Both the position numbers and the translations under genes were made by a program. A stretch of DNA of 26,018 nucleotides from Candidatus Sericytochromatia bacterium (GTDB lineage: Bacteria; Cyanobacteriota; Sericytochromatia; S15B-MN24; UBA4093). Every line of letters starts with the position of its first letter. Within the stretch, counting starts at the first letter, position 1. This document shows, piece by piece, positions 1 to 26,018 of this stretch. The stretch covers positions 1-26,018 of the forward strand of contig JAKFBU010000033.1 of the NCBI GenBank assembly GCA_036676985.1, in the 5' to 3' direction. The notes below the pieces were generated by a model. The model saw nothing but the letters and a program-made list of their open reading frames with translations. It did no database searches and was not told the DNA's origin.

Positions 1-1025
1 GCCGCCCGCTCGCTGATCTTGTCCGCCTTGATGAGCTCCGTGAGCTGCGAGTAGGCGACGAACTCGTTGAGCACGAGCTTCTGACCGATCAGGTTGCCGA
101 CCGTCATGGCCTCGTTCATGGGCACGCCGATGAGGAAGGCCAGGGGCATGAAGATCCAGCCCAGGATCTGCTCCATGGACAGGTGCACGAGGCCCAGGCC
201 CGCGTTGAGCATGGCCACCAAGGAGATGAAGGCCAACAGCATCGCGCCCACGTTGAAGGCCAGGTGCATGCCGTCCGAGGCGCCCTTGGCGGCCGCCTCG
301 ATGACCGAGGACTCGGTCTTCTCGACGTGCATCTTGACCCCGCCCATGGTCTTGGGCTCCTCGGTCTCGGGGACCATGATCTTGGCCATCACGAGGCCCG
401 CCGGGGCCCCCATGATGCTCGCGGCCAAGAGCGCCGGCGCCCAGTCCTTGCCGAGCATGCCGAGGTAAGCGGCCATGACGCCGCCCGCGATGGTGGCCAT
501 GCCGCCCGTCATGAGGGCCATCAGCTCGGACTTGGTCATCTCGGGGATGTAGGGACGGACCAGGAGCGGTCCCTCCACCTGGCCCACGAAGACGCAGGCC
601 GCGCTCGAGAGGCTCTCGGCGCCCGAGGTGCCCATGGTCTTGGTCATGAGCCACGCGAGGAGGCTCACCACTTTTTGGACGATGCCCAGGTAGTAGAGCA
701 CCGAGATGATGGAGGCCATGAAGACGATGGTCGGCAGCACCTGGAAGGCGAAGATGAAGCCCATGGCCGGCATGTCCGTCACGAGCTTGCCGAAGATGAA
801 ACTGCTGCCCACCTTCGAGAAGTCGAGGAGCTGGGTGATGCCGTTGCCGAGCCACTGGAAGAGGACCTTGCCCGGCGCGGTCTTGAGGATGAAGAGGGCG
901 AGGACCAGCTGGATGCCGAGGCCCCAGAGGACGACCCGCCAACGGATCGACTTGCGGGAGGTCGAGAAGGCGTAGGCGATCGCGAGGATCGCCGCGAGCC
1001 CGACCAGACTGATGAGGTGTTGCAT
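1..1025 (-). CDS. CNT/NupC-family nucleoside transporter, paralog 2 (3' end runs off the window)
   Basis: Not in the ORF track; translated by hand from ATG at 1025: MQHLISLVGLAAILAIAYAFSTSRKSIRWRVVLWGLGIQL...FAFQVLPTIVF...GAESLSSAACVFVGQVEGPLLVRPYIPEMTKSEL...TIAGGVMAAY...QKLVLNEFVAY. Collinear with 1045..2265. GGAAGGA lies upstream. Confidence 0.95.
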   Translation of the reverse strand, partial: MQHLISLVGLAAILAIAYAFSTSRKSIRWRVVLWGLGIQLVLALFILKTAPGKVLFQWLGNGITQLLDFSKVGSSFIFGKLVTDMPAMGFIFAFQVLPTIVFMASIISVLYYLGIVQKVVSLLAWLMTKTMGTSGAESLSSAACVFVGQVEGPLLVRPYIPEMTKSELMALMTGGMATIAGGVMAAYLGMLGKDWAPALLAASIMGAPAGLVMAKIMVPETEEPKTMGGVKMHVEKTESSVIEAAAKGASDGMHLAFNVGAMLLAFISLVAMLNAGLGLVHLSMEQILGWIFMPLAFLIGVPMNEAMTVGNLIGQKLVLNEFVAYSQLTELIKADKISERA

Positions 1026-1044
1026 CGGTCGAAGGATCCTTCCG

Positions 1045-2265
1045 TTAGCTCAGGATGCCCGCGATGGTCGCGGTCATGCAGGAGGCGAGCGCACCACCCA
1101 CCATGGCGCGCAGGCCCAGCTGGGCCAGCTCGCCGCGACGGCTCGGGGCGATGCCGCCGATGCAGCCGATGTTGATGGCGATGGAGCTCAGGTTCGCGAA
1201 GCCGCACAGGGCGAAGGTCGCGATGATGGTCGAGCGCTCGCTGAGGACCACACCCGCCACGTTGCCCTTGATGATGTCCGAGAGGTGGGAGTAGGCCACG
1301 AACTCGTTGAGGACGATCTTCTGGCCGAGGAGGCTGCCCACCGTCGAGATGTCCGCCTGGGGAACGCCCATCATGAAGGCGAGGGGGGCGAAGATCCAGC
1401 CCAGGATCTGCTCCATGGAGAGGTGCACGAGCCCCAGGCCCGCGTTGAGCATGGCGATGAGCGAGATGAAGGCCAACAACATCGCGCCCACCACGAAGGC
1501 CAGGTGCATGCCGTCGGCAGCGCCCTTGGCGGCCGCCTCGATGACCGAGGACTCGGTCTTCTCGACCTCGAGCTTCACGCCGCCCGCGGTCTTGGGCTCC
1601 TCGGTCTCGGGGACCATGATCTTGGCCATCACGAGGCCCGCCGGCGCCCCCATGATGCTCGCGGCCAGGAGGTGGGGCGCCCATTCGGAGCCCAGCATGC
1701 CGATGTAGGCCGCCATCACCGAGCCCGCGATCGTGGCCATGCCGCCCGTCATGATGGCCATCAGCTCGGACTTGGTCATCTCGGGGATGTAGGGCTTGAT
1801 CAAGAGAGGCGCCTCGGACTGGCCGACGAACACCGTGCCCACCGCCGAGAGGCTCTCGGCGCCCGAGGTGCCCATGGTCTTGACCATGATCTTGGCGATG
1901 AAGCTCACCACCAGTTGCATGATGCCCAGGTAGTAGGCGATGCCCATGAGGCTGCCGACGAAGACGATGGCGGGCAGGACCTGGAAGGCAAAGATGAAGC
2001 CCATGCCGGACATGTCCGTCACGAGCTTGCCGAAGATGAAGGAGCTGCCGACCTTGGTGAAGTCCAAGAGGGTCGAGACCGCCGCCCCCAGCTTGTCGAA
2101 GATCATGCGACCGACGTCGGTCTTCAGGATGAAGAGCGCGAGGGTGATCTGCATGCCGAGGCCCCAGAGGACGATGCGAGGCTTGATGGCCTTGCGGTTG
2201 GTGGACAGCGCGTAGGCGATGCCCAGAAGGACGAAGAGTCCAAGGATGCTGATGAGGTTCGCCAT
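1045..2265 (-). CDS. CNT/NupC-family concentrative nucleoside transporter, paralog 1
   Basis: Family motifs FAFQVLP, GAESL, FVGQSEAP, TIAGSV, KIVLNEFVAY, FALCGFANLSSI; 406 aa, polytopic membrane protein. Confidence 0.95.
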   Translation of the reverse strand: MANLISILGLFVLLGIAYALSTNRKAIKPRIVLWGLGMQITLALFILKTDVGRMIFDKLGAAVSTLLDFTKVGSSFIFGKLVTDMSGMGFIFAFQVLPAIVFVGSLMGIAYYLGIMQLVVSFIAKIMVKTMGTSGAESLSAVGTVFVGQSEAPLLIKPYIPEMTKSELMAIMTGGMATIAGSVMAAYIGMLGSEWAPHLLAASIMGAPAGLVMAKIMVPETEEPKTAGGVKLEVEKTESSVIEAAAKGAADGMHLAFVVGAMLLAFISLIAMLNAGLGLVHLSMEQILGWIFAPLAFMMGVPQADISTVGSLLGQKIVLNEFVAYSHLSDIIKGNVAGVVLSERSTIIATFALCGFANLSSIAINIGCIGGIAPSRRGELAQLGLRAMVGGALASCMTATIAGILS

Positions 2266-2287
2266 GGTGGTTGGGCCGTCCTATTCT

Positions 2288-2557
2288 CTAAAACGCAGCC
2301 TCGCCGTTCTTGGTGATCGTGCCGGTCAGCACGCCCAGGCGGACGAGATCGGCGGCAATCTTGCGATTGTTCGCCTCCAGGAGGGTGGTGGAGAATTCCT
2401 GCAGGTACTGAACCATCGCCAGCTCCCGAGCCGTCTCGGGCTCGAGCCCCGCATGCTGATTGGCCTTACGAAAGGTCTCCAGGCGCTCCAGGGCCTGGGA
2501 GCCCTCACGGTGCAAGAGCGCGGTCACATCGGCCGCGCTCAGTCCTAGTTGGTGCAT
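2288..2557 (-). CDS. Small helical hypothetical protein (89 aa)
   Basis: Fills the gap between the kinase and nupC and overlaps the kinase 3' end by 13 nt. Normal amino-acid composition; no family recognised. Confidence 0.65.
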   Translation of the reverse strand: MHQLGLSAADVTALLHREGSQALERLETFRKANQHAGLEPETARELAMVQYLQEFSTTLLEANNRKIAADLVRLGVLTGTITKNGEAAF

Positions 2558-4149
2558 GACCCGTCCTTTTCCGGTCCCGCCATGGGCAGCCGGACGCTGA
2601 AACGCGATCCCGTGCCGAGGGTCGACTCGACGTGGATCGTCCCGCCGTGCAGCTCCACGATCTCCCTGGCGATCGCAAGCCCCAGCCCCGAGCCGTCATA
2701 GCGCCGGGTGCTGCTGGAATCCACCTGGTAGAAGCGATCGAAGACGCGCGCGAGCGCCTCCGCGGGGATGCCCACCCCGGTGTCCGAGACCTCGTAGACC
2801 ATCGTCTGGCCCTCGACCCGGGCGCCGAGGCGCACCTCCCCGCCGGGCTCGGTGAACTTGAGGGCGTTGATGGCGAGGTTCATGAGCACCTGCTGGTAGG
2901 TGGTCTCGGGCGAGGCCCAGATCATGGGCAGCTCGTCGGGCAGGTCGACCACCAGGTGCTTGTCCACGGCGTAGGGGCTCAACTTCAAGTCCTTGGCCGC
3001 CTCGAGGATCTGCTCGCGCGGGTCCACCCACTCGTAGTAGAGCTTGAAGTGGCCCGCATCCAGCTTCGAGAGGTCCAGGACCGTGTTGACCAAGTTCTTG
3101 AGGCGCTCGGATCCCCGCAGGATGTCCTGGACCCGGTCCATCTGGTCGGAGGATAGGTTTCCGAGCACGCCCTCCTCAAGCATGGAGGCCGAGCCCACGA
3201 TCGACTGCAGGGGCGTGCGCAGCTCGTGGCTCATGTTGGAGATGAAGTCGCTCTTGATCTGGTTGGCGAGCTTGAGCTCCTGGTTGATCTCGAAGAGCTC
3301 GCGCGTGCGCGCGTTGACCCGCTCCTCGAGGCTCTCGATGAAGTCGGCCTGCAAGTGAACCAGGCGACGCTCCTGCGTGACGTCGTAGAAGCTGAAGACG
3401 GCTCCCGCGAACTCGCCCAGGTCATCGAGGAAGGGCACGGCCAGAACCCGGTAGTAGGCCTCCCGAGGGCTCTTCAGCTCTACCTCGAGGACGACCGTCT
3501 GCTCGGAAAGCTGGAGCCAAGGGCTGAAGGCCGCCTCGACCTCCTCGGGAGCCTGGTAGCACGAGCGGACTCGGCGCCACAGCGCCTCCATGCTTTCCGG
3601 CAGCTCGACCTCGTCCAGCCCGTGGACCTCGCGGTAGGCCTTGTTGAGCTGCAAGGGCCTCCGGCGTGCGTCCACGAAGAGCAAGGGGATCTGCATGGCG
3701 TTGGTGACGCGCTCCAGCCGCTCGGAGACGATCCCCTCTCGAACCGCCAGGCGATCGTAGCCGATGGCGAGCGCCAGGGCCGAGACCAAAGGACGCAGGA
3801 GCTCGGCCGCGTCTTCCTGCTGATCGCCGGGGACCAGGAAGAGGTACGCTCCCAGCTGCTGACGCGCGATGGTCAGCGGCAGGTAGAGCAGGCCGCCGCC
3901 GGCGTCGGGGTAGACCCGGGGCGTCTCGGTGAGGGCGCCGAGGCCCGTGAAGGCGGCGATCGCCTCGGCCGCGGAGACCTCCCAGGTGGCCTCCAGGTGG
4001 AGCTGGGTGCCGGTCGCGATCCAGTAGCTGCCCCAGCTGGCCCCGAGAAAGCGCATGGCCCGCTCGGCGAACTCGGAGATGGCCTCGCTGCCCTGGGGGT
4101 CGAACGCCTTGAAGGCGTGGAGCACGCCGTCTCGCAGATCCTGTGTCAT
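2545..4149 (-). CDS. Cytoplasmic sensor histidine kinase (GAF-like, PAS-like, HisKA, HATPase_c)
   Basis: H-box SNMSHELRTPL, N-box NLAINALKFT, G1 DTGVGI, F-box VFDRFYQ, G2 GSGLGL; PAS C-terminal motif FYDVT; no TM segment seen. Confidence 0.95.
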   Translation of the reverse strand: MTQDLRDGVLHAFKAFDPQGSEAISEFAERAMRFLGASWGSYWIATGTQLHLEATWEVSAAEAIAAFTGLGALTETPRVYPDAGGGLLYLPLTIARQQLGAYLFLVPGDQQEDAAELLRPLVSALALAIGYDRLAVREGIVSERLERVTNAMQIPLLFVDARRRPLQLNKAYREVHGLDEVELPESMEALWRRVRSCYQAPEEVEAAFSPWLQLSEQTVVLEVELKSPREAYYRVLAVPFLDDLGEFAGAVFSFYDVTQERRLVHLQADFIESLEERVNARTRELFEINQELKLANQIKSDFISNMSHELRTPLQSIVGSASMLEEGVLGNLSSDQMDRVQDILRGSERLKNLVNTVLDLSKLDAGHFKLYYEWVDPREQILEAAKDLKLSPYAVDKHLVVDLPDELPMIWASPETTYQQVLMNLAINALKFTEPGGEVRLGARVEGQTMVYEVSDTGVGIPAEALARVFDRFYQVDSSSTRRYDGSGLGLAIAREIVELHGGTIHVESTLGTGSRFSVRLPMAGPEKDGSCTN

Positions 4150-5120
4150 TCGGTCACGACCGTCATGCCGTCCCAGCGGGGCTCGACCGCCCGGGGATCC
4201 GCCTCGAACGCCTGCTCGACGTCCAGCTGGATGCCGCTCAGGTTGACCTTCAGGAGGTCCATGATGGTCAGGGCACCGCCCGCATCGAGCCCCAGCAGGC
4301 CCAGCAGCATGTGCCCCGTCCCCACCTGATCGTGCTGGCGGGCCTGCGCCTCGCGCCAGGCGGCGTCCAGGACCTGCTCCGCCCGCCGGCTGAGCACGTG
4401 CTTGGCCGCGACCGTCCCGGACCCCCGGCCGATGACGCGGTGGGCGACGGCCTCGGCGTCATGGCGGGTCAGCTCGTTGGCGCGCAGCACCTGGGCGGCG
4501 AGCCCCCGATCGACGGCCAACAGGGAAATGAGCAGCTGCTCGGTTCCGACCAGGGTGTGCCCGAAGGAGCGGGCCATCTGGTGGGCGAGGTCGTAGACCT
4601 CACGACCCTCCTCGGTCAGGAGGCGCGGGCTGAAGTGCTTGGGACGGATGGCCCGCTCGGGGTCCGGCGGCGGGCTCGGCGACTCGAGGTCCTGGGCCCG
4701 CACCTGCATGAGGTGGCGCACCACGTCGTCGAGCTCGCAGCCGAGCTGACGCAGCAAGGCCCCGCTGCGCGCCCGCGGCTGCTGCAAGAGGGCCAACAGC
4801 AGGTCCTGGGTATCGACCAGGACGGGCTCGACCAGAGACGCGATGTCGAGCGCATGGGTGAAGACCGTCTGGCACTCGGGCGAGAAGAACAGGCTGCTCG
4901 AATGGGTGTAGCCGCGTCCGAAGAGCTGCTCGGCGGCAAACCGCGCCTTGCGCAGGTCGATGCCCATGAGCTTGAGCGCCCGGGCCGCGACGCCGTTGCC
5001 TTCGGCCAGCAGCCCGAGCAGCAGGTGATCCGTGTCGACCTGCACGAACTCCAGGCGACGCGCCTCCTCGCGGGCGAGGTTGAGGGCCTCGATCGCCTTG
5101 GCCGAGAAGTTCTCGAACAA
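4146..5120 (-). CDS. Protein made only of Clp N-terminal (Clp_N) repeats: two tandem ClpC-type NTDs, no AAA+ domain
   Basis: Likely TTG start at 5120 (MFENFSAKA..., like ClpC MFxRFTxRA) after AAGGA. Four repeats with cores DTDHLLLGLL, DTQDLLLALL, GTEQLLISLL, GTGHMLLGLL. No Walker A motif. Confidence 0.9.
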   Translation of the reverse strand: MFENFSAKAIEALNLAREEARRLEFVQVDTDHLLLGLLAEGNGVAARALKLMGIDLRKARFAAEQLFGRGYTHSSSLFFSPECQTVFTHALDIASLVEPVLVDTQDLLLALLQQPRARSGALLRQLGCELDDVVRHLMQVRAQDLESPSPPPDPERAIRPKHFSPRLLTEEGREVYDLAHQMARSFGHTLVGTEQLLISLLAVDRGLAAQVLRANELTRHDAEAVAHRVIGRGSGTVAAKHVLSRRAEQVLDAAWREAQARQHDQVGTGHMLLGLLGLDAGGALTIMDLLKVNLSGIQLDVEQAFEADPRAVEPRWDGMTVVTE

Positions 5121-5183
5121 CGTCCCGTCCTTTACCTGCAACGCCCGAGAGGGCGAAGGGGGGGCCTCTGATAGGCCTGCTCC

Positions 5184-5212
5184 ATTATACGCCAAAAACG
5201 AGCAAGCTTAAA
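5184..5212 (-). promoter_or_regulatory. Putative sigma70 promoter of the Clp_N/kinase operon
   Basis: TTTAAG-17 nt-TATAAT on the minus strand in an AT-rich patch. Confidence 0.55.
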
Positions 5213-5267
5213 CGGCCCCACCATCGGGTTTAGAGGCTCTAATCCAGGACGTTTCGAGCCCCGGAGG

Positions 5268-6326
5268 CTAGCGCAGCTCCTCCGGATTGTTCGGGTCCCA
5301 GTCGGCCTGCTCGGAGACCAGGTGCGACCGGGTCTCGGCGACCGAACGCCCCGCTCCATGGCTCGGGCGCGGGTGGGCGTCGGTGATCCGGAGCCGCTCG
5401 GCATCCACGTGGGCGATGCCGGGGACGCTCTGGGCGACCTTCTTGGCCGCCATGGCCTGCTCGGGGAAGTCCACGTCCCCTTGCAGGTAGGCATAGTCGT
5501 CCACCACGAAGACCTTGATGTTCGCAGGGCTCAGGTGCTCCACGGTCGTCAGCCTGCGCCGGATCTCGGTCGCGAGCGCCTCGTTGCAGCCGGCGCTGCC
5601 GTCCTGGCTGACCAGGAGGTTCAGCACGTCCGTCACGCCCGGCACCGCGCGCGCCAGGATCTCGGCCTGCGCGCGCTCCTCGGCGGACTTCACGAAGCCC
5701 GTGAGGCGCACGACCCCGCCCTGCACCGTGGTCCGGATCTCGTCGGCCCGCCGCAGCACCTCGCCGAGCTTTCGTTCGACCGCGTTGACGATGTCGCTGG
5801 TCGCCCGATCGACCTCGATGGGCAGGCCGGTGCCCACGCCCTGGACCTGGCCGTGGACCGTGCCGCGCTCGGGCCCGATGGTCTCGACGACCTCCCGGCG
5901 GTGCGGCGTCACGTTCTCGACGTGGACCGCGCGCACGCCCGGCACCTGCGCGACCAGGCGCGCGGCGCGATCGCGCAATTCGAGGCTCGCGGCGCTGCCC
6001 TTGAGGGTGGCCTCCCCGCGCTGGATCACCACGCCGAGGGAGTCCGGAAGGCCCTCGCGCCGGAGCAGCGCCTCGGCCTGCTGCGTCAGCTCCTGATCCG
6101 TGTGCAGTCGGTTGCCCGCCACCGTCAGCGAGTTGTCGATGTCGAGCTGCGGGGCGATCTGACGGGCCAAGAAGGTGGCCTCGTCCTTTTCGGCGAGCGT
6201 GGACACCTCGCCCGCCAGCGCGATCGTGTCTCCGAGCATGGTGATGCTGATCCGCTCGGCCTTGATCTTGGGATCCTTGGCCAACGCTTCGCGCAGGGTG
6301 TTCGCAATGTCTTCCTGGCCCTTCAT
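5268..6326 (-). CDS. BON-domain protein (about 4 BON repeats)
   Basis: Repeated BON-type segments such as ITMLGDTIALAGEV, IQRGEATLKG...VPGVRAV, VQGGVVRLTGFV...VPGVTDVLNLL, VVDDYAYLQGDV...VPGIAHV. GAGGA Shine-Dalgarno; no signal peptide seen. Confidence 0.9.
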   Translation of the reverse strand: MKGQEDIANTLREALAKDPKIKAERISITMLGDTIALAGEVSTLAEKDEATFLARQIAPQLDIDNSLTVAGNRLHTDQELTQQAEALLRREGLPDSLGVVIQRGEATLKGSAASLELRDRAARLVAQVPGVRAVHVENVTPHRREVVETIGPERGTVHGQVQGVGTGLPIEVDRATSDIVNAVERKLGEVLRRADEIRTTVQGGVVRLTGFVKSAEERAQAEILARAVPGVTDVLNLLVSQDGSAGCNEALATEIRRRLTTVEHLSPANIKVFVVDDYAYLQGDVDFPEQAMAAKKVAQSVPGIAHVDAERLRITDAHPRPSHGAGRSVAETRSHLVSEQADWDPNNPEELR

Positions 6327-6407
6327 CGCCTATCCTCCCCTTCCTCGGCCGGGGAGCCCGCTCGGAACGGCCTGACGGCATCTGGGGGCTCCTCGCGTTT
6401 GCGCACG

Positions 6408-6416
6408 AGGATAGCA
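6408..6416 (-). promoter_or_regulatory. Possible extended -10 (TGcTATCCT) for the BON gene
   Basis: GTGTGCTATCCT on the minus strand about 80 nt upstream of the ATG. Confidence 0.35.
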
Positions 6417-6464
6417 CACCCCGGCGCGCGCACCGACAGTCCGTCTGGGGTTTGGCGGGGGGAA

Positions 6465-7052
6465 TCAGGTGTCGGAAGGACGGCGCTGGCGACGCACGGC
6501 GTCGACGCTCTCCCTCAGGTAGCGCTCGAGCTGGGCGCGGACGGTGTCCGAGACGTCCCGGAAGGTCACGAGCGAGGGCCCGTCCTCGCTGCGCAGGACC
6601 TTGGCCTCGAGCTTGATCACTCCCTCGGGCAGGAACAGGGAGAGGCGAACGCGATCGTCCGGCGTGAGGGGGCGATTGAGCTCCAGGCGCGCCCCCGCGC
6701 CGGAGAGGGTCTGCGTGTGGCCCGACGCCAAGAGGCGGCCTTCGGGGATGCTGCGCACGTCCACCGCCACCCGGCGGCGCAGGTGCACCTCGGCCCGCCC
6801 CTCGGGGGCGAGCTCCTCGAGGGGCACGGCGATCTCGACCACCGTCACGGCCGTCGCCTGGGCGCGCAGGAACGGCTGCTGCCGGCCGTCCGCCCAGGTG
6901 ATCCGGCCCTCCGGCGGGAGCATGGAGGCCGCGTCGTGGGGAATGCGGATGGCCACGGTGGCGTGGGTCGCGTCGACCCGCACGACCTCGCCGACGACCT
7001 CCTCGCCCTGCCACGAGACCACGGCCAGGGAGCCGGGCTTGGGGGTGGCCAT
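6465..7052 (-). CDS. PilZ-domain protein (degenerate c-di-GMP motifs)
   Basis: C-terminal half fits the PilZ pattern: GHTQTLSGAGARL...DRVRLSLFLP...LEAKVLR...VTFRDV...LERYL. Confidence 0.75.
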   Translation of the reverse strand: MATPKPGSLAVVSWQGEEVVGEVVRVDATHATVAIRIPHDAASMLPPEGRITWADGRQQPFLRAQATAVTVVEIAVPLEELAPEGRAEVHLRRRVAVDVRSIPEGRLLASGHTQTLSGAGARLELNRPLTPDDRVRLSLFLPEGVIKLEAKVLRSEDGPSLVTFRDVSDTVRAQLERYLRESVDAVRRQRRPSDT

Positions 7053-7055
7053 GGG

Positions 7056-8297
7056 CTAGCGATGCAGGGCGTTGGAGGAAGAGAGCAGGCCGCGCTTCTT
7101 GGGCTTGCGGCGGCGGCGCAGGCCCTGCCACCGGAAGACCGAGAACAGGGCGACCGAGAGCGCTCCACCCTTGAGGAACCAGGCGAAGACCGCCCCGAGA
7201 TCCCCCCACAGGGGTCCCGCCGCCGCGACGGCCGCAGCCGCCACCACCGGCGCCTGCGCCACGATCCGGTCGCCGTCGCGCAGCTCGTAGCTGCCGAGTA
7301 CCTGGCCCGCCTTGACCGGTGCTTGGACCTTGTCCGCCACGCGGAACGAGGCCTGGACCTCTGGCTTGGCGCCGCCCTTGGGCACGCTCAGGGCGATCGC
7401 CTCCTTCAGGATCGCGGGCACCTGGCGCTGGCTGCCGCCCATGACCGAGACGTTCGCCACCCGCTGGCCCGCGCCCGCGATGGGCTCGGAGGTGAAGCCG
7501 TCGATGCCGTAGTTCAGGAGGTTCTCGGCGTCGCGCCAGCAGTCCGGATCGCTCAGGATGGCCTCGATGACGTAGCGGCCGTCGCGCTTGGCCGAGCCCA
7601 CGAAGCACTTGCCCGCGACCGAGGTGTAGCCGGTCTTGCCGCCCCAGGCCCCCGGGAAGTAGCGCAGCAGCTTGTTGTGGTTGACGAGCAGCCGGTGCTC
7701 GATGCGCTTGTTGCCCGGAAGCTCCTTGGTCTTGGTGGCGGCGATCGTCGCGAAGGTCGGGTTGGCGAGCGCATAGCGGGCGATCATGGCCATGTCGTAG
7801 GCGCTCGAGTAGTGATCCGCGGCGGGCAGGCCGTGCGGGTTGGCATAGTGGGTGTTCTTGAGCCCCAGGGCGGCGGCCTTCTGGTTCATGAGGGCGACGA
7901 ACTGGTCCGTGTCGCCGGAGACGTACTGGGCCACCGCATCCGTCGCGTCGTTGCCCGAGTTGAGCATCATGCCGTAGAGCAGCTGCTCGAAGGTGAGGCG
8001 CTCGCCGGGCTCCAGGTAGATGCTCGAGCCGTTGATGTCGGCGCTCTTCTTGCTGACCACCACGATGTCGTCCATGCGGCCCTTCTCGAGGGCGACGATG
8101 GCGGCCATCATCTTGGTGGTGCTCGCCTGGGGCAGGCGCATGTGGGGGTTCTTGGCATAGAGGACCTGACCGGTCACGCCGTCGATGACGATCGCGGCCT
8201 TGGCCGTCACCTCCGGCGTGCGGACGGCGTGCGCCGAGGGCGCGAGCGAGCCGAGCATACCGAGCGCCAGAGCCAGGATCAAGGACTTGCGAAGCAA
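7056..8297 (-). CDS. D-alanyl-D-alanine carboxypeptidase (peptidase S11, DacA/DacB/DacF-like)
   Basis: Signal peptide, SxxK (ASTTKMM), SGNDA, NPHGL, KTGYT, PBP5_C-like domain (APVKAGQVLG), C-terminal hydrophobic anchor and basic tail. TTG start after GAGGAG. Confidence 0.93.
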   Translation of the reverse strand: MLRKSLILALALGMLGSLAPSAHAVRTPEVTAKAAIVIDGVTGQVLYAKNPHMRLPQASTTKMMAAIVALEKGRMDDIVVVSKKSADINGSSIYLEPGERLTFEQLLYGMMLNSGNDATDAVAQYVSGDTDQFVALMNQKAAALGLKNTHYANPHGLPAADHYSSAYDMAMIARYALANPTFATIAATKTKELPGNKRIEHRLLVNHNKLLRYFPGAWGGKTGYTSVAGKCFVGSAKRDGRYVIEAILSDPDCWRDAENLLNYGIDGFTSEPIAGAGQRVANVSVMGGSQRQVPAILKEAIALSVPKGGAKPEVQASFRVADKVQAPVKAGQVLGSYELRDGDRIVAQAPVVAAAAVAAAGPLWGDLGAVFAWFLKGGALSVALFSVFRWQGLRRRRKPKKRGLLSSSNALHR

Positions 8298-8604
8298 GTG
8301 AGCGTTCTCCTCACGGGTAGGGATCCGATGACAACATATCGACAGATCACGATTATAACGAGCCCGAGCTCCCGAAAAGCTTTAAGCTTCGTTAAGCTCC
8401 GTCCCTATCCTAGGGGGCGAGTCGCCCGGCGACGGTGATCCCGCTCACCCCGCATGCCGGCGATGTTTGCGGCAGATTTGGAGCGGATTAAATCCCCGTT
8501 AAACGATCCGGCGCCGATCGCGCCTGATCGGTCGACGGCATGCGGCTTTGCGGCGATCCGGGCACCCCTGGCCGCGAGTCTAGCCAAAAACCGTTAAGAT
8601 CCTC

Positions 8605-8633
8605 TTGCCTTGCGCCTAAGCTTGCGATATAGT
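8605..8633 (+). promoter_or_regulatory. sigma70 promoter for tRNA-Lys copy 1
   Basis: TTGCCT-17 nt-TATAGT, about 40 nt upstream of the tRNA. Confidence 0.7.
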
Positions 8634-8672
8634 AGCGACTGTGTTCGCCGGAACGACGTTCCGCGAGGACGC

Positions 8673-8745
<73 letters not shown>

Positions 8746-8750
8746 CTGGG

Positions 8751-8774
8751 AGCCCCGCGAAAGCGGGGCTTTTT
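8751..8774 (+). terminator. Intrinsic terminator after tRNA-Lys copy 1
   Basis: AGCCCCGC-GAAA-GCGGGGCT followed by TTTT. Confidence 0.85.
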
Positions 8775-8797
8775 GATGGCCGTCCACCGGATCTCCA

Positions 8798-8826
8798 TTG
8801 ACGGTCAACCAGTTGCCGGATAGAAT
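8798..8826 (+). promoter_or_regulatory. sigma70 promoter for tRNA-Lys copy 2 / tRNA-Ser / PNP
   Basis: TTGACG-17 nt-TAGAAT. Confidence 0.8.
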
Positions 8827-8849
8827 GACTGCGGCGTTCGCGCCGTTAC

Positions 8850-8922
<73 letters not shown>

Positions 8923-8964
8923 CTCGACTTCAGGCCCCGAGAGACAACGGGCAACCTGGTCCCC

Positions 8965-9054
8965 GGGGAGATGCCAGAGTGGTTGAATGGGCATTCCTGG
9001 AAAGAATGTAGACTGCGTCAAGCGGTCTCGGGGGTTCGAATCCCCCTCTCCCCG
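8965..9054 (+). tRNA. tRNA-Ser(GGA)
   Basis: Acceptor GGGGAGA/TCTCCCC with G73, anticodon arm CATTC-CTGGAAA-GAATG, long variable arm AGACTGC/GCGGTCT, T-loop TTCGAAT. Confidence 0.96.
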
Positions 9055-9104
9055 CTCTTTCACCACAACCTAAAACCGCCACCCGAGACTCCCCCGGAGG
9101 ATTC

Positions 9105-9956
9105 ATGAGCACGACCGCCACGCTCCCCGCCGCCGTCCTCGAGGCCCGCGCCCAGATCGCCGAGACGGCGAAGTACCTGCGCGAACGCACGCTGATCCAG
9201 CCCAAGGTCGCCCTGGTGCTCGGATCGGGCCTGGGTGAGCTCACCAAGGAGCTCGAAGGCGCCGAGGTCATCCCCTACTCGGAGATCCCCAACTTCCCCA
9301 CCTCGACGGCCCCCGGCCATGCCGGCAACCTCGTCTTCGGCCTCCTGGGCGGTCAGCCCGTGGTCATGATGCAGGGCCGCTTCCACACCTACGAGGGTTA
9401 CACCGCGCAGCAGGTCGCCTTCCCGGTGCGCGTCTTCAAGGCGCTCGGCGTCGAGACCCTGGTGGTCACCTGCGCGACCGGCGGCCTCAACCGCGCCTTC
9501 AAGGCCGGCGACCTGATGCTCATCAAGGATCACCTCAACCTGACGGGCGACAACCCGCTCATCGGGCCGAACGATCCCGAGGTGGGCCCCCGCTTCCCGG
9601 TCATGTTCGACGCCTACAAAGAGGAGCTGCGCCAGATCGCGCGCTCCGTCGCCAAGGAGCAGGGCACGACCCTACACGAGGGCGTCTACGCCGGCATCAA
9701 CGGCCCGGCCTTCTTCACCCCGGCCGAGCTGCAGCACCTGATCACCATCGGCGCCGACACCATCGGCATGTCGACGGTCTACGAGACCATCACGGCGGTC
9801 CACTGCGGCCTCAAGGTCCTCGGCCTCGGCCTCATCTCGGACATGGCCCTGCCCGACGCCGACCACCACGCCACCGAGCAGGAAGTGCTCGAGGTCGTCG
9901 GCCAGAGCGCGGCCATCGCCCGCAAGCTCGTGCGCGGCGTCGTCGAGCGGCTCTAG
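9105..9956 (+). CDS. Purine nucleoside phosphorylase, trimeric (PunA/XapA-like) family, variant active site
   Basis: VLGSGLG, YSEIPNFP...GHAG, MQGRFHTYEG, DHLN...NPLIGPN...GPRFP, GMST; GGAGG Shine-Dalgarno. Confidence 0.92.
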   Translation: MSTTATLPAAVLEARAQIAETAKYLRERTLIQPKVALVLGSGLGELTKELEGAEVIPYSEIPNFPTSTAPGHAGNLVFGLLGGQPVVMMQGRFHTYEGYTAQQVAFPVRVFKALGVETLVVTCATGGLNRAFKAGDLMLIKDHLNLTGDNPLIGPNDPEVGPRFPVMFDAYKEELRQIARSVAKEQGTTLHEGVYAGINGPAFFTPAELQHLITIGADTIGMSTVYETITAVHCGLKVLGLGLISDMALPDADHHATEQEVLEVVGQSAAIARKLVRGVVERL

Positions 9957-10035
9957 AGCGCCTAACAAATCTGTTCCTTCTAGCCGCCGATAGGCGGCCA
10001 CCGGCATCACATGCCTGGTTTTGTTAGATGCTCTA
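9954..10035. mobile_element. 82-bp MITE-like element with 16-bp terminal inverted repeats
   Basis: TAGAGCGCCTAACAAA ... TTTGTTAGATGCTCTA (14/16 complementary), TA at both ends in CTAG/CTAA context, two internal hairpins, AT-richer than the flanks. Confidence 0.55.
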
Positions 10036-10049
10036 AGGCCCTTTTATCG

Positions 10050-10079
10050 AGCCCCCGGCCAGTGGCCGGGGGCTTTTTT
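10050..10079 (+). terminator. Intrinsic terminator downstream of PNP
   Basis: AGCCCCCGGCC-AGT-GGCCGGGGGCT followed by a T run, between convergent genes. Confidence 0.88.
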
Positions 10080-10084
10080 GCCGG

Positions 10085-10675
10085 CTAGTCCTTGATGATC
10101 TCGTCCTTGCCCCAGAAGATCCGGGCGTAGTTCTGGCCCGGCGCATAGTCCGTGCTCACGTCCGTCCCGTGGAACGTCTTCTTGAGCAGGGTCGCCAGCC
10201 GGTGGGCCAGGAAGGGCGAGATGGTGTCCACCTCGACCTCCGCGTCCCCGTCGACGAGCTTGCCGATCCGTTCGTGGGGGTTGGTGGCCCGCGCCCGGTT
10301 CTCCTCGTTGAAGACGGTGTTCAGGATCTGCTCATGGAAGCGCTCGAGGCCTTCCAGCTTGAGATGCAGCTCGCCGTGGAAGTCCCCCCGCTCGATGGCC
10401 CGGCAGCTCTGGCAGACCAGGCCCGTGACGTTCGGGTTGTTGACCAGCTTTTGATACTCGGCCTCGTCCAGGTGCCAGTGCTTGGGGTGATAGATCGCAT
10501 GGCAGCTGACGCAGTAGGCCGTGTCGCCCTGGATGTCGGGTGCCCAGTTGCCCTGATGGGGATCGTCGGGCCGCAGGTGCTGGACCCGCTGACCGGCGAC
10601 CTTGCGTCGCCCCTCGCGTCCCGAATGGGTGGAAAGCGATCCGCCGAGCCCGGTTACCTTGCTCGGTCCCTTCAT
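10085..10675 (-). CDS. BCAM0308-like protein with two CxxC motifs (NMD3-like Zn ribbon), 196 aa
   Basis: True start is likely ATG 10675 after AGGAAGGAG. CVSC...HW...CQSC..I..G..G, NEENRAR..NP.ERI, LAHRLA..LKK.F.G and RIFW match my recollection of this family. Confidence 0.75.
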   Translation of the reverse strand: MKGPSKVTGLGGSLSTHSGREGRRKVAGQRVQHLRPDDPHQGNWAPDIQGDTAYCVSCHAIYHPKHWHLDEAEYQKLVNNPNVTGLVCQSCRAIERGDFHGELHLKLEGLERFHEQILNTVFNEENRARATNPHERIGKLVDGDAEVEVDTISPFLAHRLATLLKKTFHGTDVSTDYAPGQNYARIFWGKDEIIKD

Positions 10676-10927
10676 CGTCTGCTCCTTCCTGTCGAGTGCC
10701 TGACCAAACAGGCACGATCGCCACGGACGGCCGCTGAGCGACTGCACCGCTGGGTGAATCGGCGCCGTTACGCGCTCTGCAGGCCCCGCAGGGCACTGTA
10801 ACGATTTGTTGCGGCCCATCTTAGCACACGCGTCGGGCGCAATTCGACAGTGGAACGAGAGATACGCCGCTCCGGGGCGCGCATGGCCCGGGCGTGTGAG
10901 ATAATCGCCTCCCAGAGGAGGTGCCCC

Positions 10928-11509
10928 ATGCACGAGGCGATGACTCAGTTCATGCCGCACGGCATGTGCTACCTGTGGCAGCCGCCGCTCGTTGTCGCGC
11001 AGGTCGTCACCAACGCCCTGATCGCGCTCGCCTACTTTTCGATCCCGCTGCTGTTGCTGTATTTCATCGGGCGCCGGCCGGACATCCCCAACCCCCTGCT
11101 GTTCACGCTGTTCGCGATCTTCATCCTGGCCTGCGGCACGACCCACCTGCTGGACATCGTCACCATCTGGCACCCGATCTACTGGGTCGACGCCGTCGTC
11201 CGGGCCGTCACGGCCCTGGCCTCGGTCGGCACCGCCGTCGTCATGGCCCCTCTGATGCCGCGCCTCCTGCGCAGCGGGACCGTCGAGCACTACCTGGAGG
11301 CCATGTCCAAGGCCGTGCTCGAGGACAAGAACGCCGCGCTCGAGGCCGCGAACGAGCGGCTCGCCAAGGCGAACGACGACCTCCAGGCGCAGGTCCGGCT
11401 CATGGACCGATCCGCCGAGAGCCTGGCGGCCCGAGAGCAACGGATCAGGGAGCTCCGCGAAGAGGTCGAGCGGCTGAGGGCCGAACTCGCGCGTCGCCCA
11501 GAGGCCTGA
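10928..11509 (+). CDS. Stand-alone ethylene-receptor-type membrane domain plus C-terminal coiled coil (193 aa)
   Basis: ATG 10928 after AGGAGG. FMPHGMCYLW, ALIALAYFSIP, FAIFILACGTTHL and AVTALASVGTA match the ETR1/Slr1212 three-TM ethylene-binding domain; heptad-rich tail follows. Confidence 0.88.
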   Translation: MHEAMTQFMPHGMCYLWQPPLVVAQVVTNALIALAYFSIPLLLLYFIGRRPDIPNPLLFTLFAIFILACGTTHLLDIVTIWHPIYWVDAVVRAVTALASVGTAVVMAPLMPRLLRSGTVEHYLEAMSKAVLEDKNAALEAANERLAKANDDLQAQVRLMDRSAESLAAREQRIRELREEVERLRAELARRPEA

Positions 11510-11510
11510 C

Positions 11511-12809
11511 ATGCGGCGAGTCGGACTCCGCAACGTCCTCTTGATCTGGGCCGGCCTGGCCTGGGGGCTCGGAGCGCTCATGTTCCTTAGCAACGTCTGG
11601 ACCCTCCAGGAGACCATGACGGGGCACCTTCCCTACCGGCCCCTGGACCTCGCGCTGACGATCGTGCGCCTCGTCGCCGGGCTGCTCGGCATGGTGGGTG
11701 CGCACGTGCTGTACTTCCTGTCCAAGGAGCACGTCCTCTTTCCGATCGAGCGCCTCAAGGAGAGCTTTCGCCACCTGGAACGCGGGAGCCTGGACGTGCG
11801 GGTGGAGAACAGCGAAGGGCTGCGCGAGTTCGAGGAGATCGCGGCCATGGCCAACCGCATGGTCGAGCGTCTCAAGGCCAACACCGAGGCCCTCCAGCAG
11901 GAAAACCTCCGGAGCCGCAACGCCTACGAAACCATGCTCAGCGCCCTGGAGGACACGGCCGCCCTCAACGAAGAGCTCAAGGCCCGGAGCGCCGAGCTCA
12001 CGGACTCGCTGCGAAGGCTCGAGAACGCCTATCGCGAGCTCAAGGAGCTCAAGGAGGTCGACCGCCTCAAGAGCGACTTCCTGAGCGCCATCTCGCACGA
12101 GTTGCGCACCCCTTTGAACTTCATCACGGGCTTCGGCTCGGTCCTGGACGACGAGGTGGCCGGGCCGCTCACGCCCGAGCAGCATCGCTACATGCGCAAG
12201 ATCCTCATGGGGGCCGAGCAGCTCATCTCGCTCATCAACAACCTGCTCGACTTCACCCGCATGGAGGCCGGGCGCTTCACGATCCTGCGCCGGCCCACCC
12301 GCTACCCGGAGCTCGTCCGGGCCGCCGTCGACAACCTGCGCCAGGTCGCTCAACAGAAGGGCCTGGACCTCTCGGAGGAGCTGGGTGAGCTGCCCGTCGT
12401 CCAAGTGGATCCCGATCGGGTGACGCAGGTGCTCTACAACCTGCTCTTCAACGCCATCAAGTTCACGGAGCCCGGCGGTGCGATCCGCGTCCGGGCGTAT
12501 GCCCGCCCGGACGCCGTCGTCACCGAGGTGATCGACACGGGCATCGGGATCGGCCCGGACGATCTGCCCAAGGTCTTCACCAAGTTCTTCCAGGCGGACG
12601 AGGTCAGCACGGGCAAAGGGCGTCAGACCAAGGGCACGGGCCTCGGGATGGCCATCACCAAGGGCCTGGTGGAGGCGCATGGCGGCTGCATCGAGGTGGA
12701 GAGCGAACTCGGCAAGGGCACGACCGTCCGCTTCACCCTGCCCCTGAACGTCCCGGAGCCCGAGCGGTCCGTGCCGACCTCCGCAGAGGGCGGAGCCAAG
12801 GGCACCTAG
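11511..12809 (+). CDS. Membrane histidine kinase (2 TM, HAMP, coiled coil, HisKA, HATPase_c)
   Basis: HAMP PIERL...G.LDVRV...EFEEIA..ANRM; SHELRTPL; NLLFNAIKFT; DTGIGI; GTGLGM. Confidence 0.95.
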   Translation: MRRVGLRNVLLIWAGLAWGLGALMFLSNVWTLQETMTGHLPYRPLDLALTIVRLVAGLLGMVGAHVLYFLSKEHVLFPIERLKESFRHLERGSLDVRVENSEGLREFEEIAAMANRMVERLKANTEALQQENLRSRNAYETMLSALEDTAALNEELKARSAELTDSLRRLENAYRELKELKEVDRLKSDFLSAISHELRTPLNFITGFGSVLDDEVAGPLTPEQHRYMRKILMGAEQLISLINNLLDFTRMEAGRFTILRRPTRYPELVRAAVDNLRQVAQQKGLDLSEELGELPVVQVDPDRVTQVLYNLLFNAIKFTEPGGAIRVRAYARPDAVVTEVIDTGIGIGPDDLPKVFTKFFQADEVSTGKGRQTKGTGLGMAITKGLVEAHGGCIEVESELGKGTTVRFTLPLNVPEPERSVPTSAEGGAKGT

Positions 12810-13885
12810 TAGGTCTGGACGATGGTGACGTCCGGGTGCCGCTTGAGGTCGATCTCGTAGGGCTTCTGGCGCTGGCGGCCATCCGGGTCGACGGTGACGC
12901 GCACGGTCGGACGCATGGGCAGGACGCGGTCCACGGCGATCACGAGGCCCTCCTCCTGGGTGCTGAGACGGACGGACGTCTCGAGGGGAAAGGGCACGAG
13001 GAGCTTGAGGAACTCCGAGACGAGCGCGTGGCTGAAGTGCGAGCCCCCCGACGCCATCAGGTACTCCATGGCCTGGTGCGGAGGGTTCGGACGCCCCTGG
13101 GCCAGGTCGTGGATCAGGTTGTCGTAGGTGTTGGCGATCGCCGCGATCTGGGCGAACGGATGGATCTCGCTCTCCTTGAGCCCCTTGGGGAAGCCCGAGC
13201 CGTCGGCCCGCTCGTGGTGCTGCAGGGCGATGATCCGGGCCGGGCCGCTCAGGCTCTTGCCCATCTGCTGGAGCATGTCGAAGCCCACGCGCGCATGGGC
13301 GCGGTAGCCGTCATGCGTGAGGGTCTCGGCGCCCTCGTGCATGTGCAGCAGGTCGGGGGCGAGGACGGTCTTGCCGACGTCGTGCAGCAAGAGACCGACC
13401 GCGAGATCCACGAGCTTGGACGGCGGCATCCCCAGGCGCTCGCCCAAGGCGAGGCCCAGCAGACAGACGTTGACCGAGTGATCGAAGATGTAGGAGCTCG
13501 CCGTGCGCAGCTCGGCGATCTGGAGGTTCAGATCGCGGTTGCCCTGCAGCTCCGACATGATCGAGGTGGCCGCGTTGTAGAGGATGCGCCGGCTCACCCA
13601 CTCCTGGTCGAGGCTCTTGTTGGGCTCCCGCACCTTCTTGAAGGTGTCGCGCACGGCCTTCAGGGCATCCTGGCGCGTCCGCTCGCTGATGGGCTCGTTG
13701 ACCTGGACGTCCAGGGCATGCGGATCCATCACGTACAGGGCCTGGTAGCCCATGCGCTCGAGCGTCTCGACGTAGGGCGGCGAGAGCTCCGTGCCGCGAT
13801 GCAGCAAGATCCGGCCGTCCTCGCCGTAGATCGTCTTGCCGAGGCGCACCCCGGGCGCAACGTCTTGTATCATTACCAGCCGCAT
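12806..13885 (-). CDS. HD-GYP-family phosphodiesterase-like protein
   Basis: HSVNV, LLHDVGK, HHERADGSGFPKGL, EI...AQIAAIA; typical N-terminal PG..L...IY...G.ILL and C-terminal P....V.LS..E.G.V...RP.V extensions. Confidence 0.9.
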   Translation of the reverse strand: MRLVMIQDVAPGVRLGKTIYGEDGRILLHRGTELSPPYVETLERMGYQALYVMDPHALDVQVNEPISERTRQDALKAVRDTFKKVREPNKSLDQEWVSRRILYNAATSIMSELQGNRDLNLQIAELRTASSYIFDHSVNVCLLGLALGERLGMPPSKLVDLAVGLLLHDVGKTVLAPDLLHMHEGAETLTHDGYRAHARVGFDMLQQMGKSLSGPARIIALQHHERADGSGFPKGLKESEIHPFAQIAAIANTYDNLIHDLAQGRPNPPHQAMEYLMASGGSHFSHALVSEFLKLLVPFPLETSVRLSTQEEGLVIAVDRVLPMRPTVRVTVDPDGRQRQKPYEIDLKRHPDVTIVQTY

Positions 13886-14033
13886 GTCGAGCCTCCCGCC
13901 CTACTGTAGCAGACTTGATCCCCACCGCCTAGGACCCAGGAACGACGAGTGACGCGCCTCTCACGGGACGAGGGGAGGCCCGGCCGCGGAGGGGGAACGA
14001 CGTGACGCGGCTTAACCGGTGCATCATCCGATC

Positions 14034-14062
14034 TTGACGCGCCCTGCAAGCTGCGATACACT
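14034..14062 (+). promoter_or_regulatory. sigma70 promoter for tRNA(CAT)/tilS
   Basis: TTGACG-17 nt-TACACT. Confidence 0.75.
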
Positions 14063-14100
14063 CGTCTTTGTTGCTTTTCGCGACGACGGAGAGCTCATCT

Positions 14101-14173
14101 GGCACTGTCGCCAAGTGGTTAAGGCAAGCGGTTCATACCCGCTCATCCGCTGGTTCAAATCCAGCCAGTGCCA
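14101..14173 (+). tRNA. tRNA with CAT anticodon, non-initiator (probably elongator Met; Ile2 not excluded)
   Basis: Acceptor GGCACTG/CAGTGCC with paired 1:72 (so not fMet), anticodon arm AGCGG-TTCATAC-CCGCT, T arm GCTGG-TTCAAAT-CCAGC. Confidence 0.93.
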
Positions 14174-14177
14174 CTGA

Positions 14178-14201
14178 AACGCCCGGGGAAACCCGGGCGT
14201 T
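14178..14201 (+). terminator. GC hairpin after tRNA(CAT): weak terminator or processing signal
   Basis: AACGCCCGGG-GAAA-CCCGGGCGTT with a poor U tract. Confidence 0.5.
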
Positions 14202-14228
14202 CGTCTTAGGAACTTCCCGGACGCAGCC

Positions 14229-15620
14229 ATGGACCCCCTGCACCGCGCCCTCGTCGACAGCGATCGCCGCCACGGTCTCTTCGGGCCGCACGCGACCGTG
14301 CTCGTCGGGTGCTCCGGGGGAGCGGACTCCCTGGCCCTGGCCCACGCCCTGCATCGGCTCGCCCCCGCCCACGGCTGGCGCGTCTCGGCGGCCTACGTCC
14401 ACCACGGCCTGCGGGCCGCGGCCGACGACGAGGCCGCACGGCTCACCGAGCTGATGGCGGCGTGGGGCATGCCCTTCCGGGTGGCCCGGGTCACGGTGGA
14501 CCCGCGCGGCCGCAGCCCCGAGGAGGCCGCCCGCGACGCGCGCTACGGGGCGCTGAACGCGATCGCCGCCGAACTCGGAGCCGGCATCCTCGCCCTCGGG
14601 CACCACGCCGACGACCAGATCGAGACGGTGCTCATGCGCCTCACCAAGGGCTCGGCCCTGCCGGGCCTGCTCGGGATCCCCGTCTCGCGGGCCCAGGCCG
14701 GGGGCCCACGCATCGTGCGCCCGCTCTTGGCCGTGTCCCGGGCCGAGATCGAGGCTTACCTGAACGACCATGGCCTCACATGGTTCGAGGATGCGACCAA
14801 CCAGGAGGAGGCCATCCCCCGCAACCGGCTGCGCCACCAGGTGGTCCCCGTCCTCAAGAGCCTGAACCCGGCCTTGCCCCGCACGCTCGCGACCATCCTC
14901 GACGTGCTCGCCGCCGAGAACGAATGGCTGGCCGAAGCGACCCGCGCGGCCTTTATGCCGCTGGTGCGCCACGCGGAGCCCGGCCTGATCGCCTGGGACG
15001 AGGCGGGCCTCGCGGGCCTCCCTCTCGCCCTCCAGCGCCGCGCCCTCGCCATGGCCTACGAACGGGTCCTGGGAACGCGCCGCGGGCTCACCACCGACCG
15101 GATCGAGCGCATGCGCGAGCCCGACGCGAAGGCGCTGGACCTCGGGGACGGCCTGCGCCTCTCCTCCGGGCACGGGCTGCGCTGGCTCGCGGCCCCCTTC
15201 ACCCCTCCGGCCCCGGTTCCGGCCGTGCCGGGGCAGCGCGTGGATCCCTGGGGCGTCCGGCTCGATCTGGTGGAGCCCGCTCAAGCCCCTCCGGGCGGCA
15301 AGGACGTGGTATTGTTCGATGCGGATCGGCTGCCGGGGCCCCTCGAGTGGCGCACGGCACGACCGCGCACGGATCGCTTCACGCCGTGGGGTCATCGAGA
15401 CTCCCATCCTTTGGAGCGCTTTCTCGCCAAGGAGCGCGTGCCGCCCCCCCTTCGAGAACGACTCCTGGTACTGGCCGTCGGAGACGAGATCTGGTGGGTG
15501 GTGGGCCTGAGACGAAGCCTCCACGCACCGATCGACGAGGGGACTCGACGGGTCCTCATGGCGCATCAAGACAGGCGAGCGTGGTTTGACATAGCCAATA
15601 CCGACCCCTACCATGTGTAG
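14229..15620 (+). CDS. tilS: tRNA(Ile)-lysidine synthetase
   Basis: PP-loop SGGADS, HHGLR, EEAARDARY, GHHADDQIET, RPLL, RNRLRH, plus TilS_C region. Confidence 0.96.
   Translation: MDPLHRALVDSDRRHGLFGPHATVLVGCSGGADSLALAHALHRLAPAHGWRVSAAYVHHGLRAAADDEAARLTELMAAWGMPFRVARVTVDPRGRSPEEAARDARYGALNAIAAELGAGILALGHHADDQIETVLMRLTKGSALPGLLGIPVSRAQAGGPRIVRPLLAVSRAEIEAYLNDHGLTWFEDATNQEEAIPRNRLRHQVVPVLKSLNPALPRTLATILDVLAAENEWLAEATRAAFMPLVRHAEPGLIAWDEAGLAGLPLALQRRALAMAYERVLGTRRGLTTDRIERMREPDAKALDLGDGLRLSSGHGLRWLAAPFTPPAPVPAVPGQRVDPWGVRLDLVEPAQAPPGGKDVVLFDADRLPGPLEWRTARPRTDRFTPWGHRDSHPLERFLAKERVPPPLRERLLVLAVGDEIWWVVGLRRSLHAPIDEGTRRVLMAHQDRRAWFDIANTDPYHV
15586..15614 (+). promoter_or_regulatory. sigma70 promoter for ftsH inside the 3' end of tilS
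   Basis: TTGACA-17 nt-TACCAT, about 30 nt upstream of the proposed ftsH TTG. Confidence 0.7.
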
Positions 15621-15645
15621 GCGTTTCGAGGAGGACGGCGACACT

Positions 15646-17475
15646 TTGAATAAAGTTTGGAAAAGCAGCGGTATCTATATCCTCTTGGTGTTGGTCGCAA
15701 TCGCGTTCATCACCTCGCTATGGAACAAGCCCCCCAGCAAGATCGACGAGGTCGCTTACTCGACCTTCCTGTCGCAGGTGGAAAAGGGCGAAATCAAGCG
15801 GGTCACCATCTCGAAGTCCACAGGAGTCATCCTGGCCGTGCCCAAGGAGGGCGAGCGCCATGCGAAGACCGTGGCCCCCGAGAATGATCCGCGCCTCTTC
15901 CCGGCCCTCGACAAGAGCGGCGTCGAGTACGAGATCAAGGCCCCCGACCAGTCCAGCTGGTGGGTGAGCCTGCTCTCGACGATCCTCGTGCCCGTCTTGA
16001 TCATCGTGGGTCTGTGGATCTTCATGCTCCGCCAGGCCCAGTCCGGCAGCAACCAGGCGATGAGCTTCGGCAAGTCGCGCGCCAAGATGATGGTCGAGAA
16101 CAAGCCGCGGGTCACCTTCGCGGACGTGGCGGGCATCGACGAGGCCAAGGCCGAGTTGCAGGAGATCGTGGAGTTCCTCAAGAGCCCCGAGAAGTTCCAG
16201 GCGCTCGGCGCCCGGATCCCCAAGGGCGTATTGCTGGTCGGCTCGCCCGGTACCGGTAAGACGCTGTTGGCCAAGGCCATCGCGGGCGAGGCCGGCGTGC
16301 CCTTCTTCTCGATCTCGGGATCGGACTTCGTCGAGATGTTCGTCGGCGTGGGTGCTTCCCGCGTCCGCGACCTCTTCGAGCAGGCCAAGAAGCACTCGCC
16401 CTGCATCGTCTTCGTGGACGAGATCGACGCGGTCGGCCGCCAGCGCGGCGCGGGCCTCGGCGGCGGCCACGACGAGCGCGAGCAGACCCTGAACCAGCTG
16501 CTCGTCGAGATGGACGGCTTCGAGCCCAGCCAGAGCGTCATCGTGATCGCGGCGACCAACCGTCCCGACATCCTGGACAGCGCCCTGACCCGGCCCGGCC
16601 GCTTCGACCGCCAGGTCATCGTGGACACCCCGGACGTCCAGGGCCGCGAGCAGATCCTCAAGGTCCACGTGAAGAACAAGCCCCTGGCCGAGGACATCCA
16701 GCTCGAGACCCTGGCCAAGCGCATCCCGGGCTTCACGGGGGCGGACATCATGAACATGTGCAACGAGGCCGCCCTGATCGCCGCGCGGAACAACCGCAAG
16801 GAGATCACGATGTACGACTTCGACGAGGCCGTCGACAAGATCTACGCGGGCCCCGAGCGCAAGAGCCGGATCATCTCCGACGAGGAGAAGGCGATCATCG
16901 CCTACCACGAGGTGGGTCACGCCCTGGTGGCGCGTCTCATCCCCGAGTCGGACAAGGTCCACAAGATCACCATCGTCAGCCGCGGTCGGGCGCTGGGTCT
17001 CACCTGGCACCTCCCCGAGGACCGGGTGCTCTTGAGCCAGTCCAAGATCGAGGCCATGATCGCGGGCCTTCTGGGCGGCCGCGCCGCCGAGGCCATCCGG
17101 TTCGGCGACGTGACGACCGGTGCCGGCAACGACATCGAGCGCGCCTCGGGCCTGGCCCGCAAGATGGTCACGGAGTGGGGCATGAGCGAGGTGCTGGGGC
17201 CCCTGGCCTTCGGCAAGCACAGCGAGCACGTCTTCATGGGCCGTGACTTCGGCTCGGACAAGGACTACTCGGAGCAGGTCGCGGGTCTCATCGACTCCGA
17301 GGTCAAGCGGATCGTGGAGGAGTCCTTCCAGAAGGCGAAGCGGCTCTTGACCGAGAACCGCGACAAGCTCGAGGCGATCGCCACCGAGCTGATGGCCAAG
17401 GAGACGCTCGACGCCGACCAGTTCGAGCTGCTCTTCACGGGCGGCCAGGAACAGCCGGAGCCGGCGCTGGCGTAA
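15646..17475 (+). CDS. ftsH: ATP-dependent zinc metalloprotease FtsH
   Basis: Two TM helices, Walker [18 protein letters not shown] pore loop, Walker B FVDEID, SRH ATNRPD, HEVGH zinc motif. TTG start after GAGGAGG preferred over ATG 15613. Confidence 0.98.
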
Positions 17476-17491
17476 GCCTCAGACCTAGATC

Positions 17492-17522
17492 AAACCGGTC
17501 CCCGTGAGGGGGCCGGTTTTTT
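17492..17522 (+). terminator. Intrinsic terminator of ftsH
   Basis: AAACCGGTCCCC-GTGA-GGGGGCCGGTTT followed by TTT. Confidence 0.85.
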
Positions 17523-17543
17523 CGTGGGGTCCTTGCCAAGTTA

Positions 17544-17700
17544 CCACCCCCCCCTCCCCCCCCCTGCTTCGCAAGGGGGGCCCAGAGAGTCCTGCTGCGC
17601 AGGATCAATTGGGTGGAGTTCCCTGCTGAATCTGCCCCCGCCAGGGGGCCGTCCCCAGAAAAAAGCCCCCCTTGCGAAGCAGGGGGGGTTGGGGGGGTGG
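17544..17700. repeat. Inverted pair of about 37-bp C/G-tract REP-like units
   Basis: 17544-17581 CCA-Cn-T-Cn-TGCTTCGCAAGGGGGGC and 17665-17700 GCCCCCCTTGCGAAGCA-Gn-TT-Gn-TGG are near reverse complements. Confidence 0.85.
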
Positions 17701-17723
17701 AAACCGGGTCGCGGATCCGGACG

Positions 17724-18167
17724 CTACTCGTCCCGATCGCTGCCCTTCTCGAGCTCCATCCCGTAGATCTCCTGGTATTTGTACGAGTGCACCCACGGCA
17801 GCACCGTCCAGAAGCCCCAGAAGGCCGCGCTGGAGAAGGTCGGCGCATCCGGGCGGCCCGCAGCGATGGTGGACCCCACGATCAGGGCCGGCAACACGCT
17901 CCAGACGATGGCCGTGAACACGTCGAGCTCCCGCCGCACCACCCGCTCCTCGGTCCGGAAGCCGGGCTTCTTGGCCTTGAGGTGCAGCGACTGCACCGGG
18001 AAGTCGTACTTGTGCTCCACGATGTAGGTGTCGCCGGGCACGCCGTTGATGGTGACGCGCGCATCCTCGGGCTCCGTCGAGACCCGTAGGATCTGGTTGC
18101 CGCCGCTGCAGCCCGTGAGCAGCAGCGCCGCAAGGCCCACGCTCACCAAGTGCCGTCTGAGAATCAA
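17724..18167 (-). CDS. Lipoprotein with PEGA-like domain and C-terminal hydrophobic helices
   Basis: TTG 18167 after GGAGGA; lipobox LLTGC; LRVSTEPEDARVTING...LKAKKPGFR is a PEGA-type pattern. Confidence 0.75.
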   Translation of the reverse strand: MILRRHLVSVGLAALLLTGCSGGNQILRVSTEPEDARVTINGVPGDTYIVEHKYDFPVQSLHLKAKKPGFRTEERVVRRELDVFTAIVWSVLPALIVGSTIAAGRPDAPTFSSAAFWGFWTVLPWVHSYKYQEIYGMELEKGSDRDE

Positions 18168-18212
18168 AGTTCGTTCCTCCGTAATATCAGGGTTCACTCG
18201 TACGGGCCGCCC

Positions 18213-20063
18213 TTACTGCTTCCAGCTGTAGGGGCCCGCCGACAACGTACCGCGCTGTGACAGGGTGCCGTCCACGTTCTGCTTGAAAATCCGGAACACC
18301 GCGCGATCGCTGTCGTTGGCCGTGCGCGCCCCCAAGGTCGGCGTGATGCGCGTGCCGTTGTCGTCGGTCGAGAGGTCCGTGTTGGGCTTGGTCCCGATGC
18401 GCAGGAGCAAGGGCAGGCCGGGCGGCGTGTTGATGAGCACGGGCGAGACGCCGAAGCTGATGGTGGCCCCGGCCGCGGGCGCGACCGCCGCCGGCAGGTA
18501 GCTCGCCGAGGCGATGAACTTGTCCGCATCCACCGCGCCGCCGCGATACAGGGAGACCGAGAGGCGCCGCGCGGTGGGCGGGTAGTCCTCCACGCCGAGG
18601 GTGTAGACCGTGTCGGCGGTGCCGGAGGGGTCGTAGAGGTAGGTGCAGCTGTCGACGTTGGTGTTGGCCGCCACCGCGAAGCTGGCCGAGGCGCCGCGCG
18701 TGGTGGGCGCCGTCGCGCCCTGGGTCATGGTCGACACCCAGGTCTTGGTGCCCGCGTCATAGGTCGGGACCGTCAGCGTCCCGATGGTCGAGCCCGGCAG
18801 GTAGGCCAGGGGGTTGGGCGCGTTCAGGCTGTTGTTGTTGAGGGACGTGGTGTAGGGCTCCATCGCTGCCCGCCAGACGTAGCCCTCCATCTGCCGGGCG
18901 CCGAAGTCGCCGCCGGTGATGAGGTTGTTGTAGGCATCGCGCAGGGTGATCCGGAGGGTGTCCGTCTCGCCGGCCCGGCGCGGATAGGCCGAGATGCCGT
19001 CGTCCGAGCCGATCACGATGCTGCAGTTGGGCTGGCTCACGGCCCCCGGGTGCACGTTGACCTTGTGGAGGTCCACGGAGCCCGCCCCACCGAGGAGGCT
19101 CACCATCTCGCCACGCGCCAGGTAGTACTTGGCGTCGGCTCCTTCCGTCGAGCGGGTCGGCGTGAAGGTGATGGTGCCGTCCGAGTTGTCCGTGAGGGGA
19201 TAGAAGTCATAGCTGTCGACCTTCGTGAGGTCGAGGAAGTCGCTCGTCGCGGTGGGGGCGTTCGCCCGCACCACCACGACGCGATCGCCCTGGCGGACAT
19301 TGCTCGCCGCGAGGGTCAAGGGGTTGCCGGCGTCCACCTGGCGGGTGGTGTTCAGGACCGCCGCGCCGAAGCTCGGAGGCTGCGAGACGGTGATGGGCAA
19401 GGTGGTCGTGTTGCCCGGGATCACGCTGCCCGTCGCCGCGCCCACGCCGTAGCCCGCGAAGGTGTCCGAGGTATCGCTCAGCTCCGAGCCCCCGTTGTTG
19501 TTCTCATAGAAGGAGAGCACCGACGGTGCGCTCGCGGTGCCGCCGAGGTCCGAGCCCTTGAACACCAGCACCTTCTCCGCGACGTCCCCGATGACGGCCG
19601 TGACGTGCGTATCCGTGCCGTCCAGGGCGAAGGTGGCGGGCTCCCCGTCCACGGGCACCAGGCGCTTGCCAGGGCCGATGAACTGCTTGAAGGTGGTGCG
19701 CACCGTGATCCACGCCGTGCCGGGCGCGACGTCCTGGAAGAGCAGGTTGACCTGCCCGCCCGGCATGCCGACGGCCTCCGGGTTGCGGCAGACGAGGAAG
19801 GACTGGTGGCGGCCGAGGCTGTCGACGGCCATGACCTCGACGGCGTTGATGTAGCCGTTCTGGTAGGCGTACTGGGCCGCGCGCTCACCGAGCTTCGGCA
19901 GCGTGACGGGAACGACCAGGCTACCGGGAGCGGCCGGCTGCTCCACGCGGGTGGGCTGGACGCCGAGCGGCCCTGCCGGACGGACGGCGCATGCGGCCAG
20001 GAGCCCGAGGCTGGTGGCCAGTAGAGCGCTCGTCACGAAGGTCGCCGCGGGGTTGCGAAACAT
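18213..20063 (-). CDS. Large beta-rich lipoprotein (616 aa) with an Ig/invasin-like module
   Basis: ATG 20063 after GAGGAG; lipobox LLAAC; Thr/Gly/Asn-rich; LRITLRDAYNN resembles Big_1/filamin-type Ig motifs. Confidence 0.82.
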   Translation of the reverse strand: MFRNPAATFVTSALLATSLGLLAACAVRPAGPLGVQPTRVEQPAAPGSLVVPVTLPKLGERAAQYAYQNGYINAVEVMAVDSLGRHQSFLVCRNPEAVGMPGGQVNLLFQDVAPGTAWITVRTTFKQFIGPGKRLVPVDGEPATFALDGTDTHVTAVIGDVAEKVLVFKGSDLGGTASAPSVLSFYENNNGGSELSDTSDTFAGYGVGAATGSVIPGNTTTLPITVSQPPSFGAAVLNTTRQVDAGNPLTLAASNVRQGDRVVVVRANAPTATSDFLDLTKVDSYDFYPLTDNSDGTITFTPTRSTEGADAKYYLARGEMVSLLGGAGSVDLHKVNVHPGAVSQPNCSIVIGSDDGISAYPRRAGETDTLRITLRDAYNNLITGGDFGARQMEGYVWRAAMEPYTTSLNNNSLNAPNPLAYLPGSTIGTLTVPTYDAGTKTWVSTMTQGATAPTTRGASASFAVAANTNVDSCTYLYDPSGTADTVYTLGVEDYPPTARRLSVSLYRGGAVDADKFIASASYLPAAVAPAAGATISFGVSPVLINTPPGLPLLLRIGTKPNTDLSTDDNGTRITPTLGARTANDSDRAVFRIFKQNVDGTLSQRGTLSAGPYSWKQ

Positions 20064-20074
20064 GCCGACTCTCC

Positions 20075-21211
20075 TCAGTTGGAAACGCGCCAGGGCGCGG
20101 TTTGAACGGGTAGGTTGCCAGGGGCCGCCGAGGGCATCGTCACCGGGACGCTCAGGGAGGACTGGCTCGAAGGGGGAACGATGACCTCGGCGAGGATGAC
20201 GGCCCCGGAGGTCGTCACCGTCACGGTCCGCTCGCTCTGGACGTTGCCCGAGGTGGCCCGCAGGATGGTCGTGCCGGGACGGAACGGGCGCAGGAGGCCG
20301 TATTCGTCCACCGAGGCGACCGACGGGGCGCTCGAGGACCACACCACGGCGTCCACGTCGCGCTTGCCGCCGTCCGAGAAGGTGGCCTTGACCGTCAGGG
20401 GCACGGCCCGGTAGGCCTGGAAGGGCAGCCGCCACTGCGGCAACTCCAGCTTGGTGATGACCTCGAAGTTCCGGTACTTGCGGATGCCGTCCACCATGAG
20501 CTCGAGCTGTCCCGTGACGGCGCCGGCGGGGACCGTGGTCTCGATCTCCTCGTCGCTGAGCCGAGTGGTTAATGTGGTGGTGGCGGTGTTGGTCGCGGGC
20601 ACGCCCGAGAACTTGACGGTGTAGGCGTGGTCCAGGGTGCGCCCGAAGTTCGCCCCGGAGATGAGCACCTTGCAGCCCACGCCGCCGTAGGCCGGAGCGA
20701 CGGTAGTGATCTCGGGCTGGATGAGGGGCGTCATCGTGATGGGCGCGACGTTGATGTTGTTGGCATAGATATCGACCGTGCCGGTTCCGAGGGCGATGGG
20801 CGTCGTGTTCTCGGTGGGCGTGGACTCTCGGTACATCTTGGCGACCACCTGGACGCCCATGGTCGCCTTGACCCGGAAGAAGGCCTGCGACGCGAGGTTG
20901 CCCTCGCTCGGGCGCGGGACCGTGGCCTTGGCTATTTCACGACCGGCGGAGTCGTAGAGCCAAATGATGGCCTTGCTCGCGCTGAAAGGGATGGCTGCCA
21001 CCGTGCGATCCGGCCACTTGATCTGGATCTGGAGCGTGCCCTCGGCGGCCGGCGTGACGATCCGGTAGCCCGGGTCAGAGGCCGCCGCGACGGAGGTCGG
21101 CGCCGACGTCGAGGGTGGGGTGGCCTGGGCACAGGCCACGAGCAGGGCCGAGAGCGCGAGGCTTCCGAGGGCGCGGGCGTGGCGGAGGGGGTTGGAGAGC
21201 CGCTGAGACAT
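20075..21211 (-). CDS. Lipoprotein with IPT/TIG and Big_2 Ig-like domains (378 aa)
   Basis: ATG 21211; lipobox LLVAC; IPT/TIG PEITTVAP..G..G.KVLISGANFG...VP.GA.TG; Big_2 VVWSSSAPSVASVD..G......PGTT...ATSG. Confidence 0.88.
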   Translation of the reverse strand: MSQRLSNPLRHARALGSLALSALLVACAQATPPSTSAPTSVAAASDPGYRIVTPAAEGTLQIQIKWPDRTVAAIPFSASKAIIWLYDSAGREIAKATVPRPSEGNLASQAFFRVKATMGVQVVAKMYRESTPTENTTPIALGTGTVDIYANNINVAPITMTPLIQPEITTVAPAYGGVGCKVLISGANFGRTLDHAYTVKFSGVPATNTATTTLTTRLSDEEIETTVPAGAVTGQLELMVDGIRKYRNFEVITKLELPQWRLPFQAYRAVPLTVKATFSDGGKRDVDAVVWSSSAPSVASVDEYGLLRPFRPGTTILRATSGNVQSERTVTVTTSGAVILAEVIVPPSSQSSLSVPVTMPSAAPGNLPVQTAPWRVSN

Positions 21212-21221
21212 GACCGGCCCC

Positions 21222-21752
21222 CTACTGCAGCTGGATGATGGCCGTGGCGTCATCGGTCACGGTGACCGAGACGCTCGCGACCTTGGAGGGGTCCCGGCGC
21301 GAGGTGGCCGTCAGCACCACGGGCACGGTGCTCGGCTTGGCCCCGCCCGTCGTCTGGACCGTGCTCACGAGGCCCCGCGCGTCCACCTGCACGAGCTCGG
21401 GCTGGGACGAGGTCCAGACCAGATCCCCGTCGAGCAGGCCCCCGTCCTCGAGGACCAGGCGCACGTCGAGTTGCAGCCAGGTGGGAAAGCCCGCCGATCC
21501 GAGGTTGGGGTTCTCGGGCGGCACGCTGATGGTGGCCGTCTTGGGCTGAATGGTCAGGGAGACGACCTTGAGCTGGGATCTATCCGGGGTCGTGGTGGCC
21601 TGGGTGGCCGGCGGAGTCGCGGTGGGGGCGGGGGTTGCGGTGGCGCCCGAGCCACCGATGGTTCGATCCAAGGGTGCCGGCGGCAGCGAGTCGCAGCTCG
21701 CGAGGCCCCAAACGCTCGTCAGCAGGGCCAGAGAAAGTACGAGAGGACGCAT
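21222..21752 (-). CDS. Small lipoprotein with Pro/Thr linker and one Big_2 Ig-like domain
   Basis: GAGG Shine-Dalgarno; lipobox LASC; TATPAPTATPP linker; LVWTSSQPELVQVDARGLV...ATS. Confidence 0.85.
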   Translation of the reverse strand: MRPLVLSLALLTSVWGLASCDSLPPAPLDRTIGGSGATATPAPTATPPATQATTTPDRSQLKVVSLTIQPKTATISVPPENPNLGSAGFPTWLQLDVRLVLEDGGLLDGDLVWTSSQPELVQVDARGLVSTVQTTGGAKPSTVPVVLTATSRRDPSKVASVSVTVTDDATAIIQLQ

Positions 21753-21880
21753 GCAACCTCACTCGGCTAGTCCTAGACCCTCTTTTTGTACCCAACCCTC
21801 GCTGCTTCGCTTCAAGGGCGAACCATGCACGAAAACCTTCGCTCCCTGGGTATGTAGAAAAAGATAGGGGAGGAGGCGTC

Positions 21881-23203
21881 ATGACCAAACACGTCCGTAC
21901 GCTGGGAGTCCTTTGCCTGGGGGTGGCGCTGGCCGGATGCCAGGGTATTCCAGGCCTCTTCGGTCCGGTCGCGGGCGGGCCCGGCGGGGATTCGCCCTTC
22001 CCGGACAGCGGACTGGTCGCCAACAACGCGGCCTCCTTGAGCGGACGGGTCTTCGCTCCTTCCTCGCTGGTAGCCAACAACTCGGCCTCTCTCATCGGCA
22101 ACAACTCCGCGTCGCTCATCGGCAACAACTCGGCGGCGCTGGTCTCGAACAACGCGGCGGCCTATCGCACGGCGGCCGTCCAGGAGCTGCCCGTCATCAA
22201 GGCGGTGGTCGAGGCCGTCCGCGACGGCCAGGTCATCGCCAAGGCGACCACCGACGACACGGGCCGCTACACGCTCCCCAACCTGCCCCGCGAGAAGGCC
22301 TTCCTGGTCCGGGCCTCGTTCACGCTGGACGGGCAGAAGTTCCAGGAGCTGGCGATCGCCAAGACCTTCACGCAGCAGTCGGATCACCGCGTGAACAGCG
22401 CCTCGACGCTCGTGACGGCCAAGGTCGTCAAGCAGGGCACGGCGCTCGATCAGGTGAACATGACCAAGTACAACGACACGGTCAACCTGGTCGCCGCGGC
22501 TCAGACCTCCATCCAGCCCAGCGACCTCACGTCGACGGACAACAGCGCGTACGCCTTCGAGCAGATCGCCGAGTCCAACGAGGTGGTGAGCGAGACCTAC
22601 ACCGAGGCCATCACGCCGACCACCACCGCTCCGTCGCCCACCCCGTCGCCCACGGCGACGCCGGTGACCTACTCGCCCAAGGAGTACTTCTTCCCGCCCT
22701 CCGGCACGGCGCGGGGCGAGTTCCGCCGGACGGTGACCCAGGGCGCTCAGGTCGCCACCTCGAGCTACAGCATCCGGGTCACGGCCTACTCGCTCTCGGA
22801 AGCGACGCTCCGTCAGACCCTCGACGGCTTCGACTTCGACTCCGTGCTCCAGGTGTCGGGCAGCGTCGTGAAGGTCGGCACCCCGACCGAGCAGGGTCCC
22901 GTCTTCACCATGACCCTGGGCACGCCCGTCTTCACGGCGGAGGGCACGATCGTGACGCCCGCCGGCGCCTCGGATCCCGTCACGTACAAGCTGGTGGCGG
23001 CCAGTGAGCAGGTGACGGTCCCGGCCGGGACCTACACCTGCGTGCGCCTGCTCGAGACCACCGGTACCGGCGCTTCTCAGACCCAGCGCACGGTGTGGTA
23101 CGCCAAGGGCATCGGCATCGCCCCGGTGAAGGTACTCTCCAGCACGCAGAACGGCGGGACCACCACGACCACCGAGACGGTGATGACGTCCTTCACGCCC
23201 TAA
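21881..23203 (+). CDS. Lipoprotein (440 aa) with Asn-Asn octapeptide repeats, carboxypeptidase-regulatory-like domain, PT linker and C-terminal DUF3108-like beta domain
   Basis: ATG after GGAGGAGG; lipobox LAGC; ATTDDTGRYTL; TPSPTATP; VTVPAGTY.C...WYAKGIG..VK. Confidence 0.88.
   Translation: MTKHVRTLGVLCLGVALAGCQGIPGLFGPVAGGPGGDSPFPDSGLVANNAASLSGRVFAPSSLVANNSASLIGNNSASLIGNNSAALVSNNAAAYRTAAVQELPVIKAVVEAVRDGQVIAKATTDDTGRYTLPNLPREKAFLVRASFTLDGQKFQELAIAKTFTQQSDHRVNSASTLVTAKVVKQGTALDQVNMTKYNDTVNLVAAAQTSIQPSDLTSTDNSAYAFEQIAESNEVVSETYTEAITPTTTAPSPTPSPTATPVTYSPKEYFFPPSGTARGEFRRTVTQGAQVATSSYSIRVTAYSLSEATLRQTLDGFDFDSVLQVSGSVVKVGTPTEQGPVFTMTLGTPVFTAEGTIVTPAGASDPVTYKLVAASEQVTVPAGTYTCVRLLETTGTGASQTQRTVWYAKGIGIAPVKVLSSTQNGGTTTTTETVMTSFTP
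22067..22162 (+). repeat. Four in-frame 24-bp tandem repeats encoding L[VI][AGS]NN[SA]A[SA]; a fifth copy at 22013-22036
   Basis: LVANNSAS LIGNNSAS LIGNNSAA LVSNNAAA; the AACAAC core is constant while synonymous positions vary. Confidence 0.9.
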
Positions 23204-23213
23204 CCCCGAACAA

Positions 23214-23247
23214 CGACGAGCCCCCGCCAGTTGGCGGGGGCTCGTCG
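23214..23247. terminator. Perfect 16-bp inverted repeat between convergent genes (probable bidirectional terminator or REP)
   Basis: CGACGAGCCCCCGCCA-GT-TGGCGGGGGCTCGTCG with no clear U tract. Confidence 0.7.
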
Positions 23248-23267
23248 CATGCCATGGCTCGAAGGCC

Positions 23268-24056
23268 TTATGAGCGCAGCAGCTCCGGATACTTCGCCAC
23301 CCGCTGCCGCACCGCCTCGTAGAGCATGACCCCCGCCGCCACCGAGGCGTTCAGCGAGGTCGTCTGGCCCAAGAGCGGCAGCTTGGCCACGAAGTCGCAC
23401 TTCTCGGTCACCAGGCGGTGCATGCCCTGACCCTCGCTTCCGATGACGAGCGCGATGGGGCCCGTCATGTCCACGTCGTAGATGAGGCGATCGCCCGAGG
23501 CCTCCGCCCCCACGACCCAGAACCCGGCGTCCTTGATCTCCTCGATGGCCCGGGGCAGGTTCACCACCCGCGCCACCGGCATGTGCTCCAGGGCCCCCGC
23601 CGACGTCTTCTCCACCACGCCCGTGAGCGAGGCCGAGCGGCGCTGCGGCAACACCACCCCGTGCGCCCCCGCGCACTCGGCGCTACGGATGATGGCGCCC
23701 AGGTTGTGGGGATCCTCCACGCCGTCCAGGAGCACCAGCAGGGGCTGCGGATGCGTCTTGGCCTGGGCGATGAGGTCGTCCAGGTCCGTGTAGGCGTGCG
23801 TCGCCACCGAGGCGACGATGCCCTGGTGCGCCGCCCCCCCCGAGAGCTGGTCCAGCTTGCCGCGCTCCGTCAGCTGCACGCTCGCGCCCTTGGGCTTGGC
23901 GAGCCGGCGCACCTGGGCGAACAGGCTGTCCTTCTCCAGGCTGCGCTGCAGCCAGATCTTGTTGACGGGGCGATCGCCCTCGAGGATCGCCAGGACCGCA
24001 TGGCGGCCCCAGACCAGTTCGCCATCGGGCTGATTAGAGTGATTGGGTTGGTTCAT
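23268..24056 (-). CDS. rlmB: 23S rRNA Gm2251 2'-O-methyltransferase (SpoU/TrmH family)
   Basis: ATG 24056 after GGAG; GRHAV, HQGIVA, LDGVEDPHNLGAIIRSA, IGSEGQG, SLNASVA; conserved cysS-mrnC-rlmB order. Confidence 0.95.
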   Translation of the reverse strand: MNQPNHSNQPDGELVWGRHAVLAILEGDRPVNKIWLQRSLEKDSLFAQVRRLAKPKGASVQLTERGKLDQLSGGAAHQGIVASVATHAYTDLDDLIAQAKTHPQPLLVLLDGVEDPHNLGAIIRSAECAGAHGVVLPQRRSASLTGVVEKTSAGALEHMPVARVVNLPRAIEEIKDAGFWVVGAEASGDRLIYDVDMTGPIALVIGSEGQGMHRLVTEKCDFVAKLPLLGQTTSLNASVAAGVMLYEAVRQRVAKYPELLRS

Positions 24057-24453
24057 CGGATGACTCCAGGAGGGCGTCGGTGGCCTTGAGGATCTCGTCG
24101 AGGCGCTCGGAGGCGCCCTGCAGGTAGAGCATGCCGAGGAGCGCCTCGAAAGCGGTGCTGTAACGGTAATCGGCGACGGAGGCGTTCTTGGGGACGTTGC
24201 TCTTGAGGTTGCGCGCCCGGCGCACCACGTCCTGCTCGTCCTCCGTGAGGGTGGGCAAGAGGCGGCGCAGGGCCGCCGCCTGCGCGGAGGCACGCACCCG
24301 CGAAACCTTCGCCGTATGCATGCGCTCGACGGGGACGTTGGCCGTCATGAGCTGACAGCGGACGTGCAGCTCGTAGACGGCGTCGCCCATGTAGGCGAGC
24401 AATCGGGGGCTGAGCCCCCGCCAATCCGGAACCTGAGGAACAGCGGGAAGGAT
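24034..24453 (-). CDS. mrnC: Mini-ribonuclease III (start codon uncertain; ATC proposed)
   Basis: LAYMGDAVYELHVR, ASAQA, RRARN, YRYSTAFEALLG.LYL; lies between cysS and rlmB. Confidence 0.9.
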   Translation of the reverse strand: MLPAVPQVPDWRGLSPRLLAYMGDAVYELHVRCQLMTANVPVERMHTAKVSRVRASAQAAALRRLLPTLTEDEQDVVRRARNLKSNVPKNASVADYRYSTAFEALLGMLYLQGASERLDEILKATDALLESSDEPTQSL

Positions 24454-24455
24454 GG

Positions 24456-25922
<1,467 letters not shown>

Positions 25923-25961
25923 GGGCCTTGTCTCTCTCTCACGGCTGAATCCAGAACTCCC

Positions 25962-25990
25962 ATTCTACGTCCAGCCGTGGGGCTCAGCAA
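25962..25990 (-). promoter_or_regulatory. sigma70 promoter of the cysS operon
   Basis: TTGCTG-17 nt-TAGAAT, about 40 nt upstream of the ATG. Confidence 0.6.
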
Positions 25991-26018
25991 GCGACTCCTA
26001 CCAGTAGACCAGGACGCC

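Follow-up and report, generated by a model that had tools for sequence, protein, structure and literature searches.

A stand-alone ETR1_N membrane protein and its neighbouring histidine kinase as a candidate two-piece sensor in the Sericytochromatia

The genome of a Candidatus Sericytochromatia bacterium, a soil organism, contains two adjacent genes that we are inclined, with some reserve, to read as a two-piece sensor kinase. They lie in a stretch of 26,018 nucleotides (hereafter the window), in which ORF A encodes an ETR1_N-type membrane protein and ORF B a histidine kinase; ORF A would be the sensor subunit and would signal to ORF B through a contact between its C-terminal tail and the linker of the kinase. 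New here is that, judged from sequence, this tail and this linker look like a motif pair that is widespread in other sensor–kinase loci.

Two proteins and a conserved gene pair

ORF A (positions 10,928–11,509 including the stop codon, plus strand) was delineated by ORF calling, Pfam and AlphaFold2 as a stand-alone ETR1_N membrane protein of 193 residues with a long cytoplasmic helix. A Shine-Dalgarno-like GAGGAGG (10,915–10,921, plus strand) can be read 6 nt 5' of its ATG. Starting from an upstream GTG at 10,850 would give 219 residues; orthologues measure 187–209. The ETR1_N (ethylene-binding-type) domain with its three transmembrane (TM) helices spans residues 21–115 (10,988–11,272, plus strand). 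It matches Pfam PF25487 with an E-value of 9.3e-36 and 122.4 bits (cut-off 27) over profile positions 2–96 of 97, and a genome search gave the same span. This is the sole Pfam family matched in ORF A; an NCBIfam search returned coiled-coil noise only, and a PDB sequence search found no chain matching ORF A or its ETR1_N domain. In the AlphaFold2 model (mean pLDDT 76) the helices comprise residues 19–49, 56–81 and 85–115, and a hydropathy scan likewise finds three TM segments. Model and alignments continue with a single cytoplasmic helix at residues 119–189 (11,282–11,494, plus strand), in which Leu 131/138/145/152 and Asn 135/142/149 recur at a seven-residue spacing. The initial annotation had described just this: a three-TM ethylene-binding-type domain followed by a coiled coil.

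ORF B (11,511–12,809, plus strand; ORF call, Pfam and NCBIfam) is a histidine kinase of 432 residues that consists of two TM segments, a HAMP-like region, a linker helix, HisKA and HATPase_c. By hydropathy scan the TM segments lie at residues ~8–29 and ~44–72 (11,532–11,726, plus strand), and the loop between them, NVWTLQETMTGHLPYRP, has only ~15 residues, as had been noted before. The kinase also has a conserved loop, NVW.LQE. The TM-HAMP N-terminus proposed initially stands as far as the two TM segments are concerned, and the alignment to NCBIfam BarA/TorS models begins at residue 54, spanning TM2 and the HAMP region; the HAMP assignment itself (residues 78–122; 11,742–11,876, plus strand) is less firm, Pfam scoring it at E 4.3e-4 and 21 bits, under the 25-bit cut-off. 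HisKA (187–254, with His196) and HATPase_c (300–413) make up the catalytic core (12,069–12,749, plus strand; Pfam). ORF B also matched PDB chain 8g3a (BceS). A response regulator is, as stated initially, missing from the window: none of the 55 Response_reg matches in the genome falls on its contig.

At the junction (11,507–11,513, plus strand) the TGA of ORF A (11,507–11,509) is separated by one base from the ATG of ORF B (11,511), and translational coupling of the two is likely. A promoter and terminator scan found no sigma-70-like site and one minus-strand terminator-like site within ORF A, a chance-level number.

Is this one gene that was split? A sequencing error is ruled out, as the junction is crossed with no gap by contigs that stem from four runs, and the frames are intact in variant contigs. 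A conserved frameshift that fuses A to B is ruled out as well: three loci have B in the +1 frame and L004 has it in another, the spacing is not constant (+1, +4, −11), and neither the best 150 of 8,435 HMMER matches nor the best 120 of 459 longer proteins include a fused homologue. The proteins in these two sets have the architecture ETR1_N-(PAS/GAF)-HisKA-HATPase(-REC), none with HAMP, and among the best matches listed the fused ones reach at most 164 bits compared with 186–218 bits for the stand-alone clade. The earlier view that the locus is not a frameshifted single gene is thereby confirmed.

Of the 47 genomes of the class, four contain stand-alone orthologues of ORF A, which all have the same type of kinase directly after them; those in G002, G018 and G017 (51–74% identical) are followed by a 2-TM/HAMP kinase at +4, −11 and ~+2 nt. 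The reverse search gives the same picture: strong matches to the N-terminal 190 residues of ORF B (E ≤ 2.4e-10) are found only in the four A-bearing genomes of the 47, adjoining A, the remaining ones having E-values of at least 3.3e-6. The domain search and neighbourhood check suggested by the initial annotation thus recover the two-gene pair in all four class genomes that have either part, and since A and B are adjacent in every one of these, the pairing exceeds chance. No further neighbour genes are shared among the four loci, so A–B moves as a cassette. Three further metagenomic kinases, 66–72% identical to ORF B, lie on contigs whose lengths equal those of the contigs of three ORF A orthologues.

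With 4 of 47 genomes, the pair has a patchy distribution in the class. A scan of genome contigs with ORF A as a single protein found no relative, and when a profile was run against 201 genomes from the phylum, the orthologue in G002 was not recovered at E ≤ 0.01; the weaker matches obtained (E at least 0.001, frames of 26–53 residues) resemble noise.

In the tree the ORF A clade forms one side of a branch with support 99/92. Across 22 clade sequences ORF A is 51–89% conserved with invariant tail residues, and its tail and the linker of ORF B are the most conserved cytoplasmic parts of the pair.

A comparison within the class helps to place these proteins. Fused ETR1_N-coiled-coil-HisKA-HATPase_c kinases occur there too (G036, 410 residues; G044, 425 residues), sharing 41–48% identity with ORF A over its residues 6–189, with a helix of similar length next. 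They carry an ERT signature, which we take to be the classical signalling-helix signature, in the linker helix and run directly into their own H-box. At the aligned position ORF A reads D160-R-S, and its tail is RE-x-R-I-x-E-L-R. The presence of such fused kinases, together with the fact that the tail of ORF A ends about where their H-box lies, could hint that ORF A is a decaying remnant of one of them, or that it targets something other than ORF B and is adjacent only for co-expression. We regard both as very improbable: ORF A and the N-terminal module of ORF B strictly co-occur, side by side in four of four genomes with no other synteny, where they either overlap or lie 1 to 4 nt apart, and the conservation of ORF A, its invariant tail and its intact frames in variant contigs speak against decay.

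Residues of the putative copper and ethylene site

The CxxxH copper ligands, which had been reported as kept, are indeed present as C69-G-T-T-H73 in TM2 (11,132–11,146, plus strand). Alignment and sequence identify them as putative Cu(I) ligands corresponding to Cys65/His69 of ETR1. C69 and H73 are invariant in all 22 rows of the clade alignment, and of the 34 clade members 33 have both; one representative, P0125, has Ser in place of both Cys14 and Cys69. Y36, I39, P40 and I66 of ORF A match Tyr32, Ile35, Pro36 and Ile62 of ETR1 at a constant offset of 4, and the matching residues are likewise kept in 33 of 34 members. All four belong to a set of seven residues that we assume to be needed for ethylene binding by ETR1.

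Two further positions look different. Asn29 (11,012–11,014, plus strand), which lies 40 residues N-terminal to the CxxxH cysteine, occupies the position of ETR1 Asp25, as judged from spacing and from conservation figures in PMC10266040. Mapped by spacing and not by alignment to ETR1, this position is Asn in 34 of 34 clade members; of the 266 homologues compared, 222 have Asp there. The Lys91 position, mapped by conservation because the loop in ORF A is three residues shorter than the ETR1 spacing, is Arg92 in ORF A and Arg or Asp across the clade (Lys in 211 of the 266 homologues). According to that study, Asp25 is present in 93.55% of 1,221 ethylene-binding domains (EBDs) and required for high-affinity binding, a D25N exchange in ETR1 reduces affinity, D25N/K91R is ethylene-insensitive, and a polar bridge between Asp25 and Lys91 has been proposed (PMC10266040). 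Natural Asn25 variants of ETR1-like proteins are reported to remain functional in binding ethylene, at faster kinetics (PMC10266040; PMC11971883).

High-affinity ethylene binding by ORF A appears doubtful, since the Asp25 match is Asn across the clade and the Lys91 match is Arg or Asp. The term ethylene sensor is thus the weakest part of our reading. The copper- or gas-sensing role suggested initially keeps its basis in the conserved Cys and His; what that suggestion missed are the Asn and Arg at the two other positions.

Could the protein then sense copper availability or the redox state of the membrane through its Cys and His, and report this, and not a gas, to the kinase? Conserved copper ligands combined with loss of the high-affinity Asp (PMC10266040) would fit this idea. 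We still think it improbable: no copper-homeostasis genes lie beside the pair in the four loci, and the natural Asn25 variants mentioned above are reported still to bind ethylene (PMC10266040; PMC11971883).

The known ethylene receptors put these residues into context. Arabidopsis ETR1/ERS1, SynEtr1 (Slr1212) of Synechocystis and AzoEtr1 of Azospirillum have in common with the pair a three-helix N-terminal ETR1_N domain, a CxxxH copper site and a histidine-kinase output. Like the cyanobacterial receptors, ORF A has a single conserved Cys near its N-terminus, and AzoEtr1 is an EBD-PAS-HK protein of 525 residues (PMC11819568; PMC6682694). Every ethylene receptor that PMC11819568, PMC6682694 and PMC10266040 name as experimentally studied has its binding domain fused to the output. 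ORF A, in contrast, is a separate protein of 193 residues without GAF/PAS or kinase and with Asn for Asp25 and Arg for Lys91, while its kinase is a second gene with two TM segments and a HAMP-like region of its own.

An arrangement in which a two-TM kinase with a minimal outer loop receives its input from a separately encoded, adjacent membrane protein is known from LiaF-LiaS and BceAB-BceS, described as intramembrane-sensing kinases with accessory membrane proteins in PMC3543457 and bioRxiv 10.1101/2020.02.28.969956, respectively. Kinases of the Lia/Bce type have two TM segments and an outer loop under ~25 residues, as does ORF B with its ~15. ORF A is not homologous to either LiaF or BceAB. 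As the partner of the kinase it has a domain of the ligand-binding type, and the contact we propose would be between cytoplasmic helices.

The comparison with LiaF acting on LiaS raises a further question: might ORF A be a constitutive accessory regulator or scaffold, its ETR1_N domain serving as anchor and dimerisation module instead of as ligand sensor? P0125 without the copper-binding Cys, the replacement of Asp25 and Lys91 across the clade, and a kinase equipped with its own 2-TM/HAMP module and conserved loop would all agree with this. A mere anchor would, however, not be expected to keep Cys69, His73 and the matches to Tyr32, Ile35, Pro36 and Ile62 in 33 of 34 members, and we consider such a role rather unlikely.

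Tail and linker motifs in A, B and other loci

The two sequence strings singled out by the initial annotation are found in place, AREQRIRELREEVERL at residues 168–183 of ORF A and RNAYETMLSALED at residues 136–148 of ORF B. The tail, defined by alignment as R169-E-Q-R-I-R-E-L-R-E-E-V ... L187 (11,432–11,488, plus strand), leaves 13 residues between V180 and the stop; the clade shows no variation at R169, E170, R172, I173, L176 and L183. Its core REQRIRELREEV, 13 residues from the stop, resembles the pattern RE-x-[KR]-[MI]-x-x-L-[KR]. The linker motif of ORF B, A138-Y-E-T-M-L-S-A-L-E-D-T149 (11,922–11,957, plus strand; alignment and pattern scan), places MLSALED (142–148) 48 residues N-terminal to His196. 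A145, L146 and D148 are invariant in seven kinases, orthologues having looser versions such as MVTALED, LVAALED and MVAALAD. Variable inserts start directly after this motif, and one orthologue has a PAS domain there.

Motifs of this kind recur far beyond the class. All 80 loci compared, which come from many phyla (L032, L033 and L046–L125), have a kinase-less sensor ending in a GRELKMIELKKEI tail located 10–24 residues before the stop, and 76 of these sensors contain PAS. An ORF follows on the same strand in 74 loci, most often overlapping by 4 nt; HATPase_c is found in 67 of the 74, and LN[ILMV][LM]ED in 58, N-terminal to the H-box in 47 of 47 (pattern scan on a narrower alignment, a broader one being too diverse). 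The initial annotation had mentioned similar motif pairs in other signalling loci, and such pairs do exist, with RE-x-[KR]-[MI]-x-x-L-[KR] tails directly upstream of LNILED-type kinases. Neither Pfam nor NCBIfam holds a model for this arrangement of kinase-less sensors before kinases. Our literature search met no account of the motifs or of any kinase that has a stand-alone ETR1_N protein as its partner; subscription reviews and supplements may list EBD-only proteins.

The A–B pair resembles these loci in a candidate tail within 25 residues of the stop, in a sensor gene directly upstream of the kinase gene, which it often overlaps in those loci, and in a candidate kinase motif N-terminal to the H-box. 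They differ in that the sensor there is a PAS protein and the kinases are mostly soluble with one to five repeats of ~22 residues; the motifs of A and B look like divergent single copies positioned after HAMP.

Further stand-alone ETR1_N proteins bear a GRE-type tail: P0120 (Polyangiales), P0088, P0111, P0145, P0190 and P0250. Those in L173, L192 and L203 precede membrane kinases with AALSLMED, ILNILED or MLSMMED; in L126 there is only a weaker AALNIAAD, in an ORF starting ~200 nt downstream. Common to them and ORF A is the succession of ETR1_N, helix and tail; the next gene encodes a membrane histidine kinase that carries a motif of this kind. The GRE-tailed proteins differ in having Asp at the Asp25 position and an LGRP..Y ending, and the tree groups them with fused ETR1_N proteins and away from the ORF A clade.

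How closely do A and B resemble these sequences? By hhalign, the tail of ORF A aligns in register with canonical tails (P 1.1e-3) and with the GRE-type tails of stand-alone ETR1_N proteins (P 8e-6), and the linker of ORF B with canonical LNILED-type motifs (P 7e-3), Ser and Ala replacing Asn and Ile. Using patterns composed after A and B had been inspected, the kinase motif [LMIV]L[NS]x[LM]ED occurs once in the 31,689 six-frame ORFs of the organism's own genome, namely in ORF B, and the tail pattern twice, one occurrence being ORF A. Neither A nor B was recovered from this genome by HMMs built on canonical tails or repeats (E > 10) or on the six ETR1_N GRE tails; HMMs specific to the tail of ORF A and the linker of ORF B match only themselves there. 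With modest support, tail and linker thus look like divergent copies of the widespread motif pair. A complex prediction for two copies of ORF A and two of ORF B (residues 1–190), run on their own alignments and with no controls, scored 0.08 and 0.00, where the mark is 0.32, and counts neither way.

From these observations we infer a complex of A and B that makes a tail-to-linker contact and binds copper and a ligand. ORF A would have no enzymatic activity of its own; it would probably hold Cu(I) on Cys69/His73 and respond to ethylene or to some other small ligand that binds copper. The signal would run along the 71-residue cytoplasmic helix, whose conserved end REQRIRELREEV may pack on the MLSALED helix of ORF B, between HAMP and the phospho-accepting helix. 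Such packing could shift the balance of kinase and phosphatase activity of ORF B toward a response regulator encoded elsewhere. A wider generalization is tentative, and we would rather bet against it than on it: A–B might be one instance of a general, undescribed two-component wiring code, in which the tail helices (RE-x-K/R-M/I-x-x-L-K/R) of separate sensors of whatever type, among them PAS and ETR1_N, plug into LNILED-type units before the phospho-accepting helix, one to five units set the number of sensors able to dock, and ETR1_N has been recruited at least twice.

A natural, conserved ETR1_N protein of 193 residues with a defined kinase partner would be a minimal object for work on structure and ligand, and the pair would offer a direct test of how an ETR1_N membrane domain transfers its signal. 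The Asn25/Arg91 state across the clade is a natural experiment on the proposed Asp25–Lys91 bridge of ETR1. Tail and linker tie this locus to the very common arrangement of a kinase-less sensor before a kinase. If the docking code is true, the pairing of orphan sensors and kinases in genome annotation would change; if the wiring code is true, it would point to minimal copper- or gas-sensor subunits of 190 residues, suited to a first experimental structure of the ETR1_N domain.

A probable membrane sensor and a kinase in adjoining genes

Kinases with an ETR1_N domain are a recognised family. In ORF A (10928-11509, + strand, 193 aa) the domain stands alone; the gene has GAGGAGG 6 nt upstream of its ATG and is the one ETR1_N gene of its genome. 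The profile search proposed in the initial annotation for an ethylene-binding domain returned ETR1_N as the sole Pfam family (PF25487, residues 21-115, E 9.3e-36), and a PDB sequence search with ORF A matched no solved chain. An AlphaFold2 model built from 22 orthologues (mean pLDDT 76) places helices at residues 19-49, 56-81 and 85-115 and, after a gap of 3 residues, a continuous helix at 119-189 with pLDDT near 90. Basic residues are found in the loop between helices I and II (GRRPD) and past helix III (PRLLR), and by the positive-inside rule the protein would be oriented N-out, C-in, a topology in which the long helix would be cytoplasmic. The minus-strand frame of 510 aa that extends across ORF A probably reflects nothing but high GC content.

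One base separates the TGA of A from the start of ORF B at 11511. This histidine kinase begins with two hydrophobic segments (residues ~8-29 and 44-72) joined by ~15 residues, followed by a sub-threshold HAMP match (78-122), a linker helix between this HAMP-like region and HisKA (187-254, including His196), and HATPase_c (300-413). Support for the TM2-HAMP reading comes from the NCBIfam models of BarA/TorS, whose alignments to B start at residue 54. Among solved kinase sequences, 49 match the core of B at E <= 1e-10. In agreement with the initial annotation, which saw no response regulator in the window, none of the 55 receiver domains of the genome lies on this contig. At 2545-4149 (- strand) the window has another orphan histidine kinase, with PAS_4, HisKA and HATPase_c, and it too has no receiver gene nearby.

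An HD-GYP-type gene (12806-13885, - strand; Pfam HD_5, E 6.5e-24) converges on the pair and overlaps the stop of kinase B by 4 nt; it does not adjoin the pair in three relatives. The HD part of its product gave a match to c-di-GMP phosphodiesterase regulators of the NosR family, and no family matched the first ~116 residues. Divergent and upstream of A lies a Cys-rich ORF (10085-10540, - strand) with two CxxC-like pairs and no Pfam family. The surroundings also include a + strand tRNA cluster upstream of A-B (two tRNA-Lys(CTT) and tRNA-Ser(GGA), 8673-9055), a tRNA-Met(CAT) between the HD-GYP-type gene and tilS (14101-14174, + strand), and two putative ORFs of 1038 aa (5322-8438, + strand) and 740 aa (18213-20435, - strand), both without a Pfam family at E <= 0.001.

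Conservation of the pair

Is this arrangement inherited? Around 31 near-full-length proteins of 187-209 aa consist of ETR1_N only and are 55-100% identical to A; one of them is labelled by its source as Candidatus Sericytochromatia bacterium. ETR1_N matches at E <= 1e-20 occur in 10 of 47 genomes of the class, four of which (G000, G002, G018 and G017) hold stand-alone orthologues with 100, 74, 59 and 51% identity; the other matches are fused proteins of 414-847 aa. In the gene-neighbourhood check suggested for the pair, the A orthologue of all three relatives (G002, G018, G017) is followed by a two-TM/HAMP kinase, in one case with an extra PAS domain. Across the 47 genomes, residues 1-190 of B have strong matches (E <= 2.4e-10) only in the four A-bearing genomes, at the locus of A, and all remaining matches are at E >= 3.3e-6. 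When nine window proteins were compared by tblastn with 13-kb stretches round the three orthologous pairs, A and B were recovered, the window's other kinase gave a generic kinase-core match, and none of the genes flanking the window's pair was found. Judged from the N-termini of the listed ORFs, none of the pairs has a receiver gene as neighbour. Contigs equal in length to those of three A orthologues carry three kinases from metagenomes with 66-72% identity to B, which suggests further A-B pairs.

The alternative of a single gene split by a frameshift had been rejected in the initial annotation, and this holds on both counts considered here. The A-B junction is spanned by contigs of four runs, each from a different study, and the possible source sample belongs to one of these studies; the contigs differ by substitutions with no gaps, and list no indels at 10916-11668. 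No fused A+B protein was found either. An exhaustive HMMER search collected 8,435 ETR1_N relatives, whose three best cluster representatives have 193-200 aa and 186-218 bits, the next ones reaching at most 157 bits. Of the 10 top proteins whose domains were scanned, three are these stand-alone representatives; in the other seven, ETR1_N leads into PAS and/or histidine-kinase domains, and some of them also have REC. A word-based search of longer proteins gave 459 at E <= 1e-30 with a top score of 164 bits, and the best 120 of these contain no HAMP entry. Sequence near-identical to the window is present in soil and groundwater metagenome contigs.

A recurring pair of motifs

Judged from alignments, the cytoplasmic helix of A's clade, its stand-alone orthologues, is more than a generic coiled coil. 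Leu 131/138/145/152 and Asn 135/142/149 recur with a spacing of seven residues, and R161, nearly invariant, aligns with the ERT signature that the fused proteins of G036 and G044 carry in their linkers. R169, E170, R172, I173, L176 and L183 are invariant. On the kinase side, the linker reads AY.TM[LV][SAT]AL[EA]D, with A145, L146 and D148 invariant in seven kinases. Inserts confined to particular lineages, among them an entire PAS domain, begin directly behind this stretch, which thus closes the conserved input module.

Six short stand-alone ETR1_N proteins belonging to other lineages have the C-terminal sequence F....[GDN]RE.[RQ]M..LK..[VI]N.L...LGRP, and their tails align with that of A (residues ~168-183) without gaps (hhalign P 8e-6, probability 83%). 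Searched with the alignment of these tails, 201 genomes from the phylum yielded, besides the ETR1_N orthologues, two kinase-less 4xPAS proteins ending in GRELKMIELKKEI (L032 36-3063, G018:C232; L033, G026:C279), each with a kinase 3 nt downstream. These kinases (336/366 aa) begin with 4-5 AVLNILEDF repeats of ~22 residues, and a receiver gene comes next. Neither tail nor repeats matched any Pfam or NCBIfam model.

A wide tail scan of species genomes confirmed at least 516 stretches, of which the best 80 loci (L046-L125) were analysed. As the query included upstream residues, they form one closely related PAS-plus-tail family, and show the frequency of the pairing, not sensor diversity. These best 80 span many bacterial phyla and also include two MAGs of archaea (Thermoplasmata/Thermoplasmatota). 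Between very distant phyla their tail region ERLAELERFQKLTVGRELKMIELKKEIE shows 65-95% identity, and in all 80 the tail lies 10-24 residues before the stop. PAS is present in 76 of these 80 sensors, and a kinase domain is absent from the 25 commonest of their 31 families. A same-strand ORF follows in 74 of the best 80 loci, most commonly with a 4-nt overlap, and these carry HATPase_c (67), HisKA (56) and HisKA_2 (15). The strict motif occurs in 49 of the 74 and LN[ILMV][LM]ED in 58, which gives substance to the 'similar motif pairs in other signalling loci' mentioned in the initial annotation. In 47 of 47 kinases from this set the LNILED-type motif lies upstream of the H-box.

Among the best 80 of at least 595 loci confirmed in another scan, four complete, tail-bearing stand-alone ETR1_N proteins were found, in Polyangiaceae, a Pseudomonadota MAG, Nitrospirales and Verrucomicrobia. 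A membrane kinase lies at most ~35 nt downstream in three of them and ~200 nt in Polyangiaceae, carrying AALSLMED, ILNILED, MLSMMED or AALNIAAD. In the window's own genome (31,689 six-frame ORFs), pattern searches found the kinase motif once, in ORF B, and the tail twice, once in ORF A, 13 residues from the stop. Three points count against a link to the canonical motifs: these patterns were designed with knowledge of A and B; HMMs from canonical tails or repeats alone found neither protein; and the hhalign P values are 1.1e-3 for A's tail with canonical tails and 7e-3 for B's linker (MLSALED, residues 142-148) with the canonical repeat, each aligned in register. With moderate confidence, A and B may be regarded as carrying diverged versions of the two motifs.

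Putative ligand site, descent and meaning

An alignment of 266 homologues identifies C69 and H73 as the CxxxH pair of A, so the copper ligands proposed initially are kept, except in the clade representative P0125 (193 aa), which has Ser at both Cys14 and Cys69, retains the His and the tail, and has apparently lost its copper site. The helix-I column 40 residues before the Cys holds Asp in 222 and Asn in 42, namely all 34 stand-alone clade members and eight other proteins; at the conserved basic position of helix III, 211 of 266 have Lys and the clade has Arg or Asp. We equate these columns with ETR1 Asp25 and Lys91 by spacing and conservation, not by alignment to ETR1 itself. According to Azhar et al. 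2023 (PMC10266040), Asp25 bridges to Lys91 and occurs in 93.55% of 1,221 EBDs, Asn in 3.67%, mostly cyanobacteria; a D25N receptor is functional with reduced affinity, and D25N/K91R is ethylene-insensitive in planta. It is thus plausible that most clade members bind copper, and doubtful that they bind ethylene with high affinity.

An unrooted ETR1_N tree (112 columns, 86 rows) combined 14 members of the clade with 10 other stand-alone proteins that bear the tail and with 62 fused proteins (60 random, the rest chosen for Asn25); P0125 and P0029 were left out for want of a complete anchor motif, absent in part or truncated. The clade forms one side of a branch with support 99/92. The other tail-bearing stand-alone proteins are dispersed among fused ones, and well-supported branches force at least two changes between forms, so the stand-alone-plus-tail form was gained or lost more than once. 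As the tree is unrooted and short, we claim no direction of change.

The analysis shows the parts, how they are ordered and coupled, that they are inherited together and that the motif pair recurs; a two-piece sensor kinase is the best-supported reading of A and B. The two would form a complex through a helix-to-helix contact, and A would bind copper and a ligand. The Lia and Bce systems already illustrate the principle that a loop-less kinase takes its input from an accessory membrane protein. Relative to the literature searched, three things are new: the Asn/Arg at the Asp25/Lys91 positions across the clade, the probable link of the A-B pair to the tail/LNILED motif pair, and an ethylene-receptor-type domain that makes up a conserved subunit of its own and has a kinase dedicated to it.

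Follow-up and report, generated by a model that had tools for sequence, protein, structure and literature searches.

A lipoprotein operon of an uncultured Sericytochromatia bacterium is predicted to encode a chain joined by beta-strand complementation

Introduction

Three adjacent lipoprotein genes, here called A, B and C, raise the question of whether the C-terminal strand of one surface protein is made to fit into the N-terminal domain of the next. The genes lie in a window of 26,018 nucleotides (the whole stretch of DNA that was analysed), and the host is an uncultured non-photosynthetic relative of cyanobacteria. The first-pass annotation of this DNA had proposed a fibre resembling type V pili. 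Two sources describe the subunits of those pili as lipoprotein precursors with an "anchor strand", the first strand of the N-terminal domain (NTD) after the lipidated Cys, which is replaced by the C-terminal strand of a neighbour; the base subunit retains its lipid anchor, and the chain order is anchor, adaptor and tip (PMC13655056, PMC5789003). Strand exchange between lipoprotein precursors is stated, in the former source, to be unique to class Bacteroidia (PMC13655056).

Results

The three genes all run on the minus strand, with intergenic gaps of 10 (A-B) and 11 nt (B-C), and have the following parts.

21222..21752, minus strand: gene A, 176-aa lipoprotein, lipobox Cys at 21693-21695; Pro/Thr-rich linker, single Big_2-like domain, C-terminal extra strand
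21225..21245, minus strand: A tail TAIIQLQ, the last 7 residues, beyond the last Big_2 strand and a 3-residue turn
20075..21211, minus strand: gene B, 378-aa lipoprotein, Cys27 at 21131-21133
20717..21049, minus strand: B NTD, residues 55-165, seven-strand beta-sandwich (structure model and family alignment)
21017-21037, minus strand: B first strand TLQIQIK, followed by Trp-Pro (WPDR, 21005-21016)
20444..20716, minus strand: B IPT/TIG domain, residues 166-256 (Pfam TIG E 1.1e-6 and model)
20213..20404, minus strand: B Big_2 domain, residues 270-333 (Pfam Big_2 E 1.5e-6 and model)
20078..20212, minus strand: B C-terminal tail, residues 334-378, low confidence in the monomer model
20132-20158, minus strand: SLSVPVTMP, mimic of C's first strand in the B tail
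18213..20063, minus strand: gene C, 616-aa lipoprotein, Cys25 at 19989-19991
19380..19931, minus strand: C N-terminal domain, residues 45-228, a divergent NTD with an insertion
19896-19922, minus strand: C first strand SLVVPVTLP, followed by KLGER (19881-19895)
18216..19379, minus strand: C Ig-like rod, residues 229-616, one TIG-like and then invasin/intimin-like domains

The description of three closely spaced lipoprotein genes was borne out, all four strand peptides quoted for them translating exactly at these positions, and so was the placement of the organism outside Bacteroidota, since its relatives are titled Candidatus Sericytochromatia. Lipoprotein assignment is pattern-based throughout this study (leader plus lipobox), and the lipoboxes LASC (A), LVAC (B) and LAAC (C) each close a hydrophobic leader. 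In a Pfam scan B exceeded the gathering score for two domains of bacterial Ig-like surface proteins, TIG at 28.9 bits (cut-off 20.9) and Big_2 at 28.5 bits (cut-off 22.8); both matches of A stayed below the cut-off (Big-like, E 0.0087; Big_2, E 0.084, 13.3 bits against 22.8).

In the structure models the strands of the B NTD run from residues 57-65 to 153-159 as a seven-strand sandwich, and the first strands (57-65 in B, 47-55 in C) come directly after disordered linkers. The B tail had pLDDT block means of 59, 48, 49, 45 and 40 in the monomer model. Structural alignment with VIA placed the TIG domain of B among TIG structures (Z 10-11). The rod of C aligned over 180 residues with FdeC (Z 9.7, rmsd 5.2) and over 176 residues with invasin (Z 9.6, rmsd 5.3), and its assignment as a series of Ig-like domains rests on Foldseek as well.

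The tail of each upstream protein had been said to resemble the first strand of the next one. For the window proteins we took the score of the best ungapped 8-mer and compared it with the scores obtained for the N-terminal regions of 1000 ORFs drawn at random from this genome. Only 1 of 1000 random heads matched the B tail as well as the C head did, but 95 of 1000 matched the A tail as well as the B head did, so that the resemblance beats chance for B/C, while the A/B match alone is within chance; its best register is also shifted two residues from the one originally noted. For the A tail against the C head, 721 of 1000 random heads were as good, and for the B tail against B's own head, 178 of 1000; these comparisons gave no sign, at the sequence level, of a self-polymerising stalk. 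The weight of the strand matches comes from their context, namely conservation, genome-wide linkage and gene fusions.

The A-B-C module is present in 12 loci with identity down to ~30% and with both tail motifs retained, although the related loci are kin and their counts overstate independence. Orthologous operons occur in three genomes (G001, G004 and G007; B identity 54-74%), and modules of ~30% identity in eight further places, including a second copy in this genome; orthologues and paralogues of A retain the tail. With 12-mers, 0, 42, 32, 2, 0, 12, 0, 2, 498, 7 and 6 of 1000 random heads scored at least as high as the actual C head at 11 homologous loci, which puts the match within the top 5% at 10 of the 11, and the best alignment had the identical register at all 11. 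A pattern G-x-V-x-x-x-hydrophobic-x-hydrophobic-P is common to 11/11 B tails and 12/12 C heads. The covariation of tail and first strand that had been suggested as a check was not found from B to C: the cognate head was the best in just 1 of the 11 loci.

A loop with Pro and Arg had also been noted behind each first strand. This is true of B and C in the window, and Arg follows the first strand in 8/11 B homologues, 11/12 C homologues and 15/17 paralogous NTDs, but the feature is not conserved: in three of the 11 B homologues the stretch from Trp-Pro to the next strand lacks any basic residue, and one of the 12 C homologues has none after the first strand.

A search of this genome with a B-NTD profile returned 17 lipoproteins. 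These paralogous NTDs are just 18-32% identical, and in their alignment the only invariant residues are W, P and one later P. Every NTD gene has an adjacent upstream gene on the same strand, and all 17 upstream products are lipoproteins by pattern. In 14-16 of the 17 cases the upstream lipoprotein ends in an extra strand mimicking the first strand of the NTD; scored against 2411 background C-termini, its last 8 residues exceeded the 95th percentile in 16 cases and the 99th in 13, and the tail always ends just short of the invariant Trp-Pro position. NTD proteins with no downstream partner stop right after the last Big_2 strand. An ending of the type "last strand, turn, extra strand" was found in 53 of the 4182 ORFs of the genome, and an NTD gene comes next for 14 of these 53, versus 2 of the 4129 ORFs ending otherwise. 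Over the 17 tail/NTD pairs the cognate sum was 191, against 160 +/- 16 in permutations (fraction 0.03), indicating weak pair-specificity.

The NTD family comprises 1338 cluster representatives at E <= 0.001 and occurs in 42 of 46 other Sericytochromatia genomes searched, whereas none of 254 genomes from elsewhere in the phylum has it. We hand-picked 18 NTD genes from 17 other Sericytochromatia genomes; 16 had an upstream ORF (2 had none), and a donor-type tail was recognisable on 11 of these 16 ORFs and not on the other 5. The N-terminal domains of B and C had been noted to look homologous, and profile-profile comparison of the NTD family with the C family gave a weak match in the expected register (probability 22%, E 9.4e-4, 77 columns), although a direct BLASTP comparison of the two proteins gave no significant match.

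The recurrence of the same tail/head pattern at more than a dozen gene pairs of this genome suggests that one surface protein may be plugged into the next, much like in Bacteroides type V pili. Judged from these sequence patterns, the operon is most likely one instance of a docking rule used throughout class Sericytochromatia, by which an acceptor N-terminus (lipobox, linker, first strand, Trp-Pro) would be encoded directly after a donor ending in a mimic of that strand.

Two genomes encode A and B as a single fused lipoprotein (G018, 508 aa; P0022, 506 aa, 64% identical). The fused protein holds A's Big_2 domain and the A-type tail, then one Gly, and then B's second-strand region, and it has no signal peptide, linker, first strand or Trp-Pro of B; by BLASTP, residues 175-508 of the fusion match a split B over its residues 56-381 at 45% identity (E 2e-93). 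Since B's own first strand is missing and the tail stands in its place, the tail can serve as first strand when the domain is built.

Fused and split forms coexist, so that fission or fusion did occur, and the tails could then be remnants of gene fissions that duplicated a boundary strand, the proteins acting separately. We consider this explanation very unlikely, because tail pattern, length and end point are kept even though the paralogous NTDs have diverged so far, because tails are found where an NTD gene follows and are missing where none does, and because the gene pairs are tight, with gaps of about -24 to +17 nt. The C-terminal strand might instead direct sorting or export, say by a machine for outer-membrane insertion or surface exposure, and resemble the first strand of the NTD because the same machine reads both. 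Both elements do lie at the ends of lipoprotein chains, and other systems have beta-signals at the C-terminus. However, the tail is almost confined to ORFs that precede an NTD gene, other Big_2-ending lipoproteins of the family carry no extra tail, and the fusions put it in an internal position where a terminal signal could not act, making this role highly improbable.

The fusions bear also on the manner of pairing. A donor tail could lie alongside the acceptor's own first strand and extend the sheet, with neither displacement nor cleavage, and three observations that speak against replacement of that strand would agree with such edge-strand augmentation. Acidic tails and basic heads would also fit side-by-side pairing (the 17 tails have a net charge of -17 and the heads +18, and position 8 is D/E/N/Q in 13/17 tails and R/K in 14/17 heads); the Trp-Pro, invariant in 17/17 paralogues, is odd for a discarded segment of split acceptors and is expected of a head kept in the fold; and the Arg, missing in the B and C homologues mentioned above (3/11 and 1/12), is not universal. 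On the other hand, both fusions carry a single tail-type strand in the absence of the acceptor's own strand and Trp-Pro, and the tail therefore takes the first-strand place in the fold instead of being an extra strand. In the 17 pairs the tails also equal the heads exactly in length and hydrophobic register. We regard edge-strand augmentation as unlikely.

When C without its first strand (residues 62-235) was co-folded with B residues 258-378, as had been suggested, the score was 0.49 (runs 0.77, 0.44 and 0.49) compared with 0.00 for the best of 3 controls, but the result was graded weak and no interface contacts were reported. The runs agreed in at least 57% of contacts, with partner pLDDT of at least 57. 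Of 80 solved complexes 58 passed the mark, as did 2 of 110 mismatched pairs, and among those that passed with a score of 0.60 or below were only 7 of the 80 solved complexes but both mismatches; these calibration counts are only approximate here because our own alignments were used.

Discussion

We predict, mainly from the sequence patterns and with a probability of about 0.6, that A-B-C forms an anchor-adaptor-distal chain joined by tail-for-first-strand complementation. The three products of the operon would assemble head to tail in a 1:1:1 chain: the extra C-terminal strand of A would fill the first-strand slot in the N-terminal beta-sandwich of B, and the disordered C-terminal tail of B would fill the matching slot in the N-terminal domain of C. 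A would stay lipid-anchored as the base because it has no acceptor domain, B would be the adaptor between A and C, and C, a rod of Ig-like domains like invasin or FdeC, would be the distal and probably adhesive part. The anchor-adaptor-tip order proposed at first is supported by the tail/head logic kept in orthologous and paralogous modules, by the genome-wide rule and by the A-B fusions, although the pair-specific B/C covariation is missing. We infer that in the assembled chain the tail would take the place of the strand native to the acceptor and, with less confidence and by analogy, that the expelled part (lipid anchor, linker, first strand, Trp-Pro) would be cut off as in type V pili and not looped out.

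A wider reading, which we hold only tentatively and think rather doubtful, is a class-wide plug-and-socket system as a convergent counterpart of type V assembly, in which the lipid-anchored first strand, marked by Trp-Pro, would be removed and the upstream protein's C-terminal strand would capture the acceptor, giving modular surface fibrils in gene order. Three clusters of this genome (contigs C23, C4 and C56) have a middle protein with head and tail of one class, where like chemistry could yield true homopolymeric pili.

If the predicted chain is real, a second, apparently independent lineage joins different proteins in a fixed order by strand exchange, as opposed to polymerising one pilin; the uncharacterised NTD family would gain its first functional handle, and a simple sequence rule, a tail followed by the head of the next gene, would predict partner surface proteins in these uncultured bacteria. 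The short natural peptide/domain pairs might be of use in protein engineering. We found no description of such a system in Sericytochromatia or cyanobacteria in the literature searched, a scope that left subscription journals largely outside.

Is the operon then a true type V pilus, that is, a polymerising fibre whose pilins are homologous to those of Bacteroidia and matured by an Arg-specific protease? Its proteins are lipoprotein precursors by pattern, the models of B and C have the first strand of the N-terminal domain directly behind the anchor and its linker, Arg follows that strand in both window proteins, and the B NTD aligns with the N-domains of Mfa3 (99 residues, VIA Z 8.7, rmsd 2.7) and Mfa2 (100 residues, Z 8.3, rmsd 3.0), as well as with BT2657 and BDI_3522. 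These Z values are ordinary, however, at a level which the tool terms a common arrangement, and unrelated sandwiches score alike (ExsB pilotin 10.4, CBM20 8.0). The FimA, Mfa_like_1 and Mfa2 families had no match in the Pfam scan of A, B and C, and PF06321, PF13149 and PF08842 had none in the genome, whereas the control in Bacteroides thetaiotaomicron was positive; Peptidase_C25 (PF01364, Arg-specific gingipain-type) gave 0 matches in the genome but also 0 in all 14 control genomes. The two-domain pilin architecture appears to be absent, no pilin-type C-domain being apparent in B, the remainder of which is TIG and Big_2; the Arg is not conserved; and the B tail is unlike B's own head, so that no stalk polymer is expected. 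A homologous pilus is scarcely credible on these grounds, and nothing points to a fibre of the kind that the first-pass annotation proposed. In our best reading A-B-C would follow the principle of type V pili without belonging to them, given the missing family match, the missing stalk sign, the unconserved Arg and the host Sericytochromatia.

The likeness to type V pili consists of the lipoprotein precursors, the first strand after a linker, the proposed C-terminal donor and the proposed anchored base. The differences are that donor and acceptor sit on separate non-pilin proteins of Big_2, TIG and Ig-like domains; that the donor tail of B is free, not self-complemented, in its monomer model; that no homopolymer is predicted for the A-B-C operon, the Arg is not conserved and the host belongs to class Sericytochromatia; and that the tails mimic the replaced strand in sequence, whereas the termini of Mfa pilins are described as having low similarity (PMC13655056).

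Invasin, intimin and FdeC resemble C in their Ig-like rods, with which (FdeC, invasin) residues 228-616 align; unlike these inverse-autotransporter adhesins, C has no beta-barrel anchor and no sequence-family match to them, and its attachment is proposed to be via its lipid anchor or B. In chaperone-usher pili an Ig-like fold is likewise completed by a strand of another polypeptide, and the fit of strand and groove sets the subunit order. There the strand comes from an N-terminal extension and enters an acceptor that is made one strand short, and assembly depends on a periplasmic chaperone and an usher; the present donor is C-terminal, and its acceptor comes with a first strand of its own. TasA forms a chaperone-free donor-strand filament. 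Of the same type are the archaeal threads and cannulae, in which a terminal strand is inserted into the next subunit (PMC9715654, 10.1101/2024.12.30.630787). Like TasA, they are homopolymers of a single subunit and not lipoproteins, whereas the chain proposed here would consist of three different lipoproteins, each joined once.

A conserved lipoprotein module

Genes A, B and C, three minus-strand lipoprotein genes proposed to encode an anchor, an adaptor and a distal part, respectively, lie in the window between two further lipoprotein genes.

21881-23203, plus: divergently transcribed 440-aa lipoprotein
21222-21752, minus: gene A, 176 aa, leader and lipobox LASC
20075-21211, minus: gene B, 378 aa, leader and lipobox LVAC
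18213-20063, minus: gene C, 616 aa, leader and lipobox LAAC
17724-18197, minus: gene D, 157-aa lipoprotein, lipobox LTGC, 15 nt after C

The A-B and B-C gaps are 10 and 11 nt, and the three products are called lipoproteins from the hydrophobic leader and lipobox pattern only. A Pfam scan found IPT/TIG and Big_2 domains in B, a sub-threshold Big_2 match in A and no match in C; an NCBIfam search gave no match above cut-off for any of the three, and LIC10067_lipo (22.7 bits against a cut-off of 200) and CpaD (14.9 bits, sub-threshold) were rejected. The four peptides that the first-pass annotation had quoted as donor and acceptor strands are exact translations of the DNA, correctly placed.

B has orthologues in the related genomes G001, G004 and G007 (74, 56 and 54% identity), where orthologues of A and C flank it in unchanged gene order. 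More distant relatives of C (~30% identity), found in a second locus of the same genome (G000, contig C15) and in G001, G002, G005, G008, G016, G018 and G022, each have a B-like gene directly before them, and an A-like gene was seen in 10 of the modules with a C relative or orthologue. Because all the compared loci are related, these counts are not independent. Gene D and the divergent upstream lipoprotein gene were considered as members and rejected, since they stand alongside the module in G001 and are absent in G004, G007 and the paralogous loci; absent after C there, gene D is probably outside the conserved unit. D matches PEGA below threshold (E 0.014) and is hydrophobic in C-terminal segments. 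In the 440-aa protein, short repeats rich in Asn, Ala and Ser follow one another close to the N-terminus, and its CarboxypepD_reg and DUF3108-like matches are both sub-threshold. A 620-aa ORF at 15613-17475 (plus strand), which we take from sequence motifs to be an FtsH-like membrane protease, is an ordinary housekeeping neighbour, and we see no link between it and the module.

The genome itself is metagenome-assembled (completeness 100, contamination 5.09). The relatives' records are titled Candidatus Sericytochromatia. Among close relatives (loci L028/L029, proteins P0009 and P0015), some are titled as photosynthetic cyanobacterial genera and others of the same gene family as Candidatus Sericytochromatia; public labelling within the group seems to be inconsistent.

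Candidate donor tails precede candidate acceptor domains across the genome

A profile of the N-terminal domain of B (hereafter NTD) matched 17 proteins among 37,566 six-frame ORFs of the genome, and in each of them a lipobox and then a linker precede the domain. All 17 genes are adjoined by a same-strand upstream gene (gaps about -24 to +17 nt) whose product also has a lipobox. In 14 of the 17 pairs the upstream protein ends with a last Big_2-type strand, a turn of 3-4 residues and one extra strand, the tail, whose pattern, G-x-hydrophobic-x-hydrophobic-x-hydrophobic-x, is that of the first strand of the NTD, the head; the tail stops exactly where the acceptor goes on with Trp-Pro. Where no NTD gene lies downstream, an NTD protein ends directly after its last Big_2 strand. 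Scored against 2411 background C-termini, the last eight residues of the upstream proteins lay above the 95th percentile in 16 of 17 cases and above the 99th in 13. The two-strand C-terminal pattern occurs in 53 of 4182 ORFs, one donor having been lost to the composition filter, and an NTD gene comes next for 14 of these 53, compared with 2 of the 4129 ORFs that lack it.

The 17 cognate tail/head pairs scored slightly better than permuted ones (191 versus 160 +/- 16, fraction 0.03). The tails together are acidic (net charge -17) and the heads basic (+18), and the only invariant positions in the alignment of the 17 NTDs are the Trp-Pro and one later Pro. Three clusters form three-gene chains in which head and tail are combined in the middle protein.

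Contig C23, 4279-9592: three-gene chain
Contig C4, 131098-136209: three-gene chain
Contig C56, 68556-72100: three-gene chain

Since head and tail of these middle proteins belong to the same class, self-polymerisation is conceivable in the three chains. The last protein of the C23 chain has apparent NHL-type repeats at its end. On contig C39, two minus-strand ORFs (108424-108882 and 110188-110565) have a donor-like C-terminus of a turn plus an alternating strand, and the B NTD profile detects no NTD gene downstream of either; such ORFs may hint at another class of acceptor that is more divergent.

Beyond this genome, the profile matched 42 of 46 others of the same class and none of the 254 genomes searched elsewhere in the phylum (E <= 1e-5). 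Of 18 NTD genes picked by hand in 17 further genomes of the class, 16 have an upstream ORF and 2 have none; 11 of the 16 upstream ORFs bear a donor-type tail and 5 do not. Against 1.84 billion cluster representatives the profile gave 1338 matches at a threshold of E <= 0.001, of which 286 reach E <= 1e-10; among the best 150, 148 have the domain beginning no later than residue 99.

Matching of tails and heads

The first-pass annotation had singled out two strand matches, one from A to B and one from B to C. Only 1 of 1000 random ORF heads equalled or bettered the C head against the B tail, whereas 95 of 1000 were as good as the B head against the A tail, so that the B-to-C match stands by itself and the A-to-B match does not. 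Crossed pairs were at chance (A tail with C head, 721/1000; B tail with its own head, 178/1000). BLASTP of B against C gave no significant match, the best local alignment being the tail/head match itself (E 0.24).

Every B tail (11) and every C head (12) compared has the pattern G-x-V-x-x-x-hydrophobic-x-hydrophobic-P, and the best ungapped alignment has the identical register in 11 of 11 loci. In 10 loci the score ranks among the best 5% of random heads; in the remaining one, G008, it does not (498/1000). The expected covariation of B tail and C head did not appear in a pair-specific form, the cognate head being the best for 1 of 11 tails. Three of 11 B homologues, and one of the 12 of C, lack the Arg that follows the first strand, regarded earlier as a candidate cleavage site.

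Natural fusions argue for strand replacement

A tail that resembles a head could either take its place in the acceptor domain or flank it. In G018 a single 508-aa lipoprotein comprises the A-like and B-like parts, and a C-like gene comes next. Residues 175-508 of this fusion align with residues 56-381 of the split B from contig C15 (BLASTP, 45%, E 2e-93), and before residue 175 the fusion has a Big_2 domain and a tail, both of A type. At the junction a single Gly separates the tail from the Pro-containing conserved start of B's second strand; the signal peptide, linker, first strand and Trp-Pro of B are all missing. The junction is the same in P0022, a 506-aa protein from a different source (64% identical, 99% coverage). 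The NTD can thus be built with a donor tail as its first strand, and the Trp-Pro segment is dispensable for the fold. From these fusions, our strongest argument, we infer that in the split proteins the tail would replace the head rather than flank it. No fused B-C form occurs among 16 C homologues of 485-645 aa (range covered, 338-1078 aa), and an A-B-C fusion is possible among proteins longer than 1078 aa.

Predicted folds and co-folding

AlphaFold2 models B (mean pLDDT 73.5) as four successive parts.

Residues 1-52: disordered linker
Strands 57-65 to 153-159: NTD, a seven-strand sandwich
After the NTD: TIG domain, then Big_2 domain
Residue 334 to end: tail, low confidence

C is modelled as an all-beta protein (mean pLDDT 78), its first strand lying at 47-55 behind a disordered linker. 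By structural alignment (VIA), which barely covered residues 1-227 with the NTD of C, residues 228-616 align with two Ig-like rods, that of FdeC (Z 9.7, rmsd 5.2, 180 aligned) and that of invasin (Z 9.6, rmsd 5.3, 176 aligned); Foldseek of the whole model against the PDB returned generic Ig/FN3 arrays only, with low TM scores. The top VIA alignment of the B NTD was the ExsB pilotin (Z 10.4), followed by a Bacteroides fragment (9.1), a DUF4876 protein (9.0), the N-domains of the type V pilins Mfa3 (8.7, 99 aligned) and Mfa2 (8.3, 100 aligned), two Bacteroidales fimbrial/adhesin proteins (8.4 and 8.1) and CBM20 (8.0). By VIA's own warning, a Z of about 8 may stem from a common arrangement alone. 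An ESM Atlas look-up of the NTD gave best scores of 0.81-0.85, under the level at which the tool regards a hit as more than a lead.

Co-folding of a C-terminal piece of B that includes the tail (B 258-378) with C from which everything up to the Arg had been deleted (C 62-235), as the first-pass annotation had proposed, supports the pairing weakly, with a score of 0.49 (runs 0.77, 0.44 and 0.49; best of three controls 0.00). The mark was passed by 58 of 80 solved complexes and 2 of 110 mismatched pairs, counts that hold only roughly here because our own alignments were used; passing scores of 0.60 or less came from 7 of the 80 solved complexes and both passing mismatches. Between runs, agreement on contacts is 57% or higher, and the partner's pLDDT is 57 or higher. 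As no contacts are reported, the co-fold does not place the tail.

Comparison with type V pili

The open-access literature searched yielded no account of a system of this kind. According to PMC13655056 and PMC5789003, type V pilins, described as confined to the class Bacteroidia, are lipoproteins of two transthyretin-like domains whose first strand, the 'anchor strand', comes right after the lipidated Cys; Arg-gingipain cuts the loop behind it, and the C-terminal strands of the next subunit take its place, while the anchor pilin lacks the cleavage site.

Family searches for FimA, Mfa_like_1 and Mfa2 found no match in A, B, C or the genome; a Peptidase_C25 (gingipain) search left its controls unmatched too and is therefore uninformative. 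The weak fold resemblance to type V pilins does not separate convergent origin from a very distant relationship. Unlike type V pili, the Sericytochromatia system has no apparent pilin architecture and no Arg kept in every homologue, and A-B-C is not predicted from tail and head sequences to self-polymerise. What the two have in common are lipoprotein precursors, the position of the first strand and, in the proposed chain, a C-terminal donor and the anchor-adaptor-tip logic. Because FimA/Mfa matches, an apparent pilin architecture, predicted self-polymerisation and a fully conserved Arg are all lacking, we read the Sericytochromatia system as a putative analogue that would work like a type V pilus, rather than as a member of that family.
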